NCBI GenBank assembly: GCA_035647075.1
Contig: DASROF010000173.1
Location: 14,721 to 78,720 of the forward strand
Source: Vicinamibacterales bacterium
GTDB lineage: Bacteria; Acidobacteriota; Vicinamibacteria; Vicinamibacterales; UBA2999
DNA: 64,000 nucleotides
Direction: 5' to 3'
Below the pieces are notes generated by a model. The model was not told the origin of the DNA and searched no databases. It saw only the letters and a program-made list of their open reading frames with translations. Of this stretch, positions 1 to 64,000 are shown one piece after another. Both the position numbers and the translations under genes were made by a program. Numbering within the stretch: the first letter of the stretch is position 1; every line of letters begins with the position of its first letter.

Positions 1-2
1 AC

Positions 3-134
3 GTGCCCGGTGTCACGGGGCGTCTGAAGATGAACGCCAAGCGCAACGTCGACAAGCCTGCGGTTGTGCAGGAGGTGACCTACGCGGGCGGCAAGGTGAC
101 GTTCGTTTACAAAACCACCATCAATCCCGGCTAG
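3..134 (+). CDS. C-terminal fragment of a periplasmic branched-chain amino acid ABC substrate-binding protein (LivK/LivJ-like), cut by the window edge
   Basis: Open frame from the window edge ends at TAG 132-134 (..VPGVTGRLKMNAKRNVDKPAVVQEVTYAGGKVTFVYKTTINPG). It lies directly upstream of the livHMGF-type genes. Confidence 0.5.
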   Translation: MPGVTGRLKMNAKRNVDKPAVVQEVTYAGGKVTFVYKTTINPG

Positions 135-135
135 C

Positions 136-1035
136 GTGGACACCGTTCTCCAGCAGCTGATCAACGGGCTGTCGCTCGGCGCGATCTACGCCCTCATCGC
201 GCTTGGTTACACGATGGTCTACGGCGTCTTGCGCCTGATCAACTTCGCGCATGGCGACGTCTACATGCTGGGTGCCTTCGCCGGGTATTACCTCGCCAAC
301 GCGCTCGACCTCGACGCGTCCCCCTCGATCCTCGGCGCTATCGTCGTCACCCTCGGCGCCATGGCAATCTGCGCCGTCATCGGCGTGCTCATCGAACGTT
401 TTGCCTACCGCCCCGTACGTCACCACCCACGGCTGGCATCACTCATCACGGCCATCGGCGTCTCGTTGCTGCTGGAGTACGGCGGCCAGGTCGTCTTCGG
501 CGCCAATCCGCGATTCTTTCCGCAGATGATCCGGGCCGAGGTCTACTCGGTCGGCGGCGTACAGATCACCAACCAGAACCTCCTGATCATCGTGGTCGCC
601 GTCATTGTGATGTTCGGGCTCGAGTTCATCGTCCATCGGACGCGGATCGGCAAGGCGATGCGGGCGACTTCGTTCAACTTGTCGGTGGCCAAACTCATGG
701 GCATCAACACCGACTACGTGATCGCCTTCACATTCGCGCTCGGCTCGGCACTCGCAGCGGCGGGTGGCGTCATGGTGGCGCTCGCCATACCAAGAATCGA
801 TCCGCTGATGGGACTGATGACCGGTCTCAAGGCGTTCGTCGCGGCGGTTCTCGGCGGTATCGGCAACATTCCAGGCGCCATGATCGGAGGCGTGCTCATC
901 GGTTTGCTGGAGACGTGGCTGAGCGCCACGGCCTACTCCACGTACCGCGATGCCGCGGCGTTCGCGGTGCTCATTCTGATCCTGCTCTTCCGGCCGGCCG
1001 GCATCCTGGGCTCGGCGACGGTCGAGAAGGTCTAG
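136..1035 (+). CDS. livH: Branched-chain amino acid ABC transporter permease LivH
   Basis: 299-aa multi-TM ORF with LivH-like sequence (LINGLSLGAIYALIALGYTMVYG). GTG start lies 2 nt after the upstream stop. First of the H-M-G-F gene order. Confidence 0.9.
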   Translation: MDTVLQQLINGLSLGAIYALIALGYTMVYGVLRLINFAHGDVYMLGAFAGYYLANALDLDASPSILGAIVVTLGAMAICAVIGVLIERFAYRPVRHHPRLASLITAIGVSLLLEYGGQVVFGANPRFFPQMIRAEVYSVGGVQITNQNLLIIVVAVIVMFGLEFIVHRTRIGKAMRATSFNLSVAKLMGINTDYVIAFTFALGSALAAAGGVMVALAIPRIDPLMGLMTGLKAFVAAVLGGIGNIPGAMIGGVLIGLLETWLSATAYSTYRDAAAFAVLILILLFRPAGILGSATVEKV

Positions 1036-1050
1036 GACGCCCGTCTTTCG

Positions 1051-2082
1051 ATGCGGGTGACGACGAAGATCCTCGCGACCGCCGCCACCGTCGGCGTCCT
1101 GCTCGGCCTGAACTACCTGTTCGAGTATGGATTCGGCGATTTCCGCATCAACGCGTACTACGCTCGCATCCTCAACCTGATTGGCATCAACGTCATCCTT
1201 GCCGTCAGCCTGAATCTGATCAACGGGCTCGCCGGTCAGTTCTCCATCGGGCATGCCGGCTTCATGGCGGTGGGCGGCTATAGTGCGACGTTCGTGACGG
1301 TCTATTACGGCCGCGCGATTGCCGGCCTGCTCGGGTCTTCCCTGGACGATGCGACCGGCGCGGCGGTGGTGATGACGATAAGCCTGCTGACAGGCGCAGC
1401 GGCCGCTGCCCTGGCGGGGCTGGCGGTGGGCATCCCGTCGCTGCGCCTTCGTGGTGACTACCTCGCCATCGTCACGCTCGGGTTCTCCGAGATCATCCGC
1501 GTCATCATCTTGAACATTCCTGCGGTCGGCGGCGCAACCGGATTTACCGCTGCCATCCCGATCACGAATTTCTTCTGGATCTTTGCAGTGGCGATCCTCA
1601 CCATCGTGATCGTCCGGAACATCGCGGCATCGACGTTCGGCCGCGTCCTGGCGACGATTCGCGGCGATGAAATCGCCGCCGAGGCAATGGGGATCAGCAC
1701 GACGCGCTACAAGGTGCTCGCCTTCGTCATCAGCGCCGCGCTGGCCGGCGTCGCCGGCGGCTTGTCGGGACAACTATTCGCGAATCCGCTGAACCCACAG
1801 AACCTGAACTTCGTTCGCTCGATCGAAATCATCGTGATGATCGTCATCGGCGGTATCGGCTCGATCAGCGGGGCGGTGTTCGGCGCCACGGCACTCACCA
1901 TCCTGCCCGAAGCCCTTCGCCGCCTGGACCAGCAGTTTCCCGGTCTTCGCATGGTGACGTACGCGCTGCTGCTCATCCTCACCATGATCTTCCGGCCGCA
2001 GGGCCTGTTCGGGCGACGCGAGGTCAGCTGGGCGTGGCTGCGGCGGCGCGGTCAAGATCGCCCTGCGGCGGCAATCAAGTGA
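1051..2082 (+). CDS. livM: Branched-chain amino acid ABC transporter permease LivM
   Basis: 343-aa multi-TM ORF with LivM-like sequence (NLINGLAGQFSIGHAGFMAVGGY). Its stop TGA 2080-2082 shares 1 nt with the livG ATG. Confidence 0.9.
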   Translation: MRVTTKILATAATVGVLLGLNYLFEYGFGDFRINAYYARILNLIGINVILAVSLNLINGLAGQFSIGHAGFMAVGGYSATFVTVYYGRAIAGLLGSSLDDATGAAVVMTISLLTGAAAAALAGLAVGIPSLRLRGDYLAIVTLGFSEIIRVIILNIPAVGGATGFTAAIPITNFFWIFAVAILTIVIVRNIAASTFGRVLATIRGDEIAAEAMGISTTRYKVLAFVISAALAGVAGGLSGQLFANPLNPQNLNFVRSIEIIVMIVIGGIGSISGAVFGATALTILPEALRRLDQQFPGLRMVTYALLLILTMIFRPQGLFGRREVSWAWLRRRGQDRPAAAIK

Positions 2083-2849
2083 TGGCGACGGCCCTGCTGG
2101 AGACACGCGCCGTCACCAAGCGATTCGGCGGTTTGACGGCCGTCAAAGCGCTCACCCTGCGGGTGGAACGCGGCGCCTTGTACGGACTCATCGGTCCCAA
2201 CGGCGCCGGAAAGACCACGGTCTTCAACCTGCTGACCGGTGTCTACGACGCCACCGAAGGCGAAATGCTCTTCGAAGGGGCCCGTATCGACGGACGCAAG
2301 CCGTACGAGATCACGCGCCTCGGCATCGCGCGCACGTTCCAGAACATCCGTCTCTTTCCCGATCTGAGCGTGCTCGAGAACGTCATGACCGCGCGGCACC
2401 TCCGCAGCCGGCAGACACTCGCCGACGCGATCCTCGGGACGCCGCGCCATCACGAGGAGGAACGCGAGATCCGGGCACGGTCGATGGCGCTGCTCGAGAT
2501 TTTCGACCTTCAGCACACGGCTGGGGAGACGGCGACAAGCCTGCCCTACGGCAGCCAGCGCCGGCTCGAAATCGCGCGGGCGCTGGCCACGGAGCCGCGG
2601 CTGCTGCTGCTCGACGAGCCGGCCGCTGGCATGAATCCACAGGAGGCGCGCGATCTGATGCGCGTCATCCGCCGCTTGCGCGACGAGTTCGCACTGACGG
2701 TCCTGCTGGTCGAGCACAATATGAAGGTCGTCATGGGCGTCTGCGAGACGGTGCACGTCATCGACTACGGCGAGACCATCGCCATAGGACCACCGGCGGA
2801 CATCCAGAGGAACCCCAAGGTGATCGAAGCGTACCTGGGTGGGGCCTGA
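2082..2849 (+). CDS. livG: Branched-chain amino acid ABC transporter ATP-binding protein LivG
   Basis: Walker [25 protein letters not shown]-type signature, LLLDEP Walker B. I prefer ATG 2082 ([11 protein letters not shown]..) over the longer track ORF start at 2034. Confidence 0.9.
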
Positions 2850-2862
2850 GGCCGGACGATTA

Positions 2863-3570
2863 ATGCTGACGCTCGAGGACGTCAACGTCTACTACGGCGG
2901 AATTCACGCCCTCCGGGACGTGTCGCTGCGCGTCCAGGCGGGCGAGGTCGTCACGCTGATTGGCGCCAACGGCGCCGGCAAGTCCACGACGCTACGCGCA
3001 ATCACCGGACTGCTGACGCCGCGCAGCGGCCGCATCCGTTTTGAGGGCGCAGACATCACGGGCCTGCCCGCTCACCAGCTCGTGGCCCGCGGCATCTCGA
3101 TGGCGCCGGAAGGGCGCGGAATCTTCGCGAATCTGACGGTGCTCGAAAACCTCGAGATGGGCGCGTATCGAGTCCGCGATCAAGCACAGATTCGCAATGA
3201 CATCGAACGTGGTTTCAACCTGTTCCCGCGACTTCGTGAACGCGTGCGGCAACGGTCGGGCACCTTGTCAGGTGGGGAACAGCAGATGCTGGCGATCGCA
3301 CGCGCGCTGATGTCGCGGCCGAAGCTGCTCCTGCTCGACGAACCCTCCCTCGGCCTCGCGCCCATCGTCTGCCATACGATCTTCACGACGATCGACGAAA
3401 TCAAGGCCACCGGGACGACGGTCCTCCTCGTCGAGCAGAACGCAAACGCCGCCCTCAAGCATTCCGATCGCGGGTACGTGCTCGAGACCGGCGCGGTCAC
3501 GCTCGAAGGCAGCGCCGCCTCCATCGCCGGCGATCCCAGGATTCGCGAGGCCTACCTGGGTGAATCGTAA
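2863..3570 (+). CDS. livF: Branched-chain amino acid ABC transporter ATP-binding protein LivF
   Basis: Walker A GANGAGKST, signature LSGGEQQMLAIARAL, Walker B LLLDEP. I prefer ATG 2863 (MLTLEDVNVYY). Confidence 0.9.
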   Translation: MLTLEDVNVYYGGIHALRDVSLRVQAGEVVTLIGANGAGKSTTLRAITGLLTPRSGRIRFEGADITGLPAHQLVARGISMAPEGRGIFANLTVLENLEMGAYRVRDQAQIRNDIERGFNLFPRLRERVRQRSGTLSGGEQQMLAIARALMSRPKLLLLDEPSLGLAPIVCHTIFTTIDEIKATGTTVLLVEQNANAALKHSDRGYVLETGAVTLEGSAASIAGDPRIREAYLGES

Positions 3571-3581
3571 CGACCCTCAGT

Positions 3582-4218
3582 TCACGCAAGCGCCCGCAGG
3601 TACGATTTGACACGAGCCTCGGGGTCGCGGCCGGACGTCAGATCCGAGATGACAGCCACCGCGGCAGCACCGGCATCGATTGCCGAACGCGCGTTTGCGA
3701 GCGTGACGCCACCGATGGCGACAATCGGTAACACGCCGCTCAACCGGGACGCCGCCGAAACAAGCTCAAGTCCGACCGCGGCGTAGCCAGTGTCCTTGGT
3801 CGATGTGCCGAACACGGGCCCGACCGCGAGGTACGAGATCGGGCTCCAGGAGTCCCGCCTCTACTTGCACAACCGAGTGCGTTGAATAGCCGACGACCGC
3901 GGCGGGACCGAGCTGGTCTCGTGCAGCTGCCGGGGGCAGGTCTTCCTGTCCGACATGGACGCCGTCCGCTCCGCACAACCGGGCAATGTCCACTCGGTCG
4001 TTCACAATGACGCAGGCCTCATACTCGTCGGCCATCTGCACGAGCGCGTCGGCCAGGTCGAGGAAAGGTCCGGAAGGAACGTTCTTCGCGCGAAGCTGAA
4101 GGACGCGAGCGCCGCCGTCAAGGAAGGCTCTGCTCAGATCCAACGGCTTCCAGCCGGCCTTCTCCGCGACGTGAACGTCCACAATCGCATGAAGCGGATG
4201 CAGCGGCAGGCTGTGCAC
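3582..4218 (-). pseudogene. thiE: Thiamine-phosphate synthase ThiE interrupted by a single frameshift near 3834
   Basis: N-terminal ThiE homology sits in ORF 3766-4218 (..VNDRVDIARLCGADGVHVGQEDL..VVGYSTHS..). C-terminal homology sits in another frame, ORF 3582-3815 (..YLAVGPVFGTSTKDTGY..IVAIGGVT..). The frames join at gat ctc G tac ctc, where one extra nucleotide is present. Confidence 0.7.
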
Positions 4219-4277
4219 GCGTCCAGCTTACCTCGCGGGATTGCGCCGCCTTCGCCGGTACAATGACCGGCATTCAT

Positions 4278-6395
4278 ATGAAAGCGTTCCGGTTCGCTAT
4301 CCTCGCAATCATCGCGTCAGGATCGATGCTTCTGGCCGGCCAGGGGCCCGCTCGGGGAGGCGGTCCGACGCGACAGCCCTTCCCGCAGCGACCCGAGTCG
4401 CAGCGCGAGGAACCGCAGCGCCAGGACCCGAAACGGCAGCAACCTGAGGAGCCCATCGCAACGTTCCGCGCTGGCGTGCGAGCGATTCAGGTCGATGCTG
4501 TCGTCACCGATGAGGACGGCAATCCGGTGCGCGGCCTGACCGAGGACGACTTCGCGATCACCGAACGCGGGAAGCCGCAGCCGATCACGACATTCGAGGC
4601 CGTGGACATTCCGATTGAAACCCAACTGCCGGACCTCGCGGACGCCGATGTGGTCACCAACGAGGGTGATGGACGCATCTACCTGATCGTCATCGACAAC
4701 ATCAGCCTTCAGAACGCAGGCTACGCGAAGCGCGAACTGCGCAAGTTCCTTACGAACCATTTCGGGCCGAGCGACACCGCCGCAGTGATGTTTCTCGATC
4801 GCGCACACGCAAACGCAGGTCAGGACTTCACGTCGAACCGACGCCTCCTCATCAAAGGGATCGACAGCGCCGGCGGCTATTCGGAAGGCGAGGACGAGAA
4901 GGTGGCGCCCGGCACGGCCTCGCCGTTCGCCACCGAGAGGCCACTGCCACCGGGTCGTGGGGCGTCATCCGGAGGATCAACAGCCGGGTACGAGTCAGCG
5001 GTGCTCGGTACCCGTAATCGCATGGAACGCCTCCGCGATCTCACTGAATTCCTGATCAAGATCCCCGGACGTCGGAAGGCGATGGTGCTCGTCAGCGAAG
5101 CCATCGGCTTCGACGCCACCGATTTCAAGGACTACGCCGGCACGACGATGACTCCGGCGGCGCAGGCCGCCCACGCCGCCATGACGGCAGCAACGCGTGG
5201 CAACATTGCGATTTATCCGATTCATCCCGGAGGTGCGTCCCCCGACCTGGCAGTCTCAGGGCCCGATGACGATAAGCAGCAGGAACGCCTGCGTGGGCAA
5301 TCGGCAACCATGGAGCTGCGTACACTGGCCGACGCAACGGGCGGGTTCGCACACGTCAACTCCAACAACTACGAAGACTCATTCACACGCCTCGTTCAGG
5401 AGCAGAGCATCTACTACATGCTTGGCTTCAACTCCGCCGAAGACAAGGACAACGGTCTTTACGTGCCAGTGACCGTGACGGTCAAGCGCCCGGGTCTGAA
5501 GGTCCTGGCGCGTGCGGGCTACGTTGCTCCATTCAAGGGCAAGGACAACGTCACGTCGCCGGAGCGACAACCAGGTGTGGGCGCCGCCCTTGCCAGTCCC
5601 ATTCCAGTCGGCGGCGTGACACTGCGCGCCTTCGCCGCACCGTTCAAGATGCCCAAAAGCAAGACGGCGTCGGTCCTCGTTGCGCTGGAAATGGACCCGC
5701 ATGGCCTCGGCCTCGCGGAATTGCCGGACGGCGCGCTGCGCGGCGCCGTCGACGTACGCATGGTGGCAACGGACGTGCGCGCGAAGGTCCTGCCGCAGAT
5801 CAGGCAGGTTGGCAACATCACGGTTCCCGCGGCGGCGCGCGCCGAGATCGAGCGGGAGGGCCTCCACATCCTGACGAAGACGGACTTGCTTCCCGGCCGC
5901 TATCAGTTGCGCATCGCCATCGGCACTGCCCAACGCGGCGGCAGCGTCGTCTATGACATCGACGTTCCCGACTACAGCAAGAAGGAACTGACGATGAGCG
6001 GTCTACTGCTGCGTGGCCCCAACGAGCCAGAAGGAGTGTTCCTTTCGCCCGGCGACCCGCTCGAGCCGCTGGCGATGCGGGCGCCCACGACGGTCCGGGT
6101 GTTCAGGAGCGGAGACCGGGTCTCGGCGTTCGCCGAGATCTACGACAACACCGGCGGCAAGCCGCATTCGCTCGATCTGAACGCGGAAATCCGCAGTGAG
6201 AGCGGCGAGGTGACTCCGGTCGCGGCGGCTTCGCGATCGGCCGACGAGTTGAAGAAGACTGGCGATACCCTGCAACTGGATGCGCCGCTGCCACTCGGCA
6301 AGTTGTCCGCAGGTCGTTACGTGCTCTCCGTCAACGTCAAATCGAGCGACGGTGGCAACTCGATCACGCGGAGCGTGCCATTCCGCGTCAGGTAA
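4278..6395 (+). CDS. Secreted VWFA-related Acidobacterial-domain protein, paralog 1
   Basis: Signal-peptide-like start MKAFRFAILAIIASGSMLLAG at ATG 4278 (the track ORF starts at 4263). Conserved block [51 protein letters not shown] at 4259-4264. Confidence 0.8.
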   Translation: MKAFRFAILAIIASGSMLLAGQGPARGGGPTRQPFPQRPESQREEPQRQDPKRQQPEEPIATFRAGVRAIQVDAVVTDEDGNPVRGLTEDDFAITERGKPQPITTFEAVDIPIETQLPDLADADVVTNEGDGRIYLIVIDNISLQNAGYAKRELRKFLTNHFGPSDTAAVMFLDRAHANAGQDFTSNRRLLIKGIDSAGGYSEGEDEKVAPGTASPFATERPLPPGRGASSGGSTAGYESAVLGTRNRMERLRDLTEFLIKIPGRRKAMVLVSEAIGFDATDFKDYAGTTMTPAAQAAHAAMTAATRGNIAIYPIHPGGASPDLAVSGPDDDKQQERLRGQSATMELRTLADATGGFAHVNSNNYEDSFTRLVQEQSIYYMLGFNSAEDKDNGLYVPVTVTVKRPGLKVLARAGYVAPFKGKDNVTSPERQPGVGAALASPIPVGGVTLRAFAAPFKMPKSKTASVLVALEMDPHGLGLAELPDGALRGAVDVRMVATDVRAKVLPQIRQVGNITVPAAARAEIEREGLHILTKTDLLPGRYQLRIAIGTAQRGGSVVYDIDVPDYSKKELTMSGLLLRGPNEPEGVFLSPGDPLEPLAMRAPTTVRVFRSGDRVSAFAEIYDNTGGKPHSLDLNAEIRSESGEVTPVAAASRSADELKKTGDTLQLDAPLPLGKLSAGRYVLSVNVKSSDGGNSITRSVPFRVR

Positions 6396-8406
6396 TGGCG
6401 ATGAGGCCGCTGGCCTTCTTTGCTCTTGCCGTCTTCGTGTCGGGATCGATGGTCCGGGCCGGCCAGGCGCCCACCCGGCCATCAGCAGCACAGCCATCCG
6501 CGCCGCAAGAACCGATTGCCACCTTCCGCGCGGGTGTGCGCGCCATTCAGGTTGATGCCGTCGTCACCGACACAGACGGCAATCCGGTTCGCGGCCTCAC
6601 GTCGGACGACTTCGAGGTCACGGAGCGCGGCAAACCACAACCAATTACCACGTTCGAGGCTGTGGATATTCCGATCCAAACACAGCCTCCGGATCTTGCC
6701 GACTCGGACGTCGCCACCAACGAGGGCGAGGGCCGGATCTATCTGATCGTCGTCGACGACATCCAGGCCATCAACGCACAGCGCGTCAAGCGCGAGCTGC
6801 GCAAGTTTCTTGCGGACTATTTCGGCCCTAGCGACGTCGCGGCGATCATGTTCCTGGATCGCGCACACGTCACCGCCGGGCAGAGCTTCACGTCGAATCG
6901 TCGGCTGCTAATCGAAGGCATCGATAGCATCGTCGGCTACTCGGCGGACGATTGTCCTGGCCCACTTTGTGACCGCGTGATGCCAGGCTCAGCGTCGCCG
7001 ATTCTGGCCGAACGGCCCGGTGAAAGGAATGCGTCTGAAGCGGCCGTCGTCGGCGCACCGAATCGAATGGAACGGCTCCGTGATCTGACGGAGTTTCTGC
7101 TCAAGATTCCCGGCCGCCGCAAGGCAATGGTGCTCGTCACCGAAGCGATCGGCTTCGACGCGACGGATTTCCAGGACTATGCGGGTACGTCGATGACCCG
7201 CGCGGGATCTGGGGCTCATGCCGCCATGACCGCGGCAACGCGCGGAAACATCGCAATTTACCCAATCCATCCTGGGGGAGTCGCCGACGAAGGCGGCCTG
7301 GACGGAGTACAGAAGCTTTCCGCGACGATGGAATTGAGGACGCTTGCCGCCGCGACGGGCGGCTTCGCGCTCGTGAACTCCAACAACTACGATGATGCGT
7401 TCACCCGCTTGGTTCAGGAGCAAAGCGTCTACTACATGCTCGGCTTCAACTCCGGCGAAGAGAAGGACAACGGCCGCTACGTCCCGGTGACGGTAACGGT
7501 GAAACGCCCTGGGCTGAAGGTCCTCGCCCGCGAAGGGTACGTGGCTCCATTCAAGGGCAAAGACAACGTCACGTCACCCGAACGGCGGCCCGGCGTGGGC
7601 GCCGCACTCGCCAGTCCGATTGCAGTCGGTGGCGTGTCTCTCAAGGCGCTTGCGGCACCGTTCAGGGGCAAAGGCAAAACGGCGTCTGTCCTCGTCGCGC
7701 TCGAAATGGACGCGCACCGGCTCGGGCTGACGGAACTGCCTGGCGGCGGCCTGCGCGGCTCGGTCGAACTGCGTATGGCGGCGACGGACGTCGGCGCAAA
7801 GGTCCTCCCACAAATGCGACAGCTCGCAGACATCTCGGTGGCCGGCTCCGCCCGCGAACGTGTCGAGCGAGGAGGCCTGCACATTCTGACCAAGACTGAG
7901 CTGCGACCGGGCCGGTATCAGCTGCGGATCGCGATCGGCACGACGCAACGCGGCGGCAGCGTCGTCTACGACCTCGACGTGCCCGATTACAGCAAGAAGG
8001 AACTGTCGATGAGCGCGATCGTCCTGCGTGGACCCAATCCTGCGGAAGGAGTGTCCCTCCCGACCGACGATCCCCTCCGGACGCTGACCACGCGCGCCCC
8101 TACGACGACGCGTGCGTTTGGCAGTGACGACACGGTCACGATCTTCGCCGAGATCTACGACAACACGGGCACGAAGCCGCATCGCCTCGATGTGACTGCG
8201 GCGGTCCGCAGCGAAAGTGGCGCGGTGACGCCCGTGTTTGCAGCATCGCCGACGTCCAGCGATCTGCAGAAAACCGGAAATGCGCTGCTGGTGGATACGC
8301 CGCTACCGCTCGCCAAACTGGCGGCGGGCCGGTACGTGCTGTCGGTTACCTCGAAATCGAGCGCCGGTGGCGACAGCGTGACGCGTTCCGTTCCGTTCCG
8401 CGTGCG

Positions 8407-8410
<4 letters not shown>
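6395..8410 (+). CDS. Secreted VWFA-related Acidobacterial-domain protein, paralog 2
   Basis: 671-aa ORF collinear with paralog 1 over its whole length. Its start ATG overlaps the upstream TAA (TAATG at 6393-6397). Signal-like N terminus [23 protein letters not shown]. Confidence 0.8.
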
Positions 8411-9776
<1,366 letters not shown>

Positions 9777-9777
<1 letters not shown>

Positions 9778-10262
9778 CAGCTGGGTCTAATCGCAAACAG
9801 CCGCTCGCCGTATTGAACGGCCTGACCGTTCTCGACGTACACCTTCACGATCTCGCCGTCGCACTCGGCGTTGATCTCGTTCATCAGCTTCATCGCTTCG
9901 ATGATGCACAGCACCTGCCCCTTCTTCACCGTCTGCCCGGTGTCGACGAAGGGCGGGGCGGCGGGTTCGGCGGCGCGGTAGAACGTGCCGACGATCGGCG
10001 ACTTGACGATCGCCAGATCGACATCCTCGCTGGCCGGCTCCAGGACCGCCGCGTCGCCGCTCGACGGAGCAGGCGCTGCACCGGCAGGCGAAACAACAGG
10101 TGGAGAAAATGCCGTCGCCGGTACGGCCGCGATCGGGCCGGTCCACTGCGGTGGCGAATGCTTGCGGAGGCGGAGCGTCTCGCCGTCGCGCTGCAACTCG
10201 AACTCGGCAAGCTCGTGCTCGCGCATGAGTTCGAGAATCTCTTTGATCTCGTCTACGGTCAT
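9777..10262 (-). CDS. accB: Acetyl-CoA carboxylase biotin carboxyl carrier protein
   Basis: 161 aa with a Pro/Ala-rich linker and the biotinyl-lysine motif EAMKLMNEI. Confidence 0.9.
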
Positions 10263-11395
10263 CAGTCAGGGATCAGGGCGTATGACACCGATGTGAGGAC
10301 TTCGCACCCGCGGTCTGTGACCAGCACATCGTCTTCAATCCGCACGCCCCCCCATCCGGGAAGGTACGCGCCCGGCTCGATCGTAAAGACCATCCCCGGT
10401 TCGAGCGGCACTGGCGCCACGTCGGCGCGCGGCCGCGTCACTCGCGGGTCCTCGTGCACGTCGAGGCCGAGACCGTGGCCCGTGCCGTGGCCAAATGCCT
10501 CACCCAGTCCGTGCCCTTCGAGGACGCGGCGGGCTGCGCGGTCCACATCCGTGGTCGCGACGCCCGGCTTCACGGCGTCGATCGCCGCTTGTTGCGCTTC
10601 ACGCACCGCCTGGTGCACGCGGCGCGCCTCCGCGGACGGCGGTGCCAGTGCTACCGTCCGCGTCAAGTCGCTGCAGTATCCGTCCAAGACGCCGCCAAAG
10701 TCCAGCACCACCAGGTCGCCGCGCTCGAGCAGGCGGTCACCCGCTCGATAGTGCGGCAGCGCACCGTTGGGCCCGGACGCAACGATCGTATCGAACGCCG
10801 CCCTTTCGTACCCCGCCTCACGAATTGCCGCTTCGATTCGTGCCGCGATCGCCCGCTCGGTGGCACCGGGTTGTACCGCCTCGAACGCCGCAAGTGCGAC
10901 CGGCGTGAGCCGGCGTGCGGCGTCGCGCAGCGTGCCGAGCTCTCCGGCGTCTTTCACCATCCGCGCCTGCTCAACCACGCGTTCCGTCGCCCGAAATGCG
11001 AGGTCGAGTCGCCGCGCGGCGGCTGTCTTCATCAGCCACTCATGCCGCCCGACGGTGAGATGCGCAGCCTCGAAGCCGACTGTACTGACGCCGAGGTCAG
11101 CCAGGCAGTCGAGCAGCGCCTCGTCGTAGCTTGCGGCGACATCCCACACCGTGATGGAGGGGCAGGCAGCTTCCGATTCCTGCAGTGCGCGGATGGCCTC
11201 CCGGTAGCGGAAGTCGACGAGCAGGTGCATCGCAGCGCCGGTGGCGACGAGAGTCCCCGCACTGCCGACGTGATTGGTGAGATACCGGATGTTGGCCGGG
11301 TTCGTGACGATCAACGCGTCGAGGTTGATCGCCTCGATTGCGCGATGAATCCTCGCGTGTCGGACGCTGAGATCCTGTGATTTCGCCAGAGCCAT
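10262..11395 (-). CDS. pepP: Xaa-Pro aminopeptidase (M24 family)
   Basis: M24 metal-ligand motifs (DFGGVLDGYCSDLTRT, HGTGHGLGLDVHE, EPGAY). I prefer ATG 11395 (MALAKSQDL..) over the Arg-rich extension to 11461. Confidence 0.85.
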   Translation of the reverse strand: MALAKSQDLSVRHARIHRAIEAINLDALIVTNPANIRYLTNHVGSAGTLVATGAAMHLLVDFRYREAIRALQESEAACPSITVWDVAASYDEALLDCLADLGVSTVGFEAAHLTVGRHEWLMKTAAARRLDLAFRATERVVEQARMVKDAGELGTLRDAARRLTPVALAAFEAVQPGATERAIAARIEAAIREAGYERAAFDTIVASGPNGALPHYRAGDRLLERGDLVVLDFGGVLDGYCSDLTRTVALAPPSAEARRVHQAVREAQQAAIDAVKPGVATTDVDRAARRVLEGHGLGEAFGHGTGHGLGLDVHEDPRVTRPRADVAPVPLEPGMVFTIEPGAYLPGWGGVRIEDDVLVTDRGCEVLTSVSYALIPD

Positions 11396-11429
11396 TGAGG
11401 TTCGCGCGGCGCCCCGCGCGCTGGCCGAA

Positions 11430-12164
11430 CTAGGGTCCCGCCGGCGCCGCCGGCGCGGCAACAGTCACAGCACGCGTCGTGCTTGAGACCGTTCCCGCAT
11501 TGTCCGTCACAGTCAGGGTGACTGCATAGGTGTTGGCCGTCACGGCGCTGCGGGTGACAACCCGTCCGTCAGTAGCGCCTGCGCCCAGTCCGCCAAAGCT
11601 CCACTTATACGAGCATACGTCGAGGCAGGCTTTCCCTTCGTCAGTCGTCGGCGACGCATCGAAGACAATCGAATCCCCTGCGACGGGGGTCTCGGGCCCG
11701 ATCGTAAAGGATGGTGTCGGCGCCGTCGCGTTCAGTGTTCCCGTCAGCGCAATGGTCAGCGTTCGAGTCAGTGCGTTGTCCGCATTGCTCCCAAAAGGCG
11801 TCGCAAATACGCTGACGCTCTCCGCCGGTGTCGACAAGGCTGGTGCGGTTACGTTGAATGTCGCTCGGCCATCAGCGCCGGTCACGACATCGACGTGCGA
11901 GATGAACCCCGTCGAGGCGCCGACGCTGACGCGCTGACCCGATACCGCTTGCCCCGACTCGTCGGTCATTGTCACGGTCACAACGGACTGCGCCGCGCCG
12001 TTATGCGCCAATCGATCGGGTGAGGCGCTGAGACTGACCTGCTGCGCCGATCCTCCTGGCCCAATCAACGCGGGCGCTTCCTGCTTGTCCACCGTGCACG
12101 CGGCAAGGCTGCCAGCCAGCAGTATTCCGCCCACACGCCACATTCCAGCCGTCCTGATCTGCAT
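11430..12164 (-). CDS. Lipoprotein with Ig-like (Big) and PKD-like domains
   Basis: Lipobox LAGSLAAC. An Ig-like segment (VVTVTMTDESGQAVSGQRVSV..GRATFNVTA) is followed by a PKD-like segment (YKWSFG..YAVTLTVTDNAG). Lies 9 nt downstream of the preceding lipoprotein gene. Confidence 0.7.
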   Translation of the reverse strand: MQIRTAGMWRVGGILLAGSLAACTVDKQEAPALIGPGGSAQQVSLSASPDRLAHNGAAQSVVTVTMTDESGQAVSGQRVSVGASTGFISHVDVVTGADGRATFNVTAPALSTPAESVSVFATPFGSNADNALTRTLTIALTGTLNATAPTPSFTIGPETPVAGDSIVFDASPTTDEGKACLDVCSYKWSFGGLGAGATDGRVVTRSAVTANTYAVTLTVTDNAGTVSSTTRAVTVAAPAAPAGP

Positions 12165-12173
12165 CGCGTCCTC

Positions 12174-12809
12174 TTACTGGGGATCGCCGAAGTTGCCGAA
12201 GTCGACGGTGATCGACCCGGTGGCGCTCACATCGTTGCCGGCCTGATCGTGACCGTAGAACGTCACGTCGGCGATGGTAGAGATGATGTCGGGGTTGGTC
12301 GCCAGGGCGCGCAGCGGTGCTTCCTGTTTCGCCGCATTGCGAACGAGCTGGAATCCACTCGACGCACCGTCAGCGCCGACCGTCACGGTCACGGCGGCGT
12401 CGAAGGGGTACGGGACGTCGACCCCAGGCGTATTGTGGCCGTCGGTCCGGCGATACACCACACGATAACGGGTGACCGTGACTGAGTTCAGCGGAGTTGG
12501 CGACGCTGGACTCGCGGGATTGCTGCCTGGGTCCTTCAGGACAAGGAAGAAGGACGCCTCGCCGATGTCGTTGAAGATTGTCGGGACCTCAACCTGCTGG
12601 CCCCCGACCGTCTTCTGCACATTCGTGATGACATCGGACAGGAGCGTCGCACCAAAGTCATCCGGACTCGCGCCGGAGGCCGCCGACAGCGCGCCGATTG
12701 TCAGCTGCACTGGCGAGCGCCCGTCGGTCGCCATGTGGCCACACCCCGCTGAAGCCACGACGACCGCGATGGCCGCCGCGACTCTCCAAGACTTGAACGT
12801 CGCAGTCAC
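12174..12809 (-). CDS. Lipoprotein of unknown function
   Basis: Lipobox VVASAGCG. Beta-rich 211-aa sequence with no motif I recognise. Starts 11 nt after the pilQ stop. Confidence 0.65.
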   Translation of the reverse strand: MTATFKSWRVAAAIAVVVASAGCGHMATDGRSPVQLTIGALSAASGASPDDFGATLLSDVITNVQKTVGGQQVEVPTIFNDIGEASFFLVLKDPGSNPASPASPTPLNSVTVTRYRVVYRRTDGHNTPGVDVPYPFDAAVTVTVGADGASSGFQLVRNAAKQEAPLRALATNPDIISTIADVTFYGHDQAGNDVSATGSITVDFGNFGDPQ

Positions 12810-12820
12810 AGTCCCCTCTC

Positions 12821-15001
12821 CTACGCGATGATTCGCGGCGTGATGAAGATGAGCAGCTCGCGGCTCTCGTCCGTCATCTCGTCTCGCTTGAACAGCCAGC
12901 CAAGGACCGGCACCTTGCTGAGTCCGGGCGTCCGCGATTGCGTGGCCTGCTCGGTGCTGAGGAAGATGCCGCCAATGACCGTCGTGTCGCCGTTGGCCAC
13001 CCGAACCTGCGTATTTGCGCGCTGAGTGTTGATTGGCGGGTTCCTGTCGATCGCGCGCGAGAAATCGGGCGATCCGTTTTCAACCACGATGCGCATGATC
13101 ACGGTGTTGGCGGATGTGATCTGCGGCAGGACCCGCAGAATCAGCGCGGCGTCCTTCCAGGTGACCGTCGTCGTGTTGTTAGCGACGGTCTGAATCGGGA
13201 TCTGAACGCCCTGCATGATCTCGGCTTCGATGTTGTTCTGCGTGGCCACGCGCGGGGTGGACAGAATGCGTCCCTTGCCCGAGCGTTCGAGGGCCGAGAG
13301 AACGACGTCGAGATTGACGGCTCCGTTAATCGATCCAAGGGCGAGCCCGATCGCCGACGTGGGACTCGCCACGCCCAGGTTCACGACCGATCCGACCGCG
13401 TCTGGCCCCTGAAGGCTCCCCTGCCGCCCTGAGATGGTTCCCTGGTTCGGGAATGCCAGTCCGGTCGTGTTGCCCAGCTCCGGCGCCACACGTCCTGTGA
13501 TGCCCCATTGCACGCCGAGCGCCCGCGAAAACTCGCGGCTGGTCTGGACGATCCGTGCCTCGATCTCGACCTGCGGCTGCGGCACGTCGACCGTGTTGAT
13601 CAGGTCGCTCGCGCGCTGCAGCCGATCGACCAGGTCCGTGATGATGACCATGTTGGTTCGCTCATCGACCTGAATGCTTCCGCGAGGAGAGAGGACGGTG
13701 TCCTTGATCAGAACCGCCACGTCCTTTGCGGTCGCATAGCTGAGGGTTCGATTGAACGGCCTCAACTCGCCGGCGAGGGCGCGCTCGTCTTCGACTTTCC
13801 GGCGGGCGGCCTCTTCTTCAGCGAGAACGGCCAGCGGAGCGATCCTGACAACGGAACCCTTCTGGACGTAGCCGAGTCCGTTGCCGCTGGCGATGAGGTC
13901 GAACGCTTCGTCCCACGGGACGTCCGTCAGATTGGTCGTGACCGTGCCCTGAACTCTTGGATCGATCCAGATGTTGATGCCGCCCTCTTTGGCGAGCGTA
14001 GCCAGTACGGAGCGCAAGTCCGCGTTGTCGAAGTCGAGGCTGACCGGCGCGCCGGTGAACTGGCGTGCCTGCGGGACCGGGACATTCTGTGCTCCCTGCT
14101 GCGGTGCGGCGACAGGTGGCGCCGGTGCGGCCTGCGCCGCGGCAAACGCGGGTGCCGGCTCGCCTTTGAGTGCGGCGATCGGGTCTGCCGCCGGTTCATC
14201 AAACACCACTGACAGGTCGTTGCCGTCGGCCGATGGCTCGAGCCGGTACGTCGTCGAGCGCGACAGCTCCATCGTTACCTGCGTGCCGAACGGAGCGGTG
14301 GGGCTCAACGCAATCCGCACGCGTGAGACCGGTCCCTGACCGACAGCGGTCACCGGCGCGACAGCGGACGTCGCGTTCGGAAGCGTCAATACCAGACGAC
14401 GCGGTCCGTCCTTGGGTTCCTGAATGCCCGAAGCCACAAGCGGCGCGGTCCCGCGCAGCATCACTGCTGTTGCAGTGCCGCGCTGAACGACGCGCAGGTC
14501 GCGAATGGTCGGCGTGAATGTGGTCGTGTCCAGCGTCGGTCCGGCAGCAGTACCGCCTGCCCCGAGCGCGGGCGAGGCGTCCACACGGTCGGCTTCGACG
14601 AAGATGACGTTTCTCGAGCTGCGAATGCGGGGCCGGCTCGGCTGGTGGAACGTGATGCGAACGCGAGCAACGGCAGTGCCGTCTGGTCCGATCCCGTTTT
14701 CGACCGTCACTGCGTCGATCGGGTGACGCTGATCAACCTTTACATTGCCGGTGGTTCCGCTGGCCACAACATCGCGCAGCTCGACGACGGTGGTGCGCGC
14801 ATCGATCTGCGACGCGACGTACGGAACCGGATCCGAGGCTTCAATGGTCAGCAGACCCGTCTTGGTGTCGAGTCGCGACGTTACTTTCTTGAGCGTAGCG
14901 CTTGTTCCGTGTGAACTCTCGGTGCGGGTTCCAGCGACACCCAGCGGTGACAGGACGAACGCCGTGATGCACAGTGCAAATAGGAGGGAATGTCGGTACA
15001 T
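12821..15001 (-). CDS. pilQ: Type IV pilus secretin PilQ
   Basis: 726 aa with a signal peptide, two AMIN-like N-terminal repeats, secretin N domains and a secretin C-terminal core (..TPGLSKVPVLGWLFKRD..LLIFITPRI). Confidence 0.9.
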   Translation of the reverse strand: MYRHSLLFALCITAFVLSPLGVAGTRTESSHGTSATLKKVTSRLDTKTGLLTIEASDPVPYVASQIDARTTVVELRDVVASGTTGNVKVDQRHPIDAVTVENGIGPDGTAVARVRITFHQPSRPRIRSSRNVIFVEADRVDASPALGAGGTAAGPTLDTTTFTPTIRDLRVVQRGTATAVMLRGTAPLVASGIQEPKDGPRRLVLTLPNATSAVAPVTAVGQGPVSRVRIALSPTAPFGTQVTMELSRSTTYRLEPSADGNDLSVVFDEPAADPIAALKGEPAPAFAAAQAAPAPPVAAPQQGAQNVPVPQARQFTGAPVSLDFDNADLRSVLATLAKEGGINIWIDPRVQGTVTTNLTDVPWDEAFDLIASGNGLGYVQKGSVVRIAPLAVLAEEEAARRKVEDERALAGELRPFNRTLSYATAKDVAVLIKDTVLSPRGSIQVDERTNMVIITDLVDRLQRASDLINTVDVPQPQVEIEARIVQTSREFSRALGVQWGITGRVAPELGNTTGLAFPNQGTISGRQGSLQGPDAVGSVVNLGVASPTSAIGLALGSINGAVNLDVVLSALERSGKGRILSTPRVATQNNIEAEIMQGVQIPIQTVANNTTTVTWKDAALILRVLPQITSANTVIMRIVVENGSPDFSRAIDRNPPINTQRANTQVRVANGDTTVIGGIFLSTEQATQSRTPGLSKVPVLGWLFKRDEMTDESRELLIFITPRIIA

Positions 15002-15003
15002 GA

Positions 15004-15495
15004 CTAGCGAGCCTCTAGCGCCGGGCGTAGGAGTTTTCTGACTTCCCGCTTCTTGGCGACTGACAGCGGGTCGTTGACGTTCTGCAGCACGACCATCGCG
15101 TCTGCAGTGACAGTCTTGACGGTGCCGTCGTACAACTCGTCGCCGGCTCTCAAGGTATAGGTGCGGTTGTCGGCGCCGCGCACCATCGCGCTCCAGCCGT
15201 TGCGGCCCTTGATGACGCCCCGCATCGCGATCTCGTCGACCGAGAGCCCCCCGATGCCAGTAGGCCTCGCTGTCGCGGAGGTGCCCAATGATTCCGACCC
15301 ACGACGGGCCAGGCTGACGAACGGATCGCGTCGCCCCGCTGGTTTGTAGTCATAGCCCTGCGGTTCCAGCGCCGGTACCGCTGTCGCGGGTGTGACCACG
15401 GCAGGCTTGACAGGGGCGGGCGCCGGAGCCTGACCGCCCACAGGCGTTGCGGTGAGGAACGCCGCTCCAATGATTAGAAGCGTGCTGCGCATCAT
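15004..15495 (-). CDS. pilP: Type IV pilus assembly protein PilP
   Basis: 163 aa with a signal peptide, a Pro/Ala linker and a PilP-like core (RRDPFVSL..LSVDEIAMRGVI..AMV..YTLRAGDELYDGTVKTV). Sits between pilO and pilQ. Confidence 0.7.
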   Translation of the reverse strand: MMRSTLLIIGAAFLTATPVGGQAPAPAPVKPAVVTPATAVPALEPQGYDYKPAGRRDPFVSLARRGSESLGTSATARPTGIGGLSVDEIAMRGVIKGRNGWSAMVRGADNRTYTLRAGDELYDGTVKTVTADAMVVLQNVNDPLSVAKKREVRKLLRPALEAR

Positions 15496-16100
15496 GCACC
15501 GCCCTTCGTCGCGGGGGCCGGTGTTCCGGGCTTCGGTTGTTCAGCCAGAACGAAAGTCGTCGCCGTCACGTCGATCGTCACCGTCGATCGCGACGTCTGG
15601 CTCTCGCGTGCTTTGACCCGCATGTTCCCGACGTTGATGATTCGCGGGAACTTGCTGATGCGTTCGAGGAACATGCCGAGGTCGTGATACGAACCTTCGA
15701 GACGCAACCCGATCGGCCACTCGGTGTGCATCGCTTTCTTGGTCGTTGCGGCCGGAATGAACCCAAGGACTCGCAGGTTCGACTCGGTCGCCATCGCGTT
15801 GATGCGATTCAGCAGATCCGCCACATCGCGTTCTTCAGGCAGAACGGCGCGAAGACGATCCAGCTGGAGCTCGAGGGACGCCACTTCCTGGCGAAACTCG
15901 GGAAGACGCCGCGCCGTCGTCAGGCCGCGGTTGATTTCGGAGCGCACCTGCGTCAAGGTCGCCTGACGCGATTCGATGTCTGCCTGTGCGGGCCTGGCGT
16001 AGTAGTTCCAGAAAGCGGCCGCAGCGCCAAGGCCGATGGCCACGAACACGCCAACCTGCCCGTACCACGGCAACTTACTGAGACTGAACTTGATTTCCAT
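15492..16100 (-). CDS. pilO: Type IV pilus assembly protein PilO
   Basis: 202 aa with an N-terminal TM, a coiled coil and a ferredoxin-like C terminus. ATGA overlap with pilP. Position in the M-N-O-P-Q order. Confidence 0.75.
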   Translation of the reverse strand: MEIKFSLSKLPWYGQVGVFVAIGLGAAAAFWNYYARPAQADIESRQATLTQVRSEINRGLTTARRLPEFRQEVASLELQLDRLRAVLPEERDVADLLNRINAMATESNLRVLGFIPAATTKKAMHTEWPIGLRLEGSYHDLGMFLERISKFPRIINVGNMRVKARESQTSRSTVTIDVTATTFVLAEQPKPGTPAPATKGGA

Positions 16101-16181
16101 ATCGTGTTCTCGGTATCGGGGTCGCTGCTGAGCTTCTTTAACGCAGGCCTTGGCGCACTGCTTCGGCCTATCGCCCCTCCG

Positions 16182-16838
16182 CTAGCGGGCAGCGGCTCCT
16201 CCACCGCCACCTCCAGCCGCCGGAACACTGGCCGGGGCTGCGGTACTCGCCTTCAGTGCGTCTGCCTTGTTCAGCGTGGCGCGGACGGTGAACTTGTAGA
16301 GCTCCATCCCCGGTTGCCCCTGTACGCCCTGCACCGCCTCGACCTCCGTGTCCATATCGATCGGCTTGACCAGCAGATTCGAGCTTCCAAGGTTGGTGAC
16401 AAAGTCCGCGGTCGCCGCCAGCGTGTTGCTGCGACCCTGGATCGTCAGCGCGTCACCCTTCTGCTCCAGGTCGGTCAACCACAACAACTCGGGCACGCTT
16501 CGGCTGAGGTGATCCAAGAGCTGCACTGGAATCGTCTGGCCGGCCCGGAGCTGTTCGATCAGTTGCACGCGCTGCTGGAGCTGCGCACGCTGCCCCTCGA
16601 ACTGCTTCACTTCGGCGAGCACCGACTGCAACTGCTGTTGCTGCTGCTGCGCGGCGACGATGTCGGCTTCGACCTGCGCCTTGTTCTGCTTGAGCGTCCA
16701 CCACCACCAGCCCACGCCGGCGAACGACGCAATGAGGATCACGCTGCAGGCAATGGTGAGCTGCTGCGCCTGGACGGTGAACGTCGGGAGCTTTCGCGTC
16801 TTGGGGCGCTCAACACCAAGAAGGTTGATGCGAATCAT
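16182..16838 (-). CDS. pilN: Type IV pilus assembly protein PilN
   Basis: Starts MIRINLLGVE, then a TM and a Gln-rich coiled coil. ATGA overlap with pilM. Confidence 0.8.
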   Translation of the reverse strand: MIRINLLGVERPKTRKLPTFTVQAQQLTIACSVILIASFAGVGWWWWTLKQNKAQVEADIVAAQQQQQQLQSVLAEVKQFEGQRAQLQQRVQLIEQLRAGQTIPVQLLDHLSRSVPELLWLTDLEQKGDALTIQGRSNTLAATADFVTNLGSSNLLVKPIDMDTEVEAVQGVQGQPGMELYKFTVRATLNKADALKASTAAPASVPAAGGGGGGAAAR

Positions 16839-17896
16839 CGGTCGGCCACCTTTCGGAGCGCGAGACCGACAGCGACCGCGGCTGTCGCGGCATGGTCCGC
16901 AGATGGCGCGCCCAGCTTGGCTGGGTCCCAGGCGACCGCCTTGAACGGATCGAACTCCTCCACTGGCGTGCCGAACCGCTCTTCGAGCATGTCGCGGAAT
17001 CCATCGACGCGCGACGCACCGCCGCTGAGAACGATCCGGTCGATGTGATCGGACGCAGCCGTTGCCTTGAAGAAATCGAATGTCTTCTGAATTTCGAGGA
17101 GCACGTTTTCCGTAACCGCCCGCAGGACTGGCTGCGCCTCTTCAAAGGTGGCACCGTCGACGGGAATGCCCTTCTTCAACTGCTCCGCCGCCTCGAACGG
17201 CAGGTCCAGTTCCTTCTGCACCGCCTCTGTGTAGGTATTACCCCCCAGAGAGACGTCGCGGGCGAACACGGACTGTCCGCCCTGAAGAATGTTGATGTTG
17301 ATCGCGCTGGCGCCGGCGTTCAGCAGCACGACCACCTGCTTCGGATCGAAGCCGTAGTTGACCTCGAACGCGTTCTGCAGCGCGAAGGCGTCGACGTCAA
17401 CGATGACCGGTGTCCGCCCCGCCTGGGCGATCACGCCGGTGTAGTCGCCGATCTTCTCTTTCTTGGCTGCGACGAGCAGCACTTCCATGCTGCCGCGCGA
17501 ATCGGGGCCAGTACCGGCATCGAGGATCTGATAGTCGAGGTTGACGTCCTGGATGTCGAACGGAATGTACTGTTCGGCCTCCCAGTAGATCGACTCACTG
17601 AGCTCCGACTCCGTCATGACCGGCAACGTGATCTTCTTGACGATCACCGCACTGCCTGAGAGCGACGCGCAGACCTCTTTGCTCTTGAAGCCGCTCTTCT
17701 CGAAGATGCGTTTGATCGAGTTCGCAACCGCAGTCGCGTCGATAATGGCGCCGTCGACGATCGCATCGGCAGGCACCGGCTCAATGCCAAATGCGGCCAC
17801 ACGGTAGTCCTTGTTGGAAGGCTTCAGCTCGACGGCCTTTACTGCGCTGGAGCCAATGTCCAGTCCGACAACGCTCTTCTGCTTCTTGCGAAACAC
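16835..17896 (-). CDS. pilM: Type IV pilus assembly ATPase-like protein PilM
   Basis: 353-aa actin/FtsA-like fold (VGLDIGSSAVKAVEL.., ..RIVLSGGASRVDG). GTG start with GAGG 7 nt upstream. Confidence 0.9.
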   Translation of the reverse strand: MFRKKQKSVVGLDIGSSAVKAVELKPSNKDYRVAAFGIEPVPADAIVDGAIIDATAVANSIKRIFEKSGFKSKEVCASLSGSAVIVKKITLPVMTESELSESIYWEAEQYIPFDIQDVNLDYQILDAGTGPDSRGSMEVLLVAAKKEKIGDYTGVIAQAGRTPVIVDVDAFALQNAFEVNYGFDPKQVVVLLNAGASAININILQGGQSVFARDVSLGGNTYTEAVQKELDLPFEAAEQLKKGIPVDGATFEEAQPVLRAVTENVLLEIQKTFDFFKATAASDHIDRIVLSGGASRVDGFRDMLEERFGTPVEEFDPFKAVAWDPAKLGAPSADHAATAAVAVGLALRKVADR

Positions 17897-18028
17897 CGTC
17901 TACCTCGGAGTCCCCGGGAGGGGGTTAGCCATCCCCCGTTATCGGTTGTTCTAATCCGCTACATCACGGATCGGCTTCGGTGGTCCGCAACTCCCGGAAA
18001 ACGACGGACTTGGGGGTGTCCAGTCTTG

Positions 18029-18057
18029 TTGACTATTCCGACAACCCTCCGTATCAT
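18029..18057 (+). promoter_or_regulatory. Sigma70-type promoter for rplM-rpsI
   Basis: TTGACT (18029-18034), a 17-nt spacer, then TATCAT (18052-18057). Lies about 55 nt upstream of the rplM ATG. Confidence 0.5.
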
Positions 18058-18111
18058 TGGGGTTTGCGGTTCTTGGACAGGTCCGTCCAGAGACCCAGAG
18101 GGATCCGTTTG

Positions 18112-18543
18112 ATGCGTACGTTCGTGGCCAGCGCGAAGAGCGCGGACAGCCGGTGGCATGTCATCGATGCGAAGGGGCAGGTGCTCGGCCGGGTGGCGAC
18201 ACTGGCGGCCCGGCTACTTCAAGGCAAGCACAAGCCGACCTACACCCCGTTTATCGACACGGGGGACCATGTGGTCGTGGTCAATGCCGCGTCAGTAAAG
18301 CTGACCGGGCAGAAGGAATCTCAGAAGCTGTATCGCCGGCATAGCGGTTTCGAGGGCGGCCTGCGCGAAGAGCGCGCCGTGGACGTCCGCAAGCGGCAGC
18401 CGGTTCGTCTCGTGGAGGAAGCGGTCCGCGGCATGTTGCCGAAGACCAAGATGGGTGATGCGATGTATCGAAAGCTGAAGGTGTATTCCGGCGCCGAGCA
18501 TCCGCACACCGCCCAGCAACCCGCCAAAATCGAGGTCGCGTAA
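18112..18543 (+). CDS. rplM: 50S ribosomal protein L13
   Basis: [29 protein letters not shown].. is a typical L13 N terminus. The track ORF's upstream extension to 17980 is rejected. Confidence 0.95.
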
Positions 18544-18545
18544 CT

Positions 18546-18938
18546 TTGCCGAACACCGAGTACTACGGAACAGGCCGCCGGAAAACGTCAGCCGCCCGCG
18601 TGTTTCTTCGCCCCGGAACCGGGGCCATCACCATCAACCACCGAGAGTTTGAGAACTTCTTCCCCACCGACGCACTGCGCGTCCAGGTGAAGCGGCCGCT
18701 CCTGGTGACCGAAACCGGTGAGAAGTTCGACATCCTCGCCACCGTCGCCGGCGGCGGAGTGAATGGTCAGGCGGGTGCCGTCCGCCTCGGCATCGCGCGC
18801 GCGTTGGTCGAATTCAACGGGGAGCTGCGAAAACTGCTGAAGAAGGATGGGCTGTTGACGTCGGATTCGCGCATCAAGGAACGCAAGAAGTACGGGCTGG
18901 CGGGCGCACGCAAGCGCTTCCAGTTCAGTAAACGCTAA
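18546..18938 (+). CDS. rpsI: 30S ribosomal protein S9
   Basis: 130 aa ending ..[13 protein letters not shown] start 3 nt after the rplM stop. Confidence 0.95.
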
Positions 18939-18954
18939 AAGGAACGGAGGAACT

Positions 18955-19776
18955 TTGCCCGGGATTGCGATGAAGGATCTACTGGAGGCCGGCGTGCACT
19001 TCGGCCACCAGACGAAGCGGTGGAATCCGAAGATGAAGGAATTCATTTTCGGCGAGCGAAACGGAATCTACATCCTCGACCTGAACAAGACGGTCAAGAA
19101 GTTCCGCGACGCGGAGGAATTCGTCACCAACCTGGCGGCCGACGGCAAGACCATGCTCTTCGTCGGCACGAAGCGACAGGCACAGGACGTCATCGCCGAG
19201 GAATCACAGCGCTGCGGTATGTTCTTCATCAATCAGCGCTGGCTGGGCGGCCTTCTCACCAACTTCGCCACGATCCAGCGCAGCCTGGGACGGCTCCGTG
19301 ACCTCGAAGCGATGGTCACACCGGGCACTGACGGACGCTTCGAGACGCTCTCCAAGAAGGAGATTGCTCGAGCGGAAAAGGAAAAGCGGAAGCTGCTGAA
19401 GAACCTCGAAGGCATCCGTCCGATGACCAAACTGCCGGACGCGATCTTCGTCGTGGACACGCGCAAGGAAAAGATCGCCGTCGATGAGGCGCGCAAGTTG
19501 AAGATTCCGGTGATCGGCATCGTCGATACCAACTGTGACCCGGACGAAGTCGATTACGTCATTCCGGGCAACGATGATGCGCTGCGTTCGATCCGGCTGT
19601 TCGCATCGAAGATCGCCGACGCGATCGTCGGCGGCCGCCAGATGCGCGAGTCGCGAATCGCCGAGGACGATGCGCGTGCAGCTGAAGAAGCCGCCGCCGC
19701 GGATCAGGCAGCCAGGCTCCGAACCTCGGTCCGTCCGCAGCGACGCACCGAGACGCCTTCGCCGGCTGGCGCGTAA
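18955..19776 (+). CDS. rpsB: 30S ribosomal protein S2
   Basis: [19 protein letters not shown].. is the S2 signature. GGAGG lies upstream. The start is either TTG 18955 or ATG 18970. Confidence 0.95.
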
Positions 19777-19798
19777 GGCAGAACGTCCGCAGGTTCAC

Positions 19799-19824
19799 GC
19801 GCCGGCCTGCGAGCCGGCGCTTTT
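19799..19824 (+). terminator. Rho-independent terminator after rpsB
   Basis: Stem GCGCCGGC (19799-19806), loop CTGCGA, stem GCCGGCGC (19813-19820), then TTTT. Confidence 0.6.
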
Positions 19825-19830
19825 GTTGTA

Positions 19831-19885
19831 CACGAAGGTCACGAAGAGATCGAAGCACACGAAGAAGGGATCGAAGGGCACGAAC
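19831..19885 (+). repeat. Degenerate 9-nt tandem repeat (MWCGAAGNN, about 6 units) filling the tsf 5' leader
   Basis: CGAAG/CGAAC occurs at 19833, 19842, 19851, 19860, 19872 and 19881, giving spacings of 9, 9, 9, 12 and 9. The array ends at the tsf ATG. Confidence 0.6.
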
Positions 19886-20497
19886 ATGGCGACGATGGAG
19901 ATTTCGGCGACACAGGTCAAACAGCTTCGCGACAAGACGGGCGCCGGCATGATGGAGTGCAAGGCCGCGCTCACCGAAGCCAACGGCAACATGGAAGAGG
20001 CGATGACCCTGCTGCGCAAGCGCGGACTGGCGCAGGCAGCCAAGCGCGCCGGCCGGACCACGGCGCAGGGCGCCATCGGCAGCTACATCCACATGGGCGG
20101 CAAGATCGGCGTCCTCGTGGAAGTGAACTGCGAATCCGACTTCGTTGCCCGGACCGACGACTTCAACAACCTCGTCAAGGATGTGGCCATGCACATCGCC
20201 GCGGCGTCCCCGCGGTGGCTGCGCCGTGAAGAGGTTCCTCCGTCCGAGGTCGACAAGGAAAAGCAGATCTATCGCGCGCAGATGGAGAAGGAAGGCAAGC
20301 CTGCCAATGTGATGGAGAAGATCATCGAGGGCAAGCTTGGGAGCTTCTACTCGCAGTTCGTGCTGCTCGACCAGCCCTATATCCGCGACGACAAGATGTC
20401 TGTCGGCCAGCTGGTGGCGCAGGCGAGCGCGAAGACCGGCGAGAATATCCAGGTCAGCCGGTTCGTCCGATTCCGCGTCGGCGAAGGGGCAGAATAG
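19886..20497 (+). CDS. tsf: Elongation factor Ts (short form)
   Basis: MATMEISATQVKQLRDKTGAGMMECKAALTEANGNMEEA is the EF-Ts UBA-like N terminus. The in-frame upstream extension to 19535 overlaps rpsB and is rejected. Confidence 0.9.
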   Translation: MATMEISATQVKQLRDKTGAGMMECKAALTEANGNMEEAMTLLRKRGLAQAAKRAGRTTAQGAIGSYIHMGGKIGVLVEVNCESDFVARTDDFNNLVKDVAMHIAAASPRWLRREEVPPSEVDKEKQIYRAQMEKEGKPANVMEKIIEGKLGSFYSQFVLLDQPYIRDDKMSVGQLVAQASAKTGENIQVSRFVRFRVGEGAE

Positions 20498-20528
20498 CGA
20501 CCTTCCGCCTGCGGAATCAGCAGAAAAA

Positions 20529-20558
20529 GAAGGCCCGGCGCCAAGGCTCCGGGCCTTC
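20529..20558 (+). terminator. Strong hairpin between tsf and pyrH (terminator or attenuator candidate)
   Basis: Perfect 10-bp stem GAAGGCCCGG / CCGGGCCTTC with a 10-nt loop. No clean U-tract follows. Confidence 0.4.
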
Positions 20559-20578
20559 CGTGAAATAATCGTCTTTCG

Positions 20579-21310
20579 ATGTCCGCGGACTCCTCCCCAA
20601 CCCCTACCTACAAGCGCGTCCTGTTGAAACTGTCGGGCGAAGCCCTGATGGGCGACCAGCAATTCGGTGTCGACCCCGCCGTGGCGACTCGCATCGCCCA
20701 CGATGTCGGTGAGATTCAGGCGCTTGGCGTGGAAACAGCGATCGTCATCGGCGGCGGCAACATCTTCCGCGGGCTGGCGGCCAGCACGCGTGGAATGGAT
20801 CGCGCCACTGCCGACTACATGGGCATGCTGGCGACGGTCATCAACGCCCTCGCGCTGCAGGACGCCCTCGAACAGCAAAACGTCATCACTCGGGTTGTGA
20901 CGGCGATCGAGATGCGCGCTGTCGCCGAACCGTTCATCCGGCGCCGCGCGATCCGCCACCTCGAGAAGGGGCGGGTTGTCATCTTCGCAGCCGGTACCGG
21001 CAATCCGTATTTCACGACGGATACGGCCGCGGCCCTCAGAGCGATGGAGATCAAGGCCGAGGTCATCCTCAAGGGCACCAAAGTGGACGGCGTTTACACC
21101 GCTGATCCAATGCTCGACGCGACAGCCACCAAATACCAGGCCATCTCCTACTTGCAGGTGCTCGAGCGTCAGCTCAAGGTGATGGATGCCACCGCGATCT
21201 CGTTGTGCATGGATAACAAGCTGCCGATCGTCGTATTCAATCTGCTGGAGGCCGGGAGCATCCGGCAGGTGATACTCGGCGAGCCGATTGGCACGACCGT
21301 CTCCAATTAG
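20579..21310 (+). CDS. pyrH: UMP kinase
   Basis: [15 protein letters not shown].., ..[11 protein letters not shown].., ..[20 protein letters not shown]. Confidence 0.95.
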
Positions 21311-21318
21311 AGGCAACC

Positions 21319-21888
21319 ATGGAATTCAGCGATCTGAAAGGCATGTTTGCGGAAGTCAAGGCGCGCATGGACGCCGGCATCGACCGCGTTCGTCGGGATA
21401 TGGCCAACGTCAGGACCGGCCGGGCAACGGTCGGTCTGCTCGACGCGGTGCACGTGGACGCGTACGGCTCGAAGATGCCGATCAATCAGGTGGCCACGCT
21501 CTCCATCCCCGAGCCGGCGATGATGGTCGCACAACCGTTCGACCCGTCGCTGATGGGCGCAATCGAAAAAGCCATCCGCTCCTCTGACCTTGGTCTGAAT
21601 CCGGCGAACGACGGCAAGGTCATTCGCATCCCGATCCCCTCGCTGACCGAAGAACGTCGCAAGGAACTGTCGCGGCACGTACACAAGCAGGCCGAAGAGG
21701 GCCGCAATGTCGTCCGTCAGGTTCGCCGGGATGCCAACGAACGGCTGAAGAAGCTCCTCAAGGAGCACAAGATCTCAGAAGACGACGAGCGGAAGGGCCT
21801 CGAGCAGGTCCAGAAGATGACTGACGACCACGTCAAGGCGATCGACGAGCTGCAGAAGAAGAAGGACCAGGAGCTGTTAGGGCACTAA
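21319..21888 (+). CDS. frr: Ribosome recycling factor
   Basis: 189 aa containing ..RTGRATVGLLD.. and ..IPIPSLTEERRKEL. Confidence 0.95.
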   Translation: MEFSDLKGMFAEVKARMDAGIDRVRRDMANVRTGRATVGLLDAVHVDAYGSKMPINQVATLSIPEPAMMVAQPFDPSLMGAIEKAIRSSDLGLNPANDGKVIRIPIPSLTEERRKELSRHVHKQAEEGRNVVRQVRRDANERLKKLLKEHKISEDDERKGLEQVQKMTDDHVKAIDELQKKKDQELLGH

Positions 21889-21898
21889 GGCCGCAAGG

Positions 21899-22981
21899 CT
21901 AGTCGCCGAACGATACTCCCATCGCGCGAGCAGTTGTCAGCAGGTCGTAGTCGAGCGGCACGGTCTTGAACTTCCCCACCACCCCCCCGAGCGGAACCGG
22001 AACCAGGTCCGGCGGGTGATTGGCCACCATCTTCCCGAACTGCCCCTTCAGGACGAGCTCGACGGCCTTCCCGCCGAACCGCGTCGCCAGGGTGCGGTCG
22101 AAGGCCGTCGGCGTGCCGCCACGCTGGAGGTGGCCAAGTACGACAAAGCGCGTCTCTTTTCCAGTCAGCTGCTCGAGCCTTTTCGCGACGCGCACGCATT
22201 CCCCGCCCAGCCGTTCGACGTGCCCGTCGTGCGCTTCTTCGATCAACGCGGCCTTCTCGTCCCTGGCATGTGCACCCTCGGCCACGACAACGATGCTGAA
22301 ACGGGCGCCCCAGGCGTCGCGGTTGCGCAGACATTCCGCCACCTTATTCAGGTCGTAGGGGATCTCGGGGATCAGGATGACGTCGGCGCCACCGGCCACG
22401 CCGCCGTGGAGGGCTATCCAGCCGGAGTAGCGACCCATGACCTCCACGACCATGATTCGACGGTGCGCCTCGGCTGTTGAATGCAGTCTGTCGATCGCCA
22501 AGGTCGCGAAGTCGACCGCCGTATCGAATCCGAAGCAGCTCGTCGTCCCCACAATGTCGTTGTCGATCGTCTTGGGAACGCAGACGAGCGGAATCCCCTT
22601 CTTGTAGAACTCGTACGAGATCGCCAACGTACCGTCGCCACCGATGCAGATGAGCGCATCCAGTTCCATCTTCTGGAACATCTCGACAACACGATCGGCG
22701 TAATCGAAGGTGCCTTGCGGCGTGGCGATCGGCTCGGCGAACGGATCTCCGCGGTTGACGGTGCCGAGGATCGTTCCGCCCAGACGCAGGATGCCGGTGA
22801 CATCGCGCGGCGTGAGGATGCGCGACTTCTCGGGATAGATGAGCCCGTCGAAGCTGTCTTCCAGGCCCACGACTTGAACCTTGGAGTTGTGCGCCGCCTT
22901 GACGACGGCGCGGATGACTGCGTTGAGACCGGGCGCATCACCGCCGCCGGTGAGAACGCCGATTTTCTTGATAGTCGGCAT
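21899..22981 (-). CDS. pfkA: 6-phosphofructokinase (PfkA family, phosphoryl donor not assignable by eye)
   Basis: IGVLTGGGDAPGLNAVIRAVV, ICIGGDGTL, VPKTIDNDI. Gly at the GGDG position together with Lys in PKTIDND gives mixed ATP and PPi determinants. Confidence 0.9.
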   Translation of the reverse strand: MPTIKKIGVLTGGGDAPGLNAVIRAVVKAAHNSKVQVVGLEDSFDGLIYPEKSRILTPRDVTGILRLGGTILGTVNRGDPFAEPIATPQGTFDYADRVVEMFQKMELDALICIGGDGTLAISYEFYKKGIPLVCVPKTIDNDIVGTTSCFGFDTAVDFATLAIDRLHSTAEAHRRIMVVEVMGRYSGWIALHGGVAGGADVILIPEIPYDLNKVAECLRNRDAWGARFSIVVVAEGAHARDEKAALIEEAHDGHVERLGGECVRVAKRLEQLTGKETRFVVLGHLQRGGTPTAFDRTLATRFGGKAVELVLKGQFGKMVANHPPDLVPVPLGGVVGKFKTVPLDYDLLTTARAMGVSFGD

Positions 22982-23083
22982 CGCGTGAGGCTTCTCAGAT
23001 TGTCGCCTGATTGGACGGGTCGGCAGTCCGCCTTCGCGGCTGGCGCCGACATGGCGCGACAGCCTCTCCTCGCCGGCCTGCCC

Positions 23084-23118
23084 AGCCGAAGCCCGGAAGC
23101 GAAGTCAGCGAGCGAAGG
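23084..23118. repeat. Degenerate heptamer array (about 5 x 7 nt, RGCSGAR on the + strand) abutting the tRNA-Ala 3' end
   Basis: agccgaa gcccgga agcgaag tcagcga gcgaagg. Confidence 0.45.
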
Positions 23119-23119
23119 C

Positions 23120-23195
<76 letters not shown>

Positions 23196-23292
23196 TAATG
23201 GAATGAAATGAGGGCGCGGCTGCCGGGCAAGCGTCTCGGCCGCACGCGCAAAATCGAGTTTACCACGCCACCTGACCTGTGGACCGCCATGG

Positions 23293-23766
23293 CTACTCAC
23301 GCGCGCGCTCGAACGTCAGGTACACGGGCGCGGCCCCGAGGAACATCAGCATGCCGAATGTCCCCCAGCCGGCGCGATTGATCGCGATGAAACGGGCATG
23401 CTCTCCCGGCTGCAGCACGACGTCGTGGGTCTTCCAGAAGAGCGTGTTGTGGGCGCGGATGCGATGCGGACCGGCCGGCAACTCGTGCGAAATCGTGTCA
23501 CCGTAGCGCAGCATGCCGACGTCCTTACCGTCGACTTGTACAAAGACCTCACGGAAGCCGACGTCTTCGTTCGCCTCGCGGCTGACCGTGATGCTCGCAA
23601 CGAAGTTCGAACGACGGGCAGTCCTGACGAGGTCTGCACCGAGGCGGCTCCCTGGTGGTTTCGGAAGTGCGATTGCGTCGCGAAGCTCGAAGAACACGAC
23701 GACACATCCTACCGAATCCTGCGCTGGAAGGAAGCTCGACGGGTGTGGGCAGCATGATTGCACCAC
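23293..23766 (-). CDS. Hypothetical protein with a C-terminal TM helix (start uncertain)
   Basis: ORF ends ..AGWGTFGMLMFLGAAPVYLTFERARE. GTG 23697, preceded by AGGA, is a plausible alternative start. I recognise no motif. Confidence 0.4.
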   Translation of the reverse strand: MVQSCCPHPSSFLPAQDSVGCVVVFFELRDAIALPKPPGSRLGADLVRTARRSNFVASITVSREANEDVGFREVFVQVDGKDVGMLRYGDTISHELPAGPHRIRAHNTLFWKTHDVVLQPGEHARFIAINRAGWGTFGMLMFLGAAPVYLTFERARE

Positions 23767-23814
23767 ACTCCGATGGAGCGCTCGCGGCTCGAGCGCTTCA
23801 GCTGGAGGAAGAAA

Positions 23815-24075
23815 ATGGCCATTCTTGGATGGATCGTGTTCGGCCTCGTCATTGGCGCGCTTGCCAAGCTCGTCATGCCGGGCCGTGATCCTGGCGGCAT
23901 CATCGTGACCATGCTGCTCGGCATTGCCGGCGCCGTGCTCGGCGGATTCCTCGGCCGTGTACTCGGCTTCTATCGGGAGGGCGAGGCGGCCGGATGGATC
24001 ATGTCGTTCGTCGGCGCGGTGGTGCTACTCGGCATCTACCGGATGGTGATGCATCGCCGGACCTTGACCCCGTAG
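23815..24075 (+). CDS. GlsB/YeaQ/YmgE family small membrane protein (transglycosylase-associated)
   Basis: MAILGWIVFGLVIGALAKLVMPGRDPGGIIVTMLLGIAGAVLGGFLG.. is typical of the family. GGAGGAAG lies upstream of ATG 23815. Confidence 0.8.
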   Translation: MAILGWIVFGLVIGALAKLVMPGRDPGGIIVTMLLGIAGAVLGGFLGRVLGFYREGEAAGWIMSFVGAVVLLGIYRMVMHRRTLTP

Positions 24076-24099
24076 ACGGCGGCAGGCAGGCAAGACACA

Positions 24100-25434
24100 A
24101 TGCTGGTTGGCTGGCCGTCTCCATTGACGGTCACCCTTCCAGTGCCGCCGATATCGACCCGTATCCCGCTCGGGCGCGCGTATATGCTCGCGTCGGGCGC
24201 CATGCGCGAAGCAGAGCGCGTCGGTCTTCCGGCGCGCTCAATCACTCCAATCGGCGGCTTGCGCCGGTACGCGCCCGCGATCAGTGATGTCTCGCTCCTC
24301 GCGGTGGCGCCGACATCGGACCATCCAGAACTGCTGACCCGGTTCGCCCGGCTTCCCGCCGTCGCGGCTATCCTCTCGCGTTCACTGTCCCACGTGACCA
24401 TCGCCAATGAGCGTGGAGCCATCACCTTACACGTGGCCGTACCTGAAGAGGCCGGATCCGCGCTGGTGTGGCACACCGGGTCGCTTGCACACACAACCCA
24501 GCTGCAGGCGCGTGCGCAGCGGATGGGCTTCGCGTTTGAAAGCGGACGTCTCCTTGATCGCCATGGCCAGCCGATGATCACCGAAACCGAGGAGCGCTTC
24601 TACGAGCACCTCGGCTTGCCGGGCATCGCACCAGAGCTACGGGAGGGCATGGACGAGATTGCGGCCGCAGAACGTGGCGACCTGCCGGGCCTGGTCAGCG
24701 CGTCGGACATCCGCGGCGATCTCCACATGCACAGCACGTGGAGCGACGGGCGGGACACCATCGATCAGATGGCCTTCGCCAGCCTACGACTCGGGTACGA
24801 GTACGTGGCAATTACCGACCACTCAGAGCGGTCGCTGGCTTCGCGGCAACTGGCAGCGAAGGACATCGCCCGCCAGCGCGCGGACATCGGCAAGGTGCAG
24901 TCGCGAGTGAAGCGGCTGGAAATTCTTCACGGCATCGAGGTCGATATCATGCCGGACGGGTCGCTCGACTTCGATGACGAACAATTGGCCGGGTTCGACA
25001 TCGTTCTGGCCTCGCTGCACGATCATGCCGGACACGACGGGGCGATGCTCACGGAACGATACCTGCGCGCGATTCGGCATCCGCTGGTCAATGTGATTAC
25101 GCATCCGGCCAACCGCACGCCCGCGCGGTCCGAGGGTTACAACGTGAACTTCGACGTGCTGTTCGCGGCCGCGGCGGAAACGGGCACGGCCATGGAGGTG
25201 GACGGCGCTCCAGGGCACCTCGATTTGGATGGAACGCTCGCGCGACGCGCGGTTGCCGCTGGTGTGACGCTGGTGATTGACAGCGACTGCCATCGCTCCG
25301 ACGGGCTGGCCAGACAGATGCGATTCGGTGTTGGTACGGCCAGGAGGGGATGGATCGAGCCGGCCCACGTCCTGAACACCCGCGGCCTCGAGGAAGTGCG
25401 CTCGTTCATCGCAAGGAAACGTGCGCGGAAATAA
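24100..25434 (+). CDS. PolX-derived PHP-domain phosphoesterase with a truncated, catalytically degenerate polymerase core
   Basis: The C-terminal PHP motifs are intact (DLHMHSTWSDG, ITDHS, GIEVDI, SLHD, ITHP, DSDCH). The N-terminal roughly 190 aa align with the PolX palm and thumb, but GDIDIL is replaced by SDVSLL, and the 8-kDa and fingers domains are missing. Confidence 0.75.
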   Translation: MLVGWPSPLTVTLPVPPISTRIPLGRAYMLASGAMREAERVGLPARSITPIGGLRRYAPAISDVSLLAVAPTSDHPELLTRFARLPAVAAILSRSLSHVTIANERGAITLHVAVPEEAGSALVWHTGSLAHTTQLQARAQRMGFAFESGRLLDRHGQPMITETEERFYEHLGLPGIAPELREGMDEIAAAERGDLPGLVSASDIRGDLHMHSTWSDGRDTIDQMAFASLRLGYEYVAITDHSERSLASRQLAAKDIARQRADIGKVQSRVKRLEILHGIEVDIMPDGSLDFDDEQLAGFDIVLASLHDHAGHDGAMLTERYLRAIRHPLVNVITHPANRTPARSEGYNVNFDVLFAAAAETGTAMEVDGAPGHLDLDGTLARRAVAAGVTLVIDSDCHRSDGLARQMRFGVGTARRGWIEPAHVLNTRGLEEVRSFIARKRARK

Positions 25435-27358
25435 GGGGCTCGTCGCCGTCGTGGTCGCGACGATCGCCTTCTCCGTGTACGCCCGAACGCTGTTACCTGG
25501 CGTCGACCTCGGCGACACCGGCGGGTTTCAGGCCGCCGTGCTCTGGCCCGAAACCAGCGCCCGTCAGGCCTACCCTCTGTACTACGGACTCGCGCGGCCG
25601 TTTGTGCAGGCCGTCAGCCCTGGCAATCCCGCGCGCGGATTGAATCTCTTCTCCGCCGTCTGCGGCGCACTGGCGGTCGGCCTCATTACCTACTTCGCGG
25701 CTCTGCTGACCACGAGCCTCGCGGCCGGCGCGATCGCCGGAGTGTTCCTGGCCTTTTCACACACGTTCTGGACGCAATCGATCATCGCCGAGGTGTACGC
25801 GCTCCACATCGCGCTCATCGCGTGCTGTCTGCTGGCGCTCTACGCGTTCAAGGCGCGCCCCTCCAACCGCCGGCTGGCACTCTTCTTTGCCGTGTACGCG
25901 ATCTCCTTCGGCAATCACCTGTCGATGGTCCTGCTCCTGATCCCGTTCACGCTCTTCCTCTTTGCGGTACACCCACGACCGCGCGACCTGCTGCGGCCGC
26001 GCACGATCGCATTGGCGGCCGGCATCGCCTGCGCCGGCACACTGCTCTATGCGCCTCAGTTTCTATTCGTATGGACGAACATCGATGCGCCGCCGAATTG
26101 GAGCGACCGTGTAGCCACCTTCTGGTTCGACGTCACGAAGGCGGATTGGCGCGCATCGATGATGGCGGGCGTCGATCGCAGTGAATTGGCCGACCGCGTC
26201 GCGATGTGGGCGTGGGACGCCCGGCTGCAGTTCGGCATTGGCGGCGTGCTGCTGGCCGCAATCGGCGCACTGCGGTTGTGGACTGTGTCGCGACCGTGGG
26301 CGCTCCTCCTCGTCAGCGCGTATGCGATCAACACGTTATTCGCCATCACCTACAACGTGGGCGACCCGCACGTATTCTTCCTTCCTGGCCATGTCCTGAC
26401 GGCATTGGCTGTCGCGTCGCTCTTTGCGAGCCACAAAGGGCTGTCGAGACCGCTATCGATCGCCGCGACGGTCGTCCTCTTGGCGTATGCCTCGTGGTGC
26501 GGGTGGGACATGTGGCCGAGCGCGGACCGTCACGCCGATCGCCGGGCTGATGCGCTCGTAGCACGAGTCGCTGCTGGTGTCACCGATATCAACGCCGTGC
26601 TCGTGTCGGATATGGACTGGCAGGCGGAAAACGCGCTCCTGTACTCGGCGCGGTACGAGCGCCGGCAGCTCGCGTGGCGCCGTGCAGCAGAAGTGCTGCC
26701 ACACCTGCCGTTTCTCGTGCACGACAACCAGATGATCGGGCGCGATCTGGTGGTCGCCGCAGACGCCGCAGCGCGCGTCACCGCTGCGTACGGACCTCTC
26801 TTCCCGTTGATTCCTGATGTCGTTCCGGCCGGAATCGCCGCGCACGCAGCAGCGATACCACGCGGCACACCGTATGTGCTGGTCCTCCTCGCGCCGACCG
26901 GCAACGAACACCTCGACGCAGATGACTTCGACACAGCCGTGACAACGCTCGCCGGACCGACTGCCCACGCACGAACCCGGGCGCAATTTCAGTTCTGGGC
27001 TGGTCTTGCCGGAGAGCGCAATGCGACGTATGAGCAATCGGATCGGCCGTTCAGGAAGGCGTTCGCGATACTCGGCGATCCGTTTTCGATTCGAATGGAG
27101 GCATGGCTCCCGTTCGAGACCTTTCGTCGGGCAGGATTCGGACATGTCCTGCGCGGGCGCGAGCATGTGCTGACCGTCGAACGCGGCGTCAGCCTCGTGT
27201 CATTCGAACGCGACGGCACTCCGGCCGTGGCGTACGCGGCCGGCCTCTATGCGCCCAGAGCCCGTTTCCGCATTCCCGCTCTCATACCTCAGCAGGTGGC
27301 TGACGGCTCGGGTGCTATTCTCAAGACAGCGCCCTCATTGCTCGAGGCACGCCATTAA
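25421..27358 (+). CDS. Polytopic membrane protein, DUF2723-like (putative GT-C glycosyltransferase)
   Basis: 645 aa with about 10 TM helices followed by a soluble C-terminal region of roughly 250 aa. The N-terminal LPGVDLGDTGGFQAAV resembles the DUF2723 signature. Overlaps the upstream gene by 14 nt. Confidence 0.6.
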   Translation: MRGNKGLVAVVVATIAFSVYARTLLPGVDLGDTGGFQAAVLWPETSARQAYPLYYGLARPFVQAVSPGNPARGLNLFSAVCGALAVGLITYFAALLTTSLAAGAIAGVFLAFSHTFWTQSIIAEVYALHIALIACCLLALYAFKARPSNRRLALFFAVYAISFGNHLSMVLLLIPFTLFLFAVHPRPRDLLRPRTIALAAGIACAGTLLYAPQFLFVWTNIDAPPNWSDRVATFWFDVTKADWRASMMAGVDRSELADRVAMWAWDARLQFGIGGVLLAAIGALRLWTVSRPWALLLVSAYAINTLFAITYNVGDPHVFFLPGHVLTALAVASLFASHKGLSRPLSIAATVVLLAYASWCGWDMWPSADRHADRRADALVARVAAGVTDINAVLVSDMDWQAENALLYSARYERRQLAWRRAAEVLPHLPFLVHDNQMIGRDLVVAADAAARVTAAYGPLFPLIPDVVPAGIAAHAAAIPRGTPYVLVLLAPTGNEHLDADDFDTAVTTLAGPTAHARTRAQFQFWAGLAGERNATYEQSDRPFRKAFAILGDPFSIRMEAWLPFETFRRAGFGHVLRGREHVLTVERGVSLVSFERDGTPAVAYAAGLYAPRARFRIPALIPQQVADGSGAILKTAPSLLEARH

Positions 27359-27368
27359 CTGGTCGACC

Positions 27369-28019
27369 ATGACTCGCAGCCTTCTCGTTCTTCTCGCCCT
27401 CACGGTCTCCGCCGCGCTTCCCCTGGCGCAGACACAGCGATTACCCGATGCGCTCGCGAAAGACCTGCAGGCACGGTATCAGTTGATCCGCGACTTCTCC
27501 GCTGATTTCGTTCAGAGCTACCGTGCCGGCGTTCTGAAGACACAGACCCGGGAGAGCGGCAGAGTGTCGGTGAAGAAGCCGGGCAAGATGCGGTGGACGT
27601 ATGCGAAGCCCGAACGCAAGGAACTCGTGTCCGACGGCCGGCGGATGTACTGGTACGTCCCCGACGACAAGCAGGTGATCGTGCGAGACGCCACGACGCA
27701 GGCCACCACGCCGGACCTCTTTCTCAGCGGCCGCGGCGATATCGCCCGTGACTTCACCGCGACCTACGTCGACCCGCCGATCCCGGGGACGCTAGCGCTC
27801 AAACTCGTCCCGCGACGTTCTGAGCCTGAATACGAATATCTGGTGCTGGCACTCGATCCCGCGACGTTGCAGATCCGTGCTCTGACCACTCGCGATCATC
27901 AGGGTGGAGAGTCGACGCTGACTTTCACCAACATGAAGGAGAATCGCGGGCTCTCCGATAACGACTTCGTCTTCAAGGTCCCTGGTGGCGTCACGGTTGT
28001 GACCGACGCGGCACGCTGA
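27369..28019 (+). CDS. lolA: Outer-membrane lipoprotein carrier protein LolA-like
   Basis: Signal peptide MTRSLLVLLALTVSAALPLAQ, then F.ADF.Q....G......G...VKKPGKMRWTY..P...LVSDG..MYWY.P, which is a LolA pattern. Confidence 0.8.
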   Translation: MTRSLLVLLALTVSAALPLAQTQRLPDALAKDLQARYQLIRDFSADFVQSYRAGVLKTQTRESGRVSVKKPGKMRWTYAKPERKELVSDGRRMYWYVPDDKQVIVRDATTQATTPDLFLSGRGDIARDFTATYVDPPIPGTLALKLVPRRSEPEYEYLVLALDPATLQIRALTTRDHQGGESTLTFTNMKENRGLSDNDFVFKVPGGVTVVTDAAR

Positions 28020-28091
28020 TTTCCTGCGCAAGCAGGCCATTCGCTCGGCCTCCGCTGCGCTATATTCGTCTCGCTTCGGCCACGAGGACGC

Positions 28092-29822
28092 ATGCCGAGT
28101 TCTGCGAGACGAATCGCCAAGGTTCTGCATCCCACGACAATCGTTGAAGACGGTCCTGCGAACAGCAACCGGGCCGCCGTCATCGTCTGCCACGGAATGG
28201 GCCAGCAGATTAAGTGGCAAACGCTGTGCGAGCTCGTCAGCTCGCTGACACGCGCGCATGTCCTCAAGCCGGATACCGAAGTCGCTGTGCGGCAGGTGCG
28301 GTTCAAGAGCATCGCCGAGCACGCGCCGCTCGGCGGTGAGCGCGAGATCGGCGAGCCGTTCTTCCTCGGGCGGGCGGAGGCCACGCTGCAGATGCCCGGA
28401 CAGCCTGGCGCCAGCCGCGACGTCCACATCTATGAAGCCTACTGGGCGCCGTTGACCGAAGGGCGCATCACACTGATTCAGACGATCAGGTTCCTGATCG
28501 ACGCGGCACTGAAAGGCATCCGGCACTCGTTCCGCACCATCGCACGCTACGACGGCGTCTCCGGCGTCGGCGATCCGCCGATCGTCGAACGCCCGCGTCC
28601 GTATCACACCGTCCTCTGGCTCCTCGGTCTCCTGCCGATCCTGTTTTCTGTGATGGCGATGAACCTCGCCATTACCGTTGCGCAGGTCCGCCGGCTGCTC
28701 ACGGACAGCGGAGGTGTGACGAGATCGCTGCTGGCGGCCCTGACCGGAGACTTATGGACGTTTGAGCTGATCCTTCTCGGGGCGTTCCTCGCATTCCGCG
28801 CGGTGCTCACGTGGCGACGCGCGGCACGCCAACATTCCTCATCGTGGCACCTGCCGGACGTGGCGAGCTGGACCCTGTGGGCCGTGGCGGGATTCGTGGC
28901 GGTGGCGTGTGTGGCGACAGGCCTCTTCGTCATTCCCGCGCACTACTGGACACATCAGGGTCCACAGCCGTACACACCTGGGCCACTCGAATACGCTCTG
29001 CTCCGCTGGCCGGCGGACGTCGCCCAGCGAGCGATCGCAGAGCTCTTCACACGCATCAATGATGCAGGCGTGCTGCGCACGACCGCCGACGAACGACCGT
29101 GGCGCGCGCTGCAGACGCACGCCCTCTTCGTCTGGGGCGCGATCCTGTACGCCTCCGTTCGTGGCCGCCGAATCCTCGTCGAGTATGTCGGCGACGTGGC
29201 CATTTATGTCGCGTCGCACACGCTCAGCACGTTCGATCAAGTACGCGACGACATCAAGGCCCTCACTCGTCACGTCGTCTGTGCGATCTATCAGCAGGGC
29301 CGATATGAACGCGTGATCATCGTCGGGCACTCCCTGGGCTCATTGATCGCGTACGACGCGCTCAACGGCGCGATGCTGGCCGATTCGCTGTCCGGCACCT
29401 ACGGTACCGAGCGCACGCGACGGTTCGTGACGTTCGGTTCGCCCCTCGACAAGACGGCGTTCATCTTCCGTGCGATCGACGCCGTGAAGGCGCCGTTTCG
29501 CGAAGGCCTGGCGGCCAGCGTCCAGCCGCTCCTGATCTACCGGCCGTCGCCGCGGACGACGTTTGACTGGATCAACCTGCGGTCGCCGCACGACGTCATC
29601 AGCGGCAGACTGGATCTGTATCCGCAAGTCGACAATCGATTGGATCCGCAAGCTGACACGCCCCTCTGGGCGCATGTCCAGTTCTGGTCGAATGAGCTGC
29701 TCGCGGAGACGATTGCCGAAGCGTGCGTGGACAATCCGCCAGGATGGCCGCCGGCGAGGCCGATTCCGGGCTACGAAGTCGCTTCCGACGATGGTGTGGC
29801 CACGCAGGTTCGGGCGGTGTGA
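28092..29822 (+). CDS. Alpha/beta-hydrolase-like protein interrupted by a multi-TM insertion
   Basis: AAVIVCHGMGQQ (oxyanion HG-type strand) lies near the N terminus. About 4 TM helices fall between residues 180 and 360. The nucleophile elbow VIIVGHSLGSLIAYD and FVTFGSPLDK lie near the C terminus. GAGGA sits before the ATG. Confidence 0.6.
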   Translation: MPSSARRIAKVLHPTTIVEDGPANSNRAAVIVCHGMGQQIKWQTLCELVSSLTRAHVLKPDTEVAVRQVRFKSIAEHAPLGGEREIGEPFFLGRAEATLQMPGQPGASRDVHIYEAYWAPLTEGRITLIQTIRFLIDAALKGIRHSFRTIARYDGVSGVGDPPIVERPRPYHTVLWLLGLLPILFSVMAMNLAITVAQVRRLLTDSGGVTRSLLAALTGDLWTFELILLGAFLAFRAVLTWRRAARQHSSSWHLPDVASWTLWAVAGFVAVACVATGLFVIPAHYWTHQGPQPYTPGPLEYALLRWPADVAQRAIAELFTRINDAGVLRTTADERPWRALQTHALFVWGAILYASVRGRRILVEYVGDVAIYVASHTLSTFDQVRDDIKALTRHVVCAIYQQGRYERVIIVGHSLGSLIAYDALNGAMLADSLSGTYGTERTRRFVTFGSPLDKTAFIFRAIDAVKAPFREGLAASVQPLLIYRPSPRTTFDWINLRSPHDVISGRLDLYPQVDNRLDPQADTPLWAHVQFWSNELLAETIAEACVDNPPGWPPARPIPGYEVASDDGVATQVRAV

Positions 29823-29823
29823 T

Positions 29824-31083
29824 CTACTCGACCTTGGCGACCTGCGCGCCCAGCGAGACCAGCCGTTGCACGACGTTGCTGTAGCCGCGCTCGACGGTCT
29901 CGAGCGGCGCGACGCGGGTTTGGCCCTCCGCCGCAAGACCGGCCGCAATCAACGACATCCCGGATCGCAGGTCGCGACTGTCCAGGATTCGCCCTCCGCG
30001 CAGACGCGTCGGCCCTGTGACGATGATGCGATGGGCATCGGCAAGGAACATATCAGCGCCCATGCCGCTCATCTGCTCGAGTGCGAAAAGCCGCAGCTCG
30101 TACATCCAGTCGTGGACGAGCGTTCGGCCTACTGACTGCGTGGCCAATACCGTCACCAGGCTGACGAGGTCACTCGGAAAGGCCGGCCACAACCCGGTCG
30201 TGATTCGACGGACCGCGCGTGGCTTCGACGGCTTCACCGTGAACACGCCATCGCGCATCCCGCACTCGACGTTCATCCGCTTCAGCACCGACGCGACGAC
30301 TTCGATGTCCTCGTCGCGGGCGCCTTCGATGGCGATCTCTCCGCCGGTAATGGCCGCAACGACCGCCCAGCTGCCCGCTTCAATGTAGTCGCCACCAAGG
30401 CATTGCTGTGCGCCCGCGAGCTTGCCGACCCCTTGGACGCGCAGCCTGGAACTGCCGATGCCCGACACTTCGGCGCCCATCTTCGTGAGGAACTCACACA
30501 GTTCGACCACGTGCGGCTCTGTCGCCGCATTGCGGATTTCGGTCAGCCCCACCGCTGACGCCGCCGCCAGCAGCACGGTCTCTGTCCCGGTCACCGACGC
30601 CTCTTCCAGGTACATCGACGCCGATTTCAGGCCATCCGGAGCGTGCAGAGCGTGGTCAGGCCCGCCGTCGTCGTGCGCGCCCATCGCCAGCAACGCCTCG
30701 ATGTGTGTGGAAATCGTACGGCGTGCCGGAAAATCTCCGCCGGGCGGGGCGATGTGAGCCCTGCCGGTCCGCGCCAGCAGCGGGCCGAGCAGAAGCACTG
30801 AGCCGCGTAGACGGCCGACAAGTGAGCGGTCGGGCACGTGCGTGCGAATAGACGGCGTCCGGACACGCAGCGTCGTGGTGCCAATGCCTTCGACCTCGGC
30901 GCCGATGTCCAGCAGCAGGCGCGCCATCACCTCGACATCGCCGATTCGCGGGACGTTCGTGAGGACACATTCCTGGTCCGTCAGCAGACACGCCGCGAGC
31001 AACGGGAGCGCGGCGTTCTTGTTGCCCTCGACGGACACGCGGCCTTCCAGCCGGTGGCCGCCTTCGATCAGAAGACTCGACAT
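29824..31083 (-). CDS. murA: UDP-N-acetylglucosamine 1-carboxyvinyltransferase
   Basis: 419 aa starting MSSLLIEGGHRLEGRVSVEGNKNAALPLLAACLL, with MurA-like sequence throughout. Confidence 0.95.
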   Translation of the reverse strand: MSSLLIEGGHRLEGRVSVEGNKNAALPLLAACLLTDQECVLTNVPRIGDVEVMARLLLDIGAEVEGIGTTTLRVRTPSIRTHVPDRSLVGRLRGSVLLLGPLLARTGRAHIAPPGGDFPARRTISTHIEALLAMGAHDDGGPDHALHAPDGLKSASMYLEEASVTGTETVLLAAASAVGLTEIRNAATEPHVVELCEFLTKMGAEVSGIGSSRLRVQGVGKLAGAQQCLGGDYIEAGSWAVVAAITGGEIAIEGARDEDIEVVASVLKRMNVECGMRDGVFTVKPSKPRAVRRITTGLWPAFPSDLVSLVTVLATQSVGRTLVHDWMYELRLFALEQMSGMGADMFLADAHRIIVTGPTRLRGGRILDSRDLRSGMSLIAAGLAAEGQTRVAPLETVERGYSNVVQRLVSLGAQVAKVE

Positions 31084-31114
31084 CGTCGCACCTTCGCCGT
31101 CCGTTCACACACGT

Positions 31115-31139
31115 CCCGGTTCTCGCTTCCGGGTTCGTG
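31115..31139 (-). promoter_or_regulatory. 25-nt motif CACGAACCCGGAAGCGAGAACCGGG (gene orientation) 31 nt upstream of the murA ATG; near-identical copy upstream of nagZ
   Basis: Compare 37330-37354, which reads CACGAACCCGGAACTGAGAACCCGG 32 nt upstream of the nagZ GTG, in the same orientation relative to the gene. Confidence 0.45.
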
Positions 31140-31175
31140 TTCTTCGTTTTGCTACAACGTTCAGTATTAGGGGTT

Positions 31176-32252
31176 CTACGACTGCAGAAACTCAAGATCA
31201 TCGTCGCGGCCAAAGCCGACGAATACCGGCTCGGGCCGGAGACTGATGCCAAATCGATCCAGCACGCCGCGCTTGATTCGCGTTGCAAATCTCAGCACAT
31301 CACGTGCTGTTGCGCCACCACGATTGATCAGCGCCAGTGTATGTTTGCTCGAAATCCCGACCGCTCCATCCACTTCGCCGCGACGAAAGCCCGAACGCTC
31401 GATCAGCCATGCGGCCGGCAGCTTGACTCGACCGGAGTCGACCGGAAACGCTGGCGGCGGGCCGTCTGCGGCTGCGGCCACTCGGTCATGCTCGTGTCCG
31501 TCGACGATCGGGTTCATGAAGAACGATCCGACGCTGCGCGTATCCGGATCGTTCTCGTCCAGCACCATGCCCTTCCGACGGCGGACCGCAAGCACGGCGT
31601 CGCGTACGTCGGCCACGCCCGGAGACGTCGCACCTCGACGAGACAAATAGTCCACGACGTCCGGATACGTGGTCGTGGGCGCCGAGGCCCGCAATCGAAA
31701 CGTCACGTCACAGACGACGAAGCGGCCGGCGTCGGACTTCTTGAAGCGGCTCGTCCGATACGCAAACCCGCAGTCGGCACCCGTCAGGATGTCCATCGCA
31801 CGTGTCTGGCGGTCGTACACCGTCAGTCGATGGATGCTCCCGGCCACCTCCTGGCCGTATGCGCCGACGTTTTGAATCGGTGTCCCACCCACGGTGCCCG
31901 GAATCCCCGACAGACACTCGAGGCCCGCCAGGCCACGATCAACGCATTCCGCGACCGTCGCATCCCACACCTCACCCGCTCCGGCCGTCACGAGGCTGTC
32001 ATCTTCATCCGTCACGTATCTCCGGCCACCGATGTCGAGATGCAGGACCAGACCATCGAATCCCGTGTCGGCAATCACCAGATTGCTGCCGCCGCCCAGC
32101 ACGAACAGCGAAACACCCCGGTCCTCACTCCACCGATGGGCGCGCTGCACATCGTCGACGCTCCTGGCTGTCAGCAGCCACCGGGCCGCGCCGCCGATTC
32201 GCAGAGTGGTAAAGGCGGCCAGCGGCACTGCAGAACGAACAGCCGCGGGCAC
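31176..32252 (-). CDS. murB: UDP-N-acetylenolpyruvoylglucosamine reductase
   Basis: FAD-binding block PLAAFTTLRIGGAARWLL..VLGGGSNLV. I prefer GTG 32252, one nt after the upstream TAA. The track extension to 32372 overlaps the upstream gene. Confidence 0.85.
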   Translation of the reverse strand: MPAAVRSAVPLAAFTTLRIGGAARWLLTARSVDDVQRAHRWSEDRGVSLFVLGGGSNLVIADTGFDGLVLHLDIGGRRYVTDEDDSLVTAGAGEVWDATVAECVDRGLAGLECLSGIPGTVGGTPIQNVGAYGQEVAGSIHRLTVYDRQTRAMDILTGADCGFAYRTSRFKKSDAGRFVVCDVTFRLRASAPTTTYPDVVDYLSRRGATSPGVADVRDAVLAVRRRKGMVLDENDPDTRSVGSFFMNPIVDGHEHDRVAAAADGPPPAFPVDSGRVKLPAAWLIERSGFRRGEVDGAVGISSKHTLALINRGGATARDVLRFATRIKRGVLDRFGISLRPEPVFVGFGRDDDLEFLQS

Positions 32253-32253
32253 A

Positions 32254-33882
32254 TTACTCGAATGCAAGGAGCCTGGCTTCCTGTGCAACAAGCGCCGACA
32301 GCGCCTCGCCACGTGAACATACCCGAAACTCAATCCAGTCGCCGGGTGCCAACTGCGCAACAAGCGGGACATCGGCGGAGATCACGACGGCCAGTTGTGG
32401 ATAACCTCCCGTCGTCTGACGGTCGGCCATCAAGAGGATCGGCTCGCCCGACGATGGCACCTGAATGGCGCCCACGAACGCGGCGTCGGAAATCATCTCG
32501 TGATCTGCGAGGCGGGGAATCTGGCCGCCTTGCAGGCGGTATCCCATCCGACTCGACTGTGACGAGACGATGAAGCGAGTTCGCTCGAGGGCATCCAGCG
32601 CCTCTGGCGGAAAGTGCTCGATCTGCGGCCCGGGGATAACACGCACTCGCGCCCCGCCGCCACGAACGTACGCGGTCGCCTCTGGTGTTGGCCGACGTCG
32701 CCCAACGACCGGTCCCGAACCGCCAAGGCCAAGTCGATCGCCCTGCATGAGCGCACGACCATTCCATCCACCCATCCGCGTCAGCACATGGGTGGACCGG
32801 CTTTCGAGCACACGAGGCACGTCGATCCCACCGTCCATCGCCACATAGGCCCTGGCCCCGAACACACGGTTCGCGAAACGAAGCACGCCTCCCGCCGGGC
32901 AGGCCACCGCTGCGCAGTGCGGCACGCGTGCGCCGTCAAGAGTGGCGCCCAGATCGGCACCGGCAACGGCGAATGTGGTTCGCTGTTCAAAGCGCAGTTT
33001 CGGCCCGGCCAGCGTGGCTTCGAGGACCGCCGCGCCAGGCGCATTGCCGACGAGCGCGTTCGCAGTCCGGTACGCGACCCAATCCATCGCGCCGCACACT
33101 GGCACGCCGCTCGACTGATGGCCCCAGCGACCGCTGTCCTGCACGGTTGTCAACAGTCCCGGGTCGATGATGCTGATCGACCGCGCGGCCGTTACCGACT
33201 GCGCCCCGGGCCGCACGCTGGCGATGTCGGGGCCTACCCCGTGCGGCTCCGCGCGGAATCGCACGGAATCACCAGGCGCGAGTAAAGCGGCGGGCCATTG
33301 TGTCGCGTCGAACATCCGCGTGCTCGTGTGGCCGATGATCTGCCATCCGCCGGGAGAATCGGAGGGGTACACCGCCGTCTGGCCCCCAGCGATGCCAACC
33401 GATCCGGCGCGAACCCGTTGACGGGGAGACGCCTTCCTCGGCGCCGCGATCGATGGATCCACGGTTCCAAGATAGGCAAAGCCAGGAAGGAAGCCGAGCA
33501 TGAATACCCGGTACGAGCGATCGCCATGTCGATTGATCACGTCCTCGCTGCTCAACCCGCCGAACGCAGCAACCTCAGGCAGGTCCGGTCCCCACTGTCC
33601 TCCGTACTCGACCGGAATCTCGATTGATCGTCCTTCGACCGGCGAGATAGTCGCTGCAGAGGCGCGCTCGAGGCTCGCGTGCACGTCGCGAATATCTGTC
33701 ACGAGTGGATCGAAATAGATCGCGACAGACCGGTACGTCGAGACAACGTCGCGGACACCCGGTATCACGTCGTCGCGCACCGCGGCGGCGATGGCAATAG
33801 CGCGGGCATTGACCTGATCGTCGATGACCGGCTCAAGTTCCAGCAACACCGCCGAGTCGCCGGCTTCCTTAATCGCCGACAC
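32254..33882 (-). CDS. Fused 5-oxoprolinase subunit B/C homolog (KipI-KipA, allophanate hydrolase subunit 1+2 fusion)
   Basis: The N-terminal half is KipI/PxpB-like (IKEAGDSAVLLELE.., GFLPGFAYLG). The C-terminal half is KipA/PxpC-like (ISIIDPGLLTTVQDSGRWG.., TTGGYPQLAVVI). I prefer GTG 33882; ATG 33960 is an alternative. Confidence 0.8.
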   Translation of the reverse strand: MSAIKEAGDSAVLLELEPVIDDQVNARAIAIAAAVRDDVIPGVRDVVSTYRSVAIYFDPLVTDIRDVHASLERASAATISPVEGRSIEIPVEYGGQWGPDLPEVAAFGGLSSEDVINRHGDRSYRVFMLGFLPGFAYLGTVDPSIAAPRKASPRQRVRAGSVGIAGGQTAVYPSDSPGGWQIIGHTSTRMFDATQWPAALLAPGDSVRFRAEPHGVGPDIASVRPGAQSVTAARSISIIDPGLLTTVQDSGRWGHQSSGVPVCGAMDWVAYRTANALVGNAPGAAVLEATLAGPKLRFEQRTTFAVAGADLGATLDGARVPHCAAVACPAGGVLRFANRVFGARAYVAMDGGIDVPRVLESRSTHVLTRMGGWNGRALMQGDRLGLGGSGPVVGRRRPTPEATAYVRGGGARVRVIPGPQIEHFPPEALDALERTRFIVSSQSSRMGYRLQGGQIPRLADHEMISDAAFVGAIQVPSSGEPILLMADRQTTGGYPQLAVVISADVPLVAQLAPGDWIEFRVCSRGEALSALVAQEARLLAFE

Positions 33883-35308
33883 GGTCCTGGAGCGCCCGGA
33901 GCAGCGTCCGATGAATGCCGCCGAACCCACCGTTGGACATGAGCACGACGACATCCCCATCGCGATGCTCGCGCACGATGGTCGAGACGATGTCCTCGTT
34001 ATTCGGAAGGTGGCGCGCCCGCTTCCCCTGCGCTCGCAGATCCGATACGAGCCGATCGCTATCCAGACGATCAGCTTCCGGCAGAGACGACCGGAACACT
34101 GCGGCAAGAATCACTTCGTCCGCGGCAGCAAACGCCGCCGCAAAAGCATCCTGGAACACACGGCGGCACGACGACGCGGAGCGTGGCTCGAAGACGGCCC
34201 AGATGCGTCGATCCGGATATCCGTTCCTCAGCGCCGAGAGCGTCTCATAGACCGCCGTCGGGTGATGCGCGAAGTCGTCAAGGATCGTAACTCCGCGCGC
34301 CACTCCCACGATTTCGAGGCGACGCTTGATGCCCTGGAACAGGCGCAGGCCGTCGGCAAGCTGGTCCGGCCCCATGCCTGCCCTCGCGCCAACCGCGATC
34401 GCAGCCAGCGCATTGCGAACGTTGTGGACGCCGAGCAGAGGTGACTCGAAGGTACCATACGGTTCGCCGTGACGCCGAACGTCGAATCGCGTCTGGCCAT
34501 CGCGCGTGCGGAGATCGTGCGCCTGCCAGGTGACGCCATCAGCCAACCCGAACGTTTCGACCGGGCTGACGGCTGTGGCTTCCAGCGCTGCGGCATCAGG
34601 GCTGTCCGCACCAAGCAGCAGCAATCCCGTACGCGGGACGAGATTGGCCAGCCGCCGGAAGGCAAGGCGGACCTCGTCGAGATTGGCGTAGATATCCGCG
34701 TGGTCGAACTCGATGTTGTTGATGATCGCGATATCGGGCAGGTACTTGAGGAACTTCGCCGTCTTGTCGAAGAACGCGCTGTCGTACTCGTCGCCCTCGA
34801 TGACGAAATGTCGCCCCGACCCGACGCGATAGCTCGATCCGCCAGCACCAAAGTTCAATGCGATGCCGCCGACGAGCACGGTCGGATCGAGCTTGCCGTG
34901 TGTCAACAGCCAGGCGGTGAGCGACGTCGTGGTCGTCTTGCCGTGCGTTCCGGCTACAACGACCGACTCGGCGCCCCACAGAAACTGGTCGCGAATGACT
35001 TCGGGCAGCGAGCAGTACCGAATCTTCCGTTCCAGCACCGCTTCGAGCTCAGGATTCCCGCGCGAGATCGCGTTGCCGACAACCACCAGGTCCAGATCGG
35101 CCGTAATGTGTGCGGCGTCATAGCCGCTGAACGTATGAATGTGCTCGGCCGCCAGGAAGTCGCTCATCGGCGGATAGACGTTCTGATCCGATCCGCGAAC
35201 GTCATGACCGCGGCTCTTCAACAGCGCCGCCAGCGTCGCCATGGCGGTTCCACACACGCCGATCAGATAGATCCGCTGACGATCAGCCAACGGCGGCTTC
35301 CTCGACAA
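33869..35308 (-). CDS. mpl: UDP-N-acetylmuramate:L-alanyl-gamma-D-glutamyl-meso-diaminopimelate ligase
   Basis: RIYLIGVCGTAMATLAALLKSRGHDVRGSDQNVYPPMSDFL is the Mpl N-terminal signature, and a Mur ligase middle domain contains GTHGKTTTT. Confidence 0.85.
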   Translation of the reverse strand: MSRKPPLADRQRIYLIGVCGTAMATLAALLKSRGHDVRGSDQNVYPPMSDFLAAEHIHTFSGYDAAHITADLDLVVVGNAISRGNPELEAVLERKIRYCSLPEVIRDQFLWGAESVVVAGTHGKTTTTSLTAWLLTHGKLDPTVLVGGIALNFGAGGSSYRVGSGRHFVIEGDEYDSAFFDKTAKFLKYLPDIAIINNIEFDHADIYANLDEVRLAFRRLANLVPRTGLLLLGADSPDAAALEATAVSPVETFGLADGVTWQAHDLRTRDGQTRFDVRRHGEPYGTFESPLLGVHNVRNALAAIAVGARAGMGPDQLADGLRLFQGIKRRLEIVGVARGVTILDDFAHHPTAVYETLSALRNGYPDRRIWAVFEPRSASSCRRVFQDAFAAAFAAADEVILAAVFRSSLPEADRLDSDRLVSDLRAQGKRARHLPNNEDIVSTIVREHRDGDVVVLMSNGGFGGIHRTLLRALQDRVGD

Positions 35309-36212
35309 GAAGCGATGGACGCGGATGTGTCGTCAGGCGCACGGCGACGCCGAGCGGCAGGGTCCAGCATGGTCCGGAGGTGTGCCCTGAGGGGAATCCG
35401 TAAACAACCGGACCGTGAAAGCCCTTCGTGAGCCGCTGAATCACGGCGCGTGCCGTCACTGCACCACCGGGCTCGTCGCACGATCGCATTTCCCCGAACA
35501 CCAGGCCTGAGGCGCGCTCGAGCACCCCGCTCAGGCGCAGCTGGGTCAGCATGCGGTCGATGCGATACGGTCGCTCGCCCACGTCCTCGATGAAGAGAAT
35601 CGACCGCGCTGGAGGGTCGAAGGCGTACGGCGTGCCCAGCGACGACACCAGGGTTGTCAGGGTCCCACCATGCAGAGGTCCAACTGTCTCGCCGGATTGA
35701 AGAACCACAAGACCGTCGGGGGCCAGGCTGATCCCTGCTCCGCCGCTGGCCAGTGCCATGAACGAGGCTTCGTCGTACCCCGCCGACCCACGTGAGAGCC
35801 GTCGATCCAGCATCGGACCATGGAGGGCGGTAATCGCACACTGACAGGTCAACCACGACAGGATCGACGTGTTATCGCTGTAGCCGATGAACAGCTTGGG
35901 TGTGGCGCAGATCACGTCCCGATCCAGGAACGGCACCACGTGGACGCTGCCGTACCCTCCCCGCGTCGCAATCAGCGCGCGGACATCCGGATCGCGCCAG
36001 TAGCGCAGGAAAGCACCGGCGCGCGATTCAGCGGTGCCTGCCAGATACCCGGCCTCACGCGCAAATACGGTCTCGTCGTAGACGGGAACAAACCCGAGCC
36101 GGCGCAGCTCCGCAACACCAGCGTCGAACTCCTCTCGAGCGAAAGCGCTTGCCGGCGACACGACGGCGATCCGGTCGCCGCGTTTCAGGGCGGGTGGGAG
36201 ACGGCGGCTCAC
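35283..36212 (-). CDS. ldcA: Muramoyltetrapeptide LD-carboxypeptidase (S66)
   Basis: LKRGDRIAVVSPAS.., nucleophile block FIGYSDNTS, and GFPSGH at the C terminus. The GTG start 36212 overlaps the nagZ TGA (GTGA). Confidence 0.8.
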   Translation of the reverse strand: MSRRLPPALKRGDRIAVVSPASAFAREEFDAGVAELRRLGFVPVYDETVFAREAGYLAGTAESRAGAFLRYWRDPDVRALIATRGGYGSVHVVPFLDRDVICATPKLFIGYSDNTSILSWLTCQCAITALHGPMLDRRLSRGSAGYDEASFMALASGGAGISLAPDGLVVLQSGETVGPLHGGTLTTLVSSLGTPYAFDPPARSILFIEDVGERPYRIDRMLTQLRLSGVLERASGLVFGEMRSCDEPGGAVTARAVIQRLTKGFHGPVVYGFPSGHTSGPCWTLPLGVAVRLTTHPRPSLLVEEAAVG

Positions 36213-37297
36213 AGGAAGCGGGACATCTCCTCCGCGATGCGCTGATGCGCATCGCAGCCCAGCACGTGCTGCAGCCGCGGCGCGCGCCCCGTTCCGACCG
36301 GCGCGGCGAGAAACCGTTCTTTCGCCTGCCGCAGACGCTTCAGCGCGTCTTCGATCCGCTTGTACGGGATGCGGCCCTGCTCGACGGCATGGACCAACGC
36401 TTCGAGCGTCACTGCTTGCACTTCTACATCGCCGCTGCAAATCAGTAAGGCATCACAGCCGGCGCCGATGGCCTGAACCGCCGCTTCTGGAACGGAGTAC
36501 GACGCCGCGATCGCCTTCATCTCGAGATCGTCGCTCAGGATCACCCCCGCGTAGCCGAGCTCGTCCCGCAAGATGCCCTGCACGATCTTCGGTGACAGCG
36601 TGGCGGGCCTCTCTTCGTCCAGGGACGGAACGAGCACGTGCGCGGTCATGATGAACGCCACGTCCGCTTTGATGGCGTCGCGGAACGGAACGCACTCAAC
36701 CCGCCGAATGCGGTCGGGTGGATGCTCAACGAGCGGCAACTCCAGATGTGAATCCACCGAGGTGTCGCCATGCCCGGGGAAATGCTTGCCGCATGCCGCC
36801 ACACCGTGTTCCTGCAGGCCGCGGACGATGGCCACGCCAAGGCGTCCGACAAGGTCCGCAGTGTCCGCGAGCGCACGATCGCCAATGACTGGATTCTTGG
36901 GATTGGTGTGGATGTCGAGGACCGGGGCGTAGTCGAGCGTGATGCCCACTGCCCGCAATTCCGCAGCGAGCGCGGCGGCGAAGCGCGAGGCCAGCTCGAC
37001 GCTCCCACTTCGTCCCAGCACCGCCATCGGCGGCCATTCGGTAAACGGCTTTCGCAGCCGGGCAACGCGGCCTCCTTCCTGGTCTACGCCCACCCACAGT
37101 GGCAGCTCCGCCGCGAGCGCCTGGAGGTCGATCGAGAGCTCGGCTACCTGGTCAGGGGCCTCGATATTGCGCGCGAAGATGGTCACGCCGCCGAGTGAGA
37201 ACTCGCGTGCGAGCGAACGAATTTCGGGTGAGAGAACGGGACCAGCGAGACTTCCGATCAGCAGTTGACCGATCTCGTGGCGGATGGCCGAAGGCAC
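36209..37297 (-). CDS. nagZ: Beta-N-acetylhexosaminidase NagZ (GH3)
   Basis: VDQEGGRV, the GH3 signature KHFPGHGDTSVDSH, and ILSDDLEM. GTG start at 37297. Confidence 0.9.
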   Translation of the reverse strand: MPSAIRHEIGQLLIGSLAGPVLSPEIRSLAREFSLGGVTIFARNIEAPDQVAELSIDLQALAAELPLWVGVDQEGGRVARLRKPFTEWPPMAVLGRSGSVELASRFAAALAAELRAVGITLDYAPVLDIHTNPKNPVIGDRALADTADLVGRLGVAIVRGLQEHGVAACGKHFPGHGDTSVDSHLELPLVEHPPDRIRRVECVPFRDAIKADVAFIMTAHVLVPSLDEERPATLSPKIVQGILRDELGYAGVILSDDLEMKAIAASYSVPEAAVQAIGAGCDALLICSGDVEVQAVTLEALVHAVEQGRIPYKRIEDALKRLRQAKERFLAAPVGTGRAPRLQHVLGCDAHQRIAEEMSRFL

Positions 37298-37303
37298 GAA
37301 GAC

Positions 37304-37423
37304 ATTATAGAGAACCGCTGTTCAGTCTTCCGGGTTCTCAGTTCCGGGTTCGTGCTCCTGGTTGGTGTTCGGGGTTCGGGGTTTCGGGGTTCCTGGTTCG
37401 GCCGAACAGCGGGGTTCTATAAT
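37304..37423. promoter_or_regulatory. Divergent nagZ / GHMP-kinase control region: 20-nt inverted repeat with embedded -10 boxes, flanking a GGGGTTC-type heptamer array
   Basis: The left arm ATTATAGAGAACCGCTGTTC (37304-37323) and right arm GAACAGCGGGGTTCTATAAT (37404-37423) match 17 of 20 as reverse complements. TATAAT on the - strand ends 6 nt before the nagZ GTG. TATAAT on the + strand ends 8 nt before the kinase GTG. Heptamers lie at 37359-37399. Confidence 0.5.
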
Positions 37424-37431
37424 GCGTCCCC

Positions 37432-38421
37432 GTGACTATCGCGACCTCTGCCCCGACACGGATCGATCTCGCGGGGGGCACGATCGACATCTGGCCTCTC
37501 TACCTTTTCCACCCTGGGGCCCAGACCCTCAATGCGGCGATCAGTCTTCGCGCGACGGTGCGCCTTTCCACCCGATCAGACGACCTGATCGTCATCCAGT
37601 CGGAGGATACGTCCACCACGGTCGAGGCGGGACGCTGGCAGGACCTCCGGTCTGAGCGCAAGCTCCGGCTGCTCTCCCTGCTCGTGTACTTCTTCGAAGG
37701 ACACGGCATCACGCTGACGACCAACAGCGCATCGCCGGCGGGGGCGGGCATCGCAGGATCCTCAGCAATGAACGTCGCCGTCTGCGCGGCACTGGCAGAT
37801 TGGCGGCGAATCCATTACGAGCCGGAGGCGCTGCTGCAAATCGCCATGAACGTCGAGGCCCAGGCGATCAATGTGCCGACTGGACTGCAGGACTACCGGC
37901 CGGCCCTCTATGGTGGGATTGCGGCCCTCGAGCTCGAAGTGGACGGCGTACGGCGGGTGCCCCTTGACGTTGACCTGAAGGAACTCCAACGCCGGATCGT
38001 TCTCTGCTACACGGGTGAGCCACGGAATTCCGGAACAAACAATTGGGACATCACGAAGAAGCACATCGACGGCGACCCTCACATCTTCGACTGCTTCGAG
38101 CGCATCCGGGACACGGCTGCGACAATGCGGACGGCGCTGACGCGTGACGACTGGGATGGCGTGGGAACCGCTATCGCCGACGAGTGGGAAAACAGAAAGA
38201 GACTGTCGCCGGGGGTGACCACCCCGGGCATCGAGCGGCTGATCACCCGCGCGGCTCAGGCTGGCGCGACGGCGGCAAAAGTATGCGGCGCCGGGGGCGG
38301 CGGCTGTCTGTTCTGCTATGGCCCTCCCGACCGTCGGGCCGACATCGCTGAGGCGCTTGGCGCCGGCGGCGCCACGATCCTGGATTACTCGTTCGAGCAG
38401 CACGGGCTGCTGCGTGGATAA
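37432..38421 (+). CDS. GHMP-family sugar kinase (HddA/fucokinase-like, COG2605-type)
   Basis: APTRIDLAGGTIDIWPLY.., GHMP motif SPAGAGIAGSSAMNVAV, and C-terminal KVCGAGGGGCLFCY. Confidence 0.8.
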   Translation: MTIATSAPTRIDLAGGTIDIWPLYLFHPGAQTLNAAISLRATVRLSTRSDDLIVIQSEDTSTTVEAGRWQDLRSERKLRLLSLLVYFFEGHGITLTTNSASPAGAGIAGSSAMNVAVCAALADWRRIHYEPEALLQIAMNVEAQAINVPTGLQDYRPALYGGIAALELEVDGVRRVPLDVDLKELQRRIVLCYTGEPRNSGTNNWDITKKHIDGDPHIFDCFERIRDTAATMRTALTRDDWDGVGTAIADEWENRKRLSPGVTTPGIERLITRAAQAGATAAKVCGAGGGGCLFCYGPPDRRADIAEALGAGGATILDYSFEQHGLLRG

Positions 38422-40147
38422 CCGGGCCATCGCTCAGGTACTCGGTGAGATCGCCGATCTGCTGGAAATCAAGAACGAGAACGGCTTCAAGATCCGGGCA
38501 TATCGATCAGCGAGTGAGACAATCGCCGCCTACCCGGACGCGATTGCCCGCCTCGACGACAAACAGCTTCGCGACATTCCTGGTATCGGCAAGGATCTCG
38601 CCGCCCGCGTCCGCGAGCTCGCGGAGACAGGCACATCCGCCTACCATCGAGAGCTCCTCGAGCAGTTCCCGCAGACAATCCTCGACCTTCTCCGACTGCA
38701 GGGTGTCGGGCCGAAGACAGTTGCCCTTCTCTACTCGGCGCTGAACATCAGCTCGGTTGACGCTCTGGCAGCTGCAGCCCGTGACGGCAGACTCCGGTCG
38801 CTGAAAGGCATGGGCCCGAAAAAGGAAGCACTGATCCTGAAAGCGATCGAGGAACGTGAGAAGGATGCCGGCCGTCATCGGCTCGCTGACACAGCCACGG
38901 TATCCGCAGCGCTCGTCGAGTATCTGCACGAGCGAGCGCCCACGGTTGAATTCATTCCTGTTGGCAGCGTCCGCCGTGGATGCGATACCTGCGGCGATAT
39001 CGACATTCTCGCCGTCGGTGGCGACCCGACCGTGATGGACCTGCTCCTGCAGCATCCGGGCGTCGAGCGCGTCCTCGGCCACGGTGAGACGAAATCCAGT
39101 ATTCGGCTGCAAGGCGGTTATCAGGCCGACCTGCGTCTCGTGCCGGTCGAGAGCCGCGGCGCCGCCATGCAGTACTTCACCGGCTCCAAGGCTCATAACA
39201 TCGTCATTCGCGACCGCGCGGTTCAACGTGGTCTCAAGCTCAACGAGTACGGACTCTTCGACCTGGATGGCGACCGCCTCATCGCAGGCGAGTCGGAAGA
39301 AGGGGTTTACGAAGCGCTCGATCTCGCCTGGATCGAGCCGGAACTGCGCGAAAATCACGGCGAAATCGAAGCGGCCCGTCAGCGTCGCCTTCCCCGCCTG
39401 GTGACGCTCGCCGACCTGCGCGGCGACCTCCACATGCACACGACCGCGACCGATGGCCGCGACGATCTCGAGACCATGGCCGCGGCGGCGCAGACACGAG
39501 GCCACGAGTACATTGCGATCACCGATCACAGCAAGGCGATGGCGATGTCGAACGGACTGGATGAGCGTCGTGTGCTGGAGCATGCGGCCCGTGTCCGTGC
39601 GCTGAACGGCCGTTACGAGGGGCTCACCTTGCTTGCGGGTGTGGAATGCGACATCCTCGCCGACGGTACCCTTGACCTCGCGCACGACTGCCTGGCCCAG
39701 TTGGACTGGGTGGTCGCATCCGTGCATTCTCATTTCGGTCAGGAAGAAACGCAGATGACCGATCGGCTGATGCGCGCGATTGAGTGTCCCTGGGTGGATG
39801 TACTCGGCCATCCAACCGGCCGCCTCCTGCTGAAACGCGAGCCTGCACGCGTCAACATGGACGTCCTCACGACCGCGGCTGCCGGTCTGGGCGTCGCGCT
39901 CGAGATCAACGCGCAGGACGCGCGACTCGACCTCTGCGACTCGCACGCACGGCTGGCGCGAGAGCGCGGTGTGCGGCTTGTGATCTCGACCGACGCGCAC
40001 TCGGTGAACGCCTTGAACAACCTCCAATGGGGCGTCACTGTCGCACGCCGGGCGTGGGCCTCACCGGACGATGTGCTCAACACGCGCAGCCTGCCCTCCC
40101 TGCGTGACGCACTGCGGAGAACTCGGCACGCCGGTGGGAGCGCGTAA
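38414..40147 (+). CDS. polX: DNA polymerase/3'-5' exonuclease PolX (full length)
   Basis: HhH N terminus (NRAIAQVLGEIADLLEIKNENGFKIRAYR), palm with catalytic GDIDIL, and a PHP domain (DLHMHTTATDG, ITDHS..). The GTG 38414 start overlaps the kinase stop by 8 nt. Confidence 0.85.
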   Translation: MDNRAIAQVLGEIADLLEIKNENGFKIRAYRSASETIAAYPDAIARLDDKQLRDIPGIGKDLAARVRELAETGTSAYHRELLEQFPQTILDLLRLQGVGPKTVALLYSALNISSVDALAAAARDGRLRSLKGMGPKKEALILKAIEEREKDAGRHRLADTATVSAALVEYLHERAPTVEFIPVGSVRRGCDTCGDIDILAVGGDPTVMDLLLQHPGVERVLGHGETKSSIRLQGGYQADLRLVPVESRGAAMQYFTGSKAHNIVIRDRAVQRGLKLNEYGLFDLDGDRLIAGESEEGVYEALDLAWIEPELRENHGEIEAARQRRLPRLVTLADLRGDLHMHTTATDGRDDLETMAAAAQTRGHEYIAITDHSKAMAMSNGLDERRVLEHAARVRALNGRYEGLTLLAGVECDILADGTLDLAHDCLAQLDWVVASVHSHFGQEETQMTDRLMRAIECPWVDVLGHPTGRLLLKREPARVNMDVLTTAAAGLGVALEINAQDARLDLCDSHARLARERGVRLVISTDAHSVNALNNLQWGVTVARRAWASPDDVLNTRSLPSLRDALRRTRHAGGSA

Positions 40148-40151
40148 CACC

Positions 40152-40439
40152 GTGGCTGACGCCGACAAACCATCCGGCTTCGTCTCTCTGAAGTCCGTCA
40201 CCGCCGGCAGACCGGATCCCGCCACGGCGCTGGCAGAGATCCGCCAGATCTACTTCAAGACGACGAAGCGCACGATCGACAACGACCTCGCCCATGCCAT
40301 CGCGCTCGTGAAATCGCTTCCGGACGAGGCGACGCGCTCAAAGGCGCACGTTTACATGGAAGGGCTGGCCGAGATGGCACGTGAATGGGGGAAGACCAGT
40401 GGAAGTGATAAAGGCGCGAGGCGGCGGCCGAAGCGCTGA
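40152..40439 (+). CDS. Small hypothetical protein (95 aa) with a basic C-terminal tail
   Basis: GTG lies 5 nt after the polX stop. I recognise no motif. Coding status rests on position and frame only. Confidence 0.35.
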   Translation: MADADKPSGFVSLKSVTAGRPDPATALAEIRQIYFKTTKRTIDNDLAHAIALVKSLPDEATRSKAHVYMEGLAEMAREWGKTSGSDKGARRRPKR

Positions 40440-41204
40440 CTATTTGTTCAGCACGATCTTCTGTCGCGCGGTGACCCGGAGCACCTCCGGCACGTTCCGA
40501 TCGGTCGAGATCGCCCGCAGATCCTTATCCGTCAGCCTGGCTAGCAGGTTCATCGAGATCGCCACCGGCGTCTTCGGATTGCGCGCCAGTGCGACGACGA
40601 TGCCGTAACGCTTCATCCAGGCCCGCGTAGTGGCAATCATGCGGAGAATCTCCTCCGCGATGCTTCCCATCTTGGCGATGCTCTCGATCTCGGGCTCCGT
40701 CATCTTCGGGCTGCTCAACACCGCCACCGACACGAGCTTGTTCGGATCGCGAATCAGGATCGCGCGCTCCTCGCGCGACCCTTTCATGGCCAGACCGACT
40801 CTCTGCGCCACGGTCAACCCCGCGATGCGCTGGAGGGTCGACTTCTGGTCCTCGTTCTCCTGTGTCTGCGGCTCTGGTGCCGTGTCAACCAGCGGCGCGT
40901 CGCCATCCGGCGCGGCCGTCGCAGCGCGCGATACGCCGCGGGCCTCGAAAAACGCCGCTACGTCCGCGGGAACATCACTGCGCGCCAGGAACGCAGAGAG
41001 CGTCTCCGCCGGAATCGACTGCAGCGTTGCCTCTGCCGCCGCCGCTACGCCAGGATCAGCGTCCTTGACGAGCAATATCAGAAGTTCCATCTGCTCGTGC
41101 GCGCGTGGCGCGAGTACGCCCTGAGCCGCCAGGAGGCGCAGATCGACCGGCGCCTCGCCCCGGCGGAACACGTCGAGCAACGGCGTCTTGAACGCATTCT
41201 CCAT
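40440..41204 (-). CDS. Hypothetical HEAT/ARM-like helical repeat protein
   Basis: 254 aa. Helical repeats flank an acidic linker. The C-terminal half reads LTVAQRVGLAMKGSREERAILIRDPNKLVSVAVLSSPKMTEPEIESIAKM..NPKTP. No assigned function that I know of. Confidence 0.6.
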   Translation of the reverse strand: MENAFKTPLLDVFRRGEAPVDLRLLAAQGVLAPRAHEQMELLILLVKDADPGVAAAAEATLQSIPAETLSAFLARSDVPADVAAFFEARGVSRAATAAPDGDAPLVDTAPEPQTQENEDQKSTLQRIAGLTVAQRVGLAMKGSREERAILIRDPNKLVSVAVLSSPKMTEPEIESIAKMGSIAEEILRMIATTRAWMKRYGIVVALARNPKTPVAISMNLLARLTDKDLRAISTDRNVPEVLRVTARQKIVLNK

Positions 41205-41207
41205 CAG

Positions 41208-41609
41208 CTACCAACCTGCCAGGCGCACCAGCATCGACAACCCGATAATGAGCGCAATGGGAACCAGAATAGCGGCGGCCATCATTAATCGGCGCGCGAC
41301 CATCGACGGCGGATCGGTATTGACCTCTTCCGCCCGGACGTGCTGGCTTCCGTCGGTAAGGGAGGCCTCCGGAAACCGGGTGATGAATTCCTGAACCGTG
41401 GCCTCGGGGTCGAGGCCGATCTGTTCGGCGTAGGCGCGCACCAGACCGCGTGAATAAATGCCGCCCGGGAGACGTGAAATATCGTTGCGCTCGAGCGCTT
41501 CGAGCGCACGCATGGAAAGTTTCGTCGTGTCGGCGATCTCGCGGAGGGTGATGCCACGTTGCTCACGTAGCCGCTTTATCCGCTCGCCAAAGTCGCGCTG
41601 AGCCTCCAG
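41208..41609 (-). CDS. Membrane-anchored XRE/RodZ-like HTH protein (start codon unresolved)
   Basis: The HTH sequence FGERIKRLREQRGITLREIADTTKLSMRALEALERNDISRLPGGIYSRGLVRAYAEQIGLD is followed by a single C-terminal TM. The HTH begins upstream of the first ATG (41513), so a CTG start at 41609 or a frameshift from ATG 41619 is required. Confidence 0.55.
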   Translation of the reverse strand: MEAQRDFGERIKRLREQRGITLREIADTTKLSMRALEALERNDISRLPGGIYSRGLVRAYAEQIGLDPEATVQEFITRFPEASLTDGSQHVRAEEVNTDPPSMVARRLMMAAAILVPIALIIGLSMLVRLAGW

Positions 41610-41620
41610 AGATCGCCATG

Positions 41621-42268
41621 TTAGGACCCGGTGTCAGGTGTGTCAAACGCGCGGGTGACATGTTGCACGTTGGTGGCGATCCCATTCGGCGCGTTTTCCG
41701 CGAACAGCCCGATTGCTGAGATGCCGGCGGCACCAGTCTGTGCCACCCGTGACGCGTTCTCCGCCGTCACGCCGCCAACGGCAAGGACCGGAACGGTCGT
41801 GGCGCGCACGACGTCAGCCAGGCTGGTCACGCCGGCGGGCTGACGTCCAGGCTTCGATGTGGTCGCAAACACTGTTCCGAACACCAGATAGTCGACCGCC
41901 CCTTCCGCCGCCGCGCGTTTCGCATCCTCCACGCTCTGCACCGAGCGGCCGATCAGGAATCCGGGCGCCACGGCCGACCGCGTACGCGTCGCCGGGAACG
42001 AGTCGCTTCTCAAGTGAACCCCATGCGCGCCCGCCGCGAGCGCAACGTCGAGACGGTCATTGACGAGGATGCGTGCGCGGGTGCCGCGAGCGGCGTCGAT
42101 ACACAGTCGCGTCACCGCGAGCAGATCCCGATCGTCGAGCCGGCGTTCGCGAATCTGTATCAGGTGAACTCCCGCCTCAGCGGCCGCCCGGACGCCGGCA
42201 ACCAGATCAGCGACGGTGCGTCGGGCCCCCAGCCGGCCATCGGTGATCATGCAGATCACCGGCCGCAT
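41621..42268 (-). CDS. Thiamine-phosphate synthase family protein (second, intact ThiE paralog)
   Basis: 215 aa containing ICMITDG.., LIQIRERR, ILVNDRLDVALAAGAHGVHL, YLVFGTVFATTSKPG and VLAVGGVT. Confidence 0.8.
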   Translation of the reverse strand: MRPVICMITDGRLGARRTVADLVAGVRAAAEAGVHLIQIRERRLDDRDLLAVTRLCIDAARGTRARILVNDRLDVALAAGAHGVHLRSDSFPATRTRSAVAPGFLIGRSVQSVEDAKRAAAEGAVDYLVFGTVFATTSKPGRQPAGVTSLADVVRATTVPVLAVGGVTAENASRVAQTGAAGISAIGLFAENAPNGIATNVQHVTRAFDTPDTGS

Positions 42269-42275
42269 CGGCTCT

Positions 42276-42548
42276 CTACTCCTCGACGGCAGAGGAATCG
42301 CGGAGAGGCAACATCGAGCCCTGAAGGCGCCGGCCGCCGAGCAGCGACCGCACCTCCGCTATCGCCGCGGCCAGGTTGATCAGGCCGAGTCCGGACACCG
42401 CACCGCGGAAGAAGTAATTCGTGATCACGACGTGCAGGAGAGGCACGACGTCCGCGAAATAGTTGCGTTCCCAATACGTTGACCACGGCACCACCGCCAG
42501 CACGAGACCAACCTCGAGGAAGAAGACGATCGTCAGCAGCCGGATCAT
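42276..42548 (-). CDS. Small membrane protein (90 aa, 2-3 TM)
   Basis: MIRLLTIVFFLEVGLVLAVVPWSTYWERNYF... ATGA overlap with the upstream TPR gene. Confidence 0.5.
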   Translation of the reverse strand: MIRLLTIVFFLEVGLVLAVVPWSTYWERNYFADVVPLLHVVITNYFFRGAVSGLGLINLAAAIAEVRSLLGGRRLQGSMLPLRDSSAVEE

Positions 42549-44521
42549 CTTCGTGACTCATCCTCCACCCGCGCGAGCACTGTCAGCCGCGAGCCGACGT
42601 CACGGAATCCAGGCTCCTCCGACTCGAGTTCCATGAACACGGCCAGTGCCCGTGCGCTCTCACCGACACGCTGCAGCGCCACGCCCAGCTCGTAGAGCAC
42701 CGCCAGGTTGGCGTCGCGCGACGGTGCCGCTACGTCCGCGGCCCGTTCCAGCCACTCGACGGCGGCATGGGCATGCCCTCGCGTCAGGTACTCGCGACCC
42801 AGCCGCGAGGCCGCCTGAAACCGGAATGCCGGCACCCGCGCCGCCTCTTCGAGATCCGCCATCCCCTCAAAAGCCTGGCCCTTCTCCAAACGCTGCTGAC
42901 CGCGCTCGAACAACACCGCCGCATCCGAGACGCTGAGCGCTCCCCCTGGCGCGGCGGCTGATGAGGGCGCCCGCGCAGACGACCCGATGGCGCTGATGGC
43001 CTCGCTCAGGTCGATCTCCCTCGGGCCATCCTCGGCCAACCGGGACGCTGGCGTCGGCTCCGTCGGCAGCTCCAACTCATCTTCCGCGTCACCATCTGAC
43101 GGAATTCCAGGAATCACTTCGAAGCCGGCGACGTTCTCATCCACGGGCATCGATACGATCTCGTTCACGTCCATCGACACGCCCATGTCCATGTTCATGT
43201 CCATGTCCATCGACAAGTCGGACTCCAAGTGCAGCGACACGTCCGGATCCATGGGCCGCGGCGTGCTCACGTCCACAGCAACATGTTCAGCGATCGCCGT
43301 CGGCTGCACCGTGAACCGTTGCTGAACCAGTCGCACGCCTGCATCAGGATCATCGGAGCCGGCCAATTCGAGAGCCCGGCGCAGCCGGTCGGCGTGGACG
43401 GTTGAGTCCGGGGCCCCCGCCAGCAGCGCTTCGGCGACGCTCTGCGCTTCGGCCGCCAGTCCAGCCTCGAGATACGCGTCGGCCAGCTGCTCGCGCGCCT
43501 CGAGAACGATGTCGTCCTGACCGGCGTCCGCTGCGATCTGTACGAGCTTGAGCAATGCAGCCAGGTGACGCCCGTGGACGAGAAACGACTGCAGCACATC
43601 GATCGCACGATCCCACTCGCCGCGAAGCACCGCATCGTCGACAACGATTCCGGTATAGCTGAACGCACGATCGGGCTCTCCGGCACGGCCGGCCTCTCCG
43701 GCAAGGCGCAGCACATCCATGGCGCGATCTGGAGCGACGGCAATAAACCGGGTCAACGTGGAACGCGCCGCCGCATCGTCCTTTCGCGCTGATTCGATCG
43801 ATGCGAGCGACAGCAGCAGGTCCGGATCCGTACCGGCGGTCTCCGCATCCAGCAGACGGCCCGCATCCTCGATCTGGCCGGCGGCAAAATACTGGCGCGC
43901 GAGCTGCCCCCGCAGCGCGACATCCTGCGGTTCGAGGGCCACTACCTGCGACAGTGCGTCGAGCGCCGCCGCGGATCGACCGGCCTTCTGCAATTGCTCC
44001 GCGGCAGTCCGGAACAACGTCACCGCACGCGCAGTCTCGCCGAGCACCTTCGAGGCCCGTGCTCCGGTCAGCAATGTCTCGGCATCCGCCTCCGGCAGCT
44101 CGGCCAGCCGGACCAGACACTCGGCTGCTCCTCCATCGTCACCGTGCTCACTGCGCAGTTCCCAGAGCCGGCGCAGGTAGGCACGCGCGTCCGCCAACAG
44201 CTCCTGAGCGGCGGCGATCTCCGCCAGTCGCAGCAGCGTGTGCTCGTGATCCGGCCGCGTCTTCAGCGCCTTCTTGTAGAGTGCTGCGGCTTTCGGGAAG
44301 AATCCTTCGGCGAAGAGATGGTCGGCGATCTGGACAAACTGGACGACGGCCTGATCCGCATCGCCCGCCCGCAGGTAGAGATCACCGAGCGCGTTAACAG
44401 CGTTCCAGTCGCGCGGCTGCTCTTCGACAAGCCGGACGTACTCCGCGATCGCGAGATCGAGCCGGCCCTGACCCTTCAGGCGCTCCGCCTGGCGGAGCGT
44501 CGCCTCGCGATCAAGTGGCAC
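42545..44521 (-). CDS. Large TPR-repeat protein with a central acidic, Met-rich disordered segment
   Basis: 658 aa. TPR-like helical pairs lie at both ends. The central segment reads DLSMDMDMNMDMGVSMDVNEIVSMPVDENV. Confidence 0.8.
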   Translation of the reverse strand: MPLDREATLRQAERLKGQGRLDLAIAEYVRLVEEQPRDWNAVNALGDLYLRAGDADQAVVQFVQIADHLFAEGFFPKAAALYKKALKTRPDHEHTLLRLAEIAAAQELLADARAYLRRLWELRSEHGDDGGAAECLVRLAELPEADAETLLTGARASKVLGETARAVTLFRTAAEQLQKAGRSAAALDALSQVVALEPQDVALRGQLARQYFAAGQIEDAGRLLDAETAGTDPDLLLSLASIESARKDDAAARSTLTRFIAVAPDRAMDVLRLAGEAGRAGEPDRAFSYTGIVVDDAVLRGEWDRAIDVLQSFLVHGRHLAALLKLVQIAADAGQDDIVLEAREQLADAYLEAGLAAEAQSVAEALLAGAPDSTVHADRLRRALELAGSDDPDAGVRLVQQRFTVQPTAIAEHVAVDVSTPRPMDPDVSLHLESDLSMDMDMNMDMGVSMDVNEIVSMPVDENVAGFEVIPGIPSDGDAEDELELPTEPTPASRLAEDGPREIDLSEAISAIGSSARAPSSAAAPGGALSVSDAAVLFERGQQRLEKGQAFEGMADLEEAARVPAFRFQAASRLGREYLTRGHAHAAVEWLERAADVAAPSRDANLAVLYELGVALQRVGESARALAVFMELESEEPGFRDVGSRLTVLARVEDESRR

Positions 44522-44562
44522 GATGTGCGTCCTTCACGACTCGCGCCCCGTCTGTGGTGCCT

Positions 44563-45216
44563 TCAACTATCGTATTCCGCTGGGAGTGAGGATTCGATCG
44601 TATCAAACAGTCCGCTTTGCGGCTTGAACGATCGCCGATGAAACGACGAGTAACCGTAGCGGGCGACTGCGGCGAGGTGCTCGGCGGTGGCGTAACCCTT
44701 GTGATGTGCGTAACCGTATCGCGGATCGCTGGCGTGGTGCACGAGCATCTCCCGGTCCCGCGTCACCTTGGCGACGATCGACGCCGCCGCGATTGCGGAG
44801 CACTTCCGGTCGCCCTTCGGGACCCCGCGCTGCGCGATCGCCAGGTCCGGAATGCGGAACGCGTCCACGATGATCATGTCTGGAAGCGGGGCGATGGCCA
44901 TCACTGCGCGACGCATCGCCTCCAGAGACGCGCGGTGGATGTTCAGCGCGTCGATTTCGGCTGGCTGCACGGCCGCCACCGACCAGGCGAGCGCTTTCCG
45001 GGTAATGACATCGTAGAGACGTTCCCGTTCGAGCGCCGTGATGGTCTTCGAGTCGGCCAGATGAGGAATGTAGCGCGCAGGGTCGAGGATGACGACACCA
45101 GCGACGACCGGGCCGGCGAGACAGCCCCGGCCGACTTCGTCACAGCCGGCAACGCGATAGAACCCCCAGCGCCGCATGGCGTTCTCGAGGGTCCTCATCG
45201 CGCGAACGCGAACCAT
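44563..45216 (-). CDS. rnhB: Ribonuclease HII
   Basis: VAGCDEVGRGCLAGPVV.., ..DSKTIT.., ..IAAASIVAKVTRD. Confidence 0.9.
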   Translation of the reverse strand: MVRVRAMRTLENAMRRWGFYRVAGCDEVGRGCLAGPVVAGVVILDPARYIPHLADSKTITALERERLYDVITRKALAWSVAAVQPAEIDALNIHRASLEAMRRAVMAIAPLPDMIIVDAFRIPDLAIAQRGVPKGDRKCSAIAAASIVAKVTRDREMLVHHASDPRYGYAHHKGYATAEHLAAVARYGYSSFHRRSFKPQSGLFDTIESSLPAEYDS

Positions 45217-45235
45217 GCTGAAATCCCGCTGGGAA

Positions 45236-45580
45236 CTAGGTCTTCTTCGTCTCTTTCATCCGCGCGGCCTTCCCTTTCAGCTCGCGCAGGAAGTACAGCT
45301 TCGCGCGTCGGACGCGCGCTGACCGCACGAGGTCGACCTTCGCGATCGTCGGCGAATGCAGCGGGAAGATGCGCTCCACGCCCTGGCCGAACGACACCTT
45401 GCGGACGGTAAACGACGCCCGCGCGCCGCCGCGGTGCATGCCAATCACGATCCCCTCGAAGATCTGGATGCGCTCCTTGTCGCCCTCGCGCACCTTCACG
45501 TGGACACGCACCGTGTCCCCCGACTTCATCTGGGGCCGTTCGGTCAGCTGCGACTTCTCGACCAGGTCAATGGCACTCAT
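45236..45580 (-). CDS. rplS: 50S ribosomal protein L19
   Basis: [44 protein letters not shown] prefer ATG 45580; the upstream extension is rejected. Confidence 0.95.
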
Positions 45581-45612
45581 CTTCGACACTCCACTCGTCA
45601 CTTGCAACTCTG

Positions 45613-46353
45613 TCACTTGCCACTTTCGCGTTTGATCTCTGCCAGCAGCGCCCGGTCTTCGTCGTCGAGCACCGCATCGTCCAACAACTCCGGCCGCCGC
45701 TCCAGCGTTCGCGCCAACGCCGTCTTCCGTCGCCATCGCCGCACATCGCCGTGATGGCCAGACAGCAGCACGTCCGGCACCCTCCGACCGCTGAACTCCG
45801 CCGGCCGCGTGTAGTGCGGGTAGTCGAGCACGCCGTCCGAGAACGAATCCTGCTCGACCGACTGCTCATCGCCGACCACGCCGGGGACGAGCCGGCTGAT
45901 CGCGTCGATGATGACCAGCGCCGGAAGCTCCCCACCGCTCAACACGTAATCACCGATCGACACTTCGTCGGTGGCGACCAGTTCCCGGACGCGTTCGTCC
46001 ATCCCCTCATATCGGCCGCACAGCAGCACGACATGCGACAGATGGCTCATGCGCGCCGCCTCGGCCTGCCGGAACGGCCTGCCCTGCGGCGTCAACAGTA
46101 CCACCGCGTCCGGCGGTCCGCGCCGCGTCCGAATCTCGTCAACCGCACGCGCGAGCGGCTCGGGTTTCATGACCATCCCCGGTCCGCCGCCGTATGGCAC
46201 GTCGTCCACAGTGCGGTGACGATCGTCGGTGTGATCGCGCAGGTCGTGCACCGCGACGTCGATCAAGCCGCGCGCGATTCCCCGGCTGACGACCCCTTCC
46301 GCCAGACCCGCGGTCACCATGCGCGGGAAGATCGTGACGACGTCGAACTTCAC
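45613..46353 (-). CDS. trmD: tRNA (guanine37-N1)-methyltransferase
   Basis: [12 protein letters not shown].., ..[13 protein letters not shown].., ..[13 protein letters not shown].. The GTG start 46353 overlaps the rimM TGA (GTGA). Confidence 0.9.
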
Positions 46354-46865
46354 GCCTTCTCGTTCAATTCCAGCAGCCCGTCCGGCGGGTCGATCGTGAT
46401 GCGCCGGGCGGACACATCGATCTCGACGCAGATGTGCTGCGCGAACGGAATCAGCACCTCTCCGCGCACGCCCTTCACCGTCAGAAGACTTCCACCGACG
46501 CCACCGTCCACGCGACTGACCTCGCCGATTCGCGCGCCAGTCACCGTCTCCACCTCGCAGCCGACCAGCTGGTGCTGGTAATACACGCCCTCGCCGAGCG
46601 ACTGCAGCATCTCTTCGGGTACTCGCAGCTCCAGGCCCGCCAGCCGCTCGACGTCCTCGATGCTCGAGAATCCTTCGAACGCAATTACCGGGCGGCCGTT
46701 TTGCACGCGCGCCGCGGTGATCGTCAGTGCTTCGTCTCCCCTGTCCGATCGCGTCCACATGGTGGCACCGCCGACGAACCGGTCCTCGACGAAGTCTGTC
46801 TCGGGATTGACGATCACCTGGCCGCGCAAGCCATGCGGTCGCGCGATGCGGCCAACCAGGACCAT
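46350..46865 (-). CDS. rimM: 16S rRNA processing protein RimM
   Basis: [25 protein letters not shown].. plus a PRC barrel at the C terminus. The track extension to 46952 merely translates a repeat array. Confidence 0.85.
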
Positions 46866-46879
46866 CGAATCCCACGAAC

Positions 46880-46954
46880 GGGATCGGGGATCAGGAATCC
46901 GGGATCCGGGATCGACTTTCCCGGTCTCCGGTCCCCCATCCCCGGTCCCCATTG
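46880..46954. repeat. Two adjacent 5 x 7-nt degenerate tandem arrays (GGGATCN x5, then CCCGGTC-like x5) in the KH-rimM spacer
   Basis: gggatcg gggatca ggaatcc gggatcc gggatcg / cccggtc tccggtc ccccatc cccggtc cccattg. The two arrays are partly complementary to each other. The sense (-) strand of the second array reads GGGGACCGGGGATGGGGGACCGGAGACCGGG. Confidence 0.6.
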
Positions 46955-46956
46955 CG

Positions 46957-47220
46957 TCAGTCCCGGATATCCAGCTGCGCGCGCTTCCCGTGCTTTTCCG
47001 CCGTCAGCGCGACCAGGGTCCGGAGTGCGGCAGCCGTCCTGCCTTGCCGTCCGATGATCTTGCCCATATCGTTCGGCGCCGTCGTCAATTCCAGCACGGT
47101 CATTCCGCGCCGCTCGCTTTCGATCACGCGAACGGAGTCGGGCTTATCGACCAGTGCCCGGACCACCGTTTCGACCACCGCACGCAGCGGGTTCACGGGG
47201 GCGGCTTCCTCGGTGGTCAT
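46957..47220 (-). CDS. KH-domain RNA-binding protein (YlqC/UPF0109 family)
   Basis: 87 aa containing ..VLELTTAPNDMGKIIGRQGRTAAALRTLV.. (GxxG KH motif). TAATG overlap with rpsP. Confidence 0.85.
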   Translation of the reverse strand: MTTEEAAPVNPLRAVVETVVRALVDKPDSVRVIESERRGMTVLELTTAPNDMGKIIGRQGRTAAALRTLVALTAEKHGKRAQLDIRD

Positions 47221-47495
47221 TACTGCGCGGCCACCGGCTCGACAGGCGCCGCCAGATCCCGCGTCAAGTGCCTGGCCAGCAGCGTGCGCACCGAATCCGA
47301 TGGCTTCGCACCCTTCCCGATCCAGTACTGCACGCGCTCGCGATTGATCTCGACCTTCGCGGGCTTCGAGCGCGGATTGTAAGTACCGAGGTTCTCCACG
47401 AAGCTGCTCTGCAGCGCCGATCGGCCCTCCGTGACCACCAGGCGGAAGTACGGCTTCTTCTTCGAGCCCATCCGCGTCATTCGAATCGATAACAT
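47220..47495 (-). CDS. rpsP: 30S ribosomal protein S16
   Basis: MLSIRMTRMGSKKKPYFRLVV.. Confidence 0.95.
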   Translation of the reverse strand: MLSIRMTRMGSKKKPYFRLVVTEGRSALQSSFVENLGTYNPRSKPAKVEINRERVQYWIGKGAKPSDSVRTLLARHLTRDLAAPVEPVAAQ

Positions 47496-47496
47496 C

Positions 47497-47578
47497 TACT
47501 CAACTCCCAATTTCCAACTTCCAACACCCAACCGTGCTCCCAAAACCGTTTTGAGAGTTGGTAGTCGGGAGTTGGGAC
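47497..47578. repeat. Heptamer array (NYYCCAA x5) plus its imperfect reverse complement, forming a long hairpin in the ffh-rpsP spacer
   Basis: tactcaa ctcccaa tttccaa cttccaa cacccaa, then the central palindrome CAAAACCGTTTTG, then gagagttggtagtcgggagttggga. Confidence 0.55.
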
Positions 47579-48994
47579 TTATCGGGTCTTTATGAGCCCC
47601 CAGGGGCCGCCCTTCTTCCGTTTCTTGCCTGGACCCGCGAACCCGCCGCCCTGTGGCATCGGCGGCAGCTTCATCCCTTTCATCCCCTTCATCGCCGGCA
47701 GGCCACCCTGCCCGATCATCTGCAGCACGCGTTTCATCTCGTTGAACTGCTTCAACAGGCGATTGACGTCTTCGACCGACGTGCCGCTGCCGCCGGCGAT
47801 GCGCTTCCGCCGGCTGCCGTTGATGATCTTGTCGTTCTCCCGTTCCGCCGGCGTCATCGAACCGATGATCGCCTCGATGCGGCCCATCTGCTTTTCGTCC
47901 GGACGGTTCTCCGCCACCTGCTTGAGATTGCCGAGTCCCGGCAGCATGCCGAGGACGCTCTCGAGCGGGCCCATCTTCCGGATCGTTTTCAGCTGCTTGC
48001 GGAAGTCGTCCAGCGTGAACGCGTTCTTCCGCAGCTTCTCTTCGAGCTGCTCGGCCTCGTCCTGATCGATCGCCTGCTCCGCCTTCTCGATGAGCGACAG
48101 CACGTCGCCCATGCCGAGCATGCGGGACACAATCCGGTCGGGATGAAAGAGCTCGAGATCCTCGAGCCGCTCACCACTCCCGACAAAGGCGATCGGGACG
48201 CCGACAACCGAGACCACCGACAGCGCCGCGCCGCCGCGCGCATCGCCGTCCAGCTTCGTCAGCACCACGCCGGTCACACCGACGCGGTGATTAAATTCGC
48301 CCGCGCTCTTGATCGCGTCCTGACCTGTCATCGCGTCCGCGACGTAGAGCAAATCGGACGGCTGTACGGCGTCCTTGATGGCCTGCAGCTCGTCCATCAG
48401 GTCATCGTCGATGTGCAGCCGGCCGGCCGTGTCGACGATGACCGTGTCGAAACCTTTGTTACGCGCCTCGGCGAGCGCGCCGGTCGCCCGAGCCACCGGA
48501 TCCATCGTCTCCGGCGCAAACACCTTCACGTCCGCCTGCTCGCCCACCACGGACAGCTGCTGAATGGCCGCCGGACGCCGCACGTCGGTGGAGACCATCA
48601 GCGGGTGCTTACCCTGCCGCTTCAGCCACTGTCCGAGCTTGCCCGACGTCGTGGTCTTGCCCGATCCCTGGAGCCCGAGGAGCAGCACGACCCGCGGCGT
48701 CGGCGCGTCCTTGCGCAGCCCTCCCTCGGTATCACCAAAGAGCGCGAGCAGCTCGTCGCGGACAATCTTGATGACGTGCTGGTCCGGCGTCAGGCTTTTC
48801 AGTACCGCCTGATCCATCGCCCGATCGCGGACACGGTCGATGAACGCCTTGACGACCTTGAAGTTGACGTCCGCTTCGAGCAGCGCCAGGCGGATCTCTC
48901 GCAGCGCCGCTTCGACGTTCTCCTCGGTCAGCCGTACTTCACCGCGCAGCGACTGAAACGCGTCCTGAATGCGGGTGCTGAGCGATTCGAACAT
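47579..48994 (-). CDS. ffh: Signal recognition particle protein Ffh
   Basis: GLQGSGKTTTSGKL, DTAGRL, and a Met-rich M domain at the C terminus. Confidence 0.95.
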   Translation of the reverse strand: MFESLSTRIQDAFQSLRGEVRLTEENVEAALREIRLALLEADVNFKVVKAFIDRVRDRAMDQAVLKSLTPDQHVIKIVRDELLALFGDTEGGLRKDAPTPRVVLLLGLQGSGKTTTSGKLGQWLKRQGKHPLMVSTDVRRPAAIQQLSVVGEQADVKVFAPETMDPVARATGALAEARNKGFDTVIVDTAGRLHIDDDLMDELQAIKDAVQPSDLLYVADAMTGQDAIKSAGEFNHRVGVTGVVLTKLDGDARGGAALSVVSVVGVPIAFVGSGERLEDLELFHPDRIVSRMLGMGDVLSLIEKAEQAIDQDEAEQLEEKLRKNAFTLDDFRKQLKTIRKMGPLESVLGMLPGLGNLKQVAENRPDEKQMGRIEAIIGSMTPAERENDKIINGSRRKRIAGGSGTSVEDVNRLLKQFNEMKRVLQMIGQGGLPAMKGMKGMKLPPMPQGGGFAGPGKKRKKGGPWGLIKTR

Positions 48995-48999
48995 CGGCT

Positions 49000-49023
49000 G
49001 TAGTGTCCGGCTTTAGCCGGACC
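49000..49023. repeat. REP-like palindromic element GTAGTGTCCGGCTTTAGCCGGACC (copy 1)
   Basis: 7-bp stem GTCCGGC/GCCGGAC with loop TTTA, 5 nt upstream of the ffh ATG. A reverse-complement copy lies at 56567-56590. Confidence 0.5.
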
Positions 49024-49121
49024 TCGAGCAGAGGCCGGGCTACCCTGAGCGCACCCACCCCTGCGGGCGCAAACCCTTATCTTAGGCCAGTTTGACAGGG
49101 ACGAGCAACCACCACGCCCCG

Positions 49122-49127
49122 TATAAT
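49122..49127 (+). promoter_or_regulatory. Candidate -10 box TATAAT 9 nt upstream of ATG 49137 (leaderless or near-leaderless mRNA)
   Basis: gTATAATcgagtcactATG. No SD is present. The only TTGACA upstream is 24 nt away, which is too far for a -35. Confidence 0.4.
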
Positions 49128-49136
49128 CGAGTCACT

Positions 49137-50006
49137 ATGACAACTGCTCGACGGATTGTGACCGGAACTGCGGTCCTGGCCGTGCTGCTTGCGGCCCCGA
49201 TCCGAGCCCAGCAGACGAGCGTACCGGTCGGCTCGACGCTTGGTACTGTTGGCTCGGGCGTGCCGGGTGAAGCGTCTACGCCGGGTAGTCGCAACGCCCC
49301 AAGCGGCCCCGCTCCCCGACTGCCGAACGGACGCCCGGACTTCAACGGCGTCTGGGATCACGCCTATGTGCCGGACATGAGTCTCTCGGCCAAGAACACG
49401 ACTCAGCAGAAGGCTCCGGGACCCCTGCCGCTCACGCCACGCGGGATCGAGAACATCAAGAGCTACGACCCGGAGAAGGATGGCGATTACACCGGCATGT
49501 GCATGCCCTACGGGCTGACCCGATCCTTCAACGGACCGTTCCCGATTCAGATTATGCAGACGGATAAGCACGTGGCGTTTCTCTTTGAGATGGGCACGTG
49601 GTTCCACGTGGCGCCGTTCAAGGATGCCCATTCCGCGGATCCCAACCCGACGTGGTTCGGAGAGTCGATTGCGAAATGGGACGGCGACACGCTGATCGTC
49701 GACACGGTCGGATTCAACGGCTGGAGCCGGCTCGACACGCGCGGCCATCCGCACAGCGACAAGCTCCACGTGGTCGAGACGTTTCGTCGTTCCGACGCTG
49801 GGCACATCGTCTATGCCGTCACGGTCGACGATCCCGTCTATTACACGAAACCATGGACGAACGAGCGCACGTTTACGCTGACGACGGGAGAACTGATCGA
49901 GTACTCGTGTCAGGAGAACAACCGATCGTTGCTCGAGGGCCGAATCAAGCCCTGGACCGTGCCGGGCTCCGAACCGCTCCGCAACCCAGTGCTCGGCAAG
50001 AAGTAG
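49137..50006 (+). CDS. Secreted protein of unknown function
   Basis: Signal peptide MTTARRIVTGTAVLAVLLAAPIRAQ. Conserved-looking blocks NGRPDFNGVWDH and WDGDTLIVDTVGFNGWSRLDTRGHPHSDKLHVVETFRR..DDPVYYTKPW. I cannot name a family. Confidence 0.6.
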   Translation: MTTARRIVTGTAVLAVLLAAPIRAQQTSVPVGSTLGTVGSGVPGEASTPGSRNAPSGPAPRLPNGRPDFNGVWDHAYVPDMSLSAKNTTQQKAPGPLPLTPRGIENIKSYDPEKDGDYTGMCMPYGLTRSFNGPFPIQIMQTDKHVAFLFEMGTWFHVAPFKDAHSADPNPTWFGESIAKWDGDTLIVDTVGFNGWSRLDTRGHPHSDKLHVVETFRRSDAGHIVYAVTVDDPVYYTKPWTNERTFTLTTGELIEYSCQENNRSLLEGRIKPWTVPGSEPLRNPVLGKK

Positions 50007-50387
50007 ATGGCTGATTCACTTCTCGAGATCGCGAAAACCATCGGCGTGCCGGTTGCACGGCGGCACATATTCCTGTGCGCAGAACAGACGAAGCCGAAAT
50101 GCTGCGACCTGGAACGCGGCGTTGCCGCGTGGGACTTCCTGAAACGCCGCCTTGGCGAGCTTGGTCTCGCCAACCAGGGCGGCATCCTGCGAACGAAGGT
50201 CAACTGCCTGCGTATCTGCGAAGGCGGGCCGATTGCCGTGGTCTATCCGGAGGGTGCCTGGTACCGCGAATGCGATCCGCCCGCGCTCGAACGAATCATT
50301 CAGGAGCATCTCATCGGCGGCAGGATCGTCGAGGATCTGCTCATCACTTCGCATCCACTCGGTGAGGTCGCTGAGGAGTGCCGGTGA
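50007..50387 (+). CDS. Thioredoxin-like [2Fe-2S] ferredoxin-domain protein
   Basis: 126 aa with Cys pattern FLC..(7)..CC..(35)..CLRIC and [14 protein letters not shown]. The ATG immediately follows the upstream TAG. No signal peptide. Confidence 0.65.
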
Positions 50388-52339
50388 GGAGGAGCATCGC
50401 CTGGCTCATTGCCGGGTGCTCCCTGACTGCGGCCCTCTCCTTCAGCGCGAAGTCGCCAGCGGCACAGGCACAGCCGCCTGCCCCCGCTCCAGGCACTGAA
50501 AGCGGTCTGGCGACGTTTCAAACCCGCTGCACGATGTGCCACGCGAACTCAGTCGGCGAACGCACTGGCGTGCGCGGCGCCGAACGCGCTCCCACGACGG
50601 ACGTCCTACGCCAGATGTCGCCGGAGCGCATCTATCAGGCGCTCACGACCGGCTCGATGAGCGAGCAGGCGAAAGACCTCACGGACATTGCCAAGGTGAA
50701 GCTGGCGGAGTTCATGAGCAGCCGTCCCATGGGCAGCGCGCGAGCGGGCGATGCGGCCGCGATGCCGAACAAGTGCAAGACGAACCCTCCATTGTTGGAG
50801 CCCGCAAAGGCACCGCAATGGAACGGCTGGGGAAACGACCTCGCCAATTCTCGGTTTCAGCCCGCTGCGGCGGCGCGCCTGACGGCGGCACAGGTCCCAC
50901 AGTTGAAGTTGAAGTGGGCGTTCGGGTACCCGTCTGGAGCCTCTGCTAATGCACAACCTGCCATCGTGGCTGGACGCGTATTCGTCGGCAGCGACAACGG
51001 CTACTTCTACTCGCTCGATGCCAGGACGGGATGCGTCTACTGGTCGTTCGAGAACGGCTCGATTGTTCGCAATGCACCGACCGTGGCTCCCGTTGTCAGC
51101 CAGGACGTCCCGCCCGCAGCTCAGGGTCCGCAGCTCCCTGGTCGACGATCGCAAGCCCCCGCTCCGCCTCCGCAGCGGTATGCGGTCTTCTTTGGCGACG
51201 GGCATGCGAACGTCTACGCACTCGATGCGCAGAGCGGCAAGCTGCTCTGGAAGACACGTGTCGATTCCCATTTCGTTGCCCGTGTTACCGCGGGCACGAA
51301 GTACTACAACGGCAAGTTGTTCGTGCCGGTGTCGTCTTCCGAGGAATTCAACAGCGGCAACCCGGGTTACTCCTGTTGCACGGCCCGTGGCAGCGTCGTC
51401 GCTCTCGACGCCAACACCGGCAAGCAGCTCTGGAAGGCCTGGGTGATTCCCGATGAACCGCGTCCGTATAAGACGATGGCGAACGGCGTGGCGCTCTACA
51501 GGCCGGCGGGCGGCGCAGTGTGGAATTCGCCGACGGTCGACCCCGTCCGCAACGCAATTTACTTCGGTACGGGCGACGCGACGACTTCACCGTCGCCCAA
51601 GACCACCGATGGCGTCATGGCGGTCGATATCGACACCGGCAAACTGCTCTGGTCCTATCAGGCAACCGCCGGCGATGTCTTCATGGGCGGGTGCACGGGC
51701 GCCGAGCGTAGCGAGGCGTGTCCGACGCCGATGGGACCCGACATGGACATCGGCAACTCGCCCATCCTCGTGACGCTGCCAGGCGGCAAGCGCGCCCTGC
51801 TGGGTGGGACAAAGAGCGCCGACGTGTTTGCGCTCGACCCTGACAACCAGGGGACCCTGCTTTATCGCGTGAATGCGGCGGGCGGACCGATCAACGTCAC
51901 AGGCCGCGCCGCGCGAGGATCGATCGTGTGGGGCGGCGCGACGGACGGCCAACGCATCTACTACGGTGCCGGCGCCGCCGGGCTCGTCGCGCTGACACCA
52001 GAGGCAGGCGAGGTTGCCTGGTCGTTTACGGGTCCGCCGCTGACGGCGGGAGCTCGCGGCGTCGGTCTTGGCGCGGCACCAACGCTGATTCCCGGGGTCG
52101 TCTTTGAAGGCGCCGGCGACGGCCGACTCTTCGCCGTGTCGTCAACGACTGGCAAACTTCTCTGGCAGTTCAATACCCGACAGGAGTTCAAGACGGTGAA
52201 CGATGTGATGGCGCACGGCGGCGCGATCGCTTCATCGGGCGCAGTAGTCGTCGACGGAATGGTCTTCGTTGGCTCCGGCTACGCCATCACCGACGGGGCC
52301 ACCGCAGGCAACGTGCTGCTCGCCTTCGGCCTCGATTAA
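50378..52339 (+). CDS. Quinohemoprotein-type PQQ beta-propeller dehydrogenase with an N-terminal cytochrome c domain (PVA-dehydrogenase-like)
   Basis: Signal peptide, heme site CTMCH, then repeated propeller blades (..[22 protein letters not shown].., ..[14 protein letters not shown]..). The alternative GTG 50384 forms a GTGA overlap with the upstream stop. Confidence 0.8.
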
Positions 52340-52348
52340 CAGGACGTA

Positions 52349-53320
52349 TCAGGGCCGCGGTGGAAGCGGTTTCCGCTCTCGCGCCGCAGCAGCCACATCC
52401 TCGATCGCCTGTATCACCACTCGCGGGTGCGTTAGCTGGATCTCATGTGCGGCACCCGGGACGATCGTGTGGCGGCTGTTCGGCGATAGCTTCGCCAGGA
52501 TGGCGTGAGCCGTCCTGTTTCCGTCGCCGCGAGTCAGCACGACAACTGGGACCCGCGCGATTGGTGCGTCGGCCTGTTTCTGGCTCTGCAGCAGCCGCGA
52601 CAGCGCCGCATGTTCTCCCGCTTGAAACTCGCGAACGACCTCCGCCGGAACCGACAGCGGAATCGCTTCGATGACCCGCTGTTCCAGCTGTACGCGCAAT
52701 TCGTACAACACTGGCGGAAGCAGATTGAATGGCGACCCGGTCTGCGGCGACCGTCGCGCTACGTTCACTGGTGCAGTCGGCATCGTCGTCTGCAACTGTT
52801 CGCTGCTGAGCGACGCAATCGCGACACCTTTCCCTTGATACAGAGTGAAGAGCCCGTCCTCGCTGGAAGGATCGACGAGGACCAGACCCACGACATCGCC
52901 GGGATACTCCAGCTGATACAGCCGGGCGTAGACACCGCCCATCGAGTGACCGACGAGGACTACGGGTGTCTTTTCGCCGGCCGCGGCCAGTCCCGAATGG
53001 AGATCGCGAATGATCCGCGCCGGCGTGTCGACTGCGTCGCGTGGATCACTCCATCCGGCGCCGGCACGATCGTACGAGCAGACGCGGTGCGACTGTGCCA
53101 CGGCCGGCTGCACGAGCGACCAATCGATGGCGAATGCGCCCGCGCCAGCCTCGAGGACGACGGTTGGAGTCCCAGAACCGCTGCAGATGAAGTGGAGCTT
53201 TCGCCCACCGATATCAACGAGGCGACCGGGCGCTGATCCGATGCTTCCTTGTTGCTGCTGCGCGAGCACCGGCGCACTTGCCACCGTCGCGGCGATGGCG
53301 AGCGCGGTCAGACGTTTCAC
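52349..53320 (-). CDS. Secreted alpha/beta hydrolase
   Basis: Signal peptide, HG-type VVLEAGAG, nucleophile elbow LVGHSMGG, and C-terminal GAAHEIQ. The GTG start overlaps the upstream TGA (GTGA). Confidence 0.8.
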   Translation of the reverse strand: MKRLTALAIAATVASAPVLAQQQQGSIGSAPGRLVDIGGRKLHFICSGSGTPTVVLEAGAGAFAIDWSLVQPAVAQSHRVCSYDRAGAGWSDPRDAVDTPARIIRDLHSGLAAAGEKTPVVLVGHSMGGVYARLYQLEYPGDVVGLVLVDPSSEDGLFTLYQGKGVAIASLSSEQLQTTMPTAPVNVARRSPQTGSPFNLLPPVLYELRVQLEQRVIEAIPLSVPAEVVREFQAGEHAALSRLLQSQKQADAPIARVPVVVLTRGDGNRTAHAILAKLSPNSRHTIVPGAAHEIQLTHPRVVIQAIEDVAAAARERKPLPPRP

Positions 53321-54072
53321 TTGGCAACCTTCAGCGACACATCGACTTTTACCGTTTCGCCGGTAATACGATCGGCGGCGGCGGTGAACTGACGCGCCTG
53401 ACCATCGCGGAGCACAACGTTGTTGCTGGCGCGGAACGACCGGATGACGGGCAAGCCGTTTGTCGTGGTCCCTGCGCCGACGCTCTGCGGCGTCGCGATT
53501 GCGTCGTCCTGCACCGATACCCAGATTTCGAAGCGTCCGCCGTCGAGAATCCGCGCCCTGGCATCGATGTTCGTCCCCACGGCCTTGTACAGGACCGGAC
53601 CGCCGGTCGGGATACCCGGAATGGGCTTGCCATCGAGCGTCAACGACATCGTTGGCAGCGGCACCTCCCCACCCATACGCAGTGATGTCGTTGGCGCGCC
53701 CTCCACGTCGCCCACGTACTTGGCATTGACGGTGAGCGCATATGGCAGGCTGCTCGTCTTCTTATCTCCCTGGTAGCGCGAAATCACGACTTCCAGGTCG
53801 AGCGGAACAACGACGTTCATCTTCTCCGCGTCGGCGCGGGCCGCCTCCAGGGCACGACGCTGCGACTCCTCGGCGACCTTCTGCTGCGCACGCGCCACGG
53901 CCTCCGCCTGCTGCGCTGCCATCTTTGCCATGGCTTCGACCCCGGCCTGTTGCTCCGCCGCTGCCTTCTCCGCCGCTGCCTTCTCTGCAGCTGTCAAGGG
54001 CTTCTGCTGCGCGGCCGCCGACACACTGAACGCAATCGCCAGGACCGCCAGGGCCGCCGTATAGCGTCTCAT
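53317..54072 (-). CDS. Secreted protein with an Ala/Glu/Lys/Gln-rich coiled-coil N-terminal part and a beta-rich C-terminal domain
   Basis: MRRYTAALAVLAIAFSVSAAAQ signal peptide, then AAEKAAAEKAAAEQQAG.., then ..VVISRYQGDKKTSSLPYALTVNA..RSFRASNNVVLRDGQ..KVDVSLKV. ATG 54072 shares 1 nt with the upstream TGA. The track start is 54078. Confidence 0.6.
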   Translation of the reverse strand: MRRYTAALAVLAIAFSVSAAAQQKPLTAAEKAAAEKAAAEQQAGVEAMAKMAAQQAEAVARAQQKVAEESQRRALEAARADAEKMNVVVPLDLEVVISRYQGDKKTSSLPYALTVNAKYVGDVEGAPTTSLRMGGEVPLPTMSLTLDGKPIPGIPTGGPVLYKAVGTNIDARARILDGGRFEIWVSVQDDAIATPQSVGAGTTTNGLPVIRSFRASNNVVLRDGQARQFTAAADRITGETVKVDVSLKVAK

Positions 54073-54677
54073 CACCACTTGGTTTCTCCTTCTGTCTGGG
54101 CCCGAGCCGTCAACAGCGGCAGCGGGTCAATCTCGAGCGGCGCAATCACAAGAGGTGCCCTGTCCGCCTCGCCGAGCGCCTGAACCACCGTCTCCGGAAT
54201 ACGGCCGTTCGCCACCGCTGTGACAAACATCCCGAACGCGACTCGATCCTCTTCCGCAAACAGCACCGGGCTCAATTGCAACGGCACCGTCCGCGGCGAC
54301 TCGACCCGATCCGGCACCCCGAGCCGCCGCCGGATCGGACGGAGGTCATTCGCCGACGACGGCGGCGACACCGGGGTTGCCTCCACTGCGACTTGTGTCA
54401 CGGGCGTCCTGTGGACACTGGGCGCGACGACGACTCCTCCGCGCATGAACCGCGGCACAACGACCGCCAACACAACCCCGACGATTGCCGCGACGACGAG
54501 AGGCTGCACGCCCTGCCCCCACACCGCCTGACGCCACAGCGACTGTTCGGGTTCAGCGGCAATGCGCGTCCGCACGCGAACCAGGAACTCCGGCGACGGC
54601 TCGATACCGAGTGCCGACTCCAGCTCGCGATCGAGCTGCGCATCGCTCAACGGGTGCTGCGGTCCTGTGTCATCCAT
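54072..54677 (-). CDS. Candidate single-pass anti-sigma factor
   Basis: A short cytoplasmic N terminus, one TM (VQPLVVAAIVGVVLAVVV) and a Pro-rich periplasmic part. Lies immediately after, and overlaps, the ECF sigma gene. No zf-HC2 motif seen. Start ATG 54677 is inferred. Confidence 0.5.
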   Translation of the reverse strand: MDDTGPQHPLSDAQLDRELESALGIEPSPEFLVRVRTRIAAEPEQSLWRQAVWGQGVQPLVVAAIVGVVLAVVVPRFMRGGVVVAPSVHRTPVTQVAVEATPVSPPSSANDLRPIRRRLGVPDRVESPRTVPLQLSPVLFAEEDRVAFGMFVTAVANGRIPETVVQALGEADRAPLVIAPLEIDPLPLLTARAQTEGETKW

Positions 54678-55249
54678 GACAATGCGTCCTTCAACTGTTG
54701 TCGCGCCGCGAACAATCGCGACTTGACGGTGCCCTCCGGCAGTTCCAGCAACGTCGCGACTTCTCTGATGTCGTGCTCCTCGATTCCGGACAGCACGATG
54801 ACGACACGGAGCTTCTCGGAGAGGCCATCGATTGCGCGCCACAAGTGTTCCGCGCGTTCACGCGCTTCCAGGCCGACCTGCAGGTCGGCTTCTCCCGGGC
54901 GGCTTCTGCCTGAAGCCGGAAGCCACGTATCCGCGTGATCTTCGCGCACCGTGCGGCGCCGGTTCGACCGCTGTCGATCGAGCGCCATACGCCATGTCAT
55001 GCGCACGAGCCAGGCCCTGAACCGATCGCGATCCCGAAGCTGAGTGAAACTGCGATACGCCTTCGCGAACGCCTCTTGCGCCACGTCCTCTGCGTCTTCG
55101 CGGTTGCGGAGCACGCTGTAGGCCACGCGCACGGCCAGCGTCGAGGACTCCACCAGCCGCGCTTCGAACTCCCGGGCCAGCTCCTGATCCACAGTCAGGG
55201 CGCGATCCCACGGATGAAGTTGTGCAGCCACCTCGGCGCGGTCATGCAT
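54647..55249 (-). CDS. ECF-type RNA polymerase sigma factor
   Basis: Region 2 (DAEDVAQEAFAKAYRSFTQLRDRDRFRAWLVRMTWRMALD) and region 4 (IREVATLLELPEGTVKSRLFAARQQL). Confidence 0.85.
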   Translation of the reverse strand: MHDRAEVAAQLHPWDRALTVDQELAREFEARLVESSTLAVRVAYSVLRNREDAEDVAQEAFAKAYRSFTQLRDRDRFRAWLVRMTWRMALDRQRSNRRRTVREDHADTWLPASGRSRPGEADLQVGLEARERAEHLWRAIDGLSEKLRVVIVLSGIEEHDIREVATLLELPEGTVKSRLFAARQQLKDALSWMTQDRSTR

Positions 55250-55307
55250 GTCGCTTCACCGGGCTAGACGCCGTCGGAACGGAGTCGGTTCAGTTCGTCG
55301 TTGGGGC

Positions 55308-56558
55308 CTACACAGACGAGAGCTTGTGTCCGAGCTTGTCCTTCTTGGTCTTCAGGTATCGACGGGTCGAATCGCTGGCGGGAATTTCGAGCGGAACCGC
55401 TTCGGACACGGCAAGGCCATAGCCCTGCAGCCCCACGAACTTCCGCGGATTGTTGGTCAACAGCCGCATCGTCTTGACGCCCAGGTCGCTCAGGACCTGC
55501 GCGCCGATGCCGTAGTCGCGCTGGTCGGCTTTGAACCCGAGCCGCTCGTTCGCCTCGACGGTGTCGAGCCCCTCATCTTGGAGCTCGTACGCGCGAATCT
55601 TGTTGGCCAGCCCGATGCCGCGGCCTTCCTGATTGAGATACAGCAGAACGCCCCGGCCTTCTTTGGCGATGCGGGCCATCGCCGTCTCGAGCTGCGCGCC
55701 ACAGTCGCACCGCGCCGAGTGAAACACGTCGCCGGTCAAGCACTTCGAGTGCACACGAACCAGCACGTCCTTGCCATCACCGATCTCGCCGCGAACGAGC
55801 GCCACGTGTGTTTCGCTGTCCAGCTGGCTGGCATACGCAAAGATTCGGAAGGCTCCGTGCTCAGTCGGCAGTTCGGCGCTGGCGACGCGCTTCACCAGCC
55901 GTTCGGTCTGCATCCGGTACTGAATAAGGTCGGCAATCGTAATGATCAGCAGCCCGTGCTTCTTCGCGAACTTCGTGAGCTCCGGCACGCGCGCCATCGT
56001 GCCGTCCTCGTTCATGATTTCGCAGATGACGCCGGCCGGATACAGTCCGGCCATACGAGCAAGGTCGACGCCCGCTTCTGTCTGCCCGGCGCGAACGAGC
56101 ACTCCGCCATCGCGCGCGCGAAGTGGCGACATGTGGCCGGGTCTCGCAAGATCGGCCGGCGTCGTCTCCGGATCGATCGCCGCCATCACGGTGGCCGCGC
56201 GATCGGCCGCCGAGATTCCAGTCGTGACCTGATGCTTGGCGTCGATCGGCACGCAGAACGCCGTGCCGAACGGCGTTGTGTTCGCGTTGACGGCGAGCGG
56301 AATCTCGAGCTCGTCGAGCCGCTGTCCAGTCATCGACAGGCAAATCTGTCCGCGGCCGAACTTCGCCATGAAGTTGATGGCAGCGGGCGTGACCTTCCCG
56401 GCTGCGATTGTCAGATCGCCTTCGTTCTCCCGATCCTCGTCGTCAACGACGATGATCATCCGGCCGGCGCGGATTTCGGCAATCGCGTCGTCGATCGACG
56501 AGAAGGGGCTCCTTTTTCGCGCGCCTTTGGCGATTCGAATCTTCGAGTGTTTCGTCAT
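55308..56558 (-). CDS. ribBA: Bifunctional 3,4-dihydroxy-2-butanone-4-phosphate synthase / GTP cyclohydrolase II
   Basis: 416 aa with a DHBP synthase half (VVDDEDRENEGDL) and a GCH-II half (RVHSKCLTGDVFHSARCDCG). Confidence 0.95.
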   Translation of the reverse strand: MTKHSKIRIAKGARKRSPFSSIDDAIAEIRAGRMIIVVDDEDRENEGDLTIAAGKVTPAAINFMAKFGRGQICLSMTGQRLDELEIPLAVNANTTPFGTAFCVPIDAKHQVTTGISAADRAATVMAAIDPETTPADLARPGHMSPLRARDGGVLVRAGQTEAGVDLARMAGLYPAGVICEIMNEDGTMARVPELTKFAKKHGLLIITIADLIQYRMQTERLVKRVASAELPTEHGAFRIFAYASQLDSETHVALVRGEIGDGKDVLVRVHSKCLTGDVFHSARCDCGAQLETAMARIAKEGRGVLLYLNQEGRGIGLANKIRAYELQDEGLDTVEANERLGFKADQRDYGIGAQVLSDLGVKTMRLLTNNPRKFVGLQGYGLAVSEAVPLEIPASDSTRRYLKTKKDKLGHKLSSV

Positions 56559-56566
56559 TGTTCGGT

Positions 56567-56590
56567 GGTCCGGCTAAAGCCGGACACTAC
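56567..56590. repeat. REP-like palindromic element (copy 2, reverse orientation), plus a half copy CCGGACACTAC at 56612-56622
   Basis: GGTCCGGCTAAAGCCGGACACTAC lies 8 nt upstream of the ribBA ATG. The half copy overlaps the ribE stop codon. Confidence 0.5.
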
Positions 56591-56618
56591 AACGGAGCGT
56601 TCCGCCTCAAACCGGACA

Positions 56619-57212
56619 CTACGTACGGAATAGCTGCGTCGCGCGCGCGACGTACTTACCCACGACATCGCATTCGAGGTTCACCGTCGCACCAGCCTGC
56701 AACGAGCTCAGACTGGTGTGCGCCCAGGTGAACGGAATGATCATGACATCGAAATGGTCGGCGGCGAGGTTGGCGATAGTCAGGCTGACGCCATCCATGG
56801 CGACAGAGCCCTTCGGCACGAAATACACCGCCAACGCCGGGGAAAAGCCGACTTTCAGCCAGTGTGCGTCATCGTCTTCCCGCGCCTCGAGCACGGTGCC
56901 GATTCCGTCGACGTGACCCTGCACAAAATGGCCACCGAACCGGCCGTCGGCACGCATCGCGCGTTCAAGGTTCACCGCCTGGCCGTGTTGCAGGCCGGCA
57001 AGCGTGGTTACGCGCGCGGTCTCAGGGCCGATGTCTGCCGCGAATTCCGAGGCGTCCCGTTGCGCCACTGTCAGGCAGACACCGTTCACCGACACGCTCT
57101 CACCATGAGAGAGGTCGGGAGCGATCGCAGTCCGAATGCGGATGCGCAGCCCTGCGTCGGTCGCTCCCACGTGCCTAACCTCGCCGACGGCTTCAATGAG
57201 GCCGGTGAACAT
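56619..57212 (-). CDS. ribE: Riboflavin synthase (alpha subunit)
   Basis: MFTGLIEAVGEV.. with two internal lumazine-binding repeats (SVSVNGVCLTV / SVAMDGVSLTI). Confidence 0.9.
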   Translation of the reverse strand: MFTGLIEAVGEVRHVGATDAGLRIRIRTAIAPDLSHGESVSVNGVCLTVAQRDASEFAADIGPETARVTTLAGLQHGQAVNLERAMRADGRFGGHFVQGHVDGIGTVLEAREDDDAHWLKVGFSPALAVYFVPKGSVAMDGVSLTIANLAADHFDVMIIPFTWAHTSLSSLQAGATVNLECDVVGKYVARATQLFRT

Positions 57213-58266
57213 ACCCTTCGATCATGACATCTGGACCCAGCACCTCGACCCGTCGATCGAACAGCGCAAACGTGGAAAACGCGCGGCTCTCGAGCGCGAT
57301 ACCCTGCTCGCCAAGGGTGACCGGCGCCACAAGGAGTTGGACGTAGTCGACAAGCCGCGCGTCCCAGACGGCCGCATGGAGCGCCGACCCTCCTTCAATC
57401 ACGATGCTCTGCACGTCTCGGCGAAGCAACTCGCGCAGGGCCACCTCTATCTCAGCCGAATCAGGGGCCACAATCGCGGCACCTGCACGCTCGAGCGCTG
57501 CGGCGCGGGCGCCGGACTCACGAAGCATCATCGCCGTCGTCACGACGAGGATCGGCCCGGCAGAGAGTGTGGAGAAGATGCGCGCGGTCGGCGGTGTTCG
57601 CAACCGGCGGTCAAAGACGACCCGCGTCAGCGGCCGCTCGCGATACACCTCGCGAGCCGTCAGGCGTGGATCATCAACGAGAATCGTTTCCGACCCGACG
57701 CCGTCGGCGTCGACCCACGCCCGGTCATACTGTGCGCGCCTGACTGCGGCCGCCGACGTAATCTGCGTTCGTGCTCCCGCGCTCGCGCTGATGCGCCCGT
57801 CGATGCTGACGGCCGCCTTGATAATCACGAACGGTCGCCCGTCGCGGACAGATGTGAGGAAGGGCTGATTCAAACGCGCCGCGGCAGCACGTCCGACGCC
57901 GACGACGACCTCGATGCCGCGCTCGCGCAGTCGCGCCAGCCCGCGGCCATTGACCTCCGGAAACGGATCCTCCATCGCCGCGACGACCCGGCGAATGCCG
58001 GCAGCAATGATCCGCTCGGTGCACGGGCCGGTCCGCCCCTGATGGGAGCATGGCTCCAGCGTGCAGTACAACGTGGCGCCTCGAGCGGCGTCGCCGGCTT
58101 CGTCGAGCGCGTGCACTTCCGCGTGCGGCTCACCCGCCCGCTCGTGCGATCCCTGGCCGACGACGACGCCCTCGTCAGAGACGACGCACGCACCGACCAT
58201 CGGGTTCGGCGTGGTGCGTCCGAGACCGCGGCGTGCGCACTCCAGCGCGCGATTCATCCAGCACAT
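57193..58266 (-). CDS. ribD: Bifunctional riboflavin biosynthesis deaminase/reductase
   Basis: MNRALECARRGLGRTTPNPMVGACVV, HAEVHAL, and the zinc site CTLEPCSHQGRTGPC. Start is ATG 58266 or 58257. The longer track ORF overlaps ftsY. Confidence 0.9.
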   Translation of the reverse strand: MCWMNRALECARRGLGRTTPNPMVGACVVSDEGVVVGQGSHERAGEPHAEVHALDEAGDAARGATLYCTLEPCSHQGRTGPCTERIIAAGIRRVVAAMEDPFPEVNGRGLARLRERGIEVVVGVGRAAAARLNQPFLTSVRDGRPFVIIKAAVSIDGRISASAGARTQITSAAAVRRAQYDRAWVDADGVGSETILVDDPRLTAREVYRERPLTRVVFDRRLRTPPTARIFSTLSAGPILVVTTAMMLRESGARAAALERAGAAIVAPDSAEIEVALRELLRRDVQSIVIEGGSALHAAVWDARLVDYVQLLVAPVTLGEQGIALESRAFSTFALFDRRVEVLGPDVMIEGYVHRPH

Positions 58267-58294
58267 GTCAGTGGCGGTCGTCGCTACCACGTCG

Positions 58295-59218
58295 CTACCA
58301 CTTTTCCTGGAACAGCGCGTCGACGTATTCCTGAGCCGAAAACGGAATGAGATCGTCGAGACCCTCGCCGACGCCGACATACTTGATTGGCAGCTTGAGG
58401 TCGTGTGCAATGGCGACTGCCACGCCGCCTTTGGCGGTGCCGTCAAGTTTCGTCAGCACGATCCCGGTCACGCCAGCCACACTCGTGAACTCGCGGGCCT
58501 GCTGAACCCCATTCTGACCAACCGTGGCGTCGAGCACGAGCAACACTTCGTGCGGCGCGCCATCCGCGGCTCGCGCCGCCACCCGCCTGATCTTGTCCAG
58601 CTCGTTCATGAGGTTGACGCGGTTGTGCAGGCGGCCTGCCGTATCGATCAGGATCGGATTGCGATTCCGCGCCTTGCCGGACTGAATGGCATCGAATACG
58701 ACTGCGGCCGGATCCGACCCGTCTTTCGCGCGGATGATGTCGACGTCGGCTCGCTTGGCCCAGATTTCGAGCTGCTCGACGGCAGCGGCCCGGAACGTGT
58801 CCGCCGCACAAATCAGCGGCTGGTGGCCTTCGCTCTTCAGCAGATTTGCGAGCTTGCCGACGGTGGTGGTCTTCCCCGTCCCGTTGACGCCAACAATCAG
58901 CGTGACGTGCGGTGTGTGGCCATTCGACGGTGGTGATTCCACGGCGTCGAACACCTGCCGGATTTCGTCCTTCACCAGATCGCGGAGGCTCTCACCGCGG
59001 CGGCTGCGTGCTTTCACCGCGCCGACGATCCGTTCAGTGGCCGCAATGCCAACGTCCGCGGAGACGAGCAGTTCCTCCAACGCCTCGATGGTGTCGACAT
59101 CGACCGGCCTCGTTCGTTGTTCCGCCGTATCTGCGTGCTGGACGATCTCATCGAAACGCCCGAGGATCTGTTCCTTGGTGCGGCTGAGTCCTTCCTTGAG
59201 GCGATCGAAGAATCCCAA
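58295..59218 (-). CDS. ftsY: Signal recognition particle receptor FtsY
   Basis: VGVNGTGKTTTVGKLA, DTAGRLH, TKLDGTAKGG. Confidence 0.95.
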   Translation of the reverse strand: MGFFDRLKEGLSRTKEQILGRFDEIVQHADTAEQRTRPVDVDTIEALEELLVSADVGIAATERIVGAVKARSRRGESLRDLVKDEIRQVFDAVESPPSNGHTPHVTLIVGVNGTGKTTTVGKLANLLKSEGHQPLICAADTFRAAAVEQLEIWAKRADVDIIRAKDGSDPAAVVFDAIQSGKARNRNPILIDTAGRLHNRVNLMNELDKIRRVAARAADGAPHEVLLVLDATVGQNGVQQAREFTSVAGVTGIVLTKLDGTAKGGVAVAIAHDLKLPIKYVGVGEGLDDLIPFSAQEYVDALFQEKW

Positions 59219-59225
59219 TTGATGG

Positions 59226-60263
59226 CTACCCCAGTTCGGCTCGCTGTGGCCGAAGCATCAAGTCTTCCAGTGCGGTACGCGCGTCCTTGCGTCCTGCAAG
59301 CACCTCCTCGACCTGCGCGGTGATCGGCAGCTCGACGCCGACACGCGCCGCCAATGCCAGCGCGGCCTCCGTCGTGCGCACACCCTCAGCCACCATCTTC
59401 ATGCCCGCCAGGACGTCATGCAAGGCACGGCCGTGGGCCAACTCAACGCCGACGTGACGGTTGCGGCTGAGCGTGCCGTTACAGGTGAGCACGAGATCGC
59501 CGAGCCCGGCCAGCCCGGCGAGTGTGTCGCGCCGGGCACCGGCGGCACACGCCAGGCGCGAGATCTCCGCCAGGCCGCGTGTGATCAGGCCGGCCCGTGC
59601 ATTGTTCCCGAGGCCAAGGCCCTCCACCACCCCGGCGGCGATCGCAATCACGTTCTTCACCGCCCCGCCAATTTCCACGCCGACCACGTCATCGGTACCG
59701 TACAGCCGTAGATACGGCGAGCGGAATTCCGTTTGAACCCGCTGGACCGCCGCCGATTCCGTCGACGCTACGGACAAGGCCGTCGGCAGCTCGCGCGCAA
59801 CTTCCGCAGCGAAGCTGGGGCCGGACAGTACCGCAACGTGCACGTCAGGCCCGAGTTCCTGCGCGACGATCTCGGAGACCCGAAACAAGGTTCCCTGCTC
59901 GAGTCCCTTTGTGGCGCTGACGATGATCGATCCGCGCTGGATGTGCGGCGCGGCGCGCTTGAGAATGCTGCGCGTGCCGTGGGTCGGCGCAGCCGACACG
60001 ATAATCTCGGTCCCGGTCAGCGCCTCTTCCAGGCTGTCTGTGATCCGCAGCCCATCGGGAAAACTCACGTCGGCCAGATAGACAGCGTTGGCCCGCCGCT
60101 CGCGCATGTCCGCGACGAGTACCGGATCGCGCCCCCACAGCCACGCCTCGTGTCCACGTCGAGCGAGATGGATGGCCAGTGTGGTTCCCCACCCGCCCGC
60201 GCCGAGTACAGCTACGCGATCGATATCAGACGCCTCCCACGCGTCGTTCCGTCCCGGCCACAA
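59226..60263 (-). CDS. gpsA: NAD(P)H-dependent glycerol-3-phosphate dehydrogenase
   Basis: VAVLGAGGWGTTLAIHLA.. Rossmann N terminus, GpsA-like throughout. No ATG or GTG is suitably placed, so a TTG start at 60263 is inferred. The track start 60377 runs through the plsY remnant. Confidence 0.85.
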   Translation of the reverse strand: MWPGRNDAWEASDIDRVAVLGAGGWGTTLAIHLARRGHEAWLWGRDPVLVADMRERRANAVYLADVSFPDGLRITDSLEEALTGTEIIVSAAPTHGTRSILKRAAPHIQRGSIIVSATKGLEQGTLFRVSEIVAQELGPDVHVAVLSGPSFAAEVARELPTALSVASTESAAVQRVQTEFRSPYLRLYGTDDVVGVEIGGAVKNVIAIAAGVVEGLGLGNNARAGLITRGLAEISRLACAAGARRDTLAGLAGLGDLVLTCNGTLSRNRHVGVELAHGRALHDVLAGMKMVAEGVRTTEAALALAARVGVELPITAQVEEVLAGRKDARTALEDLMLRPQRAELG

Positions 60264-60514
60264 TCCGTGCGATGTTGCCGCGATGGCGAACCAGGATAAT
60301 CGCCACCGCCACCGGCGCAAGAGAGACAGCGGCGATGCGCTCGGCGAGCAGCACCGACACCGCGCCCCTGAAACCATCGAGCATCATCGCCAGCGGAGGT
60401 CGACGTCGCGGGCCAGGGCACCGCGACACGGGAGGCCGTCACGCCGCGCCAGCAGAAACGCAAACGGAAGCGACCCGATGAAGTAGCCGCACAGATGACG
60501 ATGAACGCATTCAT
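60212..60514 (-). pseudogene. plsY: Decayed remnant of glycerol-3-phosphate acyltransferase PlsY
   Basis: PlsY-like pieces sit in three frames: MNAFIVICAA (frame 1), YFIGSLPFAFLLARR (frame 2), and LDGFRGAVSVLLAE..AIILVRHRGNIARIVAGTERRV (frame 3). The remnant is about 300 nt, versus the roughly 600 nt expected. The GSGNxGATN block and central TM helices are absent. The ATG still overlaps the thpR TGA. Confidence 0.6.
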
Positions 60515-61092
60515 GTCGAGGGACCAGCCCGCAGCGCCGTACGTTGCAGCGCCACATACGTCGGACCTTTCGGCGACAGCCGGCTCTCGAACAGTGTAAT
60601 CGCGTCTACGGGCGTGGTCCCGAGCGCGAGATCGTTCAGCGGCCCGACGAGGGCCGGCGACCGCAATCCTGCTGCGTCGCGCACCCGCGCCAGCGTGAGA
60701 TGCGGGTTGAATGGCCGTTCTTCCGGGGGCACACCGGCCACGGCCAGCCGATCGTTGACAAGCGTCTCGAGCGCCATGAGTCGGGGACGTCCCGCCGTCA
60801 GCCCCGCCCAGATCACACGCGGGCCGCCCGTACGCGGAAACGTGCCGACGCCAGCGATGGTCAGGTCAAACCGCTCGCCGAGCGGCTCTGACAACATCGT
60901 GCGAACAGCGTCCGCCTTCGACTCCTCAACGTGTCCGATGAATCGAATGGTGATGTGGAGGCGCTCCGCGGTTACCCAGGTGATGCGAGATTGCGGCGCC
61001 AGCCGCGCGGCCGTCGCCCTCAGGCGTGAAATCAGATCGAGGATGGTCGTCGCGACCGTGCCTGAGATCTCGAGCGCCACAAACAAGCGCAT
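60511..61092 (-). CDS. thpR: RNA 2',3'-cyclic phosphodiesterase (ThpR/LigT, 2H family)
   Basis: Two HxTx motifs (HITIRF and HLTLAR) at the expected spacing. Confidence 0.85.
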   Translation of the reverse strand: MRLFVALEISGTVATTILDLISRLRATAARLAPQSRITWVTAERLHITIRFIGHVEESKADAVRTMLSEPLGERFDLTIAGVGTFPRTGGPRVIWAGLTAGRPRLMALETLVNDRLAVAGVPPEERPFNPHLTLARVRDAAGLRSPALVGPLNDLALGTTPVDAITLFESRLSPKGPTYVALQRTALRAGPST

Positions 61093-61109
61093 GCGTACGC
61101 CCCGTCGCT

Positions 61110-62381
61110 TCAGGAGCTGGACAACAGCAAGCGGCGCACCATATCGAGCGCGGCCTGCGACGCCTGAAACTTCACCTGCTCGCGTTCGCCGTGAAACCGG
61201 AACGTCCGAACGCGTGTCGTCGATCCGACCACCGCAGCGATCGCCACAGTGCCGACCGGCTTCTCAGCAGAACCGCCGCCAGGCCCGGCAATCCCCGTGA
61301 CGCCAAGAGCAACATCGACACCGGCGGACGCACGCGCACCTTCCGCCATCGCGATCGCCACCGGTTCGCTCACCGCCCCGTGTTCCTCAATCAGGAGTTG
61401 CGACACACCGAGCAATTCCGTCTTGGCCTCGTTCGCATAGGCGACAACGGCCCGTTCCACGTATCGCGAGCTGCCCGCCACATCGGTCAGCCGTGAACTC
61501 ACCAGCCCACCGGTGCACGATTCCCCAAGTGCAATCCGATACCGACGAGCAGCGAGCATTTCACCAACCACCGCCTCCATCGACTTTCCGTCAGTGCTGA
61601 AGACGTCCTCACCGAGCACGGCGCATACCCGCTGCACCGCTGTTTCGAGAACTGACCTCGCGGCGTCAGCGGATGATGATCTCGCCGAGACGTGCAGCTC
61701 GATTTGGCCCAGCGCTGCCAGGATGGTTGCGCTGATGCGCGGCGTCGCCTGCTCCCATTCCCGATACAGCGGCTGCAGAGCCTCATCCGTCTGCGACTCG
61801 ATCCGACCCGCGATCTTCAGCACGCGTCGAATGAGCGGCGCGCCGGCGGCACGCGCACCCAGCGGTCCGTCCACGAGCGTCTCGAGCATCGGCCGAAGCT
61901 CCCGCGGCGGGCCGGGCAACAGAAGAACGACCGCATCACCGTCGTCCAGCCACAGCCCCGGCGCGCTGCCACGCGAGTTCTCAATGACCACCGCGCCGTC
62001 GGGAACCATGGCCTGTCGCCGGTTGATCTCGGGCATCGGCCCTTGGTACCCGCGGGCCGCAAAACGCACACGCATCCGCTCGGTCATCGCAACGTCCTCG
62101 GCGAGCGTTCGCCCCAGCGTTGCCGCCACCACCTCACGCGTGACATCGTCGTCTGTGGGGCCAAGCCCGCCGCTGAACACCACCAGATCGGTGCGCTCGC
62201 GTGCCGAGCCAAACAGGTGAGCCAGCTCTTCGCGATCGTCGCCCGCGACGCCTTTCATCACGACCTCGATGCCGAGCGCGTTCAGCTTCTCGGTGATGAA
62301 CAGTGAATTCGTGTCCATACGAAGCGGCGTCAGCAGCTCGCTGCCGACGGCAATAATCGCCGCGCGGGTCAGTGGTTTCAC
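61110..62381 (-). CDS. cinA: CinA family protein (MoCF-like domain plus nicotinamide-nucleotide amidohydrolase PncC domain)
   Basis: AAIIAVGSELLTPLRMDTNSLFITEKL.. at the N terminus and ..ESCTGGLV..GVTGIAGPGGGS.. at the C terminus. The GTG start 62381 overlaps the pgpA TGA (GTGA). Confidence 0.85.
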   Translation of the reverse strand: MKPLTRAAIIAVGSELLTPLRMDTNSLFITEKLNALGIEVVMKGVAGDDREELAHLFGSARERTDLVVFSGGLGPTDDDVTREVVAATLGRTLAEDVAMTERMRVRFAARGYQGPMPEINRRQAMVPDGAVVIENSRGSAPGLWLDDGDAVVLLLPGPPRELRPMLETLVDGPLGARAAGAPLIRRVLKIAGRIESQTDEALQPLYREWEQATPRISATILAALGQIELHVSARSSSADAARSVLETAVQRVCAVLGEDVFSTDGKSMEAVVGEMLAARRYRIALGESCTGGLVSSRLTDVAGSSRYVERAVVAYANEAKTELLGVSQLLIEEHGAVSEPVAIAMAEGARASAGVDVALGVTGIAGPGGGSAEKPVGTVAIAAVVGSTTRVRTFRFHGEREQVKFQASQAALDMVRRLLLSSS

Positions 62382-62881
62382 ACGAGCCACCCGAGCGGCG
62401 TCACCCAGATCAACAGGCGCATGACGACGTTGCCGTAAATCGCCGCCATTCCGTCGTCCGCCATCACGCCCCAGCCGCCCGGCAGTTTTTCGAAGCGGCC
62501 CGACGGCCACGGCTTGACGACATCGAGGACGCGAAACACCAGGAATCCGACCAGTGCGCCGGTGACGGTGACCGGCAGGAACGCAAGCGTGATCAGCATG
62601 CCGGCGACTTCGTCCATCACGATCGGACCAGGATCGGTACCGCCGAAGTACCGTTCTGCCAGGCCGGCACTCCACACTCCTACCGCAAACAGGGTCACGA
62701 TGGTGGCCAGCTCGATCGCAGACGAACCGGTGGCACGCACGGCCACGAAAGCCGCCAGGCCAGCAGCCGACCCGAACGTACCGGGAGCCGTCGGAGCATA
62801 GCCGACGTACGCGCACGTCGCGATGAAGACAGCAAGGCGGTCGACCGGGGAGTGGCCGCGTGGTTCCGGCCCGCTATCTGA
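62378..62881 (-). CDS. pgpA: Phosphatidylglycerophosphatase A
   Basis: VGYAPTAPGTFGSAAG.., ..IVMDEVAGM.., ..FRVLDVVKPWP.. A TTG start at 62881 is inferred, 8 nt after the upstream TAA. Confidence 0.8.
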   Translation of the reverse strand, partial: SDSGPEPRGHSPVDRLAVFIATCAYVGYAPTAPGTFGSAAGLAAFVAVRATGSSAIELATIVTLFAVGVWSAGLAERYFGGTDPGPIVMDEVAGMLITLAFLPVTVTGALVGFLVFRVLDVVKPWPSGRFEKLPGGWGVMADDGMAAIYGNVVMRLLIWVTPLGWLV

Positions 62882-62891
62882 CAACGGGTGA

Positions 62892-63935
62892 TTACTCGTG
62901 AAGCGGACCCACGACGCGAGTACCCGCGACGCGATCGTGGAGAGTGCGTCGATCACCGGCGAAGAGCGCCGGCGCAAAGCCGATTCCCACGGTTGCCACT
63001 GAAGCCAGTGCGGCGAGTGTCCGCTGCACGGCCCGTGATGGCTCGACCTCTCGGTTGTCTTCCGCGACGACGCGAATCCCGGTGGCCATCTTACCCACCG
63101 TCTGACCGCCCAACGCCGTAAAGACGCTGAAGTACGAGCCCTTCACCATCAGCAGAAACAACGCGAGAGGAAGGACGGGAATCGCCTGCCACGAAGAGAG
63201 GGGTACGCCCGCGATCTGGAATGTGAAATAGATCACGACCGCGTCGATCGACAACAGGATCAGGTGATCGAGGGCAGCCGCAATCATCCGCCGCATCGGT
63301 CCGCTGACGTCGAGCTGGGGTGCAGCGGCTGGTCGGGGGGCGCCCACAACTGGCGTCGCAGCCGCGGGCAACGGCGCCATTGATGTGGACTCCTCAGCAA
63401 ATGCGAGGACTGGATCTGACTCCGGGTCGCCGTGCACCTTGCGCACGGGTTTCGGCACAGGCCGCAGGCGTGGCTTGTCTGGCGTGCGGCGCACGGCCAG
63501 CGGTGCTCTGGGCGCGGGCGGAAGCTTGATGAGCGGCTCATCCCCATCCGCTCCGCTCGGATGGAACAGCGGCAACGCCGGGGTCGAACGCGAGAGGACG
63601 CGCGGTCCCGGCTGCGTGGCGGCGGTCGCATTCGACACAGGAGCCGGAGCAGACGGAATGGGCTGACTCACCGGCAGAGCCAACACTGGTCGTTCCAGCG
63701 TCATCGACGCCAGCGGGTCCGCAACCGGCGACGATGTGGCGACAGGTCGCACCGTGTCAAGGCGCGCTTCCAGCTGATTCAGCCAGCGATCGGCATCACG
63801 GCGCACCGGCTCCGGTTCACGAAGCAGCAGCTCCGGCTCAGTCGGCACCGTGACAGCAAGAGAAAAGTCGTATCCGCAGTTCCGGCACCGATCGCCGGTT
63901 TCGAACCCGAGGTACTCGCATTTCGGGCACTTCAT
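62892..63935 (-). CDS. RDD-family membrane protein with an N-terminal zinc ribbon and a long Pro/Ala-rich linker
   Basis: MKCPKCEYLGFETGDRCRNCGY (CxxC..CxxC), a linker of about 200 aa rich in Pro and Ala, then the RDD domain (RRMIAAALDHLILLSID..GQTVGKMATGIRVV). Confidence 0.75.
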   Translation of the reverse strand: MKCPKCEYLGFETGDRCRNCGYDFSLAVTVPTEPELLLREPEPVRRDADRWLNQLEARLDTVRPVATSSPVADPLASMTLERPVLALPVSQPIPSAPAPVSNATAATQPGPRVLSRSTPALPLFHPSGADGDEPLIKLPPAPRAPLAVRRTPDKPRLRPVPKPVRKVHGDPESDPVLAFAEESTSMAPLPAAATPVVGAPRPAAAPQLDVSGPMRRMIAAALDHLILLSIDAVVIYFTFQIAGVPLSSWQAIPVLPLALFLLMVKGSYFSVFTALGGQTVGKMATGIRVVAEDNREVEPSRAVQRTLAALASVATVGIGFAPALFAGDRRTLHDRVAGTRVVGPLHE

Positions 63936-64000
63936 CGGATGGTCTCCTCTGCGGCTGGTGAGGTGGGCAGCGTGACGAGGAGGGCGGCCTGAATCGCAGC

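Follow-up and report, generated by a model that had tools for sequence, protein, structure and literature searches.

A class-wide Vicinamibacteria operon carrying a PxpB-PxpC module among muropeptide-recycling and UDP-MurNAc synthesis genes

NagZ, LdcA and Mpl are the cytosolic enzymes of muropeptide recycling, and MurA and MurB make UDP-MurNAc, the acceptor for Mpl. The 5-oxoprolinase PxpABC of Escherichia coli (YbgJ/YbgK/YbgL; B-C complex 5DUD) is encoded in a pxpBCA operon. According to published work, PxpB and PxpC phosphorylate 5-oxoproline and PxpA decyclises it (PMC13274462). Other roles are also described for homologues: Bacillus subtilis KipI/KipA are associated with kinase inhibition, and the Mycobacterium smegmatis PxpC/PxpB homologue pair MSMEG_0435/0436 (3MML, 9YX5), with a role outside 5-oxoprolinase that is tied to the supply of cell-envelope precursors, sequesters the biotinylated BCCP of acyl-CoA carboxylase (10.1101/2025.10.28.685139). 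A fused KipI-KipA homologue with a solved structure is Thermus thermophilus TTHA0988 (3OEP).

The DNA analysed here, called the window, is a stretch of 64,000 nt from a Vicinamibacterales bacterium (assembly GCA_035647075.1, contig DASROF010000173.1). Vicinamibacteria are abundant soil bacteria and the class is poorly studied; a literature search identified no paper linking them with an oxoprolinase and none linking pxp genes with peptidoglycan recycling. Each protein of the operon belongs to a well-known family and the novelty is the architecture, where the genes for muropeptide recycling and for UDP-MurNAc synthesis share what is probably one transcription unit with two-thirds of a 5-oxoprolinase, an arrangement stable throughout the class.

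Operon architecture and gene identities

The operon comprises six genes of the minus strand in the order nagZ, ldcA, mpl, pxpB-pxpC fusion, murB and murA. Its features and its divergent neighbour are, in window coordinates:

29824-31083, minus strand: murA, UDP-GlcNAc 1-carboxyvinyltransferase, 419 aa
31084-31175, minus strand: murB-murA spacer of 92 nt, holding one GAACCCGGAA copy
31176-32252, minus strand: murB, long PRK13903-type, 358 aa, GTG start
32254-33882, minus strand: pxpB-pxpC fusion with CT_C_D and CT_A_B, 542 aa, GTG start
32278-33177, minus strand: PxpC (KipA-like, CT_A_B) domain of the fusion, residues 236-535, aligned to YbgK residues 2-295
33256-33873, minus strand: PxpB (KipI-like, CT_C_D) domain of the fusion, residues 4-209, aligned to PH0987, YbgJ and the KipI C-domain
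33869-35308, minus strand: mpl, UDP-MurNAc:L-Ala-gamma-D-Glu-mDAP ligase, 479 aa, TTG start
35283-36212, minus strand: ldcA-like LD-carboxypeptidase (peptidase S66), 309 aa, GTG start
36209-37297, minus strand: nagZ, beta-N-acetylhexosaminidase (GH3), 362 aa, GTG start
37304-37309, minus strand: TATAAT box whose end lies 7 nt before the nagZ GTG; candidate promoter for a leaderless transcript of the operon
37432-38421, plus strand: GHMP-family sugar kinase (GHMP_kinases_N and _C), divergent neighbour of nagZ, given as context

The genes are closely interlocked. The ldcA GTG lies inside a GTGA that overlaps the nagZ stop by 4 nt; mpl and ldcA overlap by 26 nt, the same in all seven fused-subclade loci (see below) that span this junction; the fusion, from its GTG at 33882, overlaps mpl by 14 nt; and the murB GTG stands 1 nt past the fusion TAA, a junction kept in seven of the eight fused-subclade loci. 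Junctions were tight in nearly all 22 Vicinamibacteria loci recovered.

The muropeptide-recycling set was matched at family level for its three members. NagZ gave Pfam Glyco_hydro_3 (7.2e-86) and NCBIfam NF003740 (254 bits, cutoff 207); LdcA gave the N- and C-terminal Peptidase_S66 domains (1.9e-30 and 2.9e-31) and, at 111 bits, falls under its NCBIfam equivalog cutoff of 378; Mpl gave TIGR01081 (406 bits, cutoff 388.7) and scored 318 bits with the MurC model, under the MurC cutoff. Both members of the UDP-MurNAc pair exceed equivalog cutoffs: MurA with TIGR01072 (397.5 bits, cutoff 392.7) and NF006873 (419 bits, over cutoff), and MurB with NF010478 (399 bits, cutoff 231). An earlier note on this DNA, made from the sequence alone, had proposed these six gene identities, which the Pfam and NCBIfam matches bear out, and its coordinates, strand, overlaps and spacer were all reproduced exactly. 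The sugar kinase, which lies on the 5' side of nagZ in 18 Vicinamibacteria loci, has an HddA-type heptose-7-P kinase as its top NCBIfam match, at 134 bits and far under the cutoff of 600.

Eighteen Vicinamibacteria loci were examined for this box, and most have a TATAAT-like sequence at a similar short distance 5' of the nagZ start. A generic two-hexamer scan identified no full sigma-70 promoter and a generic hairpin scan no excess of terminator-like structures over shuffled sequence. As judged from sequence, the operon transcript probably starts at a leaderless nagZ. Reading through the translationally coupled junctions, this class-wide operon would co-express NagZ, the LdcA-like enzyme and Mpl with MurA, MurB and the 5-oxoprolinase B-C module.

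The PxpB-PxpC fusion protein

The fusion carries CT_C_D (7.5e-70) and CT_A_B (2.4e-90), the two Pfam domains that the earlier note had predicted. Between them, residues 210-235 form a linker that is poorly conserved and variable across the homologue alignment. The lengths of homologues, clustered at 540-545 aa, favour the GTG start at 33882. The PxpB half exceeds the equivalog TIGR00370 (196 bits, cutoff 145.55) and the PxpC half the domain model TIGR00724 (286 bits, cutoff 230). The equivalog NF045499 gives 267 bits for the PxpC half against a cutoff of 500, which among the proteins compared was reached by E. coli PxpC only (592 bits); PxpA-linked homologues from other phyla score 208-260, so the fusion lies at or above their level. 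A urea carboxylase was ruled out, CT_C_D and CT_A_B being the only domains present, with no flanking biotin carboxylase or BCCP domain, and TIGR02712 giving 220 bits where its cutoff is 1304. An AlphaFold2 model from a 13-sequence alignment (mean pLDDT 62, pTM 0.42) was too poor for a fold search.

Conserved residues were defined as 69 positions at least 90% conserved in other homologues, mostly PxpA-linked. The fusion in the window keeps 67 of them, with the exceptions P48S and G170A. The mur-linked clade is monophyletic, and its stem branch is unremarkable and not long; 63 of the 69 positions are likewise at least 90% conserved in it, and it has just 8 clade-specific positions. For the undescribed activity suggested by the earlier note no sign was seen in the sequence, in either the conserved positions or the stem branch.

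At about even confidence, the fusion reads as an orthodox 5-oxoprolinase B-C module that is co-transcribed with cell-wall genes and has its PxpA encoded elsewhere. It would be a covalent joining of the PxpB-PxpC heterodimer, made of two chains in other bacteria. By analogy, the module most likely carries out the ATP-dependent activation of 5-oxoproline, as is thought for PxpB/PxpC elsewhere; the activated 5-oxoproline would pass to a PxpA encoded outside the region and glutamate would be regenerated, so that a single promoter would serve both glutamate salvage and the synthesis of cell-wall precursors. Co-expression of this kind may be an adaptation or a frozen accident.

A regulatory role, in which the fusion would attach to another protein, perhaps a Mur enzyme, and modulate it in the manner of KipI/KipA or MSMEG_0435/0436, is very improbable. 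The PxpB half does match the KipI C-domain (2ZP2, 3.6e-39), and non-enzymatic binding is described for the family (10.1101/2025.10.28.685139, and the KipI literature). Against it, the Kip proteins of Clostridioides difficile are an oxoprolinase and not sporulation regulators; the fusion resembles enzymatic PxpB/C (PDB search: YbgK 212 bits, YbgJ 152) far more than it does the mycobacterial pair, which scores about 108 bits for each domain; and neither a biotin enzyme nor a sporulation kinase was identified among the neighbouring genes scanned.

Conservation in the class and the place of PxpA

The locus survey comprises 22 Vicinamibacteria genomes, of the Acidobacteriota as the earlier note had guessed, and 58 loci from other lineages. 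In all 22, pxpB/pxpC lie between mpl and murB in the same gene order; beside mur genes they were identified in none of the 58. The random placement in related genomes that the earlier note had named as evidence against its idea was therefore not seen. Fused genes, assigned from ORF ends and not from tblastn alignments alone, were present in 8 of the 22 loci, which form one subclade, and separate genes in the other 14. The weight that the earlier note had given to the fusion itself is not sustained by these counts: most linked loci are unfused and pxpB-pxpC fusions adjoining pxpA occur in many other phyla, so the fusion is incidental.

Phylogenetically, the 22 linked loci are one retained event and not 22 independent ones. 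Synteny in the class also extends over about 25 kb surrounding the operon, unrelated housekeeping genes included, and linkage alone is thus weak evidence of function or of a shared pathway. The linkage did outlast both the pxpB-pxpC fusion and a change of murB type in place within linked loci, a hint of selection on the arrangement. Of the functional proposal in the earlier note, an undescribed step or regulator in muropeptide reuse, the part that stands is the conserved mpl/murB linkage (22/22); the new activity is opposed by the orthodox conserved residues and by the regional synteny.

The earlier note had also reported that PxpA is missing from the window, and this holds: the best tblastn E-value with E. 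coli PxpA was 0.8, and a custom LamB_YcsF HMM had no match at E<=10 among all six-frame window ORFs of at least 40 aa. The 22 Vicinamibacteria loci likewise showed no pxpA within 10 kb, against 46 of the 58 loci of other lineages with pxpA on the examined stretch, usually adjacent to pxpB/C. This counts against an orthodox B-C module, as does the loss of stoichiometric co-expression when a three-subunit enzyme is split between loci. A split of A from B-C is not unique to the Vicinamibacteria clade, since pxpA lies 2-9 kb from pxpBC in three other-lineage loci and is absent from the 10-kb flanks in two more.

When a PxpA from Thermoanaerobaculaceae was used as query in a protein search, 120 matches were returned, none bearing a Vicinamibacteria name; two of them, both from long contigs, belonged to ordinary pxpB-pxpC-pxpA operons of other lineages. 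A conserved 254-aa ORF (40440-41204) has a PxpA-like size and its sequence reads as a helical-repeat protein; with no Pfam or PDB match, it was rejected as a hidden PxpA.

The absence of pxpA from the surroundings in 23 genomes (the window and the 22 loci within 10 kb), the translationally coupled position between mpl and murB throughout the class, and the persistence of the arrangement through fusion and murB switch would also suit a B-C module acting alone or with another partner in the cell wall. ATP would drive the processing of a D-glutamate-derived lactam or a gamma-linked stem-peptide by-product, a candidate substrate being 5-oxo-D-proline from gamma-D-Glu-mDAP, and the product, D-glutamate or tripeptide, would go back to the Mur pathway. 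We regard this as possible, though rather unlikely. Outside this class, pxpBC occurs in linkage with a gene of the D-glutamate cyclase family (PF07286), in one Treponema locus with no pxpA within 10 kb, so Pxp modules may be tied to D-Glu chemistry; as an amino acid, D-Glu is essentially confined to peptidoglycan. Neither PF07286 nor a gamma-glutamylcyclotransferase-like gene was identified in the window or in related Vicinamibacteria loci, which weighs against the proposal, as do the regional synteny, the lack of a visible specificity change at the conserved and clade-specific positions, and the want, to our knowledge, of any biochemical precedent for productive PxpB/C lacking PxpA. About as unlikely is the full form of the idea, that Vicinamibacteria are wholly without PxpA and that PxpB-PxpC is a dedicated ATP-using cell-wall enzyme reopening a D-glutamate-derived lactam (5-oxo-D-proline) or a dead-end stem-peptide product; PxpB-PxpC would then have been kept between mpl and murB throughout the history of the class.

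The consequences differ. With a PxpA elsewhere, the locus would be a tidy case of operon reshuffling of little wider consequence. A Pxp module working without PxpA would point to a new ATP-dependent step between glutamate/D-glutamate chemistry and cell-wall turnover and would give orphan PxpB/C a second, non-oxoprolinase function; were it dedicated to the cell wall, peptidoglycan recycling would gain a repair or salvage step that has not been described before.

Comparison with known systems

The closest system is E. coli PxpABC, which shares both domains with the fusion at 44% (PxpB) and 43% (PxpC) identity, the B-then-C order and the family-conserved residues. The differences are that B and C are here one polypeptide inside a cell-wall operon and that the window has no pxpA, next to the fusion or farther off. 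TTHA0988 has the same B-C architecture and aligns over fusion residues 20-519 (1.6e-68), although it is more divergent at conserved motifs such as the QTTGGY region.

The mycobacterial pair is more distant, and its signature is not carried by the fusion. Of the 63 positions that both groups conserve, MSMEG_0435/0436 differ at about 10: Y124W, L132A, Q168F, T169S, D205M, Q248E, G279A, M446V, T490V and F519L. The pair binds BCCP biotin, whereas the genes scanned near the fusion include no biotin enzyme.

The gammaproteobacterial muropeptide-recycling system comprises NagZ, LdcA and Mpl with AmpG, AmpD and AnmK, and the first three are common to the window. In E. coli the genes of these three are scattered; in Vicinamibacteria, by contrast, nagZ, ldcA and mpl are in a single operon with murB, murA and the embedded pxpBC.

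Organization of the operon

The pxpB-pxpC fusion belongs to a group of six genes located on the minus strand at 29824-37297, with the gene order, coordinates and overlaps exactly as described in the earlier note:

37297-36209 (-): nagZ, GTG start
36212-35283 (-): ldcA, its start GTG forming GTGA with the nagZ stop
35308-33869 (-): mpl, TTG start, 26-nt overlap with ldcA
33882-32254 (-): pxpB-pxpC fusion, GTG start, 14-nt overlap with mpl, 542 aa
32252-31176 (-): murB, its GTG 1 nt past the TAA of the fusion
31083-29824 (-): murA, after a 92-nt spacer

Every gene identity was confirmed with Pfam and NCBIfam. Curated NCBIfam equivalog cutoffs were passed by NagZ, Mpl, MurB, MurA and the PxpB half of the fusion; LdcA contains both S66 domains and scores under the equivalog cutoff, and the PxpC half passed the domain model and not the narrow PxpC equivalog, which among the proteins tested only that of E. 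coli passes. The 542-aa start of the fusion is supported because homologues cluster at 540-545 aa. NagZ and an LD-carboxypeptidase trim imported muropeptides to the tripeptide L-Ala-gamma-D-Glu-mDAP, Mpl joins this recycled peptide to UDP-MurNAc, and UDP-MurNAc is made by MurA and MurB. Given these established roles, the operon gathers what is needed to convert recycled peptide and UDP-GlcNAc into UDP-MurNAc-tripeptide.

The last base of a TATAAT box (37304-37309, minus strand) lies 7 nt upstream of the nagZ GTG, and most Vicinamibacteria loci (L002, L003, L005-L008, L021, L059, L062, L070, L079 and others) have a similar box close upstream of this start codon. Its closeness to the start suggests a leaderless operon mRNA. 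The sequence GAACCC(C/G)GAA is present five times within ~70 nt (37328-37399, minus strand) of the divergent intergenic region between nagZ and a GHMP-family kinase, and once in the murB-murA spacer (31127-31136, minus strand). With one mismatch at most, 11 matches were identified in the window against 4.2 expected. This element, seen in only two related loci, could be bound by a regulator or be no more than a simple repeat.

The neighbouring genes are the following:

37432-38421 (+): GHMP-family sugar kinase, divergent from nagZ, kept there in 18 related loci
38318-40147 (+): PolX-like ORF, full length, 609 aa, DNA_pol_B thumb and PHP domain
24100-25434 (+): second PolX-like ORF, 444 aa, DNA_pol_B thumb and PHP domain
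40440-41204 (-): 254-aa ORF, conserved in 13 related loci

The GHMP-family kinase matches best to the sugar kinases HddA and fucokinase, both far under their cutoffs, and a putative role in amino-sugar salvage is conceivable. Both PolX-like ORFs are conserved in related loci, the 444-aa one giving no N-terminal helix-hairpin-helix or palm matches. The 254-aa ORF had no match in Pfam, NCBIfam or PDB and reads as a putative helical-repeat protein.

Distribution of the mur-linked loci

The proteins closest to the fusion come from Vicinamibacterales metagenome bins. Relatives of pxpB/pxpC were recovered at 80 loci in a scan that sampled a single genome per species, and tblastn with the six proteins of the window and E. 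coli PxpA split these loci cleanly into 22 and 58. The first group is labelled Vicinamibacteria, Vicinamibacterales or Acidobacteriota, two loci being oddly labelled, and presents the order nagZ-ldcA-mpl-pxpB/C-murB-murA in 22 of 22 loci, as far as each contig extends. The second comprises other Acidobacteriota classes, Bacillota, Bacteroidota, Chloroflexota, Proteobacteria, Planctomycetota and Spirochaetota; over the retrieved stretches tblastn identified mur genes in none of the 58 and pxpA in 46, usually adjoining pxpC. The placement of pxpB/C is therefore not random, whereas a random one had been named beforehand as counting against the linkage: it is linked in all 22 related loci and in none of the 58 elsewhere.

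The two oddly labelled loci, L021 (Bifidobacteriaceae) and L005 (Candidatus Sulfopaludibacter), carry a Vicinamibacteria-type operon with NagZ, Mpl and MurA 65-82% identical to those of the window, and are probably mis-binned.

The conserved position is not special to pxpB/C, since its neighbours are syntenic class-wide too: the GHMP kinase divergent from nagZ, PolX, the 254-aa ORF, thiamine-phosphate synthase, RNase HII, TrmD, LolA and a TMEM260-like glycosyltransferase. Stronger evidence for a shared transcript than position comes from the junctions, which are tight or overlapping in nearly all linked loci.

The earlier note emphasized a fused gene between mpl and murB; the slot is conserved in 22 of 22 loci and the fusion itself is not. 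Judged from ORF ends, true fusions occur in the window and in eight linked loci forming one subclade (L002-L007, L029 and L062), and the other 14 have pxpB and pxpC separate and adjacent in the same slot. Fused pxpBC also adjoins pxpA in many other phyla. In the split subclade (L008, L053, L067) murB is short (PRK13905-type, ~292 aa) and starts about 30 nt after pxpC, whereas in the fused one (window 31176-32252, L003, L007) it is long (PRK13903-type, ~358 aa) and starts 1 nt after the fusion. Since the two types, at the same slot, share only about 29% identity, one murB was exchanged for another in situ at about the time the fusion arose.

PxpA and the role of the B-C module

The absence of PxpA from the window holds: E. 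coli PxpA gave a best tblastn E-value of 0.8 and an HMM for LamB_YcsF, derived from 41 PxpA sequences, had no match at E<=10 among the six-frame ORFs. Within 10 kb, pxpA was identified in none of the 22 mur-linked loci, which with the window makes a local absence in 23 genomes. On the loci, the 46 HMM matches all fell among the 58 non-mur-linked ones, in agreement with tblastn. Elsewhere pxpA can also lie apart from pxpBC, 2-9 kb off in three loci and not within 10 kb in two (L039, L066). The two PxpA contigs sampled came from other lineages and carried ordinary operons.

The window protein shares 44% identity with E. coli PxpB and 43% with PxpC. An alignment of 71 sequences recovers the mur-linked sequences as a monophyletic clade, and its stem branch does not exceed those of its neighbours in length. 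The 69 reference positions, each at least 90% conserved in other, mostly PxpA-linked homologues, are equally conserved in this clade at 63 and mostly kept at the remaining six; the window protein departs at two only (P48S, G170A). Structure prediction of the fusion was too poor for use. By sequence, the fusion looks an orthodox PxpB-PxpC protein, and these figures lend no support to the undescribed step or regulator in muropeptide reuse that had been proposed.

PxpB/C are thought to phosphorylate 5-oxoproline in an ATP-dependent manner and PxpA to open the ring (PMC13274462). Because the sequence is conserved, the usual role is the most likely one, with about an even chance: the embedded gene would be the B-C module of a three-component 5-oxoprolinase, still phosphorylating 5-oxoproline at the expense of ATP, and PxpA encoded at another locus would then open the ring. 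Glutamate salvage would thereby be co-expressed with cell-wall precursor synthesis.

A PxpA-independent, cell-wall-specific role appears unlikely, although the lack of local pxpA in 23 genomes and a slot that persisted through both the fusion event and the murB switch argue that the arrangement is maintained. A lead toward D-glutamate chemistry comes from other lineages, where a D-glutamate cyclase family gene (PF07286) is linked to pxpBC, but neither the window nor any Vicinamibacteria locus contains one. This gene directly follows pxpBC in the Treponema locus L071 (11688-12515), with no pxpA within 10 kb, and lies downstream of pxpC in eight Bacillota loci (L009, L011, L013, L016, L043, L064, L077, L081), of which at least six have it ahead of pxpA; a partial copy ends locus L057. 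No description of the linkage was found in the searchable literature.

A regulatory binder, KipI-like or of mycobacterial type, is the least likely reading and a quite improbable one, because the fusion is closer to enzymatic homologues. The mycobacterial pair MSMEG_0435/0436 scores about half as high against the window protein as E. coli YbgJ/YbgK and, by reading of the alignments, differs at about ten conserved positions. Nothing on the nagZ-ldcA-mpl-pxpB/C-murB-murA architecture was found in the searchable literature; it is real, conserved and previously undescribed, and all of its parts are known.
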